Positions 1 to 64,000 of a DNA stretch of 64,000 bases are shown here, in pieces (position 1 is the stretch's first letter; every line of letters begins with the position of its first letter). The position numbers and the translations under genes are program-made. The notes under the pieces are model-generated. The model saw nothing but the letters and a program-made list of their open reading frames with translations, made no database searches and was not told the origin of the DNA. Source of the DNA: Carcharhinus amblyrhynchos (taxonomy: Eukaryota); NCBI GenBank assembly GCA_965287045.1, contig OZ336874.1, positions 17,112,001 through 17,176,000 on the forward strand, read 5' to 3'.

Positions 1-774
1 GACCATTACGTGGTAAGATAAATAAAAAGGACTGCACAAAAAAAAATGTGCATCGAAAAATTCAAATTATTTCCGTCTCTACAGCCAGATACATACATCA
101 TTTCTACAGCTTAAAAAAAGCTACGGTCTGGAAAAAAATATGAACAAATAAGCAACTTTTTAAATTCACTTCATCGAATGATAAACTTTTGTTAAAAAAG
201 GGAAAGAAGTTTACACAGTTAAAAATGAAGCACAGGTCAGCAGTATATTACAGTACTAAAAAACTAAATCAGTAATTTGAACATTCCCTCCCTCTTTATA
301 ATTAGTATGAGTGAATGGTGGAAAGGGGTGATGTTGAAGCAAAACGTGTCCAACTAGTTTCTTGAGTCAGGAAATGGCCTTTTCATAACATTTTTCATTC
401 TCTTGCAGGTACAGTACTCTCAAGATTCAGCTTTGCAATCCATTTTTCACAGTCCTCAGGTAATCCTTTACACAATCGTTGTCTTCCGTAACAGGTCTTT
501 CCCCCCCTCCAATCATCAAAGTTGAATCCTCGAGTTATTTGAAAAATCCTTTCGATGCCACAGCAGAAAGGATTCTCGTCTTCTTTTCAAGTTAGGGTTA
601 TTAAACTGCCAATTCTTGGTCCACCTGGAATAGTGTTTTTTTTAAATTTCCCTCCCCCCCCCACTAATTTATTTTTAGCTAGGAGTAAGTAGTACTTCTC
701 AAGCACATTGTATGGCTCAGAAGAGGCTTTCTGGATCTTAAATGGCCTACAGTAAATCCAAGGTGGATCAGGTT
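1..774 (-). other. PTPRD: PTPRD 3' UTR (probably continues past the window edge)
   Basis: Directly follows the stop codon; AU-rich and free of recognisable repeats. Confidence 0.8.
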
Positions 775-843
775 TTACGTTGCATAGTGATCGAAGCTTC
801 CAAGGTACTCCAGTGCAGCTCGATAGCAGAACTGATACTGATC
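775..843 (-). CDS. PTPRD: PTPRD terminal coding exon with stop codon
   Basis: ctcggcag|GAT CAG...GCA ACG TAA; [22 protein letters not shown], the LAR-family C-terminus. Confidence 0.96.
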
Positions 844-2021
844 CTGCCGAGAGATAAGAGGAAATGAATTTCCAATAAGAGAGCTTTGAATACAGTAAAT
901 GGTGCAGCTGAATTTCAACTTTGATGCGAGTGAGTGCACTACAGTTCAACAAGTGTGGACCGATGGACTGCGCCGGACTAAAAGCATTACAAGAATGTCA
1001 TGCAATCCATGTTTTATTGAAGGCAGCTTCCCCCACTATGGGACAAAACAGTTCTGCAAACATTAACTTTTGACATGAGATGAAATCCACCTCTATATCT
1101 TTTCCTCATGCAGTTTATCATCAGTGGTGAATAATTACATCTTAAAATGCTGTTGAACTTTAGGTCTGGCACTGTTCCGTTAAGCTTGAATACGGCAGCT
1201 GTCTGCACAGCACAGTTGAACTTTGCATGCATAAGTAAGTAATTCAATTTGCATTTTGACCAGAGCTCTGAAATAATACAAACCTCTGCATACGCTATGC
1301 ACTTGGATGGAATTCCTCTCTCCCATTTTTGAGGTATTAAGAGGTAAACAGATTAATGCCTTATCTACAAAAGCAATGGGGAGTAAGGGTGGGGTCTTCT
1401 GGCCCTGCTGAAGGCAATCCCCCGCCGCAGGTTCCCCGGTGGCGGGGCAGGTAAGCCGTGCGCAATGCCGTAGACCTCCTGTCGGTAGCTGCTTTCACTG
1501 CTGGTATACATGCTGTGGGGATTGGAAAATCCCAGCCCTAGGAATTAAGCGATACAAATACAGTCCCGGGTGTTTATCCAAATTCTATTGTATTTACATG
1601 TCATATCTTATCCTCATAAGGAATAAAATGATCCCCAAGTATCGAGTGAGCATTTGACTAGGAGTGAGTCCACTTTCTATTGCAGAAGCAACTTCTGAGG
1701 TGTTGTTCCACTTCTTTGCAGTGTGACAGCTTGTTGTCTAGATCATGGGAATGGCGGTTGTGATGCAAAGGCAGCAATTGGGAAGCATGAAATTAGGAAA
1801 TCTACCTTCAAATTCTGAGGGATGGGTGACTGAGATTTCCAGCTTATGGATAGTTTGTTTTAAGCTGCTATAGAAGTTTAAGATCTACAGGCGTCCAATG
1901 AATTTGAAGGTAATTAGGATCAAAGGACCAATGTTTTCAGCCACCAATAACCACTGCGCTATGTCAGTGTTTTTTTTTGTTTGTCTTTTATGACTCAGAA
2001 TCACATATGCTTTGGTATATT

Positions 2022-2766
2022 GGGGGTGAACTTACCAAAAAAACGTTAAGTGCCGAATGAGCATGAAAATGGGAGTTTCAGATCTGTTTTTTCAGCAATG
2101 GCACAAATGAAATCTTATGGTACTTAGTACAAAAAAGATACACAATCTGATTCCCACCAGCAGGGGGAATGGACAGGGCCCAAGCTCACCAGAAAGGCGG
2201 CTGCTCATGCTAGATAGCATAATCGTGCATGCACAGATCTCTCTATTCTGTTGATCGACCCGTATTGGACCCGGTTGATCGAACCCTCCCAGTCAATCGC
2301 TACCCCGGTCAATCACCGGTAACAGAGTGTGCAGCTCCCCACCCCCCGCCCCATTGTGTTGCCGCCGCCCTCCCCTTAGGCCTCACCCTCTCGGGCCCCA
2401 CTCCTGTGGCACTGCCAGGGTGCCAGCCTAGCACTACCCCCTGCCCCCGGCCCCCCAGGGGGCATCAATCAGTAAGGCCATCACATCAAGTTCCCAATAA
2501 TATGGACAATTCGTGATCCCAGTGACACCGATAGGCTGCTAAGGCAAGAGAGCCTGAAGAATTACATCCTGGACTCACTGATAATATTCACAACAATATT
2601 TAAATATTATAATCAACCTCACACTCCTGACCACGCCAGACATCCAGACCTGGTAAGATTGTGAGATGTGAAAAACTGGGTACGAACCTGATTTTTCGCC
2701 TCTCACACCATCTTACCGGCTCACCCCACCCAAAGACTGGCAGGACGAGCTGGTAAGATTTCCCCA
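2022..2766. mobile_element. Non-autonomous DNA transposon (PIF/Harbinger-like MITE)
   Basis: Imperfect TIRs GGGGGTGAACTTACC / GGTAAGATTTCCCCA flanked by ATT on both sides. Confidence 0.62.
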
Positions 2767-4629
2767 ATTGTCTTTATGGAGTTACAAATGTGACATATTT
2801 AAAATCAGAGCAGTGTCTTTCAGATTGGCCAGGTGACCCTTCCTAGTCCTATATATTTCCAGGTAGCTCTTATTCCACAGGCTTTATACATCGTCTGGAA
2901 TGAGTGCTCCTTTCAGCAACACTCGTATCTGTTGTTGAAAGGAAGGTTTCCTAACTCAGGAGATTCTGCGCGTAATCCTTCCCTTCAAATGCATGGGACC
3001 CTGGGGGAAATGAGCTTGTTTGGCGATGAGACAATCAAACCAAGCTTTAACCCTCACAACTGGACTATGACATACTGATTATTGGCAGCCTCCAAGGAAC
3101 ATACAATACCTGTTCTTCGATGCTCGGCAGAACTTCAACTTGTCTGCCACGCACAGAACAGAAGAGATGTTCTGTCCTTGCCTAAACTTATTTATTCCAC
3201 TTAAGGGTCTCTTCCATTTTGACCTCTTTCTTTTCAACTTTCACGCTTATTCCTCAGGTGCTGATGTGTGCAGTGACAATGTTTTGTCAGCGAAGGATGG
3301 AATAGGACAAACTATGTTTCACGTAGACATAAAACTGCACTTTGTTTGTTGCCGATTAAAAATAGCTTCAGCTTCTTTCATTGAAAGAAAAAATACAAAT
3401 GCTGGCAGCTCAGACTGTGGAACTATCATCACTGTGATCACAGATGGAAAACAGGGTTTACTATTCAGGTCATTAAATTCAGTGCATTCTCCAAACTCAA
3501 TATACAAAAATATTTCAGTTCAACAACTTAAAAAAAATAAAATTGTATTCCAAACGACTCAAGTGACCTTCGTACAGCTCACACCATCCAAATCGTGGCC
3601 AGAATTATCTACTATTTCATCCTTCAGGACAAGAGGAATTAAAGGATTTTCAGAGTCTCCCCAGCAGTGTTTTTTAAGCTGGTACCACACCTACTATTCA
3701 TAACTGCTCATCATTTGCAGTAGTTGTGAACACACCTTCATATTTGCAAGATGTGAAGGGGAAAGCAGACTGGGGAAAGGTATGTCCAACAAGTGCAGTA
3801 ATACATTAGAACTTGCACTTCTACATGGAGCCGTGCAAAGAACCTTGCCCGTGCAGAATGGAATTTCAGACAGAGACCATTACAGAACAATGTAGATTTT
3901 TACAAGCAAACATTCTTCCAGGTAACTTTGTGGGATGATGATCACGTTCCCAAGCTTCAGTGCACTCGGGTGTCAAACAGGTCACTGGCAGATGATTTGC
4001 CATGCTAAGGAATTTCAGCAATTTCCATCAGGAAGGAGTCCCACTTCTACTACGGAGCAGAATTCCCGAAAATGTAAGGCATCATTATGTCTGCTTGTCT
4101 CCACCCAAAGGCAACTCTATTGCAGACTGCTTCATAAATTTGGGAGGCTTGCAGTCACAAGAACAGATTCGTACACTTGTTCTATGGTCCACTCCGCTCC
4201 ACTTCCCATGGTGGATGGAACGGGACAATTCACCCCCACATCTCAGGTTCTTGTTCCCTTACACCTAACACGGCAGCCAGCCATTCCACAGATCCTGGAG
4301 GATGCAGCAGTCAGTTAACAACATGTATTTGTTCTGCAGAAAGCAGTATATGTGCCAAGGAATGGCACTCTATGTGCCAACATCGAGTGCTTAACAGCCC
4401 TTGATGAGGAGGCAATGGCAATAATTGGCTTCAGCTCTTGACTGGTTATTGGGCTGAGTGGGGGGGGGGTCTCTGAGCTGTTAGTGGAATTGTAAGAAGG
4501 TTAATTTCTTTTTTAAAGGTATCCTCAGTCACTTCACCAGCTAAAATATTTCTCACGAGAGCCACAAAAGTAGCTGATTAAAATACAATGCTTCTGAAGC
4601 ACTGTTAACAGGGAGAAAAACAAAGATTC

Positions 4630-5135
4630 ACAGTTATGTAACACTTTTCATGACCATTGGATGTCCCAAAGTGCTTTATTGCCAATGGAAGTACCGTAGA
4701 AGGGTAGTCACTGTTGGAGTCTGAAACGTGGTGGCCAGTTTGCACACAAATTCCCACACACGGTAATGTGATAATCTTTTCTTTTGGAAATGTTGACTGA
4801 GGGATTAATATTGGGAGAACTTCATTGCGCTTTTTCAAAACTGTTATAGTGCTTTTATATCCATCAAGCTGGCAGCAGGGGCCTCAGTTAAATATCTCAC
4901 CCAAAAGAAACGGAGCTTCTGACAATGTAGCACTCCTGATGTGGGTATGCCGGCGTTGGACTGGCGTAAACACAGTAAAAAGTCTGACAACACTAAAACC
5001 TGGTGTTGTCAGACTTTTTACAATGTAGCACTCCATCAGTGCTGCAGTGGAGATCAGCCTTGATTGTTTTTTTGCTCAAAACCTAGAGTGGGACTTGAAC
5101 CAAGAACCTTATGACTTAGAGACAAGAGTGCGACC
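4630..5135 (-). mobile_element. DeuSINE-like element (SacSINE1/AmnSINE-type)
   Basis: Minus: B box GGTTCAAGTCC, AATATTAATCCCTCAGTCAACA, tail AAAGCACTTTGGGACATCC; interrupted at 4937-5019. Confidence 0.72.
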
Positions 5136-6172
5136 TGTAACTTTGTTGCCTTAGAGGCTGCAGAGGAGAATGCATCAGGGAACATTACTGAAGAGTAAAT
5201 ACTTTACAGTCCTCTCTACCTCTAGAAACACTGGCGAACACTCATCCATTCAGCCTCTCATTTGCAATCAGGAGCATGGAGACATTCATTAGTGGGGGTA
5301 ACACTTTTGCTGAGAGATTAAAACATGATCAGAGTATGCACAAGCAAGAGGATGGAGGCTGATGCCAGTTGAGTGGGGTTCAGATATGTCAATCCCCACA
5401 TGCAAGGCTAGTGCTTGATGATCTGACAGCCCCTGCTCTGTAGAGAAAGAAGCAAGCAGAGCAAAAGACATATTAATTATCTGCATGGTATCTTCCAATG
5501 TGCAGGACAGGTGAATGCACTGGCAGTGGTGTACATTGCTCTGCAGAGGGTTTCAACGTATTGCAGGGCTGTCTGGAGAAAGTGAAAGCTATGAGAGCAC
5601 TGCCAATCCTTTCCCTTGCGAGAGGTCAAAACGGGTCAGTCAATTGAATTAAGAAGCAGCCGATGAGGACCAATCACTTGCAAGACGCACAGGGCTGCTT
5701 CTCGAACAGGCATTTCTGATGTGGTGAGGTCCACTCTCCCACTGATCACTGCTAATCAGAATCCTGTTCCCCAGGCTTATGGAGAAGTTGGAGCCCATGC
5801 CTCACAGGCTGCTTCCTGCCAGAAAAGCACAGCAAAACATCCCACCGGGTTCCTACAGGAGACTCCTTCTTCACAGAAGCAGGCTGCCAAGAACCATGTA
5901 GTGAAGTGTCCTATTTCCATTTTAGGACTTGGGAACTCAGTGAAAGGCACCTCCAACCCAAAAGCCTAACTGTATTTTCTATGGGAATAGTGCTGAATTG
6001 TATACATTGTAAGGTGGCTGATGTGCCAAAAGCTCCCTGTAGTTCCTAGAAGAAATGTAAGTTTGAGCATTATGGTTACCTCCTCCACTACCGCCACTGC
6101 ATCCCCCACCCCTCCTCACACCCACCGCCTTGCCTCCTTTAACCCCCACCAACACAGCCTCCAAACTCAAAA

Positions 6173-7287
6173 CTTCTGCACAAAATGCAGATGTATGGGA
6201 TTGGGGGTGATCTAGGGAACTGGATTAGGAATTGGCTAGCGGATAGGAGACAGAGGGTAGTGGTTGACGGTAAATATTCATCATGGAGTTCGGTTACAAG
6301 TGGTGTGCCTCAGGGATCTGTGTTGGGGCCACTGCTGTTTGTGATTTTTATTAATGATCTGGATGAGGGTATAGTTGGGTGGATCAGTAAATTTGCTGAT
6401 GACACCAAAGTCGGAGGTGTGGTAGATAGTGAGGAAGGGTGTCATAGTTTGCAGGAAGACTTAGACAGGTTGCAGAGCTGGGCCGAGAGGTGGCGGATGG
6501 AGTTTAATGCAGAGAAATGTGAGGTAATTCACTTTGGTAGGAATAACAGATGTGTTGAGTGTAGGGCTAACGGGAAGACTTTGAATAGTGTGGAGGAGCA
6601 GAGGGATCTAGGTGTATGTGTACATAGATCCCTGAAAGTTGGGAATCAAGTAGATAAGGTTGTTAAGAAGGCATACAGTGTCTTGGCGTTTATTGGTAGG
6701 GGAATTGAATTTAGGAGTCGTAGCGTTATGTTGCAACTGTACACAACTCTGGTGTGGCCGCACTTGGAGTATTGTGTGCAGTTCTGGTCCCCACATTACA
6801 GGAAGGATGAGGAGGCTTTGGAGAGGGTGCAGAGGAGGTTTACCAGGATGTTGCCTGGTATGGAGGGGAGATCCTATGAGGAGAGGCTGAGGGATTTGGG
6901 GTTGTTTTCGCTGGAAAGAAGGCGGCTAAGAGGGGATCTTATTGAAACATATAAGATGATTAGAGGTTTAGATAGGGTGGATAGTGATAGCCTTTTTCCT
7001 CTGATGGAAAAATCTAGCACGAGGGGGCATGGCTTTAAACTAAGGGGGGGTAGTTATAGGACAGATGTCAGGGGTAGGTTCTTTACCCAGAGGGTGGTGA
7101 GGGATTGGAATGCCCTGCCTGCTGCAGTTGTAAATGCGCCTAGTTTGGGGGCGTTTAAGAGGTCTGTGGATAGGTTTATGGACGAAAAGGGATTGGTTTA
7201 GGTTAGTGGGTCATTGTTTTTTTTTAACTGGTCGACGCAACATCGTGGGCCAAAGGGCCTGTTCTGCGCTGTAATGTTCTATGTTCT
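6173..7287 (+). mobile_element. Young 5'-truncated CR1 LINE with an open C-terminal RT frame (6185-7201)
   Basis: GVPQGSVLGP, KFADD, HLEYCVQFWSP, ERRRLRGDL; short 3' UTR ending (ATGTTCT)2; possible 4-bp TSD/microhomology CTTC. Confidence 0.93.
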
Positions 7288-8778
7288 CTTCGAGTGGCTG
7301 GGGACTGTTCTGTGTGTCCCCAGCCATGGCTCCTGCTATTGCATTTTTCACTAACAACCTCTCCATTTGGTTGCCCGGGGTGGGAAATGGAAGTAAAAAA
7401 AATTGTTGATCGGATCTCTGTGTCCCTAGCCTTTGGCAATTTTCAGGCTTCCCAATCCTTTCCCACAAATAATGGGGCCAAAGAATCTCTTTTCAATTGG
7501 TGTATGGAGGGAGATGCATGCCAAGGATGGACATGTTGGGTGAAATATGGTAAGAGTGTGGGACAGGACATTAGAACGTCATGCGATGAAATTCCTGGGA
7601 ATTCTTCAAAGTTGAGTTGGCAACTCCATTCCATACTGTTTGTTCAGAAGATACAGTCTATCGCTACTAAACTAGGTTGAATATTTGCAATGCCATCTTG
7701 CGGGTGCATTTCCTCTGGCTCAAGTCAATGAAGAGGAATGAAAGAGGCATGTAGAAACCCACTCCCAGTTAGCAATTACAGCATTTTGCAACTTTCACCA
7801 CACAATGGAAATGTGCAGCAGGTGACGACAGAGGTAACATGCCTTTCATCCCGAGTATTTGGCTAAAGTGTCAAGCTGCTGCTTTTGATGAATGGTGTTT
7901 CTGATTTTGGGAGCAGTTCTGATTTAGTTTTACTTGGGGGCTTGTGAATAAATCCAAAGCGGGATTTTCCATGCATTCAGCATTTAGACAAATTCAGCCA
8001 AAATGATTGACTACGCAAATCGGTCTCAAACACTTAGGGGCTTTTTTCACTTAATATGATTCACATTATTTGCTCTGATTTCTCCCCACATATTTGTGTT
8101 TTGCTGCCTCTTTCTAGATATTACATTGCATAAACCTTTGTGCAACCAGGGGCAGACAGCAGCCCTTTCTCTGTGACTCTGCCAATGCTTCCCATTGAGT
8201 TCAGCACCAGAAGGTAGGTGCAAGGCACATTGCGTGAATCATCTGATATTCAAACCAGCACATGCAGACTCGCTGTGGCAACACAGAAGCTTACAAACCA
8301 ACTTCCCTTCACTACAGCTGCATCAGTGTTGCGTGAGACCTGGGAAATGGCACTAGTTACCAATGCCTCGGGATGTGTGAAGCCATCTGGAACCCGTAAG
8401 TATTATAGCCAAAATTCAACAAAGCTGATGGCTGGAAAGAACCACTTTCACTAGGTTTATTGGCCACATGCCTTCCCAAAAGCTGCCAATTATTGTATGG
8501 TCTGCAGCTGGCAACATGACCTCCGCATCAGAAGGCAACGCTATCAGCATGCATTTCACAAAATACAAAAGGAGTTTTCTCCTTACACATCTCATTTGTA
8601 AATGACTCTCAATTTGACTTAGTAAATGACAATTTTTCTTTAAATGGTCCATCATGTCGGACTGCGATCAGTCAGGGTGTAGCTGTTCATTTACAATGGT
8701 AGCTGTTGCAATAGGGAGCTAATGGAAAGTGAATGAGAAAACAGGAGCATTCAATTCTTCAAAAACTATTTCCTTTAC

Positions 8779-8914
8779 CTCTGTCTGCACCATAGCTGGC
8801 CGCTGTGTTCTTAGCATCTTGACAGTCTGAAAGATATCCACAACGCCCTCATATCTCATTCTTTCCAATACAATACTTAGTGTTATGAAAACACCAGTCC
8901 TCCCAACGCCAGCA
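8779..8914 (-). CDS. PTPRD: PTPRD D2 penultimate exon
   Basis: cccatag|T GCT...ACA GAG|gtaaag; 136 nt; (S)[45 protein letters not shown]. Confidence 0.96.
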
Positions 8915-9986
8915 CTATGGGGAGCAAAAGAACATTAATTAAATGACAATCAAGTGGCTGAGAGACTATGTTGGTAAAGGCTTCCCACACACTATGCAAT
9001 TATTAAATATAATACTGCAGCCAGTATTTTGAATGTGCTACTGTAAACCCTATTAACACAACAGACAGTGAGGGTTTTGTAAACACTAGAGTGTATAAAG
9101 AACCAGTGAAGTATGTTGGGTATTTAGCTTTTAAAAACATGACAAACTTATTTGGCAGTGTTCAATTTTAATTGCTATAATCTGAAAGGTTCTATTCAAT
9201 GTTCCTGCGTAATAATGGGAGCCCCTTCATTTACCAACACCAAAGGCTTCAACATAGCTGTGAGGGTGGTGGACTGAAACCATTTCGTAAAATTCACATA
9301 TCTGTGTGGTCTCTTTTTGGCTGCATTTCACTCAGAGTTCTAGAATAGTCAGCACTGCGGGCTCAATTTCATCAGCTCTCTGGAGATAGGCTGGGAGGCA
9401 GGAAGTGGGGTAAAATGGTGGCAGAGCCACAGAATAGAATCACGGAATACCTACCATGCAGAAGGAGGCCATTCGGCCCATCAAACCTGCACCAACAACA
9501 ATCCCATCCAGGGCCCTATTCCAGAAGGCTACAGGAAGGGAACCCGACATCTTCCTGCCGTCACAGGATATACTCGTTGGCTGGAAAGGCAGCAATGCAT
9601 TTGACCAGGGTGGGTGGCCAATGAAATCATTGAATTGATGAATTAAAGGCTACTTCTGCCCTTGTCAGCAGTTAGCCATGTGAGGAGACTGCCAGACACT
9701 GTGAGCTCCCAGCGAGTCCCAGAGGTGGTGGGTGAGGTTCTTTCTTAATATTTTCACTGTAGTCCTGGTGTCAATGGCTGCCCTACAGCTAGAGTGTTAG
9801 GCTTCACTACTGGAGGATTGACCCCTCCAATCCTAGGCCTACCTAACTGGTTCTGGCACAGTATGTGAAAAATCTTGCTCGGTTTGAGAATGCATCAACA
9901 TGGAAGTGCCCTTTTCTACTACCTGTAGCCTCCTTAGTGGCTACTTTTAATGGTGGCACTCTATTGGCCACTGTTGGCACTGTCCT

Positions 9987-10510
9987 AAAGGCAAAATACT
10001 GTGGATGCTGGAATCTGAAACAAAAACAGAAAATGCTGGGAAATCTCAGCAGGTCTGACAGCACCTGTGAAGAGAGAATACCTCAGTCCAACGCCGGCAT
10101 CTCTACATTGAGAGAGAATAGGGCCAATGTTTCGAACCTGGATGACCCTTCATCAGAGCCGAAGAGAAGGAAAACTGGACAAAATTTATATCAGTTCTGA
10201 AATCTCACTCTCCAATCCCACCTCCCCCAGCCCTGTCCCCACCCCCAGACCACATTCCTCAAGTAGTCCCCTTACAATCTGTACCCTTGTTCTGCCATTC
10301 ACACATTCCGATCACTTAATGAATGCTTCTGGCACCTTTCTCATCACAATTTACATTATCTTTATCCTCACGGTGTAAATCTTGTCTGACTTTCCTTCTC
10401 TTCAGCTCTGACAAAGGGTCATTCCGACTTGAAACATTGGCTCTATTTTCTCTCCACAGATGCTGTCAGACCTGTTGAGATTTTTCAGTGTTTTCTGTTT
10501 TTGTTTGAGT
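9987..10510. mobile_element. Non-autonomous Penelope-derived element with long inverted termini, each carrying a hammerhead-like motif
   Basis: AAACAAAAACAGAAAATGCTGG..CTCAGCAGGTCTGACAGCA.CTGTG at the left end and its reverse complement at the right end. Confidence 0.75.
10122..10160 (-). ncRNA. Minimal hammerhead ribozyme motif, sense to the PTPRD pre-mRNA
   Basis: Minus GGCT-CTGATGA-AGGGTCATCCAGGTTC-GAAAC-ATT-GGCC; inverted partner at 10404-10442 (+). Confidence 0.55.
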
Positions 10511-11495
10511 ATACTTATAGTTTTGGAATAACGAGAGAGGAAATTTCAGTGGAGAATACACCATAATTGGTTGCGGGTCCAGGAAGATAAGAGAGAGATT
10601 GGCAGCTAGAAGTGAACAAGAATAGTCAGCAGTTACCCAGGTGGGAGAGAAATGCTGGGAGCAGGGGGATAGGATTGAAGCCTTGTATGATTTGGGACAT
10701 AATATAATAATGTGGGGCTGAGAGAAAATGTAGTGCACAGTGCAAAAGAGATAAAATTGTCTCCCAAATCTGTAAAATTTGAACTAGGATTTTCATTGTT
10801 CCACTGAGGTTTTGTGGTGATAGCGCCCCTGCCTCTGAGTTAGAAGCTTTGGGTTTGAGTCCAACCCTGGAACTTGGTGGTCATGGAAAGTGTGTTCATA
10901 ACAGCCAGCAGGTTGAGCATCAACTTACAAAATCCTTCCAACACATGTGATTACAAAAATAATATTTCAATGTATATTTTAAAAATTTTAGTTGGATTAA
11001 AAACACTGATGTTTGTGTGAGGATGCAATCATCCCATGCCGAGTGCCTCTCTTGGTTAGTTGGGTTCTGACTTCTTCATTCCTAGATAGCTAAATGCACA
11101 GTTCATCCAGAATGGAAGCAGCCAGACATTTCAAATTGTCTCCTGGGGTTTCCCAAAGTGTTTCAAAAGTCTCGGATCAGGTTTTTGTGTGAATATTGGT
11201 CTCAGCAGCATTTTTTCATTTCACACATCCCCTGTGATCCTACTTTATAACTTGAGACAGTGAATTTTTGAACCTTTGCCACCTCGTGGTTATTCAGGAT
11301 TTTATTTAATGCTCTGAATCAAAATCCACCAGTGAGGCAGCCTGCCTGCTTTCTAATATTCTGTGCGCTGCAGCACCCTGAGCTGACTTTACATAGCACG
11401 GGCACATTTTGTGGAGGAAAGTGCCTCACCTTTCGCTTGAGTTGTTTTCCCTTACTTCCACTGAGGAAGGTGCAATGCATGAAGAGCCTACTCAC

Positions 11496-11650
11496 CTACA
11501 GTGAACACTGATGGGTCCATCTTGACCAAACTGTTCTTTTGTCTTGTGTACTTGGCCAATGAAATCAATAAATCCTTCTCCAGACTTTGGCACTCCTTGT
11601 TCTGGCCAATCAGTAAACTGGAACTGTCTCACTGTGCGTGACTGACCATC
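11496..11650 (-). CDS. PTPRD: PTPRD D2 exon (WPE loop to VHC)
   Basis: aaacag|GAT...TGT AG|gtgagt; 155 nt; [51 protein letters not shown](S). Confidence 0.96.
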
Positions 11651-12794
11651 CTGTTTCACAAGAAAACACAATAAGCTCTCAATCGATGGGCCACACCTCA
11701 TTAAATTCTCTAAGGAATCAAATGAGACTGAAAAGAATGCTGCCCAGAAAATATAACGGTCTTGTGCGGTTCATTTATTTTATGTTTTTCAATACCAATT
11801 AATAGGAAAACCTGTCTTGAAGATGGAATTGCAGACTTGACAATTTGAAATAATGCACTAAAGTCAATAAATCTAACAGTGCTTTTAAATTCATGTCATA
11901 ATTCACTCAGATCAAATGCAGAACAATGGCCATTCTTCTTTCCTTTACCTGCCAATTTGATTGTGGATATGTCAAGCGTTTTTGTCCTTTTTAAAAAAAT
12001 AATATTGCCATTTAAGAACATGTATGCTCTTCCTGACAACAAAACATCTGATCAAGTTGCTTTAGCTGTTGAAATTGATAAGGGGGAAACACAGCAGACC
12101 TCACGCTTGGTAAACGTGCTGTTGTCATGAATATTAACAGCAGCGATATTTATGAGTCAATTAGTTAGCAACATTTGTCTAGGCAGGAATATCTGGAGGG
12201 AAATAAATTCAAGCACTAAAACCCAAGGCTTACACTGTTTTCAAATGGTAAAAGTGACATAAAATCAGCTCAACAACCTCTAATCCATTCTTTGCAGAAC
12301 ACTACAGTTGAATAATTACAGCATTTGTCACCATAATGATGGTAATAATTTGCCTGTCATGCACTGGGCTGGACTGCTTTTTTTGATAGCAGGTATCACG
12401 CAGGTGATGTTAAATTCAACAGAGACCAGGCACCTGGAAAAGGGCATTATTTGCCCTAGTGTTGCAGTTGTTACTGTGATTATTGCTATTTGTCACAGAA
12501 TCTTCTTTGGAAATTTGTGAGTGAACTGAATATACACTGGAATATTGAATGATGAGTCAAATCTTGCAGCCCACACCCATTTTGCTGAAACCACAAACCG
12601 CGAACGTATTAGTAATGTTTAGTTACAAGCTCAGTATTATGTTCACCTTTTATTATTTACTGGTTTGTTTATAACATCCAATGTATAGTTTCTTAATAGA
12701 TCACTGTAACTTGTCAGAGTTATGGTGGGAAGCTATTTGGCCCATTGAGTCTGCTCTGATGTGATACTTCATGAATCCCAACTTACAAGTTTTT

Positions 12795-13098
12795 TTTAAT
12801 AAGTTTATTTATTAGTGTCACAAGTAGGCTTACATTGACACTGCAATGAAGTTACTGTGGAAATCCCCGAGTCACAACACTCTGGCACCTGCTTGGATAC
12901 ACTGAGGGAGAATTTAGCAAGGCCAATGTACCTAACCAGCATGTCTTTTGGACTGTGGGAGGAAACCGGCACACCTGGAGGAAACCCACGCAAACACAGG
13001 GAGAATGTGCAGACTCCATACAGACAGCGACCCAAGCTAGGAATCGAACCGAGGCACTGTGAGACAGCAGCGCTAACCACTGTGTCACCGTGCTGCCC
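12795..13098 (-). mobile_element. V-SINE (HE1-like), tail type GTAAGCCTACTTGTGACACTAATAAA
   Basis: Minus: tRNA head GGCAGCACGGTGACACAGTGGTTAGC..GGTTCGATTCC; V core GTTTGCGTGGGTTTCCTCCAGGTGTGCCGGTTTCCTCCCACAG. Confidence 0.88.
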
Positions 13099-15044
13099 GT
13101 TCAATGTCCTGCCCTTCCCTAATTTCTTTCAGAACCTTACTCCTCAATTAAGATTCAATGTCACTTCAAAAGATCTCGGTGGATTCGATGGCGCCTATGG
13201 CTTTCTGGGGCATTGCATTTTGCTTCCTCATAACCCACTGAATGAAGACACTTAATTGGAATTCAGCTGAATCAAAATTCTAACAGGTTGTTCTGTATTT
13301 TCTTACTGTAGGGAAGAGCCATTCACCATACACCCTTCGTGATTCCAGATATCTGAATCAGGTCAATCCTGAGCTCTATGATAACCAGGCAATAAAACCA
13401 AAGTGACACAGAAATCTTACCAGAAAATGGCAGAGTATTGGTTCTGGCAAGAAAACGATGTGCTTTTCTCCAAAAAGCACATTGGTTTTCTCTCCAGGTC
13501 TTACCACACTCTTCCAAAGAAAAACAGGTAGGCATGGTTCACGCCGTCGCATGGGAGGGGTAGTGGCACACCAGCAAATTCCAGTCGCACAGCGATCGGG
13601 CACCATTTTTAAAGACTGCCACAATCAGAGGAATAAATAACCATGCCCACTCCTCCTACAGAGAGTCAGGGGCTCCACATCCCCTGCCACAATTCAAGCT
13701 GGCATTCACCACCTTCCTGCTACCGCGATCAGAGCCAGCATTCATTCTGTCTCCGAGATCAGAGCTGGCACCTCTGCCCTCCCACCCGCTCCCACACCCA
13801 ACATTCAATTCCAGCATCCCCTTCCCCCCAGAATTTTGGACACCATCTGCCCAATCCTGGATCCGAAACAGTCAACGTCAGCATGCTCCCCCCCACTATC
13901 GCCTCCAAACATCGGATCACATCCCCCCAATCCCCCACCCAACACAAACAGCCATTGCTGGCATCCCCAGCTCCCACATCCACTAGCCTCTAGCCAGAAA
14001 ATAAATAAATTCCCCAATGAGGCTCCCACTGGGATCTGCCCTGGCATTTCATGCTGGCATGGGTTGGCACTGCCAGGTTCATTGCCTGATTGGCACTGCC
14101 AGGCTGGTATCTGGTACCTGTGCCAAAGGACATTGCCATGGTACTGTCTGGCCATCTCCTTCCACCCTGGGAGCGAGCCTCACCTTTACGTCCTCAGGAG
14201 AATCCCCACAACAAGGTTCCTGTCTGGGTGAGCCTGTTGTAAACGTCACTTTGGTGAAGTTTGAAAATGCACCTTGGCAGCAATGTATGGCGAGGGTGGG
14301 TCTTAAATTATTAATTTATTTATTATTTACACAATGTGTAGACTCCGCACAGACAATGACCCAAGTTGGGAATTTAATCCAGGTCGCTGTGAGGCAGCAG
14401 TGCTAACCAATGTAATGTTAATGTATTTAACTGTACTGTAATCAGGTTCACACCCGTTATGGCATGAACCTGATTACACAGCCAGCAAGGAGCAGCAAAA
14501 ATCAGATATCGTGACCTCGGCAGCAAGAGTCACAACTTTCGGGTTTTAGCGTCCTCTGCCATTCCCACAGACGGCGGGCACAGGCTCAAGGTCACCCCAC
14601 CATCTCTGATCATAGTTTAGTCCCTTCATCATCCTGTTGAATCAGCACTAGAACTTCTCCAAAAGGACATCTGCCAAAACTGAACACAATATTCCAAATG
14701 GGATCTGACCTACTGTTCTGTAAGTGCAGTAGTACTTCCTTGTCTTGGCATTAAAATTAAACTGTAAAGCTCCTCTTCCCACATGGACTGAAGTGGTTCA
14801 AGTTGGTAACCTACTGCCACCTTCACAGGGCAATTCAGAATGGGCAACACATGCCAGCAACACTCACATCACAAACATGAATTTTCAACAAAGTCTGTTC
14901 TACAATGTGGTCCTCAAAGGGTGAATATTGCTCCTGGACAGCCAGCAATATCATCTTTTATAACATAAGCTTTGCTTTGATTCCAAGTTCTCACCATGTT
15001 TAAATTCACCCCATTTATAGTACGAGTTAGACGTGTGGACAGGC

Positions 15045-15862
15045 AACAATGTCCAAATGCAGCAAGACCTGGACAATATGCAGGCTTGGGTTGACAAGTG
15101 ACAAACAACATTCAAGCCACACAAGTGCCAGTCAATGACCAGATCCAACAAGAGAGGATATGCTATTGCCCCTTGACATTCAATGGCATTACCATTGCTG
15201 ACTCCTCCACTATCAACATCCCGGGGTTACCATTGACCAGAAACTGAACTGGACTAGTCACGTTAATACTGTGGTTACCAGAGCAGGTCAAAGGCAAGGA
15301 ATCTTGCGACGAGTAACTCACCTCCTTCCACAATCTACAAGGCATAAGTAAGGAGTGTAGTGGAATATTCTGTACTTGCCTGGGTTAGTGTAGTTTCAAC
15401 AACATACAAGAAGCTCGAAACTATCCAGGACAAAGTAGCTGCTTGATTTCTATCCCTTCCAGAAACATTAAATCCCTCCACCATTGATGAACAATCGCAG
15501 CCATATGCACCATCTATCAGATGCATTGCAGGAACTTATCAAGGTTCTTTAGACAGCACCTTCCAAACCCACTTTCATAATCTAGAACGACAACAGCAGC
15601 AGAGATCTGGGAACACCACCACTTGGAGTTACCCCTCCAAGTTACTCGCCATCCAGACTTGGAATTATATCGTTGATCCTTCATTGTCTCTGGGTCAAAA
15701 TCCCGCAATTCCCTTCCTAAGAGCAGTATGGGTGTACCTACACCTCAGGGACTGCAGTAGTTCAAGAAGACAGCTCGCCACCACCTTCTGTAGGGCAACT
15801 AGAATTGGGCAATAAATGCTGGCCAGCCAGTGATGACCACATCCTGTAAATTGATGAAAATA
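15045..15862 (+). mobile_element. 3' fragment of the same CR1-group LINE family
   Basis: VQMQQDLDNMQAWVDK...; tail CCACCACCTTCT..GGGCAA..GGGCAATAAATGCTGGCC. Confidence 0.8.
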
Positions 15863-16110
15863 ATACTGATCTGACTGCACCATCCATTTGCAACTTTAAC
15901 ATTCAGCCTGTGATCTTTCACAGATGTTGAGGTAAGTTATTAAAAGCAAGCATTTTGACAAACTGAACGTTGAACTTCCATAAAGTTGGGCAGTTAGTGA
16001 ACCCTCAATTTGTGGCTTGCCTGTGGGTCCTACACTGTGTGTGGTCATTCTCAATTAGAGGTGAAGCTAATTTTTTGTTTTGCTCAAAGGAGACAAAAGA
16101 AAATGCTTAC

Positions 16111-16236
16111 CCTAGCATCTGTGACCTTGAACTCTCTGAGAATGTACTGAGGCATGTTGTATTCTGCCATGGGATCTACTACAAAATATTGATACCTAGC
16201 CGATCGCTCTGCAGGCCAATACTGGTGACACTTCTC
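16111..16236 (-). CDS. PTPRD: PTPRD D2 exon
   Basis: tttacag|GAG...GCT AGG|gtaagc; 126 nt; [42 protein letters not shown]. Confidence 0.96.
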
Positions 16237-16810
16237 CTGTAAAACATAAAAAAACCCCGTGAATTGTGAGGCAATACTTTATCTGGTCCATTAAGCAGTT
16301 TGGAGATACCCTGGTGTTCTGATACGAGTCTGATAGTCTTTGAAAAACAATTCGGGTGGTACTCTCAAGTTATCGTGCCTTGAGGGGTCCCATACCAATC
16401 ACAGGTATATGGTTGACTAGAAATCACACAGGGTAAAATTAGTCAATTAGCCATTTTAGGTCTTTTCATTTGGGTTCTGCTGTGACTGGGGAGAACTTGA
16501 ATCAATCTAGTTTCTACAGTCTGTAGATATGGGGCTAGCAAGCGGTTAAGGCTGTATAATTTTGAAATTGCACAGTAGGCTGCCCAGAAGCTTAAAGGGA
16601 AAGACAAATTTGGAAGTGACTTTTCATCAGAACCAATGTAGGACCCTGCTTAAAACATTTGCGTAACTTCCTCTTCAACATGCTGTGCATTTCAAGCCAT
16701 TATAAGCTGTTACCGCTGCAACAAAATTTAAAGGGGTTACAATGTTACTTGGTCGATATTCGCACAACGCATGCCCAAGTATCAACTTATGTGATGTACG
16801 TGGCACTTAC

Positions 16811-16937
16811 TCTTCCCATTTCTCTGAGCTTGGTCAGCATAACCACAATTGTAGAATTGTGCTCCCAAAGCATTCTCCAGAAATCTTCTGTTGTCTCTGC
16901 TAAGGGTCCCTGTGTGGCTATATAAGCTTTCTGTTGC
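16811..16937 (-). CDS. PTPRD: PTPRD D2 exon
   Basis: ttccag|G CAA...GGA AGA|gtaagt; 127 nt; (R)[42 protein letters not shown]. Confidence 0.96.
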
Positions 16938-18544
16938 CTGGAAGTCAAACAAACCATAGTGAATGTGTAGTAATGTTGCTCCTTCTCATTGAACCACACT
17001 TACGACAAACTAGTCAACTGCTAGCAACCTTGCTCACTCTTCATGCAGCTGCGATTTACTGTTCACTTATTTAGAAATAAATGAAAAATTATAATAATTA
17101 TAATAATACTATGTTGTGTTTATATTTCAGAGAATCCAGTGGGGAAGAGCATTATTTTGTGCTGTGTGTAAAATGTTAGGAAGAAACAGCCTTTACAGCC
17201 ATTAATATTCAATTAGGGACAGTAATTATATCTCACTGAATCTCTGATCATTCACAAACCTATCTTTATTCTGCACAATACATTTACAGACAAGTTAATG
17301 AAGTAAGTACTGTTTTATTATGTTTGTTCTCAGCGAAGGTGGCAAAACCTTGCAACAGACTGTTTACTGTGATAAGATGGGATGTGCATCTTTACTGGGG
17401 TGAGATTAACTCTGTGTCAATATTGCAATGTTTCACGATTATACAAAATGGAAATAAAAGACATTTGAGATTTGCTTTCATGGGCTGAAAATATGTGGCA
17501 TCTGATTCATATAAAGGAGGTTGCACTGTAGGTCAGTGGCAACCAGCTGTTAGTTCCCTCCTGGCTGACTTGTAGCTCATGGCTTGCCCATGAAACATGG
17601 ATTCATTATCACACCACTATCTGAACATGATCCATAGAGAATGTTATGATATCCGGGATCGATCACAAAGCAACCAGCTCATGGGATAGATACAGAACAG
17701 TAAATATCTGGATGTGATTTAAAAAAACATATTTACTTAGTACCTTATCGCGCTGCTGAAACATTTTCAAGAGCTTCAAGCAAGAATTAATTTTTGCAGT
17801 GGAGTGTTTTATAACAATGCAGCCACCTCACAGAGGGAATTGGATGGATTAGATGTAGAATAATGACTACTTGGAAGTGATTACAAGGTAATAATCTTAT
17901 CCAGAAAAAAGATATAAGAAAACATGAGAGAAAAGGAAAGACTGTCACCTTATACTCTGAGATGACAATGTCTTTTAAAAATATTTTCTAATTTAATTTT
18001 GGGCTAGCTGCCACTATCAATGTGGATCATTGATGTGTGAAAATAATTACTGTAATATCATTACTGCATTTGAGAAACCGCTTGCAGTTCATAGTTGGTC
18101 AATTCTATGGTTGGTTTCTATCATGTAGGGAATAATTTGATACGTTATAAGGTGTAATCTCATCTCAGGTTTTATAACCAACATCTGAATCTTAGAACAA
18201 GATTGCAGCCTGGAATGTTTTAATTTTCTATTATATATTGTAGAATCCATTACTTTACAACTGGCTTGTTCTTGATAATGCAGACTGTGCCATAACCATT
18301 TATTGCTGACAAGCAAACACCATGCATGATTGCATCCATACTAAATAATGAACAAAGGTGACCTTATTAATGCAAGTTCATTGATTAATAATCACCAGTT
18401 GATTCCCAAAAACCAATAGTGACAGCACTGACTTTCCTTCTTTGTTGTACATATGCAGAAGGCCCCAGTGTAGCTGAGGACTAACAGTTATATTCAATCA
18501 CCTAAAGCAGTTTACATTTCAAGACCACTGATGTTCCCACTTAC

Positions 18545-18723
18545 CTATAACCATCAATAAAACTGGCATTAATATAGTCTGAGCCCTCAACTCCTCTGAT
18601 CGGCTGTAGACATACTCTCGTGGATTCATATGGCATAATATTGACAAGGCGATTCTTGAATTTATTACATGGGAGGTTGGCACTAATGAATCTTGATGTG
18701 TGGGCTTTAGTGTTGGCTAGACG
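18545..18723 (-). CDS. PTPRD: PTPRD D2 exon
   Basis: cccacag|CGT...TAT AG|gtaagt; 179 nt; [59 protein letters not shown](R); not captured in the ORF track. Confidence 0.96.
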
Positions 18724-19472
18724 CTGTGGGAAAAAAAAGATTTAGAATTACCCGAGACTTGGAAAATAGTGCTCCATGGAAGTCAATTTGACTACATAGT
18801 AATATTCAGTCTAAATCTGGAGTTCAACATCAGTGCAATTAGCATCAGTAATGGACAAGTTCCAGAGAAGGAATTACAGGGCTAGTAGAAGGAATATCTC
18901 TCCTGCATCTGAACCAACTGTAGGAACATCAAATCCAGTTCTTAGTGAGCATAGGCCCTCAGCACATAACTGGGACAAAGTTAACAGTGCCATTCAGTGA
19001 AGCATTAGGATGGGGCTGTGCGTGAATTGGAAAGTGACTCGCTGACGTGGTTGAGCTGCCCTTCAGAGATTGTTGTTGAGTCAGATGGCTGAGTGAAAAT
19101 AAGGGGAGCATGCTTTCTGTCTAACTTCACTTGGAGATTACTTGATTCTGATATTGTGTTCTTGAAGTGGAATATGTTCTACTTCCAAGCACTATTATCT
19201 CTCAGTACAATCAGCTAAGTCGTCCCTGGAACTTGCATATACAATTTCTCAATGTACATTTTTTGTTGCGATGGATGTCCTTAATTGGAATACTGAAATA
19301 ATTAGTGTGTTAACATAAAGGCTTTCATCTTGCTGATGTCTGCAAAAAGATAATCAACACTACATGCTTTAAAGCAAGTTGTTGAATTTACTTCAATTGA
19401 TCAGGTGTTTGTAGCTTGGAAGCTACAGCCAGATGCAAATTGGAATTTCCTTCAAAGGAGCAGCTCGTTTAC

Positions 19473-19758
19473 CTTGAATTCCAGTTCCATTCCTGTGACG
19501 TTTTCTCCTGGCTCTACTTGTGTCAGCTTTTGGATATATGCGTACAGGTTTCTGGCTGGCACTTCGGTATTTCCACAAGTCACTGCTTCAAGCAGTGCAT
19601 CATGAATAAAGATATATTGGTCCTCAGTCTGAACCATATAATTCCTCTGTGATCTCATTAGTGTTACATGACCATAAATATCTACAGTTTTCTCGTGTTT
19701 TATTCTCTCCAACATGGCATCTATCACAATGAAGCACCCAGTCCTTCCGACTCCAGCA
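19473..19758 (-). CDS. PTPRD: PTPRD exon: end of D1, linker, start of D2
   Basis: ttccacag|T GCT...TTC AAG|gtaaac; 286 nt; (S)[95 protein letters not shown]. Confidence 0.97.
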
Positions 19759-20446
19759 CTGTGGAAACAAAAAGAAAGCCCACACACTTTAAGTTTTGAA
19801 ATGGGGCCTGTGATTTCATGTCTTCCTCATAGCTAAAGCCATTGGTTCTCAGTGGCCGGCCACCCAGTGTGTTTCCCGCTGATGAGAGGTGGTGCGTTGT
19901 TTGCTAGCAGTGGGATTCTCTGGTCCCACTGCTGTCAATGGGTAATCCCATTTGACGTCACCCCACACCAGCAGGAAACCCACGGTTAGGGGTGCACGGC
20001 CGGCAGGACCAGAGAATGCCACCGGCACGAATGGCCAGAATTCTCCAGATGTATTGTTTTATTGTATTTTATTTTCCTTATAGATCAGTTACACATTTGT
20101 CAATGTAAAATTGCTCTGTAACTCAGGGTTGAAAATACCAAATTAACAATGGCTTCTGAATTTTAACATGTGCGACAGCTTTTTATAAATTTGGTTTTAA
20201 GCTCTTTAAAGATTTGCAGAGCATCCACCATTCCATCAACCAGCATTTAAAAGTGACCAGTACTTGAACAGTGGTGAGTATGATTTCCCTGATTAGAACA
20301 TAATGCAGAGCTTGCAGTGTTACTCAAATTTATCAGCTCTGTATCGCAATGAACAAATAGCTGTTTCAAACCAATACACGAGCATAGCTCAGTCCATTCT
20401 ATTAACCAGGTCATGCAGGACATCTACTTTCTGAATGTTGCATTTC

Positions 20447-21204
20447 TGATGCTGGCGTTGGACTGGGCTGGGCACAATAAGAAGTCTCACAACACCAGGT
20501 TAAAGCCCGATAGCTTTATTTGGTAGCACGAGCTTTCGGAATAGCTTTTGGAACTTGGCTATCAGTTTCAGCTTGGTGACCCTGCATTGCCTTGAAGGCT
20601 GCCTTGGAGAACACTTATCCGAAGATCAGAGGCTGAATGCCTTTGACTGCTGAAGTGTTCTCCAACAGGAAGGGAACACTTCCACCTGGTGATTGTCAAG
20701 CAGTGTCCATTCATCCTGAATGGACATATTCCATTCACTTTAGCAGTCAAGAGCATTCAGCCTCTGATCTTCAGGTAAGAGTTCTCCAAGGTGGCCTACA
20801 TGACACACGACAATGCAGAGTCACCGAGCAGAAGCTGATAGCCAAGTTCTACACACATAAGAATGGCCTCAACCGGGATCTTGGGTTCATGTTATACACT
20901 ATCTGTAACACCCACAAATTTCCTGGGCTTGCAAAATCTCGCTAAGTGTACTGGCTTGAGACAATTCAACACCTCTTTAACCTGTACTTAATCCTCTCTT
21001 CACATGTATTGTCTGTACAAGTAAAGTCTTGATTACCTGTTAAGACTCGCATTCCAACCACTATAGTGTAATTGAGTTTGTGTCTATATATGCCCTGTTT
21101 GTGAACCAAATCCTGCACTCACCTGATGAAGGAGTAGTGTTCCAAAAGCTCGTGCTACCAAATAAAGCTGTTGGGCTTTAACCTGGTGTTGTGAGACTTC
21201 TTAT
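20447..21204. mobile_element. Penelope-like element, two inverted GIY-YIG 3' fragments
   Basis: Plus HFSSQEHSASDLQVRVLQGGL...EQKLIAKF..HKNGLNRD; minus LPVGEHFSSQRHSASDLRISVLQG; about 60-nt inverted termini at 20480-20540 and 21141-21203. Confidence 0.85.
21120..21154 (+). ncRNA. Minimal type-I hammerhead ribozyme motif (decayed, G12>A)
   Basis: CAC-CTGATGA-A-GGAG-TAGTG-TTCC-aAAA-GCTC-GTG; the inverted copy at 20527-20540 keeps CCGAAAGCTCGTG. Confidence 0.65.
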
Positions 21205-21959
21205 TTTCCAATGTTAACTCCAACCACCAACCCACACTGTGCCCCTCCCGCCACCCAACATAGACACATGTACGCGCACACACAAAGGCTATTTCACTCT
21301 TGCACAGTGCCAAATTCTGTTTTATTTTGGCTATTTCTTCTCAGTGGCTTTATAAGCAAGTTTACTAAGATAATCAAACACAAAGGATGTCAGAGAATTT
21401 TGGAGTGGTAAGGTCCACATCTTCTTTGTAGTTTACTGAGTCTTTCCTCTTGTACAGATTCATTAGTATTCAGATAATACACTGCTTTGAAATACACTCG
21501 TTGGTTGTATGGTTGGAGGACACGCTAGAGGGATTGGTGAAATACAATTTTTGTGTCCGTAAATGAGCCCTGGCAAACCTCATGAATGGAAATGAAAGTC
21601 ATACTTCATTGGTTCCTCACAGAATATTATGTTTATAACATTGCGGCCATTTCGTTTTACAGAACTGCAGCAAAATATTCAGTGTTTTTGTTTTTCTACT
21701 TCAAGCTAAGGATAAATCCTTGAAGAAAAATAATACAGTGGCTGCTGACTTTGTTTTGTAAAGTCCAAAGTATAAACAACGTCTTTGGGACTGGCATCTA
21801 AATATCAAGACTTTGTTGGCAAGAGGTTAAGAACTCCTCCCTGGCTCAATACAAACTCAGGTACACCCGATGGTGGTAACTTTTACCAAACATAAAAGCA
21901 AAATATCATGCATGCTGGAGGTCTGAATTAAAAACAAAGTGCTGGAACACCACAGCAGC

Positions 21960-22290
21960 ATAAGACCATAAGAAATGGGAACAGAAATAGGTCATTTGAT
22001 CCATCAAGCCCGCTCCACCATTCAATAGGATCATGGCTGATCTGCCACTCCTTACATCCACTCTCCTGCCCTTTCCTCAGTAAGCCTTGATTCTCTTACT
22101 GATCAAAAATCTATCTCAGCCTTAACAAAAAGAAGGACTCTACCCAACAGCTCTCCAAGGCAAATAACTCCAAAGACTCACAACCCTTCGAGAGGAGAAA
22201 TTCCTCCTCATTTCAGCTATAAACTGGAGCCCCTTTATTCCGTGACAATGCCCTCTGGTCCTAGACTCTGACATGAGGGGATGATCTCCA
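21960..22290 (-). mobile_element. CR1 3'-end fragment
   Basis: Reverse complement of a CR1 tail (CATAAGACCATAAG repeats; TCAATAGGATCATGGCTGATCTG). Confidence 0.7.
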
Positions 22291-22517
22291 ACATTGGGGC
22301 ACTCCCTTGGTACTGGACTGTCAACTTCTGGGGTGGCACATGAAACTATAACCTTTTATCTCAAAGCATTAATCTGAAGGTGTACTATTCAGAAAAGGGT
22401 TTTGGTGCAAGTAATCTTTCTGGAACTGATCAGCTATTAAAGCACACTTGTAGGGAACATTGGCTGGGAAACCACTCAACTGGTGAAGCAATTCCATTTA
22501 TGCATGATACTGAGGTA

Positions 22518-22832
22518 ACTGTGGTTAGCACTGCTGCCTCACAGCACCAGGGATCCAGGTTTGATTCCTGGCTTGAGTCACTGTCTCTGCAGAGTCTGCA
22601 CATTCTCCCTGTGTCTGCATGGGTTTCCTCCCACAGTCTAGAAGATGTGCAGGTTACATTGATTGGCCACGCTAAATCGCCAATGTCAGGGGGATTATCA
22701 GGGTAACTACCTGGGGTGACGGGGATAGGGCCTGGGTGGGATTGGTGTCAGTGCAGGCTCGATGAGCTAAATAGCATATAAGGCCTATAATAGCACTATT
22801 TATAGTGCTTCTGCACTATAAGGATTCTATGA
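22518..22832 (+). mobile_element. V-SINE with CR1-type tail
   Basis: GTGGTTAGCACTGCTGCCTCACAGC..GGTTTGATTCC; V core; tail GCACTATAAGGATTCTATG. Confidence 0.85.
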
Positions 22833-22949
22833 ACATGGTGTGATGGGGACCTTGAACAATTAAAGTACCTGGTGTAAGAATGTGAAAAATGTAAAATGAG
22901 GGAAATGAATAGCAGGTTAGCATGAGAGAAAGTTACAGGGAGAGGAATA

Positions 22950-23980
22950 GTGAGGGCAAGCCAAAGTGTAAATGTGTGTCAACATGTATTTGAATGCGAA
23001 AGTTATGAACATGTATTAGGGGACTCCGTAAAACATGGCTGGTTTATGCACAATAGGGCTAATATTTATATCATTAGACAACAGGAGACAGAGAGTTGGA
23101 TTAATGGGTAGACAGCAGGATCGCCATTGAAAATTCAACTGTTCAACCTATTTATTAGCTACTTTGATGATGGAATAGAAAGCCATATACCCAAGTGTGC
23201 CAATGATGCTGAGATAAGTGGCATTGTAAACAGTGTCGATGGAAATGGAACATTATAAAGATGTGAGGTCATCCACTTTGGACCTCAAAATGACAGACTA
23301 AGGCTACATTCTCAATAGCAAGATGCTGGGAATGGTGGAGGCCCATAGAGGCTTGGGGAGGTGTGGTAGTCCAAGTAGATGGATCATTAAAATATCATGA
23401 ACAGTTGCAGAAAATAATTAAATAGGCAAGTGAAACACTGGACTTTACATCTTTACACCAGAATACAAGGGGGTAGAAGTCATAGCTTCAGCTATACAAA
23501 GCTTGGTTAGACCAAACCTCCAGCGTCTGAGAGCAGTTCTGGATACCTCACCTCAAGAGGGATATATTGGCGCAGAGGATGATCAGGATGATATCTGGAT
23601 TTCAGGTGTTAATTTACAAAGAATGATTGCTGAAACTAGTGTTGCAATCCCTGGAATTTAGAAGTTGAAGCAGGAGTGCGGGATTTGTTCAAAGGTTTTC
23701 AGGATATTAAGGCGTACAGAAACTATTTCCTCAGGTTTGGGAGTTTGGAATGGGGCGGGGGTGCATCGGCTAAATCTTTCTGGAATTAAATTAGGAAACA
23801 CTTTTTACATACAAAAGAATATGTTGGGAAAGATGTTCTACAAATGGCAATTCCTGTTAAATCACTGCAAATTTTATATTGAGATTGATATATTTTTAAA
23901 ATCTGAAGGAGGTAGTTTGTAGATCAGTCACAATCTCACGGACTAGTGGTGGAAAAGGCTTGAAAAGGTTTGTTTCTGTT
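22950..23980 (+). mobile_element. Old degraded CR1 LINE 3' portion
   Basis: Decayed TGTGAGGTCATCCACTTTGG and CAGCTATACAAAGCTTGGTTAGACC segments; boundaries approximate. Confidence 0.7.
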
Positions 23981-24039
23981 TTTATATTCCAGCACAGAAA
24001 GCAATGGTTTAGTCAGTGGTTAGCATTTCAAACATTTTT

Positions 24040-24320
24040 AAAGTTTATTTATTAGTGTCACAAGTAGGCTAACATTAACAGTGCAATGAAGTTACTGTGA
24101 AAATCCCCTAGTTGCCACATTCCAGCGCCTGTTCGGGTACACTCAGGAAGAATTTAGTATGGCCAACCAGCATGTCCCATGGACTGTGGGAGGAAACTGG
24201 AGCACCTGGAGGAAACCCACGCAGACACAGGGAGAATGTGCAGACTCTGCACAGGCAGTGGCCCAATCAGGAATTGAACCCGGGTCCCTGGCACTGTAAG
24301 GCAGCAGTGCTAACCACTGT
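24040..24320 (-). mobile_element. V-SINE, same tail type
   Basis: V core GGAGGAAACCCACGCAGACAC on +; tail TTTATTAGTGTCACAAGTAGGC. Confidence 0.87.
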
Positions 24321-24336
24321 TAACAATTTTTTTTTT

Positions 24337-24747
24337 ACATTCTACAGTCTACTGACGAGTTCAAGCAATCTGAGTTATCTGTTTGTCATAATATTCCAGT
24401 CACTCTTGAATAATCTGAATGAAGAAGTGTCACAATTATTAGAGTTGGTCAGAAGGGGAAAGTAGCAGTGGATTTAGTGTTTGATAATTTTCATTATTGA
24501 ATGGGAGTGGTACATATACTTTTATTATTTGCTCCAATATTTATTAGTCAATGAAACAAGTTATTAACTTTTACATAAATGGGGAATTTTCCTTCTAAAG
24601 TTCTAGGTTTTTCAGACAAATGTTTGTTTTTTTTTCACATTCTGCAGTCTGGAGACAAGTGCAAGCGATCTGAGTTTTCCGTTTGTCATAATATTCCAGT
24701 CACTCTTGAATAATCTAAATGAACAAGTGTCACAATTATTACAGTTG
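24337..24747. repeat. 111-bp direct duplication at exactly 300-bp offset
   Basis: 24337-24447 vs 24637-24747; 12 mismatches by hand, no gaps; both preceded by a T tract. Confidence 0.9.
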
Positions 24748-25104
24748 TAACTAAGTGAATAATTCATCGCATCATTTATTCTGGGTTCTTTGTGGAACAC
24801 TCAGATGCATTTGTTCAGAAATTATGACAATATCAATGGACACTGATGTCAGCCTTGGCTCAGGACTAGCAGAGTCATCTCTGGATCAGAAGATTATGGG
24901 TTCAAGCTTCACTCCAGAGGATTTTTCTCTCACCAAAAGAACGGATCTGAAACTCTCCCATTTTCACACTTGTTCGGCACTTAGAAATTTTTTGGTAAGA
25001 TCGTCTCCACCATCCTTCAGATATGGGGTGAGATTTTGATGGCCCGTGCACCACATGCTCAAATCCCATTAAATCTCACAAGTGAGCCATAATAATTTGA
25101 GGAT

Positions 25105-25245
25105 AAGGAGGAAACAGGAGCACCCAGAGGAAACCAACACAGACACAGGGAGAACGTCCGAACTTCACACAGGCAGTGACCCAAAATAGGAATCGAATCC
25201 AGGTCCCTGGCGCTGTGAGACAGCAGTGCAAACTGCAGTGCCATC
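25105..25245 (-). mobile_element. V-SINE 5' fragment
   Basis: GGAATCGAATCCAGGTCCCTGGCGCTGTGAG on + (B box on minus) plus partial V core. Confidence 0.75.
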
Positions 25246-27118
25246 ATTATGTTTCTATTTACTGGGCTACTTTCATCTTTTATAGGCATGGACTGAAAAG
25301 TGTTGCCTCACAAATCAAGCATGCACTTGATGCTGACGCACTGTGCTGGGAGTGCCCGAGATAAAAATCTAGCTCATGCTGTAAACCAGTAACGTTCAGT
25401 CGAATTGGGTCAATTGGTGATTACTGATTAGTTCAAGCTGCCAAATCTAACAAAGTCTGTGGCAGTAAACAGAATTCAAGTGGTGCTCCAGCTCAATATG
25501 ACAGCAGTTTTTCAGCTTGATTGTCAGTTCTTCACAAAGATGTGAAGGGCTTTTAGTGTGGAAGCAAGAGAAAAAGCTACCAGTCCTAATATTCCACTGT
25601 GCCACATTGTAACCTGCAATGTGGCCAAGTGAAACTTTCAGCCACCATATTGCAGTAGCATCCACCCCGACAGGCTCAGCTAATCAGAATATGAATCCTT
25701 GTGCAGTCTATGTAAATCCAGCCTGCACCATCACAGGTCTGGAAACAGACATGGACAGGCATTTGAAAATTGCCCCAAACAGTTGCAGCATCTGTGATAC
25801 TTCGAGGGGAGTTAGTGGCCGAGTGGAATTATTACTAAACTATTAATGCAGAAACTTGGCTAATGTTCTGGGGATCTGGGTCTGAATCCCACCATGGTAG
25901 CTTCCCCCTGGGGAAACATGTCAAGAGAACCATGGCATCCACTTTCAAGAGAGTTTGGGAGCAGCATATGGAGTGGGCTGCATAATCTTACAGCAACTAG
26001 CAAATCTGCCCTCCTCATGGATAAGAGGCAGGCAGAATCAGGACTCAGCAGCAGGTTGGGAAAACCTCTAAAAAAAAATATATACCCTGCATTGCAAGTC
26101 TACAGTCTTCACTGGCCGTGCTTCTGCTGGGTTCGCTGGTAAAGTGAACAAGGTGCTATTCAAAAAACTCGCTATAAGCCAGCACTGTTAGAATGGGCAA
26201 CGTTATCCTAAGACGTAAGTGAAAGGCCCGGCAGATAAAGTGAGTAATCTAGTGGCAGCAATTCTTATTTGTTTCTCTTATAAATTACTCCCTTGGGCCA
26301 GATTACTACCTGGAAGGTAGGTAATTCCCATCTGTAATCAGCAGGATTAATTTAGCTAATGTTGGGACCGATGTAAAATCTTTTCGGTCGGAGAAGCGGA
26401 GAGAAATTACAGATGTATTTACTGGATTTTCCTCACGCTTGGAAATAAACATTAACGCTCAGCATCTCCATATTTAAATTATCTAAAAATGAAAGTCATA
26501 GAAAGGGATTTATGTTGAATTGATGTAGAAGTGTAGCTATTTGATCAAAATAACCCCTAATAAACTTATTATCAAAAATTGTCAAGAGGACGCAACAGGT
26601 TCTTTTAAAAAGTAACAATTCTACCATTTAGCATTTTTAACCTGTAATTGTTTTATCTTACAAATCTTTCCTCCACCTTCATTTCAAACAGCGGTTTACC
26701 ACACTGTACCCTGCGCTAATTTGCTCACTCCCAGGGCCAAGAATGTGGGGTCCTTGGGGGATAGTTTCATTTTCTGTGCGCACGTCATGTGGGAAGTGGG
26801 CTGGGGAAAGGCTGCACCTGCCCAAAGGAGTTAGCAAGGAGTTCTTGTTACAAATGGTTCACTAAATGGGTTCTGAGTACTACCCTTAATCACGTATCCT
26901 GTGCAAAGATATATTTCATGACACTTGTCCTAAATATGCTCCCTAAAGCTGGACTCTGTGCTGTCCAATCCTGCTGTATCTGAAACTATTGTCTTTTGTC
27001 CCTCCGTTCCATTAATTTAATGTATTATCTCCACAATGTCCCACCAAAGACATTCTTTTGCAAGTAGATGTTTTTATTCTTTTCCTCATTCCCTCTCTCT
27101 CTATTACTGAAGTCCACA

Positions 27119-27255
27119 GGGTGCAATCTTACCGGCCATTCACGCCACGTTCCCTCTGCAGCAAGGTCGGAGAATTTGGTGCCCAGCCAAATCTCCATTC
27201 TCTGCAGTGGAATGGGAAAATCCCACCGGGGTGAATGGCCACACTATTCCAGCCC
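27119..27255. mobile_element. Short MITE with 3-bp TSD
   Basis: ACA|GGGTGCAATCTTACC...CTATTCCAGCCC|ACA. Confidence 0.65.
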
Positions 27256-27557
27256 ACATGTTTTGTCCATTCTGAATCAATGGGTATCAGTTGTATCTGC
27301 ATACCTGTGACTGGAATTAAAAGTGTGGACAGGGTGATAGACAAGCACACACAAGGACAAGGAAAGGAGGACTGAATTAATATGACAGCAGGCAGCTGAT
27401 AGAAATGTTAATAAATGATTAATGTTGGATCTCTAATCTGACCTCTGACAGCTTGAGATGAGATGCACTGAACGGTCAAATACCCTGTTGATAAGAAATG
27501 TGTTCTATCACAGCAACACTGGAAGCAAGACAAGACTGCAATTATCCCCTTACTCAA

Positions 27558-27902
27558 TATAGAAATCATAGAAACCCTTCAGTAGAGAGAGGCCATTCGG
27601 ACCATCGAGTCTGCACCGAACACAATCCCACCCAGACCCTACCCGCTCATCCCTACATATTTTACCCACTAATCCCTCTAACCTACACATCTCAGGACAC
27701 TAAGGGGCAATTTAAGCATGGCCAATCAATCTAACCCGCACATCTTTAGACTGTGGGAGGAAACCTGAGCACCTGGAGGAAACCCACGCAGACATGAGGA
27801 GAATGTGCAAACTCCACACAGACAGAGACCCAAGCCGGGAATCGAACCCAGGTCCCTGGAGCTGTGAAGCAGCAGTGCTAACCATTGTGTTATCATGCTG
27901 CC
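27558..27902 (-). mobile_element. V-SINE with CR1-type tail
   Basis: tRNA head, V core, tail CGAATGGCCTCT...TTTCTATGATTTCTAT. Confidence 0.87.
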
Positions 27903-28184
27903 TTTTACCATGCAGTTATTATTTTACATGTAAATAGCTTGATATTTTCTGGCAGACTGGCATTTTCTCCACCACTGACTTATACTTCTAATCCAACCTT
28001 CATTCAAGCCAAATCCAGATGACTTTTTAGTTGACTGAATTTGAGATGGTCACAAGTTCTTCACAACTACAATTTTTGTAAACAAGAATTGGATTGTAGC
28101 AAACTTGAAACAGCCATCATGATCATGAGCAGTGGCTATGGCAAACATCACCTCATCTCTGAAAGTGTAACTATTTGTTTGAAA

Positions 28185-31100
28185 TTCTTCCACAGGATGG
28201 TGTGTGCCATTGGCCAGGTCAGCAGTTGCTTCCAATTTCCAGTTTCGCCGGTGAAGATGGTGGTGAGCCACCTTCTTGAACTGCTGCAGTCCATGTGCTG
28301 CAGGTACACCCACAGTGCTATTAGAATGAGAGCTCCAATATTTTGATCCAGTGACAGTGAAGGAATGGTGAGATTGTTCCAAGTCAAAACGGTGCTTGGC
28401 TTGGAGGGACCATGCAGCGGGAGGTAATCCACTATATCTTCTGCTCTTGTCCCATTAGGCGTAGAGGTCAGAGATTGGGAAGATGCTGTCAAAGGAGCCT
28501 TGGTGTACCATCTGCAGGGCATCTTGCAGATGCTACACACTGCTGCCACTGTGCATCAGTGCTGGAGGGGGGTAATGTTTATGAAGCGGATGGGGTGTCA
28601 ATTAAGTGGGCAACTTTGCCCTGGATGCGGTTGACATTGTTGAGTGTTTTAGAAGGACTATTCTCGGCAAATGGAGTGTGTTCAATCATGCCTTGATTTA
28701 TGCCTTGAAACTGGTGGATGGCCTTTGGGGAATCAGTTACTCAGTACAGAATTCCCAGGGCCGACCTGCTCTTGCAGCCACAGTAATTATATGACTGGTC
28801 CAGCTAAGTTTCTCTGTTAATCTCTAGAACATTGATGGTCTTCCCCTCCCCCCCTACCTCAGCCCCCTGGGTTCAGCAATGGTAATGCCACTAAATGTCA
28901 AGGAGAGTTGGTTAGATTCTGTCTTATTGGAGATCTTCATTGCACTGATGTGACACGAATGTTATTTGTCACTTATCTGATCAAGATTGAAGTTGTCCAG
29001 GTCTTGCTGCATATGGACATGGACTGTTCCAATGTCTGAGGCATTGTGAATGGTGCTGAACTAATAATGGAGGTAACATCACTGATGAAGCAGCTGAAGA
29101 TGTTTGGGTTAGAAGACACAACCCTGAAAGACACCTGCAATGATGTCCTGGAGCTGAGATGACTGATTTCCAACAACCACAGCCATCTTCATTGTGCCCA
29201 TGTGACTCCAACCAATGGAGTAGTTTCTCCTGACTCCAACTGACTTCCACTTTGCCAAAGCTCTTTGATGCTAGACTTGGTTGAATACCGCCTTGACGTC
29301 AAGGGCAATCACTCTCATCTCATGTCTGGAGTTCAGCTCTTTCATCTATATTTTGATTGACAGGAATGAGTAATGAAGTCAGGAGCTGAGTTACCCTGGT
29401 GTAATCAAACTAAGCTCACTGATGCTTAGTTTGATTACACCAGGGTAACTCAGCTCCTGACTTCATTACTCATTCCTGTCAATCAAAATATAGATGAAAG
29501 AGCTGAACTCCAGATCATTGCTCTGTAAGTGCCGCTTGATAGCACTATTGACAACATCTTCCATTACGTTGTCAATGATGAAGAGTAGACTGGTAGGGCA
29601 GCAACTGGCTGGATTGGATTTATCCAACTTTTAGTTGACAGGGCATACTTGGGAATTTTTCTGTATTGCCGGGTAGATGCCAGTGTTGTAGCTGTATTGG
29701 AACAACTTCTCTTGAGGTGCAACTCTTTCTGGAGCACAAGTCTTCAGATTTACTGCCAGAATATCATCAGGGCGCTTAACTTTTGCAATGTTCGGTTTCA
29801 GCAATTTCTCAAATTGGCTGAAGACCGGCACCTGTGATGCTGGGATCTCCAGAGAAGGCCATGATGGATCATTCACTTGACAGTTCTGGATAAAGATTGT
29901 TGCAAAAGCTGAACATTGTCTTTTGCATTGCTGTGCTAGCTTCCCACATCACTGAGGATGGGGATATTTTGGAACCTCTTCCTCCGGTGATTGTTTAACT
30001 GTCCACCACCATTCGTAATCGGTTGCAGCAGGACGGCAGAGCCCAGTGATGATCCTGGGGATTGTTTAATTGTTCAGCTCTTTCTACGGCATGCTGCTCC
30101 CATTGTTTAGCATGTAAATAATCTTGTGTAAAACTGAATCAGTTTGACACCCCATGTTTAGTTATATGCCCGATGCTGCTTCTGGCATGACCTTCTACAC
30201 TCTTCATTGAATCAAGTTTGATCCCCTGACTTGATGGCGATGGAAGAGGAAGGGATTTGCCAGACTGTGAGGTTGCATATTATGGTTGGATATCATTCTG
30301 CTGATGCTGACGGCCTATTACAACTCATGTGGATGTAACTGTGAATTGCTAGGTTTCTTCTAAATCTATCCTATTAGCATGGTGTTAGTGCCATACAACA
30401 TGACAGAGGACATCTTTGATATGAAGGCGGGATTTTGTCTCCACAAGTACTGTGTGGTGGTCATTCCTACAGACACTGTCATGGATAGATGTATCTGCAA
30501 CAGGTAGGTTGATGAGGATGATGTTTTGCTTTTGTTGGTTCCCTTACCAGTCAGAACCAGTCGAGCAGCTGTATCCTTTAGGATTCAGCCAATGGAGTCA
30601 GTAGTGGTGCAACAAGCCGGTCTTGGTTAAGTCTCCCACCCAATGCATGTTCTGTGCCCTCGCCACCTTCAGTGCATTTTCCAATTGGTGTTCAAAATGG
30701 GGGGTATGGATTCACCGGCTGGAGTGTCGGGGGCAATTGGTGTGCGAGGTGATGATCAACAAGCATCTTCGCCCATGTTTGACCAGGTGCTATGAGACTT
30801 TGTTGGATCAAGAGTCAATATTAAAAATGCCCAGGGCAACTCCCTTCCCACTACATCATCTCCTCTGGTGGGTAAGCCCTGCCCTACTGATAGGGATTCA
30901 GGGATACTAACGTCCAGAACATTGTAAAGTATGATTTGGAGAACATGTCCACATCAAGCTGACACTTGAATTATCTCTGGGGCAGTTCTCTCAATTTGAT
31001 ATGAATGAAGACGACTTTACAGGGCCAACAAGGCTGATTTGCCACCATTGTCATTTCCAGTGCTGAAGTCAATGCAAGCAAGTCCATCTGGTTTCATTCC

Positions 31101-31405
31101 TTTTTTTGACCTTTGTTTGGTATAACTGAGTGGTTTGCTCAGCAATTTCAGAGGATGCTAAGAGCCAGTTCATGGGTCTGTCACACATAGGCCAGACCAC
31201 GTAAGAACGGGACATTTCCTTCCTAAAAGCTCTTTAATAAACCAGGTGTGTTTTTAGGACAATTGACAATGCCTTCATGGTCACAATTACTGGGACTAAC
31301 TGTTAATTCCAGATTTATTAATCATATTTAAACACCACCAACTGTTGTGGTGAGATTTTGAACCAGTGTCCCCAGAGTATCTATCTGGACATTTGGATTA
31401 CTATT
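28185..31405 (-). mobile_element. Decayed, apparently full-length CR1-group LINE with a single APE-RT ORF and a tRNA-like 5' head
   Basis: Minus strand: B-box-like GGTTCAAAATC near 31360; APE remnant EHQLENALKVARAQNMHWVGDL near 30700; RT remnants (IFSCFISD near 29090); 3' tail near 28190-28260. Confidence 0.75.
29325..29514. repeat. Perfect inverted repeat, 91-bp arms, 8-nt spacer
   Basis: 29325-29415 is the exact reverse complement of 29424-29514; spacer TCACTGAT. Confidence 0.95.
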
Positions 31406-31612
31406 CCTCTCCCCCCTCTGCTGAGACAGCTAAACCAAAGGCACAGCATAAGTCAAATTCTGCCTTTTCAAAGCTGACTCTCTCTCTCTCTCATCACTTA
31501 CACAATAACATAAAGAACATAACTTTAAAGCACAAGAGGTGTAAAGATTTGGCAGGCTGCTGAATTAAATGTGATTCATAAACTTTGAGTTGTTACTTCT
31601 AATTTCTAAGTT

Positions 31613-31917
31613 AAGTTTACTTATTAGTGTCACAAGTAGGCTTACATTAACATGGTAAATGAAGTTACTGTGAAAATCCCCCAGTTGCCACACTCCGGCA
31701 CCTGTTCAGATACACAGAGGGAGAATTTAGCCTGGCCAATGCATCTAACTAGCACGGCTTTCAGACCACGAGAGGAAACTTAAGCACCCAGAAGAAACTC
31801 ACACAGACACAGGGAGGACATGCAGACTCTGTACAGACAGTGACCCAAGCTTGGAATCGAACCTGGGACCCTGGAGCTGAGAGGCAGCGGTGTTAATCAC
31901 TGTGCCACCATGCCGCC
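31613..31917 (-). mobile_element. V-SINE, same tail type
   Basis: Head GGCGGCATGGTGGCACAGTG..GGTTCGATTCC; V core; tail. Confidence 0.87.
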
Positions 31918-34900
31918 TAGCAATGCTTTGAAACGTGGAACATGAGCAGTCTACTAAAATGGCCTTTGCAATTCATGTGCCCTTTGGCACTTGAAGCACC
32001 AGACAAACTCTGTCTCTCAGGCAAAAACCTAATTAAGTACAGACATTCATGGTCATGTGGAGAATTTACACATTCCTTTCTTTAAGGACAAACGGTCAAC
32101 TAAAAGAACCAAAGCATTCCAGCCAGCTCATCATTCTGCTTCGCTACGGACAAAATAAACATGAAAATTCGATATACGTTAGGCAAATGTGAATGTTAAG
32201 GTGTCAAACAACACAAGGTGTGCAATCTACCCATCACTTTTTGGAAAAAGGATTTTGATGGTTACATGCTTATGAAGTCAGTTTGTTGCCTGCTTTCAAA
32301 ATAACAGAAAGAAGCTGTTCTGCAGAGACAGAGTGCTATCAGGAAGCCATTGAACCAGTTGCGTGTCATCTAAGCAATCAAGGTAATAAAAAGCAATATC
32401 ATGGAAGTGGTAGAAGAGTTCACCCCAACCTGTTGCAACTTCTAGTTATCTGAGATCCAACCGCCCAGGCATTCAAATACAAGAAGCCTAACAGCTTTCT
32501 CTGCTTTACAAGACCTTCACCTTACCTAAAGCATCAACTTATCTAAGAAACCACAGACCTGCCACAAAACAGACTGAGACCAGCATAAATTATAATTGTA
32601 TTGTTTTACCTTAATCTATGTCTATTTTTTCTGTGTGTGAGGCAAGTGATTGGCATTTTAAACCTCTAAGGCAAGAATGTGACAATAAATAAACCTCTTT
32701 ACTGTGAAGCTCACAGGAAGCTCACTTCTGGACTTATTTAATCAGGACAATCAATCTGAGGGTAAGAAAATATACATTCCTTACATACAAGCATATTGTT
32801 CTTGGGCAACGAGAAAGAAATACACAAATTTTGTCCTTGACACTTCAGAAAATTTAAAGGCAATTAAAATCTATAAGAACAATTGAGAATGCTTGCCTAG
32901 TCAGTGATGCCCACATCCTGAGAAAGACTAACAGTAATGATCAGAAGATATTTTATGACACGAATCAGAGAAATAGCTGACCTTAAGAAGTCAGCCTGAT
33001 CATCCTTGGCATCTCTCTTGGTGCCATCAAAATGACCACTTTCTTTCAGAAGGAATTTACAAGGACTGATTCACAGACACAGGAATTTCAGAATGTACCT
33101 TAACCTTCCTGAGGCCCATTTGATTGGTTGTTTCTCAGATCAGGTCACTTTGAATACATCTCTCAAAATTGTCAGCTAAAGTCCTCTCCAAGAGCATGAG
33201 TAAAAACTGTTGCACACAATCACGAAACAGTGTTTCTGGCAAATGTGTACATCTCAGTTTCATTTATTATCAAATGCCACCAGCGATGTTTTCAATTATT
33301 TTGATTTGATAATGGCAGAATGCACAGCATTCCAGAAATCCCCTCTAAAGCTGTTATTGATAGATGTACATGAGAAACCTTTTAGCATTGACCATTCTGA
33401 TCCTTGGGCCCTGTCCCAGCCCTTCAGCATTGGAGCGCTATCCTGCTCTCCCACTGTACAACCGTGTCTTGTTGTGATTCAAATATTTATCCAGCTTCTG
33501 AGACCCAATGAGACCTGGAAGCTCCTAAGGTTGATCATTTTTCTGCACACATTATCTGATCTGAGAGGAGGCAGTGGTAGGGTTGCTGCAGTACCTTTAG
33601 GTTAAGAGGGAAAACTCAGAGTTGCTTCTCCTGAATGCTATCCAAGAAACATTGCTAGAAGACTGTATGGGTGAAGATATGATCAAGCTTGTGTGTGATG
33701 CCTCACACAGTGAAGAGAAGAACATTGGAATTTCTAGAAGAGAAAAGGTCCATCTAGTTCCCCTTCTACCATTCCGATAATGATGCGATGAAGTGACTAA
33801 TCACAGCAATCAATTTCTATTAATTATATTACAACAGACTCAAGAATGACACCACTAAAAGCTAAGTGGAGGGGAGTTTTGAAAACCAGCCTCTGAGTCA
33901 GAGAATGTGGGTTCAAGACCTACCTCAAAATCTGGGACTGGATTTTCATCTTCCAACGAGGGTGCGTATCAGCATGCAAAATGCTGAATTTTGTTGCCTT
34001 TGCTGGAGAAACAATTTTCCTGTCTTCCCAACCCCACCACCATTTTTTGCATATTTGTTGGCAAGTCTGGAAGGCGTTGGGTGCAAACACACACGCATGC
34101 ACCTCTTGCAAGATGAGGATCCTAACTGCAAGTATCATAGCAAAACTGTATGTTCTCCAATGCACATTTTTGCATGCTGATGTGAATTTTGTTTTGGGCA
34201 TTTGTGAGCCCTAAAAATACACCTCTTTTGAGAGCTCACAACTACTGGGGGAAGCTGGAAGGGTAAATGTAATATTTTTTGACACCATCAAACTTCACTA
34301 CTAGATGATGTACTGCTGACCTTTACAGTGACAAGCACTGTATAATTGTCGCATGCTTACAGTGCTTCCCTAATTGTTAGAAATGCCACAATGAATTAAA
34401 AATGTAAAAATAAATCTCCCGTCAGCATCTGCTGACATGTTTTGCATTTTGATTTAAATCGATAGATAGCTCTGGCTGTTAAAAAATCCCTGCTTTTGTA
34501 AGTTGGGGGGAAAAAAGTCTGCATCTGCTCCCCTCCATTGATTGATGGACAATCTGGTTTGAGGTGGAAATGAGACACCATTCTTTTCTGTCAGTGTCAG
34601 CCAACATCGCTGGAAGTTTCTGTTAAATCAACCATAACTGTTCTGAATGCTTGGCTCAGTTTCAAAAGCTGAATTAGCTTCAGCTCAGGAGATGGTCAAT
34701 TGACCCTTGTATGACTGACACTTTTGAGAGGGTTTAATAACAGAAAATGCCTTTGATTTTGTTTCTTGTTTACTTACAAACCTAACAGTCATTTAAAGAA
34801 TTTTTTTCATTGGAGTTGTGTTTTTTCTCTTTGAAGTATCAATTATGGTTTGTTTGATTTCAGGCTTTTATAAAATTATTGATCATTTTAAATAATTCTT

Positions 34901-35444
34901 GCTGGTTTTGCATGCCTCCTGAGGATGTAAAATAGTTAATGCTGGGGTAAGTGGTTATGGAGGATATATGGAGTAATGGAAGGAGGATGGGGGACCTGAG
35001 AGGCCACAGGGTGGCAAGGGGATATGAGAAGGTATGGGAGTGGTTGCGGAGCGTGGAGGTGGCATGAAGGATCAGAAGAGCATGAGAATGGAGGGGCATG
35101 GAGATAGCCTGGGCAATCTGAGAGGGCCCTGAGTGATTTGAGGTGGTAAGGGTGATCTGAGAGGACATGGGGTGGCATAGGCATGCAGGCTGAGGATTAT
35201 ATGGCCTTTAAACCATGCTGGGAGCTGGGCTGATGTGTTGGGAAACCAAGGCGAGCCTTCTAATCAGCACTCCTCACAGCTTGCAAAATGCACCGTGAAC
35301 TTGCCCCTCATGCGAACAAACAAAAAACCTTGGGTAGAGTCACATATTGGTCGGGTATGCAATTCAGAAGGTGCAGGCCAAGTTTCCTTAAGCCCACAAA
35401 AATATCCCAGCCCTGAGCAGACAAAGTGATGTTTCCCTGTGTAG

Positions 35445-35822
35445 TGCATACAGAGTGTTGCATTGTCAGAGACGCCACCTTTCAGATGAGGAGTTACATC
35501 CTATGAAAGATCTTACGGCACTATTTCAAAGAAGAGCAGGAAGTAAACCCCTGTGCCCTGCCAATATTTATCCCTCAATCAACATCACAAATACAAATGA
35601 TCTGGTCTTTATCACATTGTTGTTTGTGGGAGCTTGCTATGTGCAAATTGGCTGCTACATTTCCGACATTACAACAGTGACTACACATCTTTCCATTCCT
35701 TTGTGGGATGTGAGCATTGCTGGTAAGGCTAACTGCTCTTAAAAAAAGTGCTTCAAAAGTACTTCTTTGGTAGGATGTTTTGGAGGTGTGAAAGGTTTTT
35801 TAAAAAATACAAGTCTTTCTTC
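35445..35822 (+). mobile_element. DeuSINE-like element (headless)
   Basis: GGCACTATTTCAAAGAAGAGCAGG..GCCAATATTTATCCCTCAATCAACATCAC..TGTTTGTGGGAGCTTGC. Confidence 0.78.
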
Positions 35823-36673
35823 TTCTATTTGTCCATCGGAAGTCATGTTTTTCTTCCCAGGTATGTGACATTTACCACATGCCGTATCACAAGTGACTTC
35901 TGTGTATCCCAAATGTTAATTTTCTGAAACAAACCTACCGAATTTTCATTTGAACCACCAAGCCTTTTCAATGTTAATAGCAATGGAAGAAATGACAAGT
36001 TTAGTGACAGACTAAGCTATCACAGCTTGTCAAAATCATAAAATAAACAGAAACGTCCTCAAAATGAAACCTGCAAACTCCATGGTGCTTGGTGTCAAAA
36101 GAACAGCAATGGAATGATTCTTCCAGCATATAATGAAGAATGGCAAGTGGGAGCATGTCATCCACCCAAGCTCCTTCCAATTACTGCAGTACAGCTATCA
36201 ATGGAAGTGTATGGCAAACACTCCTTGTTTGTGGGGAAAAATCAACATGTTATTATGGTGTCTGGCAATATTTATGTCCTTATAATACCAGGGACTTGAA
36301 TATGTGCATGTCTGATACCTTACTGTCATCGTAAACATAAATATAATTGTTATCCTTCTGATTTGATATTAACCTTTTGGAAACAGCAATGACTTTTAAA
36401 ATATACTGTGCATTAACTTCCATTCTCTTCCACTTCCAAAGGATACATAAACACTGGAATTAATCACTCCACTAAATAGTAAAGAGGTGGTTCAGGCAAA
36501 CTGTTTGAAAATGATACATTGCAGCAAAAAACCTAAGAGTTTTAAAGTAAAAGTGGTAAAACAAAACTTCCACTCTGAAAGTCAATTGGTGTGGCATGCA
36601 ACCCATTGTTTAGACAAATTCAATGAGGCCACAGCTCCTCAACTGCAGCACCTTTGTTGAAGGTAACGCCTAC

Positions 36674-36828
36674 CTGCAATGTACAACCATTGGCCCAGCG
36701 TCTGGAGGGTTACAGGCTTTGACTCGCCGCAAGAAGGCCAAGAATGGTGTTGGGTGCTCTGGAACCCCATGATCAGGCCACGCTGTGAACTGGAATTGTC
36801 GTACTTCCCTCTTTTCGCTGGAGCCAAT
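36674..36828 (-). CDS. PTPRD: PTPRD D1 exon (WPD loop to catalytic VHC)
   Basis: ctcacag|ATT...TGC AG|gtaggc; 155 nt; [51 protein letters not shown](S); PEHPTPF points to PTPRD rather than PTPRS/PTPRF (from memory). Confidence 0.96.
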
Positions 36829-37184
36829 CTGTGAGAACAATGGGATTTTATCAACAAAATGATGGGAGTGTTTATAATAATTAAAAAAGAAAGGAGCTTT
36901 ATTTTGGGCATGTTTCCCACACTGACAGACATCATAATTTTCTGGCGCCTCTAATTTGTAGATCAAATTACACAGCTTGTTGTCTTAATGAATGCAATAT
37001 AGGTTTGCCCTCTAGGTCTTTAGTGCCTCAAATCCAATCTAAACAGAGGAAGTGCGGATAGTTGAGCTGTAGATGTCAGGCTGCAGTAATGTACTTGTTC
37101 CTAATAAACTATTTTGAGTCTGTGAGCATGGGAAATTAGAAAGGGAATAATTAGGAAAAAAAATTCAGCAGCCACAAATTATCA

Positions 37185-37546
37185 TTTTTTAATTCGATTT
37201 ATAGGGCGTGGGCATTGCTGGCTGAGCCAGCATTTATTGCCTGTCCTTAATTACCCTCCACTTCAGAGGCCAGTTGAGAGTCAACCACACTGTTGTGGAT
37301 CTAGAGTCACATGTCAGCCAGACCAGGTGAGGATGGCAGATTTCTTTCCCTAAGAGACACTAGTGAACTAGTTGTGTTATTACGACAATCACCAATGGTT
37401 TCTTGGTCATCCTTAGATTTCTATTTTCAGATTTTTACTGAATACAAACTTCACCATGTGCCATGGTGGGATTTGAACCCAGTTCCCAATGCATTACCAT
37501 GGGTCTCTGGGTTACTAGTCCAGTGACAATGCCACTATGCCACCCC
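37185..37546 (-). mobile_element. tRNA-headed SINE sharing its 5' part and tail with the 28185-31405 LINE
   Basis: Minus: A box TGGCATAGTGG, B box GGTTCAAATCC, body GGAAAGAAATCTGCCATCCTCACCTGGTCTGG, tail GGCAATAAATGCTGGC. Confidence 0.8.
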
Positions 37547-38302
37547 AAATTATGTGTGCATGTGTGAGAGACACAGGACATCTCCCTCACATGGTTCATA
37601 TTTGGCTTAGACAGAAAAGTCTTTTCTTACATATTGCCTTCAACAAAGCAGTTATGACATTTCATGAGAACAAATGCACTCTGCCTGACTATCAAGGATC
37701 TCCATAAGAAGAATTAGGGTTTAAACCCTTACTTAAGCCTCACCAAGGGCAAGATTGGAGTCACAGGTCCAGGATTGCTGACTAGCAGAAAAGACAACAA
37801 ATCTAAGATGGTGCACTTATATGAAGTGTATTATGGCTGCTGAATAGTGAGGCTCAAGGTCACTTTGCTGGTGAACACACTCCACCCACACTTGTTGGTG
37901 AAGTACAGCCAGTTACCATGAAATGGCAGTCATGGGTGGGGTGAGTGCCAGAGGTGCTGTGAAGGAAGAGATCCTTTCCTTAAACTGTAACAAACTTTTA
38001 ATCTAAATCTGAAGGAGAAACCCACCATGGCAACAGATACCTATTCTCACCCCTATTAGGGGAAGGTCATTATTTTTGTGATTACAGTAGTACAATGCTG
38101 CTGGGTGGGATTTTGAGCCTGTATCCTCCACAAGCATAAATGGTGATGCCGGTGCAAAATTCCACTGGAGTCGGCAAGTGAGATTTCATTTACAGATTGT
38201 TTCCCATCCCCTTGTCAGTGACGTTCTCACGGAGGCCAGGAACCTCATTTAAATACATTTTATCATTACTAACGGGCCTCCCTGCCACATCTCCCGAAAG
38301 CC

Positions 38303-39127
38303 CACATATGCGGGAAATGTCTAGAGGTGCAGAGATTAAGGGCCCGGGTGAGGCAGCTGGAACTGAGGCTGGAGGATATGTTTTTAGTTAGGGAAAATGA
38401 GGAAATAATGGATAGGGACAGTAACACTGAGCAGATACCAGGACCTAGGAGGAGAGATGGATGGGTTACAGTTAGGAAGAGCGAAAAGAAAAGGAGTCAT
38501 GGCACTAGGACCGCCCCAGAGGAATTACCCCGGAATATCAAGGGTGGGGTGACAGCTGGGGTAGAGAAGGCAAGGGAGGGAGATCAGAATACCTCGGAGG
38601 AAGGGAAGAGTGCAGGGTGTGAGATAGTGGTGGGGGATGGGAGAGTCAAAGGGATTGACAGGCGGTTCTGTGGGCAAAAGCGGGACTCCAGGATGGTAGT
38701 TTGCCTCCCTGGAGCAGGGGTACAGGATGTTTCAGAAAGGGTAGAGGGAATTTTGAAGGATGGAGGGACTGAGTCTGATGTGATAGTGCACGTAGGAGAG
38801 AAGGATGTAGGAACAAAGTGCAGGGGGGACATACGTAGGCAGTTCAGGGAGTTGGGGGCTAGGCTGAAATGTAGGGCCTCCAGGGTGGCGTTCTCTGGGC
38901 TGCTGCCAGTGCCTGGGGCTAGCAGGGCTAGAAATAATGAGATACTCCAACTAAATGCGTGGTTGAAGGATTGGTGTAGGGCAGAGGGTTTTAGATTCGT
39001 AGACCACTGGGAAGTCTTTATGAAAGAGGGGCAAATATACAAGAGGGATGGGGTACAGTTAACTGGGAAGGGCGTGCATATCTTAGCTGGAAGGTTAGCT
39101 GGAGTGTTTCGGCAGGGTTTAAACTAA
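38303..39127 (+). CDS. CR1 ORF1 (5'-truncated): half zinc finger, coiled coil, SGNH-esterase-like domain
   Basis: HICGKCLEVQRLRARVRQLELRLE..., IVVGDG, VVCLPGA, VIVHVGEKD, DGVQL, ends ...FRQGLN*. Confidence 0.88.
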   Translation, partial: HICGKCLEVQRLRARVRQLELRLEDMFLVRENEEIMDRDSNTEQIPGPRRRDGWVTVRKSEKKRSHGTRTAPEELPRNIKGGVTAGVEKAREGDQNTSEEGKSAGCEIVVGDGRVKGIDRRFCGQKRDSRMVVCLPGAGVQDVSERVEGILKDGGTESDVIVHVGEKDVGTKCRGDIRRQFRELGARLKCRASRVAFSGLLPVPGASRARNNEILQLNAWLKDWCRAEGFRFVDHWEVFMKEGQIYKRDGVQLTGKGVHILAGRLAGVFRQGLN

Positions 39128-42011
39128 TATGGAGGGGGGGTGGGGAGGTGGACGGAACTGGGATTGGGGATAGGGTAAGCCCGGAGGGTAGGAAGAAGGA
39201 TCGGATTGTTTCTGAGGGTCTTCGGTGCATGTGTTTCAATGCTAGGAGTGTGACTGGCAAAACAGATGAACTGAAGGCAATAATGTTCGAAAGGAAGTTG
39301 GAAGTGGTGGCGGTGACAGAGACTTGGTTAAAGGAAGGGCAGGACTGGCAGTTGAATGTTTCCGGGTATAAGTGCTTCAGGCGTGATAGGGGTGGGTCGC
39401 TGAGAGGTGGGGGAGTGGCGTTGTTAGTTAAGGATTGTATCATAGCAGTGCAGAGGGAGGGAGGTATGAGGATATAGGAATCGAGTCGCTTTGGGTGGAG
39501 TTGAGGAATAGGAAGGGAGATGTTACTATGTTGGGTGTGTACTACAGACCGCCCAACAGCCCGAGGGCTGTGGAAGAAGGGATAAGCAGGGACATTCTAG
39601 AGAAGTGCAGGAAGTATAGGGTGGTGGTAGTGGGAGATTTTAATCTCCCCGGGGTAGATTGGAAGGTGCCGAGATCAGAGGGTGCTGACGGGGAGGAATT
39701 TGTACAGTGTGTAATGGAAGGATCCCTGGAGCAGTATGTGGATAGCCCGACCAGAGAGGGGGCTATACTGGACTTGGTTCTGGGGAATGAGCCTGGGCAG
39801 GTGGTTGACGTTGAAGTAGGAGAGCATGTGGCTAACAGTGACCACAACTCTGTCTGGTTTAAGATATTAATGGATAAAGATGAAGCCTGTCCTAAGGGGA
39901 GGGTGTTAAACTGGGGGAGGGCTAGATACAACCGGATTAGGCAGGATCTTAAAGATACGGACTGGGGTAAGCTGTTTGATGGCAGGTCGACGCTGGGTAT
40001 GTGGGACTCTCTCAAGGGAAAACTAAAATCTTTGCAGGAAAGACATGTGCCGGTCAAGAGGAAGGATGGGAAGGGTAGGATTAGAGAGCCGTGGGTAACT
40101 AGGGATATTGAGGTCCTGGTCAGGAGGAAGAGGGAGGCGTACATTAGATCTAGGCATTTGAGGACAGAGATAGCGTTAGAAGAATACAGAGAATGTAGGA
40201 GAGAACTTAAAAGGGGCATCAGAAAGGCAAAAAGGGGCCACGAAATGGCTTTGGCGGGTAGGATTAAAGAAAATCCTAAGGCATTTTACTCCTATGTTAG
40301 AAATAAAAGGATGGTTAGAGGGAAGATTGGTCCTCTCAGGGACAGAGGAGGGGAACTATGCTTGGAGCCTGGGGGAATGGGGGAGATCCTGAATGAATAC
40401 TTTGCGTCGGTATTCACGCAGGAGAGGGGCCTGATGTCTGGTGCTGTGCTTGAGGAGTTTGAGGATCCGTTGAGGGAAATAGTCATCACGAGGGAAGAGG
40501 TGTTGGGACTTTTAGACAGTGTAAAGACGGATAAATCTCCGGGGCCTGATGGCATCTATCCCAGGCTGCTAAGGGAGGTGAGGGATGAAATTGCTGGGCC
40601 TCTGACGCAAATCTTTGTCTCTTCTTTGGACACAGGTGAGGTCCCAGAGGATTGGCGGATTGCAAATGTAGTACCGTTGTTTAAAAAGGGTCAGAGGGAT
40701 AACCCAGGGAATTATAGGCTGGTGAGCTTGACTTCAGTTATAGGCAAGCTAATGGAGAGGATCCTCAAGGATAGGATGTATGAACATCTGGAGCGCTGCA
40801 ATCTGATCAGGGATACGCAGCATGGCTTCGTTACAGGGAGGTTGTGCCTTATGAATCTAGTGGAATTTTTTGAAGAGGTGACAAAAACGGTTGACGAAGG
40901 ACAAGCCGTTGATGTCGTCTATATGGATTTCAGTAAGGCGTTTGACAAGGTCCCTCGTGGTAGGCTGATAGAAAAGGTGAAGGCTCATGGGATACAAGGC
41001 CAGGTATGTAGATGGGTGGAGAACTGGCTTGGGAGGAGGAGACAGCGGGTAGTAGTGGAAGGCTCCTTTTCCAATTGGAGGTCTGTCACCAGTGGTGTGC
41101 CGCAGGGCTCGGTACTAGGACCTCTTCTATTTGTGGTATATATTAATGACCTGGAAGAGGGGGTAGGTGGTGTGATCAGCAAATTTGCTGATGACACTAA
41201 GATGGTTGGATTGGCGGGTACTGAGGAGCAGTGCCTGGCAATGCAACAGGACATAGACAGGCTGGTAGATTGGGCAGATAGATGGCAAATGGAATTCAAT
41301 CCGGAGAAATGCGAGGTGATGCACTTTGGCCGGAATAATGTGGAGGGGAGTTATACGATAAAAGGTAGAACTATCCGGAGTACAGATACGCAGAGAGACC
41401 TGGGGGTGCAAGTGCACAAGTCCCTGAAGGTGTCGGTGCAGGTGCAGAATGTGATGAGGAAAGCGTATGGTATGTTAGCCTTTATAGGAAGAGGTATAGA
41501 ATATAAGAGTAGGAGTCTGATGTTGCAGTTGTATAGAACGTTGGTTAGGCCTCACTTGGAGTACTGCGTCCAGTTCTGGTTGCCGTACTACCGGAAGGAT
41601 GTAGAGATCCTGGAGAGAGTGCAGAGGAGGTTTACCAGGATGCTGCCTGGTATGGAAGGGCTGTCTTACGAGGAAAGATTGAACGAACTTGGGCTGTTTT
41701 CCCTTGAGAGACGTCGGCTGAGGAGGGATCTAATAGAGGTTTATAAGATTATGAAGGGGATAGATAGAGTAAATGGTGGTAAGCTTTTTCTGCTATTAGA
41801 AATGGATAGAACGAGGGGTCACAGGCTTAGGGTGAGGGGGGCTAGGTATAAGACAAATATTAGAGGGCAGTTTTTCACGCAAAGGGTAGTGGGGGTGTGG
41901 AATGCACTGCCGAGTAAGGTGGTGGAAGCAGGCACGCTAGGGTTGTTTAAGAGTCACTTAGACAGCCACATGAGCGGGCTACATATAGGGGGATATAGCT
42001 GGCCTTACTAA
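39118..42011 (+). pseudogene. CR1 ORF2 (APE endonuclease + reverse transcriptase) with one 1-nt frameshift near 39460
   Basis: FNARS, VTETW, YYRPP, GDFN, LDLVL, SDHN (APE); KSPGPDG, DFSKAFD, GVPQGSVLGP, FADD (RT); split between the 39148..39477 and 39435..42011 frames. Confidence 0.92.
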
Positions 42012-42839
42012 ACATTGTAGGCTTGGGATTACGTTTTTGCCTCAGGGATGTTACAGTCTTTGCCTGTTTAATAATGAATTTTTTGTCTCCACAGGCATTT
42101 AAGTCCAGCAAGGGGCATGCATGCGGCAGGTTGTGGTGGGCTGCTCTTGGACGTTGCTTCGGGAGTTGCCTATTGCTTCATGTCGTTAGTGTGCTTAAAC
42201 TGGACCATCTCGAGGGCAACATGACAGCTCAGAGACTATCTCTGTCGCTGTGCGGACACATGGATTTGGGCCTGTGTCTGTGGGAGTTTGCACGTTCTCC
42301 CCGTGGTTGCGTGGGTTTCCTCCGGGTACTCCGGTTTCCTCCCACATCCCAAAGATGTGCTTTTAGGCTGATTGATTGGGTACTAAATTGTCCCTATATT
42401 GGACCTCCCTGATTAGGCGTAGACTAAAATCATGAATAGGTCACTGAGACAGTGGGACGGCGGCGCGGGCTCGTTGGGCCGAAGGGCCTGTTTCCCATGC
42501 TGTGTTGTTCTTTGTTCTTTGTTTTTTATGATCTCCCCTCCCTGAATATTCAGATCTTGTTAAAGGGATGTCAGGTTGGTGAGGATTACAACAGTTTAAT
42601 AAGAACAGGGACTGACTTTTATGTCTCATCATAGAGGGATTGGGGCTAGAAATTGTGGTGAGCCATTCAAAAGTCCATTAACTTTGATGGGAGTGGAAAG
42701 TCCCTCCAGTGGAAGATTCCTATGCATTTTGGGACACTAAAGCCAGAATTTTTTGATTGTTTACGACAGTAGGATTTTCCCATCCTGCTGCAGTGAACAT
42801 GGATTTGGTTTGGGGTAAGATCACACCCTATGCATCATT

Positions 42840-43285
42840 TTAGAATGGCCAAATCACCTAACCTACACATTAAGAGACAATTTAGCATGGCCAATCCACC
42901 TAACCTGCACATATTTGGAGTGTGGGAGGAAACCAGGGCATCAGGAGGAAACCCACGCAGACACGAGGAAGAACATGCAGATTCTGTGCAGTCATCCAAG
43001 GTCGGAATTGAACCAGACTCCCTGGCACTGTCAGACAGCACTAACACACGCCCAGGCATTGCCCTGGTACTGTCCCTGGAGGTTGGCAGTGTCCCCTGGT
43101 ACAGGTTGGCAGGGGGCACTCCCAGTTTCCTCCCTCTTATACAGGCATGCTGGTTAAGTGCATTGGCCATGCTAAATTCTCCTCCGAACAGGTGCTGGGT
43201 GTGGCGACCAGGGGATTTTCACAGTAACTTCACTGCAGTGCTAATGTAACCCCACTTGTGACACTAATAAATGAACTTTCAGCTT
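42840..43285. mobile_element. Rearranged V-SINE pieces: minus 5' half, MITE-like fragment, plus 3' half
   Basis: Minus head and core at about 42840-43050; plus tail GGGATTTTCACAGTAACTT...GTGACACTAATAAA at about 43145-43285. Confidence 0.7.
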
Positions 43286-44133
43286 TAAAACAGGACACGT
43301 GCAACTAACTGTCACTCCACACATACCCAATTCGTTATACTTTTGATATCTTAACTCTTGCATTGAGTGCAGCTAGAATGTAGCCCACTAATAATCATTT
43401 TAATTTAGAAGACCAATGTTGAAATTCCTGCTGTCAATAATTTAAGTTTAACAAGCCAATGAGCATACGAAAATCAAAAAATAGCACTTGAAATCTATGA
43501 CACAGGATGGAGACTTGCCCCACTGCTGGCTGTCTCTCAGGCGATCCAAGTACTCAGTTTGGGAATGTAATAGGTGGTGCAACGTCTAAAGGGGCAGTGA
43601 TTGCAGAAATGAGTTAAATAATCATTTTGCAATGTACAGGGAAGGCAGCCATTTGGCTCAGCTAATTCATCCTTGTGTTGAAACCTGAAGTTTCTTTCAT
43701 TGCATCCAGTTAATCACTGGAATGACCAGAATCCTTCCCTTAACTACTCTCCACTTTCACGTGTTGAGCAATCTTTTTGTGTGAAGAAGCGTATTGTGAT
43801 ATCAGCCCTGAATTTATACTCTAACAGTTTGTATTTAGGCCCCTTTGTCCTCCAGTTGTGATATAGCTTGAAACAGTGTTCAGATTTGCCTCTTTCCAAG
43901 GCTAAGGATGTTTCTTCTGGCTAACTCTTAGTATCGAACACTGCAATGTAATGTCTTAGTATATGTTGGACTGCGTATAGCTTTCCATGGTAAAGATCAG
44001 AGTATTTTTATTAGTAACTTTCATCTTTCATCAGATAAGGACCACTCTTGGCTATAAATGTTACAGCAGTAAAGAAAATATCCATTATTTTTGAAAAAAA
44101 AATCATTAGCTTTAAGGAGAATTGAAGTTTTAC

Positions 44134-44253
44134 CTTGTCTAATGTTAATGTTCTAACGCAGTAGGTTGCCAGTTCAACTGTATCCTGCAGAGTGACTTGG
44201 ATTAATCCAAAGGTTTCAGTACCTCTAGAAGGCCAGTACTGGTCACATTTCAC
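44134..44253 (-). CDS. PTPRD: PTPRD D1 exon
   Basis: ttacag|GTG...GAC AAG|gtaaaa; 120 nt; [40 protein letters not shown] (KCxxYWP motif). Confidence 0.96.
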
Positions 44254-44386
44254 CTGTAAGAATAACCACAGGGATACTTACAGATACCAAGAAATATTCA
44301 TAGGTGAGTCACTTAAAATATATAACTTTTTCATTTTATTGATGTAGTTGTTTTGATCAACTCACATTCAAGGCGTTGAATACATT

Positions 44387-44483
44387 GGGCAGAATTTTCC
44401 AGCTGTGCATGTCCCAAGATCAGAAAATCCCACCCAAGGTCAACGGACCTTGGTGAGGTGGGTGGGAGGTGAAAATTCCACCC
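44387..44483. mobile_element. Short MITE with 3-bp TSD
   Basis: ATT|GGGCAGAATTTTCC...GAAAATTCCACCC|ATT. Confidence 0.68.
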
Positions 44484-45420
44484 ATTGACTTGCTTACCAA
44501 GTCAATAATGTATTTTCACTGCACAAGATCATGGTTCAGTAGCAAATGCTTTTAATTGTTAATATATCAGTTAACAGGCACAGGCTTTCCAAACTGATTG
44601 ACTTTAGGAGGCACATGGAAAATGTTTATCTTAACAGTACAAATGTTAGCCTCTGCCAGTGGTAAAGGGCTTTATGGCCCTGGTGCTACCGGATATGGAG
44701 GGTTTATTCAAGTACAAGACAAGTCAGTATTTTCACCTCGGCACCAACAGTTGACACTGGCATCTCTAGAGAGGGATGGGAGATCTGGTGCTATTGGAAT
44801 ACAGCAGCCTTCAGGAACACATTACATATTTTATGCCCAATTTTCCACTAGTCCTGAAGACAAAGTGTCGCTGGAAAAGACCAAACACACCCGGAGAGAG
44901 ACTGAATATGGCTAACCCCCAGAGGGTCAGGCGCAGGGGGTGTGACTCCTGGCACTGCCAAGGGGCAAAGAGTCAATGCCCATTGGGCATGGGGAAGTTC
45001 AAAGGGGGAGGGGCCAGATAGGGGCAGAGACGAGGGGCCGATTGGTGGGGTAAGGAGGGAGGCCAGTGATCAGGATGGGCTCGGGGGGGCGGGGGGGATT
45101 GCGGTTTGGGGCTGGCCTAAGAATGGTCGGGGGGGGGCCAGTGATTGGGCCACGAGGGGGCAGAGGGCTGGCGATGTGAGGCTGGGCAGTAATCGAGCTA
45201 ACCAGCAATTGGGAGACCATCAATGGGGCCACTGCGCATGCGCTGATCTCGGAACACAGTGGATACACAGTGGCCCACTCAGTATGCTGATGTCAGCCCC
45301 TCCAGCAGGGATAAGCCCCACCCCTTGTTTTTGATGATTTTCACCCCGATGGCCTCTGCAGTGCATAGAGTGTGGGAGATGATTCTTCGACTCCCACTGA
45401 AAAAAACAATGCAAATTACT

Positions 45421-45713
45421 TGGCATGGTGGCACCCTGGTTAGCACTGCTGCTTCGGGTCACTATCTGTGTGGAGTTTGCACATTCTCACCATGTCTGCA
45501 CAGGTTTCCTCCAGGTGCTCTGGTTTCCTTCCACAGTTCAAAGGCGTGCAGGTTAAGTTGACTGGCCATGCTAAATTGACTCTTGTGTCAGGGGACTGGA
45601 AGGATAAATGCATGAGGCTGTGGGAATAGGGCTTGGGTGGGACTATGGTCAGTACAGACTTGATGAGCTGAGTGGCCTCCTTCTGCACTGTCGGGATTTC
45701 ATGATTGTATGAT
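45421..45713 (+). mobile_element. V-SINE with CR1-type tail
   Basis: GTGTGGAGTTTGCACATTCTC...TTTCCTCCAGGTGCTCTGGTTTCC; tail GGCCTCCTTCTGCACTG. Confidence 0.85.
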
Positions 45714-47494
45714 ACTAAGTTTTCCATGCAAAATCAACACTTCGAATTTTTTTTGGGAGGATTCTGGCCTTTATGCCAATATACGTGAAGATAATAAATC
45801 AAATCAAATCAACATGGCAATACCACCCCAGAAGAAAACCTATTCCTTTCCTGAATGAACTGACATTAATTCTCGGTTCATTCCACACTCTGGGGTACTA
45901 GGCTATAGAATGGACCCAACAGTATTGGTTGGTTCTTCAGCAAACACATTGTAATTTTACATAATTTACATTTCAGGCAGTTCAGCTCCTGAAATGCAAA
46001 GCAAAGATGTAACAATATCTAAAAATCCATTTTTCAATCAGGAGCATTAAATGAGGTGTGCAGAGTTGAGGAACCCTAACCTAACAAGCTTCTATCTGCT
46101 GAAACAAATGCATCCCCAGGTTAATCAGTACTGAACAGCTGAATCACATATGCACTCAGGATAATAATAAAAGAACAAAATGCATAGGTGTAGCTCATTC
46201 CTGCAAGATGTTAAATGGGTCAATATTATAATTATATTACAGAATCACAGATTTGGCTAGAGGGCTATGGGTGTGGAATTCCACTAAATTTATTACACTG
46301 GAGTTTTTTTTTAAACTTGTCTTTTTAATGTCCATTACCAATGTTTAAAAATATAAAAAGCAGCGTGTTAATCATCAGCTTCCTGTAACAGGAACAATAT
46401 CAGGCAATAGTAGAAACAAACACTGTGGGCGAGATTCTACGGTTTCGCTCATTCTGAAACCATAAACTCCCACTCAAGTTCAACAGACCTTTCCATGGTC
46501 CACCCCTCACCCATTCTGATTCCCGTGGCGGGCAGCAGATAAAATTTCAGCCTGAGGGTTAAGGAGTATGAAATGGGCAATAATTCACTTGGAATTTTTT
46601 GTTTAGCAATTAAGCCCAACATTCCAATTTGACACCTATAATTCAATTTTAGCAACGAGGCCATTTAACATTCACTCCCTCCCTGCAATATTAGATCAGT
46701 AACCCTTTGAGAAAATTTACCCTATGATAAAAACTAATCTCATTCTGTCACACTTAGTCATTTCTTCACAGCACACTGAATCCATCTGCATCCTCTACAC
46801 TGCATTCCATGCTTCTATTTTAGGGTGGGATATTCCTTTACTTATTATTTTAGAAATTGAAGGAACAGGGAGCTAGAAACCAGGAATTTGATCCTTAAAG
46901 GGTTTACATTTATAAATCTATCACTGATGGATACAGTTTTTTCTACACTTGTCCCTTTTTTCTAGTCTGGTGGATGCACATACAGCTTCCTAATAGAAAC
47001 TAATAAATTACTACCCATAATGTTGTCAAGTGAAGCATCTCTTTATATTAAAGAAAATATTTCAAGACAAGCATTGAGATGGAAGCATGGGACATCAGGT
47101 GCCTTCCATTTGTATTATTGACACTAAAGGCAGAAGTTATATTTTTCAATGACACAATAAAAGGGAGGCAGGCTAAGATGTCAGCCCTTATCACAGACAA
47201 AACTCCTGCCATTCATTGTGAAAAGAAAGGCTTCTTGCCATAGCTTCTTGCAAATATGAGGGTATGAATAGTTCAAGATATAACCTGACCTCTCCCCAAC
47301 CACTCGTGATGCACTGACCGATGGATAGTAAGTATGAGAATGTCACAGTGAGTCAGTCATCTCAGTCTTTTCCTTCCTATTTTCAGAGCAACTTCTAAAA
47401 TTGAAAATACCTGTTGGTGAGGACCATTGCAACTCATCCAAATAGTTAGCAGATGGATTTGAATAAGAGGCTTTATCCTATCGATAAAAACAAA

Positions 47495-49145
47495 TTATAG
47501 AACCATAGAATGGCTGCAGCACAGAAAGAGGCCACTCAGCCCACTGTGTGAAGAAGAAACAAAAACCACAAATTTATTTTAATCCCACTTTTCACCTCCT
47601 GGCCTTGCAGGTTACAGCATTTCCTGTACAGAGCCAAATACCTTTAAATGAGTTGAGTGTTTCAGCCCCAACCATCAATTCAGGCTGTGAGTTCCAGACA
47701 CTCACCACTCTCTGGGTGAAAAGGCTTTCATCATGTCCCCTCTAATCCTTAAACCTATGCCCTCTGGTAATTGACGTCTCAACTAGAGGAAACAGATCAT
47801 TCCTGTCTACCATATCTAGGCCCCTCATAATTTTTTACACCTCAATTAGGTCACCTCTTGGCCTCCTCTGTTCCAAGGAAAACAACCATAGCCAACTCAA
47901 TCTTTCCTCATAGCTGCAATTTTCAAATCCTGGCAATCTCTTCTGCATTCTCTCCTAAGCAATTATTTCCTCCCAGGAATGCGGTGACCAGAACCGTACA
48001 TAAAGCCCCTGCTGTGGCCTAATCAGCACTTTATACAGTTGCATCATTACATTCCTGCTTTTGTATTCAATATCTCACCCAATAAAGAAAAGCATTCCAT
48101 CTGCTGTCTTTATCACCTCCTTCCACCTTCAGCGACCTGTGGACATGCACTCCAAGGCCTCTCTCTTCCTCTATCTCTCCCAATATTCTCCTGTTTATTA
48201 AGTACCCTTAACTTTGATGGCCTCCCCCAATGTATTGCACTTTTTCAGATTGAATTGCATTCGCCACTTTTCTGTTCACTGAACCAAATCATTGATATCC
48301 TTCTGGAGTCAAGAGCTATCCACTTCACTATCAACTACATGGTCAGTTTTGTGTCACTTGCAAATTTCCCAATCATACCTCCCACGTTTAAGTCTAAATT
48401 ATTGATACGTACAAAAACAGAAAGGTCCGTAACACTGAGTCCGGTAGAACACCACTAGAAAGTGCTTTCCATTCACAAAATCATTTATTGCCTTTTGTTT
48501 CTTATCGCTGAGCCAACTTTGGATCCAACTCAGCACTTTCCCCAAATCTTATGATGCATCACTTTTCTGAACAGTCTTCCCGTGGGACCTTATCAAATGC
48601 CTAAAATCCATGCAGACAAGATCCACTGCATTACCCTCAACAATCCTCCTTGTTACTTCCTCAAAATGATCAATCAAGTTAGCAAGACATGATCTTCCCT
48701 TAACAGAACCATGCTGACTTCCCTGATCACTCCAGGCTTTTCTAAGTGGCAGTTTATTGTGTCTCTCAGAATTGATTCCAATAATTTGCCCACCACTGAA
48801 GTCAGACTGACCAGCCTATTATTTTCTGGCATATCCCTCGCACCCTTTTTAAATAATGATACAATGTTCGCAAACCTCCAATCTTCTGGTACTTTGTTTC
48901 TATCTAGTAAGGATCGGAAAATGATTTTCAGAGCATCCGTTATTCTCTCCAGGGCTTCCTTTAAAAATCTGGGATAAATTCTATCCAGTCCTGGTGATCA
49001 ACCTATCCTCAAGGATGTCAGTCCCTCCAGTACTTCCTCCCTCATTCACTCTATTTAATATTTCATACTGGTAAAACATCTTTGGGTTTTCTTTGATTTT
49101 ACCTGCCTATAATTTTTCACATCCTCTCTTTGCTTTCCCAATTTC
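47495..49145 (-). mobile_element. Old degraded CR1 LINE (continues briefly at about 50250-50290)
   Basis: Reverse complement shows decayed RT motifs and a CR1 tail near 47500; boundaries approximate. Confidence 0.78.
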
Positions 49146-50245
49146 ACACAAACATAGAACAGTACAGCACAGTACTCGATGTTGTTCCGAGCTACGTCCC
49201 AACCCTAGATCAAGCTATCCCACTCCCCACTGTTCTGGTGTGTTCCATGTGCCTATCCAGTAACTGCTTAAAAGTTCCTAAAGTGTCTGACTCCATTATC
49301 ACAGCAGGCAATGCATCCCAATCACTCTTTGCGTAAAGAATCTACCTCGGACACCCCTCCTTTATCTCCCACCATGAACGTTATAGTTATGCCCCCTAAT
49401 AACAGCTACATCCACCCAAGGAAATAGTCTCTGCACATCCATTCTATCTATCCCCCTCATCATCTTATAAACCTCTATTAAGTCACCTCTCATCCTCCTC
49501 TGCTCTGAAGAGAAAAGCCCCAGCTCCCTCAACCTTTCCTCATAAGACCTACCTTCCAAACCAGGCAGCATACTGGTAAATCTCCTCTGCACTCTCTCTA
49601 ATGCTTCCTTCTTCTTGTGAGGCGACCAGAGCTGCACACAATATTCCAAGTGTGGTCTCACCAAGGTCCTGTACAGCTGCAGCATAATCCCACAAATCTT
49701 AAACTCAAACCCCCTGTTAATAAACGCTAACACACTATAAGTCTTCTTCATGGCTCTATCCACTTGAGTGGCAACCTTCAGAGATCTGTGGATATGAACC
49801 CCAAGATCTCCCTGTTCCTCCACATTCCTCAAGACCCTGCTGTTGACCCTGTAATCTGCATTCAAGCTTGTCTTAACAAAATGAATCACCTTGCACTCAT
49901 CAAGGTTAAACTCCATCTGCTACCTTTCGGCCCAGCTCTGCATCCTATCAATGTCTCTTTGCAGTCTACAAGGGCCCTCCACCTCAACCACTACTCCACC
50001 AATCTTGGTGTCATCAGCAAATTTACTAACCCACTATTCAGCCTCCTCTTTCAAGTCATTGATAAAAATCACAAATAGTAGAGGCCACAGCACTAATCCC
50101 TGTGGTACAATGCTGGTAACTGGCCTCCAGTCTGAAAATTTTCCCTCCACCCACCCTCTGTCATCTAATGAGACAGCCAGTTATTTATCCAATCAGCCAA
50201 ATTTCCTTCCATCCCACACCTCCTTACTTTCTTCATGAGCCTGCC
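49146..50245 (-). mobile_element. 5'-truncated CR1 LINE inserted into an older CR1
   Basis: ORF 49362..49916 (RPHLEYCVQLWSP, RRMRGDL); tail TGTTCTATG; candidate TSD ATTTC at 49141-49145 and 50246-50250. Confidence 0.88.
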
Positions 50246-52183
50246 ATTTCCTTTCTTACTTCATACCTGTATTTTCTAGACTATCAAAAGTGAATCTTAC
50301 CCAATCCCTTCTGTGTCCATTTTAACGATGCAACTTGAGTTCCACTCACAAGTAACCATAAGGACATCACGCAAGAGTCCAGGACCAACTCAACACAGGA
50401 TTTGCAGTGAAAGCGGAATCCAACCCTTCCAACGGGAATCAGGTGGCCCCTTCTGTCAGCACATCTGTAGTGTCAACCATGTTGCAGCATCTGATGGTGG
50501 ATGTCTCAGTTTCCACTGCCATACACACAGCATCTGTCAGAATCCCAATGTTGCAGTGAAAGCCCTGGCTGCACTCAATGCTGTCAAGGATGATCTGGGT
50601 GCGGCATCATGGCTTTGGATCGCAGCGTGCAAAGTGGTTTTCAGGGCATCACAGCAAATCCAGCACTCTGGGCTCCCGAAAGATCGCCTGCAGTTATGAC
50701 CTCCTACTGACAGCCCTACTCCCACCTCTCCTCCCTCTCTATGTCCTTTGCACATTCTTAATACCAAGTGAAAGGCTGACCTGCCTTCACAGACACACAT
50801 GCACACGCACAGTTTGCCTCCTGCTGTGCTTGGACTTAGAGCACAGCTCTGTTCGGTACAAGATTGCAAACAGGAGGAAGGTGCTGAAGACTACTGGTAA
50901 ATTCAGGCTGCACAGCAGTCCAGCAGTGTGCATTAACATTGCTACAAAATAGTTTCATGGCCAAATATACAGCTATTCCCGCATCCCCTTCAGATACCGA
51001 GGTTACATGGGATGAAGTTAGAGATTAATATGTAACATCAAAACAAAAAGGGGTGCCAAGTCTAATTTTAATCTCTATACATCTGGTTGGGTTCTATGAT
51101 TGTGGAAACGTTTTTGGAAACTGATTCAGAGGTCTGATATCTCAGTCAGTGCCACAAATAGATGCTAAACCAAGTGGCTAGGTGTGGGGGGCAGGAAAAT
51201 CACCTGGTTCAGTCCCAGCATATACATGTTCAAACTATTTATATATTTAGACCGCCTTTTCAAGAATGTTGGGCTAATTTTGGTGACAAGGTCTAAGCTC
51301 AATATCTTTGGCCGGGATTATTCCTCCTAAATGTTTGGAATGCTTAAGTCTCAGTTACCCAAAGGTCGGCTCTCCATGAAAGAACTTGGCCCCAGCCACC
51401 TCGCCTGCCTCCTACATAAAAACTGGAATTCCTTATGTATGAAGCTGAGCTTTTTCTCAAACCAAAAGAAACCCAGCAAGACTGTGGTGATACAGTGAGA
51501 GATGGGCTGTGCATATGTTTGTTGCTGTCACCAACTTTTCCCGTTTGCTTTAATCAAGCCACTCGGAACGGGATAGTGCTTTCAGTAGGGGTTAGTGACT
51601 TGGCAGCATAGTCAAGCTGCAAGAATGGAGTCTGGCAATACTAAGGTCAAAATAATGCGAGTTCAGGTCATTGACACCAGCTGAGAGTGGGTTAAGAAAC
51701 TGAAGAGCATTTACTGAAGAGGCCACCAACCAGATCCATTCACAATCTGTAAGGCCTTGCCCATGGAATAAAACATGTGGCTCAAGAGGAAAGCAGGCAC
51801 ATCAACACTTGGAACACTGTCCATTCCTACAGCTTCTCAAATAACATTATTGTGAAGTAGTAATTATATTCTTATGAGTAGAAATGCACAGTTACAAAAT
51901 GTTGATTGTTATATCTCGGGAACAAGCCAGACCACATTATTAAAACGAAGACAGAGATGCTGATGCAGTCTTCAACGGGACAATAAAGGCAAACACAAGG
52001 CAGAAGCTTCAAGAAAGCATGGATGGAAACGTATCTTGCCTTGAGGAAAAAATAGTAAGCAGAGATCTATAAATAATCACAGGCATTGAAGCGGAAGGAA
52101 GAAAAATAACTATATAAAGAAAGGGAAGATGAAACAATGCACGGCAGATGGATGGATGCGAGGAAAAGCAGCTCAGAGATGAT

Positions 52184-52319
52184 GGCTGAAATTTTCCAGC
52201 CGTTCACGCCAGTGGGATTCTCTGGTCCTGTTTCAGTGAACGGAGATTTGGCTGAGCGCCAAATTCTCCATCCTCACTTGCAGCGACAGCGAAGCGTGAA
52301 CGGCCAGAGAATTCCGGCC
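52184..52319. mobile_element. Short MITE with 3-bp TSD
   Basis: GAT|GGCTGAAATTTTCC...GAGAATTCCGGCC|GAT; related sequences near 1390-1538, 19845-20045 and 46427-46552. Confidence 0.68.
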
Positions 52320-52819
52320 GATATAAGCAGGCATGTGGATAGAGGTATCAAAACACAGGACCGACATCAGACAAAAAGTTTCACAAATCAAGTGCATAAC
52401 AACTAAACGTTATTTCTCTGTCCATTGCTGCAATGAATTTTGATACCAAAGAGAAAAGGAATATCTCATCCTTCTAGTAAATGGTATCAAAAACAGGCTA
52501 CAACGGCCATTCTTAACCACAACATAGGATAATGTGTTTCTTTTTAATACTGCTCATTTACATTCAGATTAAACTGAAGTCCTCTGGCAAATGAATCAGA
52601 TGATTCTAAAGAAACTGAGCACTATTAAACGTGTCAGTGCCTAGACAGACAGGATCCATGAAAGTGCCAGCTACTTGGACAAATGATGGAGCAATAATCT
52701 CTCAAATGTACATGGTTAAATTTATCATCACATGCATGTTTAGCAATCATGTCATTTTCCACATGTGTATTTTTGCCATTCAGTGTAAGAATGTGAGATA
52801 TCAGATATCAAATATATAC

Positions 52820-52995
52820 CCTTGATCTTTCTTCTAGTTTTGTCATCATCACAACAATCGCACTCCTCTGTTCCCAAATCATCCTCCAAAAATCTCCAAA
52901 AGTCTCCGGCAGCGGACCCTGTGTTGCGATGTACGCGTTCTGCTTTCTGTAGCCATCGATGTAATTGGAATTGGAGTAATCACTTCCTGGTATGC
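52820..52995 (-). CDS. PTPRD: PTPRD-like receptor tyrosine phosphatase, D1 exon (first exon in window; upstream exons lie beyond 64000)
   Basis: tttgtag|GC ATA...TCA AGG|gtatat; 176 nt; (G)[58 protein letters not shown]; PTP motifs IATQGP and DFWRMIWEQ. Confidence 0.95.
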
Positions 52996-53537
52996 CTACA
53001 AAGAAAGGAAAGAACAGAATTTATAGATCATAAAATTTCAGCCGAAAGCAACTTTTCTTCCATCTAGCTTCTGGAGCCAATGTGTTGTCATAAGACAATA
53101 GAACATTCAAAGATAATAGCTCTCGTTAGACTAATGTATTTATAATGTAGGTGAGCTCATCAAAGCTCAGCAGCTCATCTTTCAAAAGATTAAATATTTA
53201 AAACCTTGGGATTTTTTTTAATGCTGTGTTAATCTAGAGAAAAAGGTAGGCGCAGTTACATCGTCATCACTCAACAGGCTTACATTATTCTTGAACAATC
53301 TGCAGCACCTTTGAGAATGCAGACTTTCAATGGAAAACATTTGTTAAACTGCACAAAAGGTTACCCTCTCTTCCCCCCCTCTGCCAAATCGCTACAAGCA
53401 TTATTCTTAGATAAATGGGTGCTTTGTTACTGCAAGGGAAGCACTCTAGTAATGTCTCCCTCACCAGCATTTATCTTCACATTGTGTCATTTTTGGTTGA
53501 AAGATATTTCAACGATTCTTTAGACCCATCTTGTAGT

Positions 53538-53833
53538 CGTAGAATCCTACAGTGCAGAAGGAGGCCATTCAGCCCATTGAGTCTGCACCGACCACAATCC
53601 TAACCCCCTGCATTTACCCTAACTAGTCCCCCTGACACGAAGGGGCAGTTTAGCATGGCCAATCCACTTAACCCCACACATCTTTGGACTGTAGGAGGAA
53701 ACCGGAGCACCCGAAGGAAACCCACGCGGACACGGGAAGAACGTGCAAACTCCTCACAGACAGTGAGCCAAGCCGGGAATTGAACTCGAGTTCCTGGTGC
53801 TGTGAGGTAGCAGTGTTAACCCCTGTGCTGCCC
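53538..53833 (-). mobile_element. V-SINE with CR1-type tail
   Basis: V core; tail GGGCTGAATGGCCTCCTTCTGCACTGTAGGATTCTA. Confidence 0.87.
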
Positions 53834-54884
53834 TGGGTGTTAAACTTCTGTTGCTGTCGATAGGCAGTTGTAGAGCCTGTCTCTCCCATTGCACCAACAT
53901 GCTCTTCTTAACCAGCAGTCAGGAAGTCCTAGCTTTCACCCTTACCAGAATCTCTCATTCAGTTCCCCCCCCACCTCACCCACGGAGTTGCCACAGTCCC
54001 TGATCAGCATGTGCCTGTTCTGGCCAAGGTTAAAATTGATTAGGGACCTGACCGAGCTATGGTGTTGAGCTTTTGCTGTTTCAATGCACGGGCTGGTCAG
54101 TTCTTTATTTTTGAAATGTGTAAATCTGGTTGTAGCACCCACACGGAATGCTTCTTTCGCTTCAGTCACCATTTCGACATGTGTGTCAACAGGACAGGCT
54201 ATAAACACAGCCAAACATTAATGTGCTGCAAATTTATAGAGGTGGGGGAGGTGGACTAATTTTGGCCCTCATATCCTTTTAAATGTGATTGTGGTTTCAG
54301 TTCTACCTCGCCCTGGGCAGGAAATGAGCCAATACATATTTCTGTCAAAACTGCAGATAGGTTTAATCTAAAAAGGAAGCTTGTTGATAAGCCAGCCTTT
54401 GTGCAGCTGTCTTTCTGCACTGAATGATTTCCCCAAAAAGAGAAAAAAATTGTGTGGCAAGTCATGAAAGAAGATGACCTGTCTCAATCTCAGTGGACAC
54501 CACCTCTTTGCACCAACTCCCTCGCTAGAATGGAATTTTGTGCACACGTAGCCAAAATCTGTTTGTTTTGGCACAGAGATTGCCTTTCCTGTTGAACCAA
54601 GCCACAAATGCTGCCCATGTTTTCCGCAGATAAGCTTCAACCACCAGCGAGACCCATTTCTTTCAGTCTCATGAAGGGAAGAGATAAATCAAAGAGTGTA
54701 CATTTTTCCATGCTTTTAATCACAAAGTGCATATTTGGAAAGTCCATCATATACGGAATCATTTGTATATTGTTTTCAAAATGCCCAGCAACTGGGAGGG
54801 ATGGAAAACTTAGAAGGGAGAATGATGGTTGTCAGAATTCACAATGTTCTTGTACTTTATTCCTGCGTGTGTGATTTTAATATG

Positions 54885-56790
54885 GACGTGAACTGGTTTA
54901 AAATGTAGATGTACAAAGGGACCTGCGTGCCCTTGTCCATAAGTTACTCACGTCTAACATGCAGGTGTTGCAAGCTGTTAGGAAGGCTAATGGAGCATTA
55001 GCCTTGATTACAAGAGCATTTGAGTACAAGAGCAGTGAGGTCTTTCTTCAACTGAAGCTTGGTTAGACCACACCTGGAGTAGTGTGTGGTTTTAGTTTCT
55101 CTTACCTCACAGAAAATATTATTGCCAGAGGGGGAGTGCAACAAAGGTTCACTAGACTTGTTCCAGGGATAGCGGCACTGTCTTGTGAAGAGAGATTAGT
55201 TAAATGGGGCCTGTATTGTAGATGCAATATACTTGGATTTCCAAAAAGTGTTCGATAAGCTACCGCACAAAAGGCTACTTAATAAGATAAGGGCCTTTGT
55301 TATTGGGGGTAGCATATTACTTGAAAAGCGGACTGGCTAACTAATAGAAGACAGGGAGTTGGGCGAGAGAGGCATTTTCAGGATGGCAACCTGTAACTTG
55401 TGGAATGCCACTGAGTTCAGTACTGGGGTCACAATTATTTACAATATATGTTAATGACTTGAATGAGCAAAGTGAATGCACTATTGCCAACTTTGTGGAA
55501 GACACAAAACTAAGTAGGAAGGCAAGTGGTGAAGATGACAGAGTCTACAGAGGGATATAGAAAGGCTAAATGAGTGGGCAAAAACCTGGCAGATAAATAT
55601 AATATAGGTAAATGAGAAGTTATGTACTTGGAAGGGAGAATAAAGCAGCTGAATATTATATAAATTGAGAAAAACTGCAGAAAACTACAGCTCAGAGGGA
55701 TTTGTGATCCTCACAAATAAATCACACAAAGCTAGCACACAAGCTCAGCAGGTAATAGGGAATGGAATGGTGGCATTTATTTCAAAGGGAATGGAATATA
55801 AAAATAGGGAAGTCTTGCTAAAACTGTACAAGGCACCAGTGAGACCACAACTGGAATACTTTGAACAGTTGTGGACCTCTAATCTTAGGAAAGTTATACA
55901 AGCATTGGAGGCAGTCTAAATTACATTCACCAGGTTGATCCCAAGTGTGGAGGGATTTACTTCGGAGGAGAGGTGGAGTAGGTTGGGCCTGCTCTCATTG
56001 GAATTTAAAAGAATGAGAGGCAACGTTATGGAGACATTTAGGATTCTCAGGATGCTTGACAGGGTGAAAGCTGAGAGATTGTTACCCCTTGTAGTTTTGT
56101 GTAGGACCAGGGACCACAATCTCAGAGTAAGGAGTCACCCATTTAAGACAGAGATGAGGTGGTATTCCTTCTCTCAGGCAGCAGTGAATCTACAGAATTC
56201 ATTACTACAGAGAGCTATGGATGTTAGGCTGTTAAGTATGTTCAAGGCTGAGATAGACAGATTTTTATTCAGTGAGGGAATCAAGGGTTATGGGGATAAG
56301 GCAAGAAAGTGGAGTTGACATTTATCACACCAGATCAGTCATTATCTCATTGAATGGTCAAGCTGACCTGATGGGGCAAAAGGCCTACTTCTGCCCCTGC
56401 GCCTTATTCGCTGGAGTTTCAAAGAATACGGGGTAATTTCATTGAAACCTACAAATTACTTAAAGGAACAACGGTGTGGATGCAGGTAAGATATTTCGCT
56501 GAGTTGTGGAGTCTGAACCCGGGGCACAATTCCAAAATAACAGGGAAGCTACTTAGGGGAGATGTTTAATTACACAAAGGGTTGTGAATCTTTGGAATTC
56601 TCTTCCCCATAGGGCACTGGAAGCTCAGTCATTGTGTATGTTTAAGGCAGATACTGATAGATTTCTGATTAACAGTAACACAAAGAGTTATGGGCTAGTG
56701 TGTAAAAGGCATTCGAGTGTTTAATCAGCCATGGCCCGATTAAATGGTGGGGTGGGCTCGGTGAGCTGAATGGCCGATTCCTGTTCCGAT
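54885..56790 (+). mobile_element. Nested CR1s: outer copy (about 54885-55217 and 56405-56790) interrupted by an inner copy (about 55218-56404)
   Basis: Outer reads ...GGCCTGTATT then resumes TATTCGCTGGAGTTT; the inner copy has its own RT motifs and 3' tail. Confidence 0.8.
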
Positions 56791-57652
56791 GTTTGACATC
56801 TTGGTAAAAATTATGATGCAGAAATACCCAGCTGTGAACTTCACCATAGGCAAGCTCTCTCTTTTAAAGTTATATTGGGAGAAGTGAAATTGTGTGTGTG
56901 ACAAGTAGTGTACAGAACTTTGGCCTCAATCTGATAGTGTAGATTTTAAAGAGCTCTGTCAGACTGAATGTGGTACTGGAGTTTCCAAATTCCATGATGG
57001 CTGTCACTGTCTCCATATTGCAAAAGACTGTTCTATTTTTAATCAAGAAATAGTCACGAGAAAAGACACTCTTCAATACAGTCAGTGCATTCTAACTGCT
57101 AACAGGAATCTGAAAGGTGTCCACAGGCTACTTATTTGTATTCTACTGTGGGGTGCGCCAATGTATTGAAAAATGTTCCCTTGCCATCTTCAGTTTTACC
57201 CCTCAAATACCGAATTTTAATTTTGCAGACACAATCTGCATTATTGTAACATGGTTAAACAGCTTTAGGGTTTTCATTATTGCAACACACACACAAACAA
57301 ATGAATAAAGGATGAACAATTGCTTCTGTGCAGAAAAAAGACGAGCTATTTGAAGTTACAGCAATCAAAGTATTTTAAATGCCAAGTTTTGTTGAATGCT
57401 GTGCCATTAATGTCCACTATCACTGTCCAGCCTAAAGTTGCCTGGATACACATGAATGTCCTCCAATTACAGATTCCACAAAGGCTGCTCAAGATATTCT
57501 TAACCAGTAGATATCTAAAGTATCATGTATCGTCAAAATGCTAAGCATCCTTTTCATATCTGTTCATGGGGCAGAGCCCACAATGGCAGGGCTAGGTTTG
57601 TTACCTATCGATGATATAATTAGGAAGACATGAACTTTAATTGCCCCTTAAT

Positions 57653-59530
57653 CGAAAAGCAGAAAAATTAAGGATGCTGGAAATCTGAAATAAAAACAGA
57701 AAACACTGCGGGGGGAAAAGAACTCAGCAGGTTTGTCAGCATCATTTCTGAATTGAGGAAAGTTAGAGACGTTATATGTTTTGAGCAATGAACGAGTAGA
57801 ACAAAGTCAGTATGAAGGTCTGTGACAGGGTGAAGGACAGACGAGACCGAATGACAGAAGGCAGGGCCAACGAGAATGGTGATTGGGCAAGAAAAGAATA
57901 GGAGATACTGCCAATGCTTAGAGCAGGTGTGTTGCTGCCTGAATGCAAAAAAGAACCTCAAAAGAAGTGAAGCAAAGGGAACAAAAGAGGGAAGCATGCT
58001 TACGGCCTGAAATTATTAACATCAGTGTTCTGTACTGAAGGCTGTTAAGTGTGTAATTGAAAAATGAGGTGGTGTTCCTCACGTTTATATTGAATTTCAT
58101 TGGAATAGTGCAGCAGACCGAGGACAGGGATGTCAGTATCAGAGCAAGGTGGAGAATTAAAATAGCAGGCCTCTGGAAGTTTGGACTCATGTTTGTGGAC
58201 AAAATAGAGATGCTCTACAAAGTGATCAATCTATGTTTAGATACCCCAATGGAGAAGAAACCAGGGCATACAACAGACCGGATTGAAAAACGTATTCGTA
58301 AATCACTGCTTCATCTGGAAGGTGTGTTTGGGGCCTCGGATGATGATGAAAGAGGAGGTAAAGAACCGGTGTTATGTCTTTTGCATCTTCATGTCAAGAT
58401 GCCATGGGAAAGGGTGTTAGGGTAATTGGATGGTCTCTTCAGAGTGCTGAAAGGAGAGGAGAGGGGAAGGTGTATTTTGTGGTGGCTTTACACTGAGTGT
58501 GGAGCGTGATCCATGTCACATGGGGTGTGGTGTGGTGAAAGGTAAGGATGTGGAGAATCCTATCAAGGTTCTGGGAGGGAGGGAAGGGGGTGACAGCAGA
58601 AGTGCAGAAAATGTGGTGGATACGGTCAGGGCCCTGTTAAACAGGGTGGTGGTGAGCAGACAGAATCCTCGATTGAGAAAAAAAGACATGTCAAAAGCAC
58701 TATTATGGAAGGTTGCAGCATCAGAAAAGATGCAATGGAAAGAGAGGAACTGCGAGAATGGAATGGAATTCTTACATGGTGTCGTGGATGTGTTTGTGTA
58801 GATGGGGTAGGTGTGGGAGTCAGTGGGCTTATAATGAATATTAGTCAATAGCGTATTGCCACAAATGGAGATTGATGTCAAGGAAAAGAAGAGCTGTAAA
58901 GGTCAGGGTATGGTGGGAGCAAAGTTTGATGAAGTTTTCTTGTTCAGGGTAAGAGCAGGACATGGCATCAACGTAATGGGAAAAGAGTTGAGGGAGGGAG
59001 CCCGAGTAGGACTGAAACATCAAATGTTTGACACAGCCTACAAATAAGCACACATGGTTAAGACCCACGCAGCTAACCGTAGCAGCACCCCTTATTTGAA
59101 ATAAGTGAATTGGGGTTGTATTCAGAGTGAATATAAGCTCTGCCAAGTGATGAATGGGGACTGGTTGGGCCTCGATCCAAGGTAAAAAAAAAGGAGAGCC
59201 CTCTGTTGTTCTGGTCAGGACAGAGATAGAGAGAGATCGGAGGTCCATCCCTCACTAGAACTGTCTCCACTGAAGATTGCCCCATCACCATTCTCTTTGG
59301 CCCTGGAAAAATAAGTCTTCTGTAATTTAATCTTGTATGTCTTTCACCCAATCACAGGCCTTCCCTTTTGTCTTGGTCACACTCAACCCTTGTTCAAAAC
59401 CTATTACATTTCTAACATTTCCCAGGTCTGATGAAAAGGTCACAGAACTGAAACATCAACTGTTTCGCTCACTGCACAGACGCTGCCTTACCTGCTGAAT
59501 ATGTTTAGCATTTTGTTCACATTTCAAATG
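57653..59530 (-). mobile_element. Decayed Penelope-like retroelement with an inverted terminal copy (about 59270-59530, + strand)
   Basis: Minus ORFs NIHYKPTDSHTY...CKNSIPFSQFL and HLFQIRGAA...CLFVG...SHYVDA resemble PLE RT; ends are inverted relative to each other. Confidence 0.82.
59424..59461 (+). ncRNA. Minimal hammerhead ribozyme motif in the Penelope terminus
   Basis: AGGT-CTGATGA-AAAGGTCACAGAACT-GAAAC-ATC-AACT. Confidence 0.55.
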
Positions 59531-60479
59531 CCCTTTCTTCTGGTTTACTGTAAAAGAATTTGGAGCAATACCTTGGACTGTGCTGCACCAAGGGTAAGAT
59601 GCTCTGTCGGAGAGTTGGTACAGACTTGAAAGGTTGAATGGTCTCCGTCTGCACCGTATGGATTTGGTTTGAGACTGTGGGGCGTTCAAAGCTATTCAGC
59701 AGCTCCGTGTAAGAAGTAAGTGACGGTGTTACTACTGTTGGTTTAGCTCTGTTGAAAGTTAGTATGAAAATAACTTTGCAGTTTTGACAATTTTAAGAAG
59801 AACAGTGGCAATTTTGGCAAAATGAGCTGTTTGTGAGGTGACCATATTGCAGCGCACGATCTGTCCAGTAAGCTGTAGCCAATGACAAATGTCACTGAGT
59901 AGATCCACCAGCACTGGTATTCCACCCAGAACGGACAGGGTACAGTGAACTGCTCACTATATTTATTGAGATACTCATCAAATTTGATCCAAGATGCCAA
60001 GCCCAATAAAATTATTTCGGGAAGAAAAAATCCCTTTTGTTAATTGTGTGAATTAATGCAAAAAAGAAACGATGGTCAGCAGTGGTAATTTTATGATTCC
60101 TGGAATATCAGTTCTGTTGTCATTTAAACCACCTGCCACTTAGCTGTCCTTTGGAATAGAACTTTAGCTCTTTAACTTGGCAATGATATTGAACTATGTT
60201 TGGCAAGCAGTGAGCTGAGCAAGCGTTTAAAAAGTGTCAAAACCCAGATCTACTTGTCACCTTCAGCAATTTAAGTGTTATATGAGCCCCGTACACCATG
60301 GATGGAATATTTTAATCCTGTCTGGCAGGACACAGTCAGAGACAATCTATCTTTTGCAGCCAGACTGAGTTCAGCACACAGGAGATTTACAGGGGACAGC
60401 CTGCTTGATGCCAGACTCCATTCTTTACAAAACTGAAGTGAAGGAGGCCAGTGTGTCTCATTGATTGAGATTGCAGGTG

Positions 60480-60938
60480 CCAGCATTAGTTCTGTAATAG
60501 CCTTCTTGTCTGGAAGCCTGAAGAGTTGGGTTCAAGCCTCACCTCAAGAGTCTTGAAACACACAAGCTCAGTTGATACTTCAATGTATCTACAGACGGAT
60601 TACTGCACAGTTGGAAGGAACAGGTAAAATGTAAAACCAAGCACATGATCTGGGCTTCTCTCTCAGGGTAGAGGGGAAAGAATGGCAGTTTTTGAAAAGC
60701 AGAGGCGGTCTCTGGAAGTTTGGGCTCACATTTATCCATTGACCACCGCCACTGAAACAGGTGATTTGGTCATTTATCTCCCTGTTGTTTGGGGGGGGTG
60801 TGGTTTGATGTGTATGAATTGACAGATGCTTTTTTTCCCCAATTTCACACACAACATCCTTTAACTTCAAAAAATACTTAACTGGTTGTAAAGTTCAGGA
60901 CATGAAAGGCGCTTTAGAAATACAAGACTTTCTTTCTT
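60480..60938 (+). mobile_element. DeuSINE-like element
   Basis: GGGTTCAAGCC head, Deu-domain-like body, tail GAAAGGCGCTTTAGAAATACAAG. Confidence 0.68.
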
Positions 60939-60999
60939 TAACACCTCAACAGTGTCAGGGAAACACGTGTGGTTGCCATAACACCTCAGCAACACAGAG

Positions 61000-62547
61000 A
61001 GAGCCTACGCAGGGACAAACTAGAATGAAGACAGCGTACGAGAATAGATTAGTGAGTCACATAAAGGGGAACATTGAAGTTATTTCCTATAAATATATAA
61101 ATATTAGAGGGATAGCCAAAGAAAGGGTGGCGTCAATTAAGAGCCAAAACAGAAATCCTCTTGTGGAAGCAGAGAGCATGGCTGAGGCACTGACTGCAAG
61201 TGTCTTCACAAAGATGCTGCTGCCAATGTAACAGGTAAACAGGGAGGTAGTAGAGAAACCAAGTAGGACACAAATGAAGAAGAGATACTTAAAAGGTTGA
61301 CATTCCTTAATGCCAAAAAAAACCACCTGGTCTAGATGGGATGCATTCTAGGAATTTGAGTTAAATATGGGTAGAAATAACAGAGGCTTTGGCCACAATC
61401 TTCCAATCCTCCTCAGTTATGGGAAAGGTGCCAGAGAATTGAAAGGTTGAAAATTCACACTGTTCAAGGAAAAGGCGCGAGATAAATCGGGTACTTGAGG
61501 CGAGGCAACCGAAAGACAAGGATGGAAAAATTTTGAGAGATTTATAATTTGGGAAAAAAAAATTCTCATTTGGAAAAATACCAGTTAATTATTGAAAACC
61601 AGTATGGATTTGTTAAAGACAAATGGCGTTCGATGGAATCATGGATAGAATTCATCAGGGCAATGTGATCCATGGGTATCTAGACTTCTAAATGCATTTG
61701 AAAAATAAACCACACAATTAGACTTGTTGAGAAAACTGAAGCCCATGGGATCAAAGGAGCAGCCACAACATGGATACAAAATTAGCCAACAGAGAATGAT
61801 TGTTTTTTTTAAACTGGAGGGAAGTATACAATGGTGTCTTCCAGGGGTCAATATTAGGACTATATTATGACTAATATTAGATCTCTGAAGGTGGAAAGGC
61901 ATGTTAATAGGGTGGTAAAAAGGCATATAGCACATTCGCATTTATCAATTGGGGTATAAATTACAAAAGCAGAGAGGTCATGAACTTGCATTGAACTTTG
62001 GTGAGGCTACAGCTGGAATACTACGTGCAGTTCTGGTCACCACATTATAGGAAGGATGTGAATGCAATGGAGGGGGTGCAGAGCAGATTTACAAAGATGC
62101 TGCCTAGTGTGGAACATTTAAATTGTGAAGAGAGGTCGAATAGGCTTGGGTTGTTTTCGTTGGAGAAGAGAAGACTGATGGGGTGATCTGATTGAGGTAT
62201 TCAAGATTATGAGGGCCATGGACAGGATGGATGGTGAGCAGCTGTTCCCCTTATTGAAGGTTCAGTTATGAGGGGGCACAAGTTAAAAGTGAGGGGTGGG
62301 AGGTTTAGCGGAAATTTGAGGAAAAATGTTTTACTCAGAAGGTGATGATGGTCTGAAATGCACTGCCTGGGAGAGTGGTGGAGGTGGGATTAAAAAGTAC
62401 CTGGATAAGCACTTGGCATGCTGTAACATTCAAGGCTATGGGCCAAGTGCTGGCAAGTGGGATTAGTTGGACAGGTCAGGGCATTTCATGAGTTGGTGCA
62501 GACTCAATGGGCCGAGGGGCTTCTTCTGCACTGTGGTATTCTGTGAC
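61000..62547 (+). mobile_element. Degraded, internally deleted CR1 LINE
   Basis: VRLQLEYYVQFWSPHYRKD (61998..62186); CR1 tail GGGCCGAGGGGCTTCTTCTGCACTG; boundaries approximate. Confidence 0.8.
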
Positions 62548-64000
62548 TAAAACAGGAAGTGCTGGAAAAACGCCGCAGTTTTGGCGGCATCTGCGAAGAC
62601 AGTAACAGTGTTAATGTTTCAAGTTAACTATGCCTCGTCTTCAGAAGTGAGGAGAAGGAGAACGCTGATTTTTTTTTAACTGTAGAAATGTGCTATGTTG
62701 CAGAATTCACTGCCTGAAAGCGTGGGCAGGGATGAACAGCCTACCCTCCTGTAGAATCTATAGTTATTCCAGATTTTCCCAAAGTGGTAAAATGTATAGT
62801 TGCTTGTGAAATGAATTTCATATGCTCGAAATGTAATATTTACTACATACATCAACTACTCACATGTTAAGTTAACAGTAACTTTCAAAAAGGATACATG
62901 CTTGAACAGGACAAAACTGCTGGACTACGGTGAAAGAATAGGAGGTATGGCACTAATTGGATAAATCTTTGTAGAACACACTCAGGAAGATTGTCCAATG
63001 TGGCCTCCTTCTGTGATTCTTTGATTCACACACTGTTATATCCTACAGATTTCATTTTAGTTGCCGGCAACTTTGGAGAAAGAAATACATCAGATTTTTT
63101 TCTCCAGTCATAACCATCAGTTAGAATTCTATTCCCTACATAGAGCAGGTTGACCTAGGAGGTAAATCACCATTTGTTAAATTGAAGTTGAAAAGCTCTG
63201 CTTGGGTTATATAAAATCCACAGTTTCCCCCATTGGCATCAAAATACAATTTCTCCCTGTGCTCATAATAACTACCACGGTCAACTTTATAAGACATCTG
63301 TCCTTGTTACACTCACTCCTGCTGAACCCATTTCTATATAGCCTATTATATATGAGGGAGAACTCAATATTCAGCTCTTAAGCATTTCTGGTTCTGTGCT
63401 CTAATCTGGGATCAACAATCTCTGAAGCATTTTACAATTTTACTTCCCTCAGCAGGTCAGAGCATCAAACTGCCTTCAGCCTTTTCTGTGTAACATACCT
63501 AGTGTAAGTTCAAATATCATATTCAGCGGTGCAGTAACTTGTTAAAAGTGAACTTTTTGATGACTTCAATTGCATTGAATTTCAACACAATGCTATTTCA
63601 ACATCTCAACACGGAGGAGTCCAAAATAACCCTGAGATTGCCAGATGTAACAATGTGTTTCATTGTATAACGGTACAATGAAAATCCATTTATAAACTCA
63701 TCATCCTAATAAAATCTGCAAGGGAAAAATAGCGTCCCTATACATGGACTCCATCGTAACTTTGCTGAAAAATCTACAGCTGACAGACATTTACAAATGC
63801 AATTATGTTATCATTACTGCATTTGGAATTAAAATAGGTAGTCAGTAGTTTGTGATAACACTTTAGCAATCTTATACTTAAGTATTTTTCCATTACCACT
63901 CCACACCTGAGAATTGTTTGTCAGAGTATAATTTGACAAGAAAATTGACATTTAATTCATATTTTTAGTGAGTAATACAGCAACTCTATTCTTGATCTTG

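Follow-up and report, generated by a model that had tools for sequence, protein, structure and literature searches.

A conserved slippery heptamer at the end of ORF1 and probable programmed −1 frameshifting into ORF2 in CR1 LINEs

How ORF2 is translated in LINEs with two open reading frames has been called an open and important question (PMC3894237), and it arises anew with a CR1-type element whose ORF2 lies in the −1 frame relative to ORF1. The element was found in the window, by which we mean the whole 64,000-nucleotide stretch of Carcharhinus amblyrhynchos DNA analysed here (contig OZ336874.1). CR1-group elements dominate the retrotransposons of most vertebrates and make up 22-34% of shark and ray genomes, according to PMC13343379. 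A clade-wide frameshift, if true, would settle the route of ORF2 translation for CR1; the active CR1 protein would then be an ORF1-ORF2 fusion, so that ORF2 annotations starting at the first Met would be wrong. It would also carry further the comparison of the esterase ORF1 with Gag (PMC3905857), and the frameshift stimulator involved might be of a new kind. The features concerned are as follows.

38286..42525, + strand: CR1-type LINE copy, young and 5'-truncated; edges from comparison with mates
38286..39127, + strand: ORF1, with zinc finger (partly lost here), coiled coil and SGNH esterase domain; ends Gly-Leu-Asn-stop
39115..39121, + strand: overlapping heptamer G_GGU_UUA, in the window family; not kept between families
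39118..39124, + strand: U_UUA_AAC, the slippery heptamer (ORF1 phase) at which the −1 shift is predicted
39125..39127, + strand: ORF1 stop TAA, directly 3' of U_UUA_AAC
39118..42011, + strand: ORF2, in the −1 frame with respect to ORF1, with APE endonuclease and reverse transcriptase; interrupted near 39470
39124..39228, + strand: linker from shift site to endonuclease, open and free of AUG in the −1 frame
39131..39145, + strand: GG-N2-G5-N2-G3, a conserved G-rich motif that may act as stimulator or bind a protein
39160..39175, + strand: three further G tracts, window family only; may supply the rest of a G-quadruplex that has one 14-nt loop

Comparison with longer copies placed the 5' edge of the element at 38286, and comparison with mates placed its 3' edge at 42513-42529 (8/8 mates). 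The esterase ORF1 and the APE-RT ORF2 are followed by a 3' UTR of ~510 nt and a (GTTCTTT)n tail, also present in 8/8 mates, so that the element ends in short tandem repeats and not in poly(A). The family is young, with 40 copies scored at 99% or above. ORF1, which is 302 aa long in full-length copies, matched Lipase_GDSL_2 (PF13472) in the window copy with an E-value of 5.5e-6, under the curated cut-off, and a profile of ORF1 relatives matched the ZfL2-1 ORF1 esterase structure 4c1b (E 6e-33). Two features expected of an esterase-ORF1 CR1 LINE were found, namely an SGNH esterase ORF1 and an ORF2 that runs from APE endonuclease to reverse transcriptase; the element appears to belong to CR1 by likeness, in that the junctions of its sister families resemble entries labelled LINE/CR1. 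The window copy itself is dead because of a private one-base frameshift near 39470 in ORF2, which was missing from 4/4 family mates compared, but its junction is still that of the family.

The initial annotation had placed two overlapping heptamers in the correct phase at the end of ORF1, and the coordinates bear this out: ORF1 closes with CAG GGT TTA AAC TAA (39113-39127), in which G_GGU_UUA and U_UUA_AAC are both in ORF1 phase. The −1 frame beyond ORF1 is indeed the endonuclease frame of ORF2, as had been read from the sequence; it has no stop from 38995 to 39477 and matched Pfam Exo_endo_phos (PF03372) with an E-value of 1.6e-5. The earliest in-frame AUG of this frame lies at 39229, three codons 5' of the NARS Asn. 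A start at this AUG would retain the Asn, an observation that we counted against the −1 frameshift reading. Another AUG, at 39129, is out of frame and opens a 14-codon ORF. The G tracts of the window copy are GG at 39131-32, which begins 6 nt past the heptamer, G7 at 39134-40, G4 at 39142-45, G3 at 39160-62, G4 at 39166-69 and G3 at 39173-75.

An indel in the G7 run could have produced the offset, a possibility raised beforehand as grounds for refutation. Genome-wide, exact junction matches numbered 235 with G7, six with G8, one with G6 and none with G5, and the reversed control patterns gave no match. The −1 offset is thus kept by 235 of the 242 exact matches of the young family, and no G7 indel lies behind it. 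The same G7 counts rule out an artefact of the assembly or of a single copy, and a G6 subfamily using the AUG at 39129 was ruled out as well (1/242 assembly copies). The junction was present in 30/30 best-scoring copies, which were chosen by similarity. A G run one base shorter accounted for ~19% and ~17% of contig depth in two large runs; it would bring the AUG at 39129 into frame, and we counted it against the −1 frameshift reading.

Conservation of the heptamer was followed through 16 families whose endonucleases share as little as 50% identity. In 16/16 families the codon ahead of Leu ends in T, whichever residue (G, A, D, T or R) it encodes; the Leu codon is TTA in 15/16 and the Asn codon AAC in 16/16. 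TTTAAAC is therefore conserved at the nucleotide level, as the proposal had demanded, with three synonymous positions fixed while the stop codon, the preceding residue and the linker length vary. Elsewhere in 13 families the third base was invariant in only 1 of 31 endonuclease columns and 0 of 40 ORF1-tail columns, and fourfold-degenerate sites are only 46% identical between families. Leu and Asn residues conserved a few codons upstream of the heptamer use several codons, and in ORF2 12% of Leu codons are TTA and 29% of Asn codons are AAC. The tandem slippery site did not hold up as a general feature: the codon preceding Leu is GGT in 10/16 families and GCT, GAT, ACT or CGT in the other six, which have lost G_GGU_UUA, and the base before that codon varies. 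Other families end ORF1 with TAA, TAG or TGA, and the −1 frame always reads CTA or CTG (Leu). The families share ancestry, so their counts are not independent events. Among 66 loci with an ORF1 tail that were picked by endonuclease, the junction not being consulted, 62 carried the exact TTTAAAC plus stop and three more had one mismatch; the phase of these 65 was −1 in 50 and out of phase in 15.

The distance from stop to NARS Asn ranges from 110 to 194 nt in the in-phase cases, every one of which keeps the −1 offset, mostly without stops; the offset is thus as constant as had been predicted. In two complete ORF2 frames (959 and 962 codons) the first Met stands at codons 174 and 55, respectively, and the NARS Asn at codons 44 and 40, so that the first AUG comes 130 and 15 codons after the Asn. 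A conserved in-frame AUG before the endonuclease, which would have spoken against frameshifting, is accordingly missing. Of 13 families with an open linker, six have an in-frame linker Met, at differing places, six reach the endonuclease with no Met, and in a seventh 6/8 open copies have none. The linker Met in 6/13 families and the 15/65 out-of-phase loci were counted against the −1 frameshift reading. A SART1-like TAATG overlap in the ORF2 frame was seen in 1/16 families; the window family has TAATA.

Frameshifting of the −1 type is usually weak without a stimulator. The downstream G tract that had been suggested for this role is conserved across families as G5-N2-G3, ~10 nt downstream of the heptamer, and its spacing suits a 3' stimulator (5-9 nt), but the G-quadruplex as a general stimulator is not borne out: the strict three-tier pattern occurred in 3 of the 16 families, the loose one in five and the two-tier one in 10, and six families have too few tracts. 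The window family has no strict three-tier G-quadruplex within 60 nt, three tiers requiring a 14-nt loop. The G tract nevertheless had the top G4Hunter score over ~1.2 kb of element in 7/16 families, the window family included, and the background fraction of these maxima was 0.001 or less. No conserved stem-loop was found (z-scores −1.8 to +1.6, 19 sequences), nor a conserved pseudoknot partner; the best duplexes of the G tract with long-range partners fell at unrelated places in 12 loci, and an Rfam search gave no match to E 1. The absence of a conserved fold or Rfam match was entered as a point against the −1 frameshift reading.

More distant relatives came from a metagenome set of 35 loci, in which 17 junctions were read (L181 and L182 included) and 18 weak matches left out; seven of the 17 were LINE-like with a readable ORF1 end. 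L183, whose endonuclease is 35% identical, has G_GGA_AAC followed by TAG, and L188 has U_UUA_AAC followed by TAA, each with the −1 frame open into the endonuclease; G_GGA_AAC is also present in L185. No signal was seen in L189 (endonuclease 41% identical, +1 offset), L186 (ATGA overlap) or L213 (same frame), and L187 has an imperfect heptamer, G_UUA_AAC; we counted these four against the −1 frameshift reading. The endonuclease tree has no resolution at its base, so the order of heptamer change cannot be read from it. Many CR1 ORF1s had been said to end in LN, and 85 of 134 ORF1-like proteins do so; nine end in QGN. The 49 without an LN end were likewise counted against the −1 frameshift reading. 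A residue with no T-ending codon (K, Q, E, M or W) precedes LN in 1/85, as against 33/85 and 22/85 at the next two positions. ORF1 proteins under snake and turtle names end in RALN. In the part of the PMC13343379 supplement available, inspected by eye, 18 of the 23 TTTAAAC-plus-stop matches listed sit at the ORF1 end of published consensuses, and the entries come from shark, ray, chimaera, bowfin, coelacanth, frog, lizard and crocodilian. The CR1 junction was absent from the viral contigs, GTDB and phage collections searched.

The same heptamer in nearly all lineages examined, together with a −1 ORF2 that has no conserved start codon, argues that ORF2 of these CR1 LINEs is probably made by programmed −1 frameshifting at U_UUA_AAC, as an ORF1-ORF2 fusion. 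In such a mechanism tRNA-Leu and tRNA-Asn would slip together from UUA AAC to UUU AAA, and the ribosome would then read CUA and a linker of 35-60 residues into the endonuclease. Most ribosomes would terminate to give the 302-aa ORF1p and a minority would produce a fusion of ~1,260 aa, with QGLNLIWR as the predicted junction peptide. The stimulator is the least certain step. One candidate is the stop next to the heptamer and the other is G5-N2-G3, and stimulation may come from a bound protein or a weak G-quadruplex, or there may be mere low-level slippage at an intrinsically shifty site. As far as sequence comparison can tell, the clade-wide programmed fusion first proposed has thus come through, shorn of its tandem site and of its general G-quadruplex.

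One could envisage that there is no recoding signal at all, a protein constraint on the C-terminal Leu-Asn and shared ancestry having kept the letters and the offset being an accident of copy or assembly. The families are related, the G run is unstable and 15/65 loci are out of phase; however, G7 stands in 235/242 exact matches, the three synonymous heptamer sites are fixed where fourfold-degenerate sites are 46% identical, and several codons serve the conserved Leu and Asn just upstream. This explanation is scarcely credible, its appeal to constraint and ancestry being already contradicted by the family codon comparison and the third-base columns. Nucleotide-level conservation by itself names no mechanism, and ORF2 might instead start within the linker, at an AUG or near-cognate codon reached by internal entry or on a shorter or spliced RNA, with TTTAAAC and the G tract serving as a signal in DNA or RNA, for example as a TATA-like internal promoter or a processing site. 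TTTAAA is similar to a TATA variant, as GGGGTGGGG is to a GT box, and 6/13 families do have a linker Met. We consider a linker start very unlikely: in six of the 13 families the endonuclease is preceded by no Met, and in a seventh 6/8 open copies lack one too; the position of the Met differs from family to family, the heptamer keeps strictly to the codon phase of ORF1 and the whole linker to the −1 frame, and G_GGA_AAC does not make a TATA box. In four runs contigs span the junction gap-free, with GT..AG ends at 0/4 joints listed, although this evidence against splicing is weak because the RNA status of the runs was only guessed.

Termination-reinitiation, largely AUG-independent as in mammalian L1, would resume translation at the codon overlapping the stop or at the next one, now in the −1 frame, and yield ORF2 as a separate protein; the heptamer and G motif would serve as reinitiation signals. 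It is the accepted route for L1 and SART1 (PMC2881922; PMC5009743), it too calls for a linker that is open and in phase, TAATG occurs in the ORF2 frame of one family, and the stop always adjoins the heptamer. Yet the codon following CTA/CTG differs between families (ATA, ATT, ATG, GTT, GTA, GAA, GAT or ACT), and reinitiation offers no reason for the X_XXY_YYZ form 5' of the stop or for the swap to G_GGA_AAC in L183; we hold it to be improbable. Within the −1 frameshift reading, the special case of a tandem site with a G-quadruplex as main stimulator across the clade seems rather doubtful. The G4Hunter maxima in 7/16 families, the window family among them, favor it, as does the 6-nt spacing of the GG, given that a G-quadruplex 5-8 nt behind UUUAAAC gave up to ~7% shifting in vitro (PMC3919603). 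On the other hand, G-quadruplex-driven shifting drops with longer loops and fewer quartets (PMC3919603), the strict three-tier pattern is confined to 3/16 families and six have too few tracts, and the 5' heptamer G_GGU_UUA is not conserved.

Returning to −1 frameshifting at U_UUA_AAC, we tentatively put forward a wider scheme. For several hundred million years esterase-ORF1 CR1 elements, from invertebrate-type lineages to sharks, amphibians and reptiles, may have relied on −1 frameshifting to make their polymerase as an ORF1-ORF2 fusion resembling Gag-Pol. Stimulation would come from the adjacent stop and from G5-N2-G3 as read by a protein (a host G-tract binder or ORF1p), with no RNA fold involved, and through the fusion the polymerase would be tethered at a fixed ratio into a membrane-binding ORF1 particle.

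The initial annotation had named only reinitiation or coupling, for the best-studied LINEs (L1, SART1), which leaves out Dictyostelium TRE5-A and TRE3-A, where, according to a review, a −1 frameshift is needed to translate ORF2 (PMC5911963). These are APE-type non-LTR elements with a −1 ORF2, as is the window CR1, but differ from it in clade, host and ORF1. U_UUA_AAC and G_GGA_AAC are among the shiftiest heptamers for mammalian ribosomes according to PMC5009743. CR1 shares heptamer class and phase with retroviral gag-pol and coronavirus 1a/1b (IBV, U_UUA_AAC), which likewise have an upstream structural or RNA-packaging ORF and a polymerase in the −1 frame. Unlike those sites, the CR1 junction revealed no stem-loop or pseudoknot and its stop adjoins the heptamer, and the fusion would likely stay uncleaved because no protease domain was detected. 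PMC5009743 also describes a short unstructured motif 11 nt behind the PRRSV shift site, bound by nsp1beta and PCBP, and a nearby stop of any kind required for shifting in pea enation mosaic virus (PEMV). CR1 resembles both, by analogy only, in having a short motif ~10 nt behind the heptamer and tolerating any stop; its motif is G-rich whereas the arterivirus (PRRSV) motif is C-rich, and protein binding in CR1 is hypothetical. The canonical vertebrate esterase-ORF1 CR1 (type IV; CR1_7 of Metcalfe and Casane; PMC13343379) has the same zinc finger, coiled coil and SGNH ORF1, APE-RT ORF2 and short tandem-repeat 3' tail as the window element, and published LINE/CR1 entries match the CR1 junctions. 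The portions of the canonical-CR1 literature examined do not describe the junction signal or a route of ORF2 translation, and no report of −1 frameshifting in CR1 was found in the literature searched, which did not extend to the original CR1 papers. With L1 and SART1, CR1 would share a bicistronic LINE RNA and a low ORF2 output dependent on ORF1 translation (PMC2881922, PMC3894237); in L1 and SART1, however, ORF2 starts at an AUG that lies at the stop or beyond it and is made as a free protein, whereas in CR1 it is the slippery heptamer, and not an AUG, that is conserved.

ORF1 of the window LINE ends CAG GGT TTA AAC TAA (39113-39127), as the initial annotation had read it, and the -1 frame is open from 38995, across the junction and into the endonuclease domain. 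The element and its neighbors in the window are as follows.

~38286-42525, + strand: CR1 LINE copy, 5'-truncated, 3' end (GTTCTTT)n
36670-36984, - strand: exon resembling a receptor-type protein tyrosine phosphatase catalytic domain
6143-7250 and 49362-49919: two more CR1 reverse transcriptase fragments, of other families, 5'-truncated

The window copy carries a private one-base frameshift near 39470, and its family is very young, since 40 scored copies are at least 99% identical over the junction. The junction was present in all 30 fetched copies, and in 15 of the 30 the -1 frame stayed open to the locus end (594 codons). Exact genome-wide counts of the G-run length (G7, 235 copies; G8, 6; G6, 1; G5, 0) established that the -1 offset belongs to the family and does not stem from an indel of one copy, an eventuality raised in the initial annotation. 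Contigs from sequencing runs spanned the junction without a gap; in two large runs part of the depth carried shorter G runs, which probably represent other families or species because the assembly has one such copy. The host genome is 2.9 Gb, and records of its ORF1 relatives bear ray and shark names. The LINE lies antisense to the phosphatase-like exon, which we take to be of the LAR group, and is probably located in an intron. Its family's 3' UTR (42012-42525) measures about 510 nt, while that of the sister family L235 is far shorter (<100 nt). A mid-UTR piece (~42260-42370), common to all mates of the family, has 78-89% matches in several short repeats dispersed over the rest of the window, and a SINE-like segment seems to be built into this LINE. 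The same UTR also has a tract resembling a splice acceptor near 42078-42095.

The heptamer U_UUA_AAC is kept at the nucleotide level and not merely as Leu-Asn. Clustering by linker sequence, from an input that included motif-selected loci, gave 16 families, whose counts are not independent trials because the families share ancestry. Endonuclease identity to the window family was 50-82% in the 11 families compared, and fourfold-degenerate sites were 46% identical between families. The codon before Leu nevertheless has T as its third base in 16/16 families, be the residue Gly, Ala, Asp, Thr or Arg; TTA encodes Leu in 15/16 (the exception is one decayed copy) and AAC encodes Asn in 16/16, compared with an invariant third base in 1 of 71 other columns (13 families). 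TTA makes up 12% of Leu and AAC 29% of Asn codons in ORF2. Four different codons serve for the conserved Leu that lies 12 codons upstream, and a conserved Asn is mostly AAT. The ORF1 stop varies among TAA, TAG and TGA.

Selection on the motif was to be avoided, and loci were therefore also chosen by an upstream ORF1 pattern (1,777 matches) and an endonuclease-start pattern (13,087 matches), taking the places listed first for contig C1: 53 further endonuclease-start places and 7 ORF1-pattern places picked for variety. An ORF1 tail was detectable in 66 of 83 endonuclease-anchored loci; TTTAAAC plus stop was exact in 62 of these, had one mismatch in 3 and was missing in 1. The 65 loci with the heptamer and stop were in -1 phase in 50 cases and out of phase in 15, many of the latter with visibly altered G runs. 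The heptamer was still present in 6 of the 17 loci lacking an ORF1-tail match. A second count of 85 rows (101 less 5 duplicates and 11 rows with the ORF1 stop elsewhere than expected) gave 74 exact matches; in 5 rows the heptamer was present but the frame of ORF1 had slipped, and 6 had mismatches. The searched genome (G000) has 100 of its exact endonuclease-start matches within the first 5.3 Mb of the largest contig; its stock of near-full-length CR1 copies is unusually large and comes from many coexisting families.

The initial annotation stated that many CR1 ORF1s end in LN. Among 134 distinct ORF1-like proteins whose last conserved motif lies within 60 residues of the end (8 longer ones were left out), LN is the terminus of 85 and QGN of 9, and the remaining 40 end differently. 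A residue without a T-ending codon stands directly before LN in 1 of the 85, and one and two places earlier in 33 and 22; positions further up are also low (3 to 9 of 85), so this test is supporting only. Rays, a sawshark, a snake and turtles are among the named LN-ending members. In metagenome DNA, L188 has U_UUA_AAC TAA and L187 G_UUA_AAC TAG, both in -1 phase; L183 reads CAG GGA AAC TAG, that is G_GGA_AAC, with the -1 frame open into the endonuclease and a G tract behind, and L185 has G_GGA_AAC TAC TAG at a contig end. Counter-examples are L189 (+1 offset, stop without heptamer), L186 (ATGA overlap) and L213, a distant SGNH-ORF1 LINE with the endonuclease in the ORF1 frame behind TGA CTA (1326-1334). 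TGA CTA is a known readthrough context, and L213 may possibly use stop-codon readthrough in place of frameshifting. In the accessible part of the PMC13343379 supplement, 18 of 23 TTTAAAC-plus-stop matches, selected by motif and judged by eye without a frame check, lie at ORF1 ends, most with a G tract next; the abbreviated entry names suggest alligator, crocodile, bearded dragon, bullfrog, coelacanth, bowfin, elephant shark, catshark, dogfish, sawfish and stingray, together with a bony fish whose entry is labelled Crack.

Additional slippery heptamers (U_UUU_UUC, A_AAA_AAC and G_GGU_UUU) could underlie the FFH, FFR, SKN and LGF ends of other distant ORF1s (P0119, P0147, P0154, P0155 and P0066). 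Esterase ORF1s with YLN ends at ~30% identity (P0054-P0070, P0058) include one fused into a tubeworm-named record, and the esterase ORF1 of CR1 may not be vertebrate-only, contrary to a statement in PMC4120745. P0026, recorded as an SGNH hydrolase of Pseudomonas aeruginosa, is a CR1 ORF1 of shark type and likely reflects host contamination of that record.

The junction is real and conserved. Tandem slippage from UUA AAC to UUU AAA would make CUA the codon read next, and a minority of ribosomes would produce an ORF1-ORF2 fusion of ~1,260 aa with the junction ...QGLNLIWRGGG...; for a LINE, ORF1 molecules must be many and ORF2 molecules few (PMC3894237, in the text available). Judged from the window family by itself, ORF2 could start at AUG 39229, because a start there keeps the first conserved endonuclease Asn (NARS). 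Across families no AUG before the endonuclease is conserved. The stop-to-Asn distance is 110-194 nt in in-phase copies, and the linker is open in 13 families: no Met precedes the endonuclease in 6 of them, nor in 6 of the 8 open copies of a seventh, and the other 6 have a linker Met at varying places, one as a TAATG overlap. The complete ORF2 frame of L235 (959 codons) has the NARS Asn at codon 44 and its first Met at codon 174, adjoining a GDFN motif whose aligned counterpart in the L1 endonuclease falls around residue 145; in L221 (962 codons) the Asn is codon 40 and the first Met codon 55. The NARS Asn aligns weakly with Asn7 of exonuclease III, presumably an active-site residue. AUG-independent reinitiation, as in L1, could also make ORF2, yet it leaves the form of the heptamer and its exchange unexplained, and we regard it as improbable. 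Programmed -1 frameshifting at the heptamer is, from these sequence comparisons, the most likely explanation of ORF2 expression, and we hold it with considerable confidence. One family (L048, L059, L062, L084, L085) combines the heptamer with a TAATG stop-start overlap in the ORF2 frame; it could use both routes and offers a natural test case.

Behind the heptamer, counting the first base of the ORF1 stop as +1, G occupies +12 and +18 in 16/16 family representatives and +8, +11, +13 and +19 in 15/16; conservation stops past +20. The fifth codon of the -1 frame is GGG in 15/16 families versus 40% of ORF2 Gly codons. The G run is kept although it is a likely site of phase loss in copies, which suggests selection at the RNA level. 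In 7 of 16 families G4Hunter ranks the tract first among windows, but just 3 families show a strict three-tier quadruplex pattern; 5 show a loose one and 10 a two-tier one. A G-quadruplex is therefore unlikely to be the general stimulator that had been proposed. Quadruplexes behind UUUAAAC stimulate shifting, more weakly with long loops (PMC3919603, in the passages available), so one may contribute in families rich in G, that of the window included. The junction sequences searched contained no conserved hairpin, long-range partner for the G motif or Rfam family match.

No report of frameshifting for CR1 was found in the available text of the literature searched, and an earlier remark in the founding CR1 papers or Repbase notes is quite possible. 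The accessible text of a frameshifting review (PMC5009743) names HeT-A, TART and L1 among non-LTR elements and CR1 0 times; the parts consulted of PMC13343379, PMC2734521, PMC4120745, PMC3905857, PMC3708506, PMC2881922 and PMC4255032 do not mention CR1 frameshifting. A legend in PMC5911963 states -1 frameshifting for Dictyostelium TRE5-A and TRE3-A. The CR1 ORF1-ORF2 junction would thus place a known mechanism in a setting for which we found no report. Its candidate stimulator is unlike the usual kinds. The nearest analogies, from the text of PMC5009743 available, are PRRSV, where a protein-bound motif lies near the shift site, as the short motif here lies ~10 nt behind the heptamer, and pea enation mosaic virus, whose freely chosen stop resembles the tolerance of any ORF1 stop.
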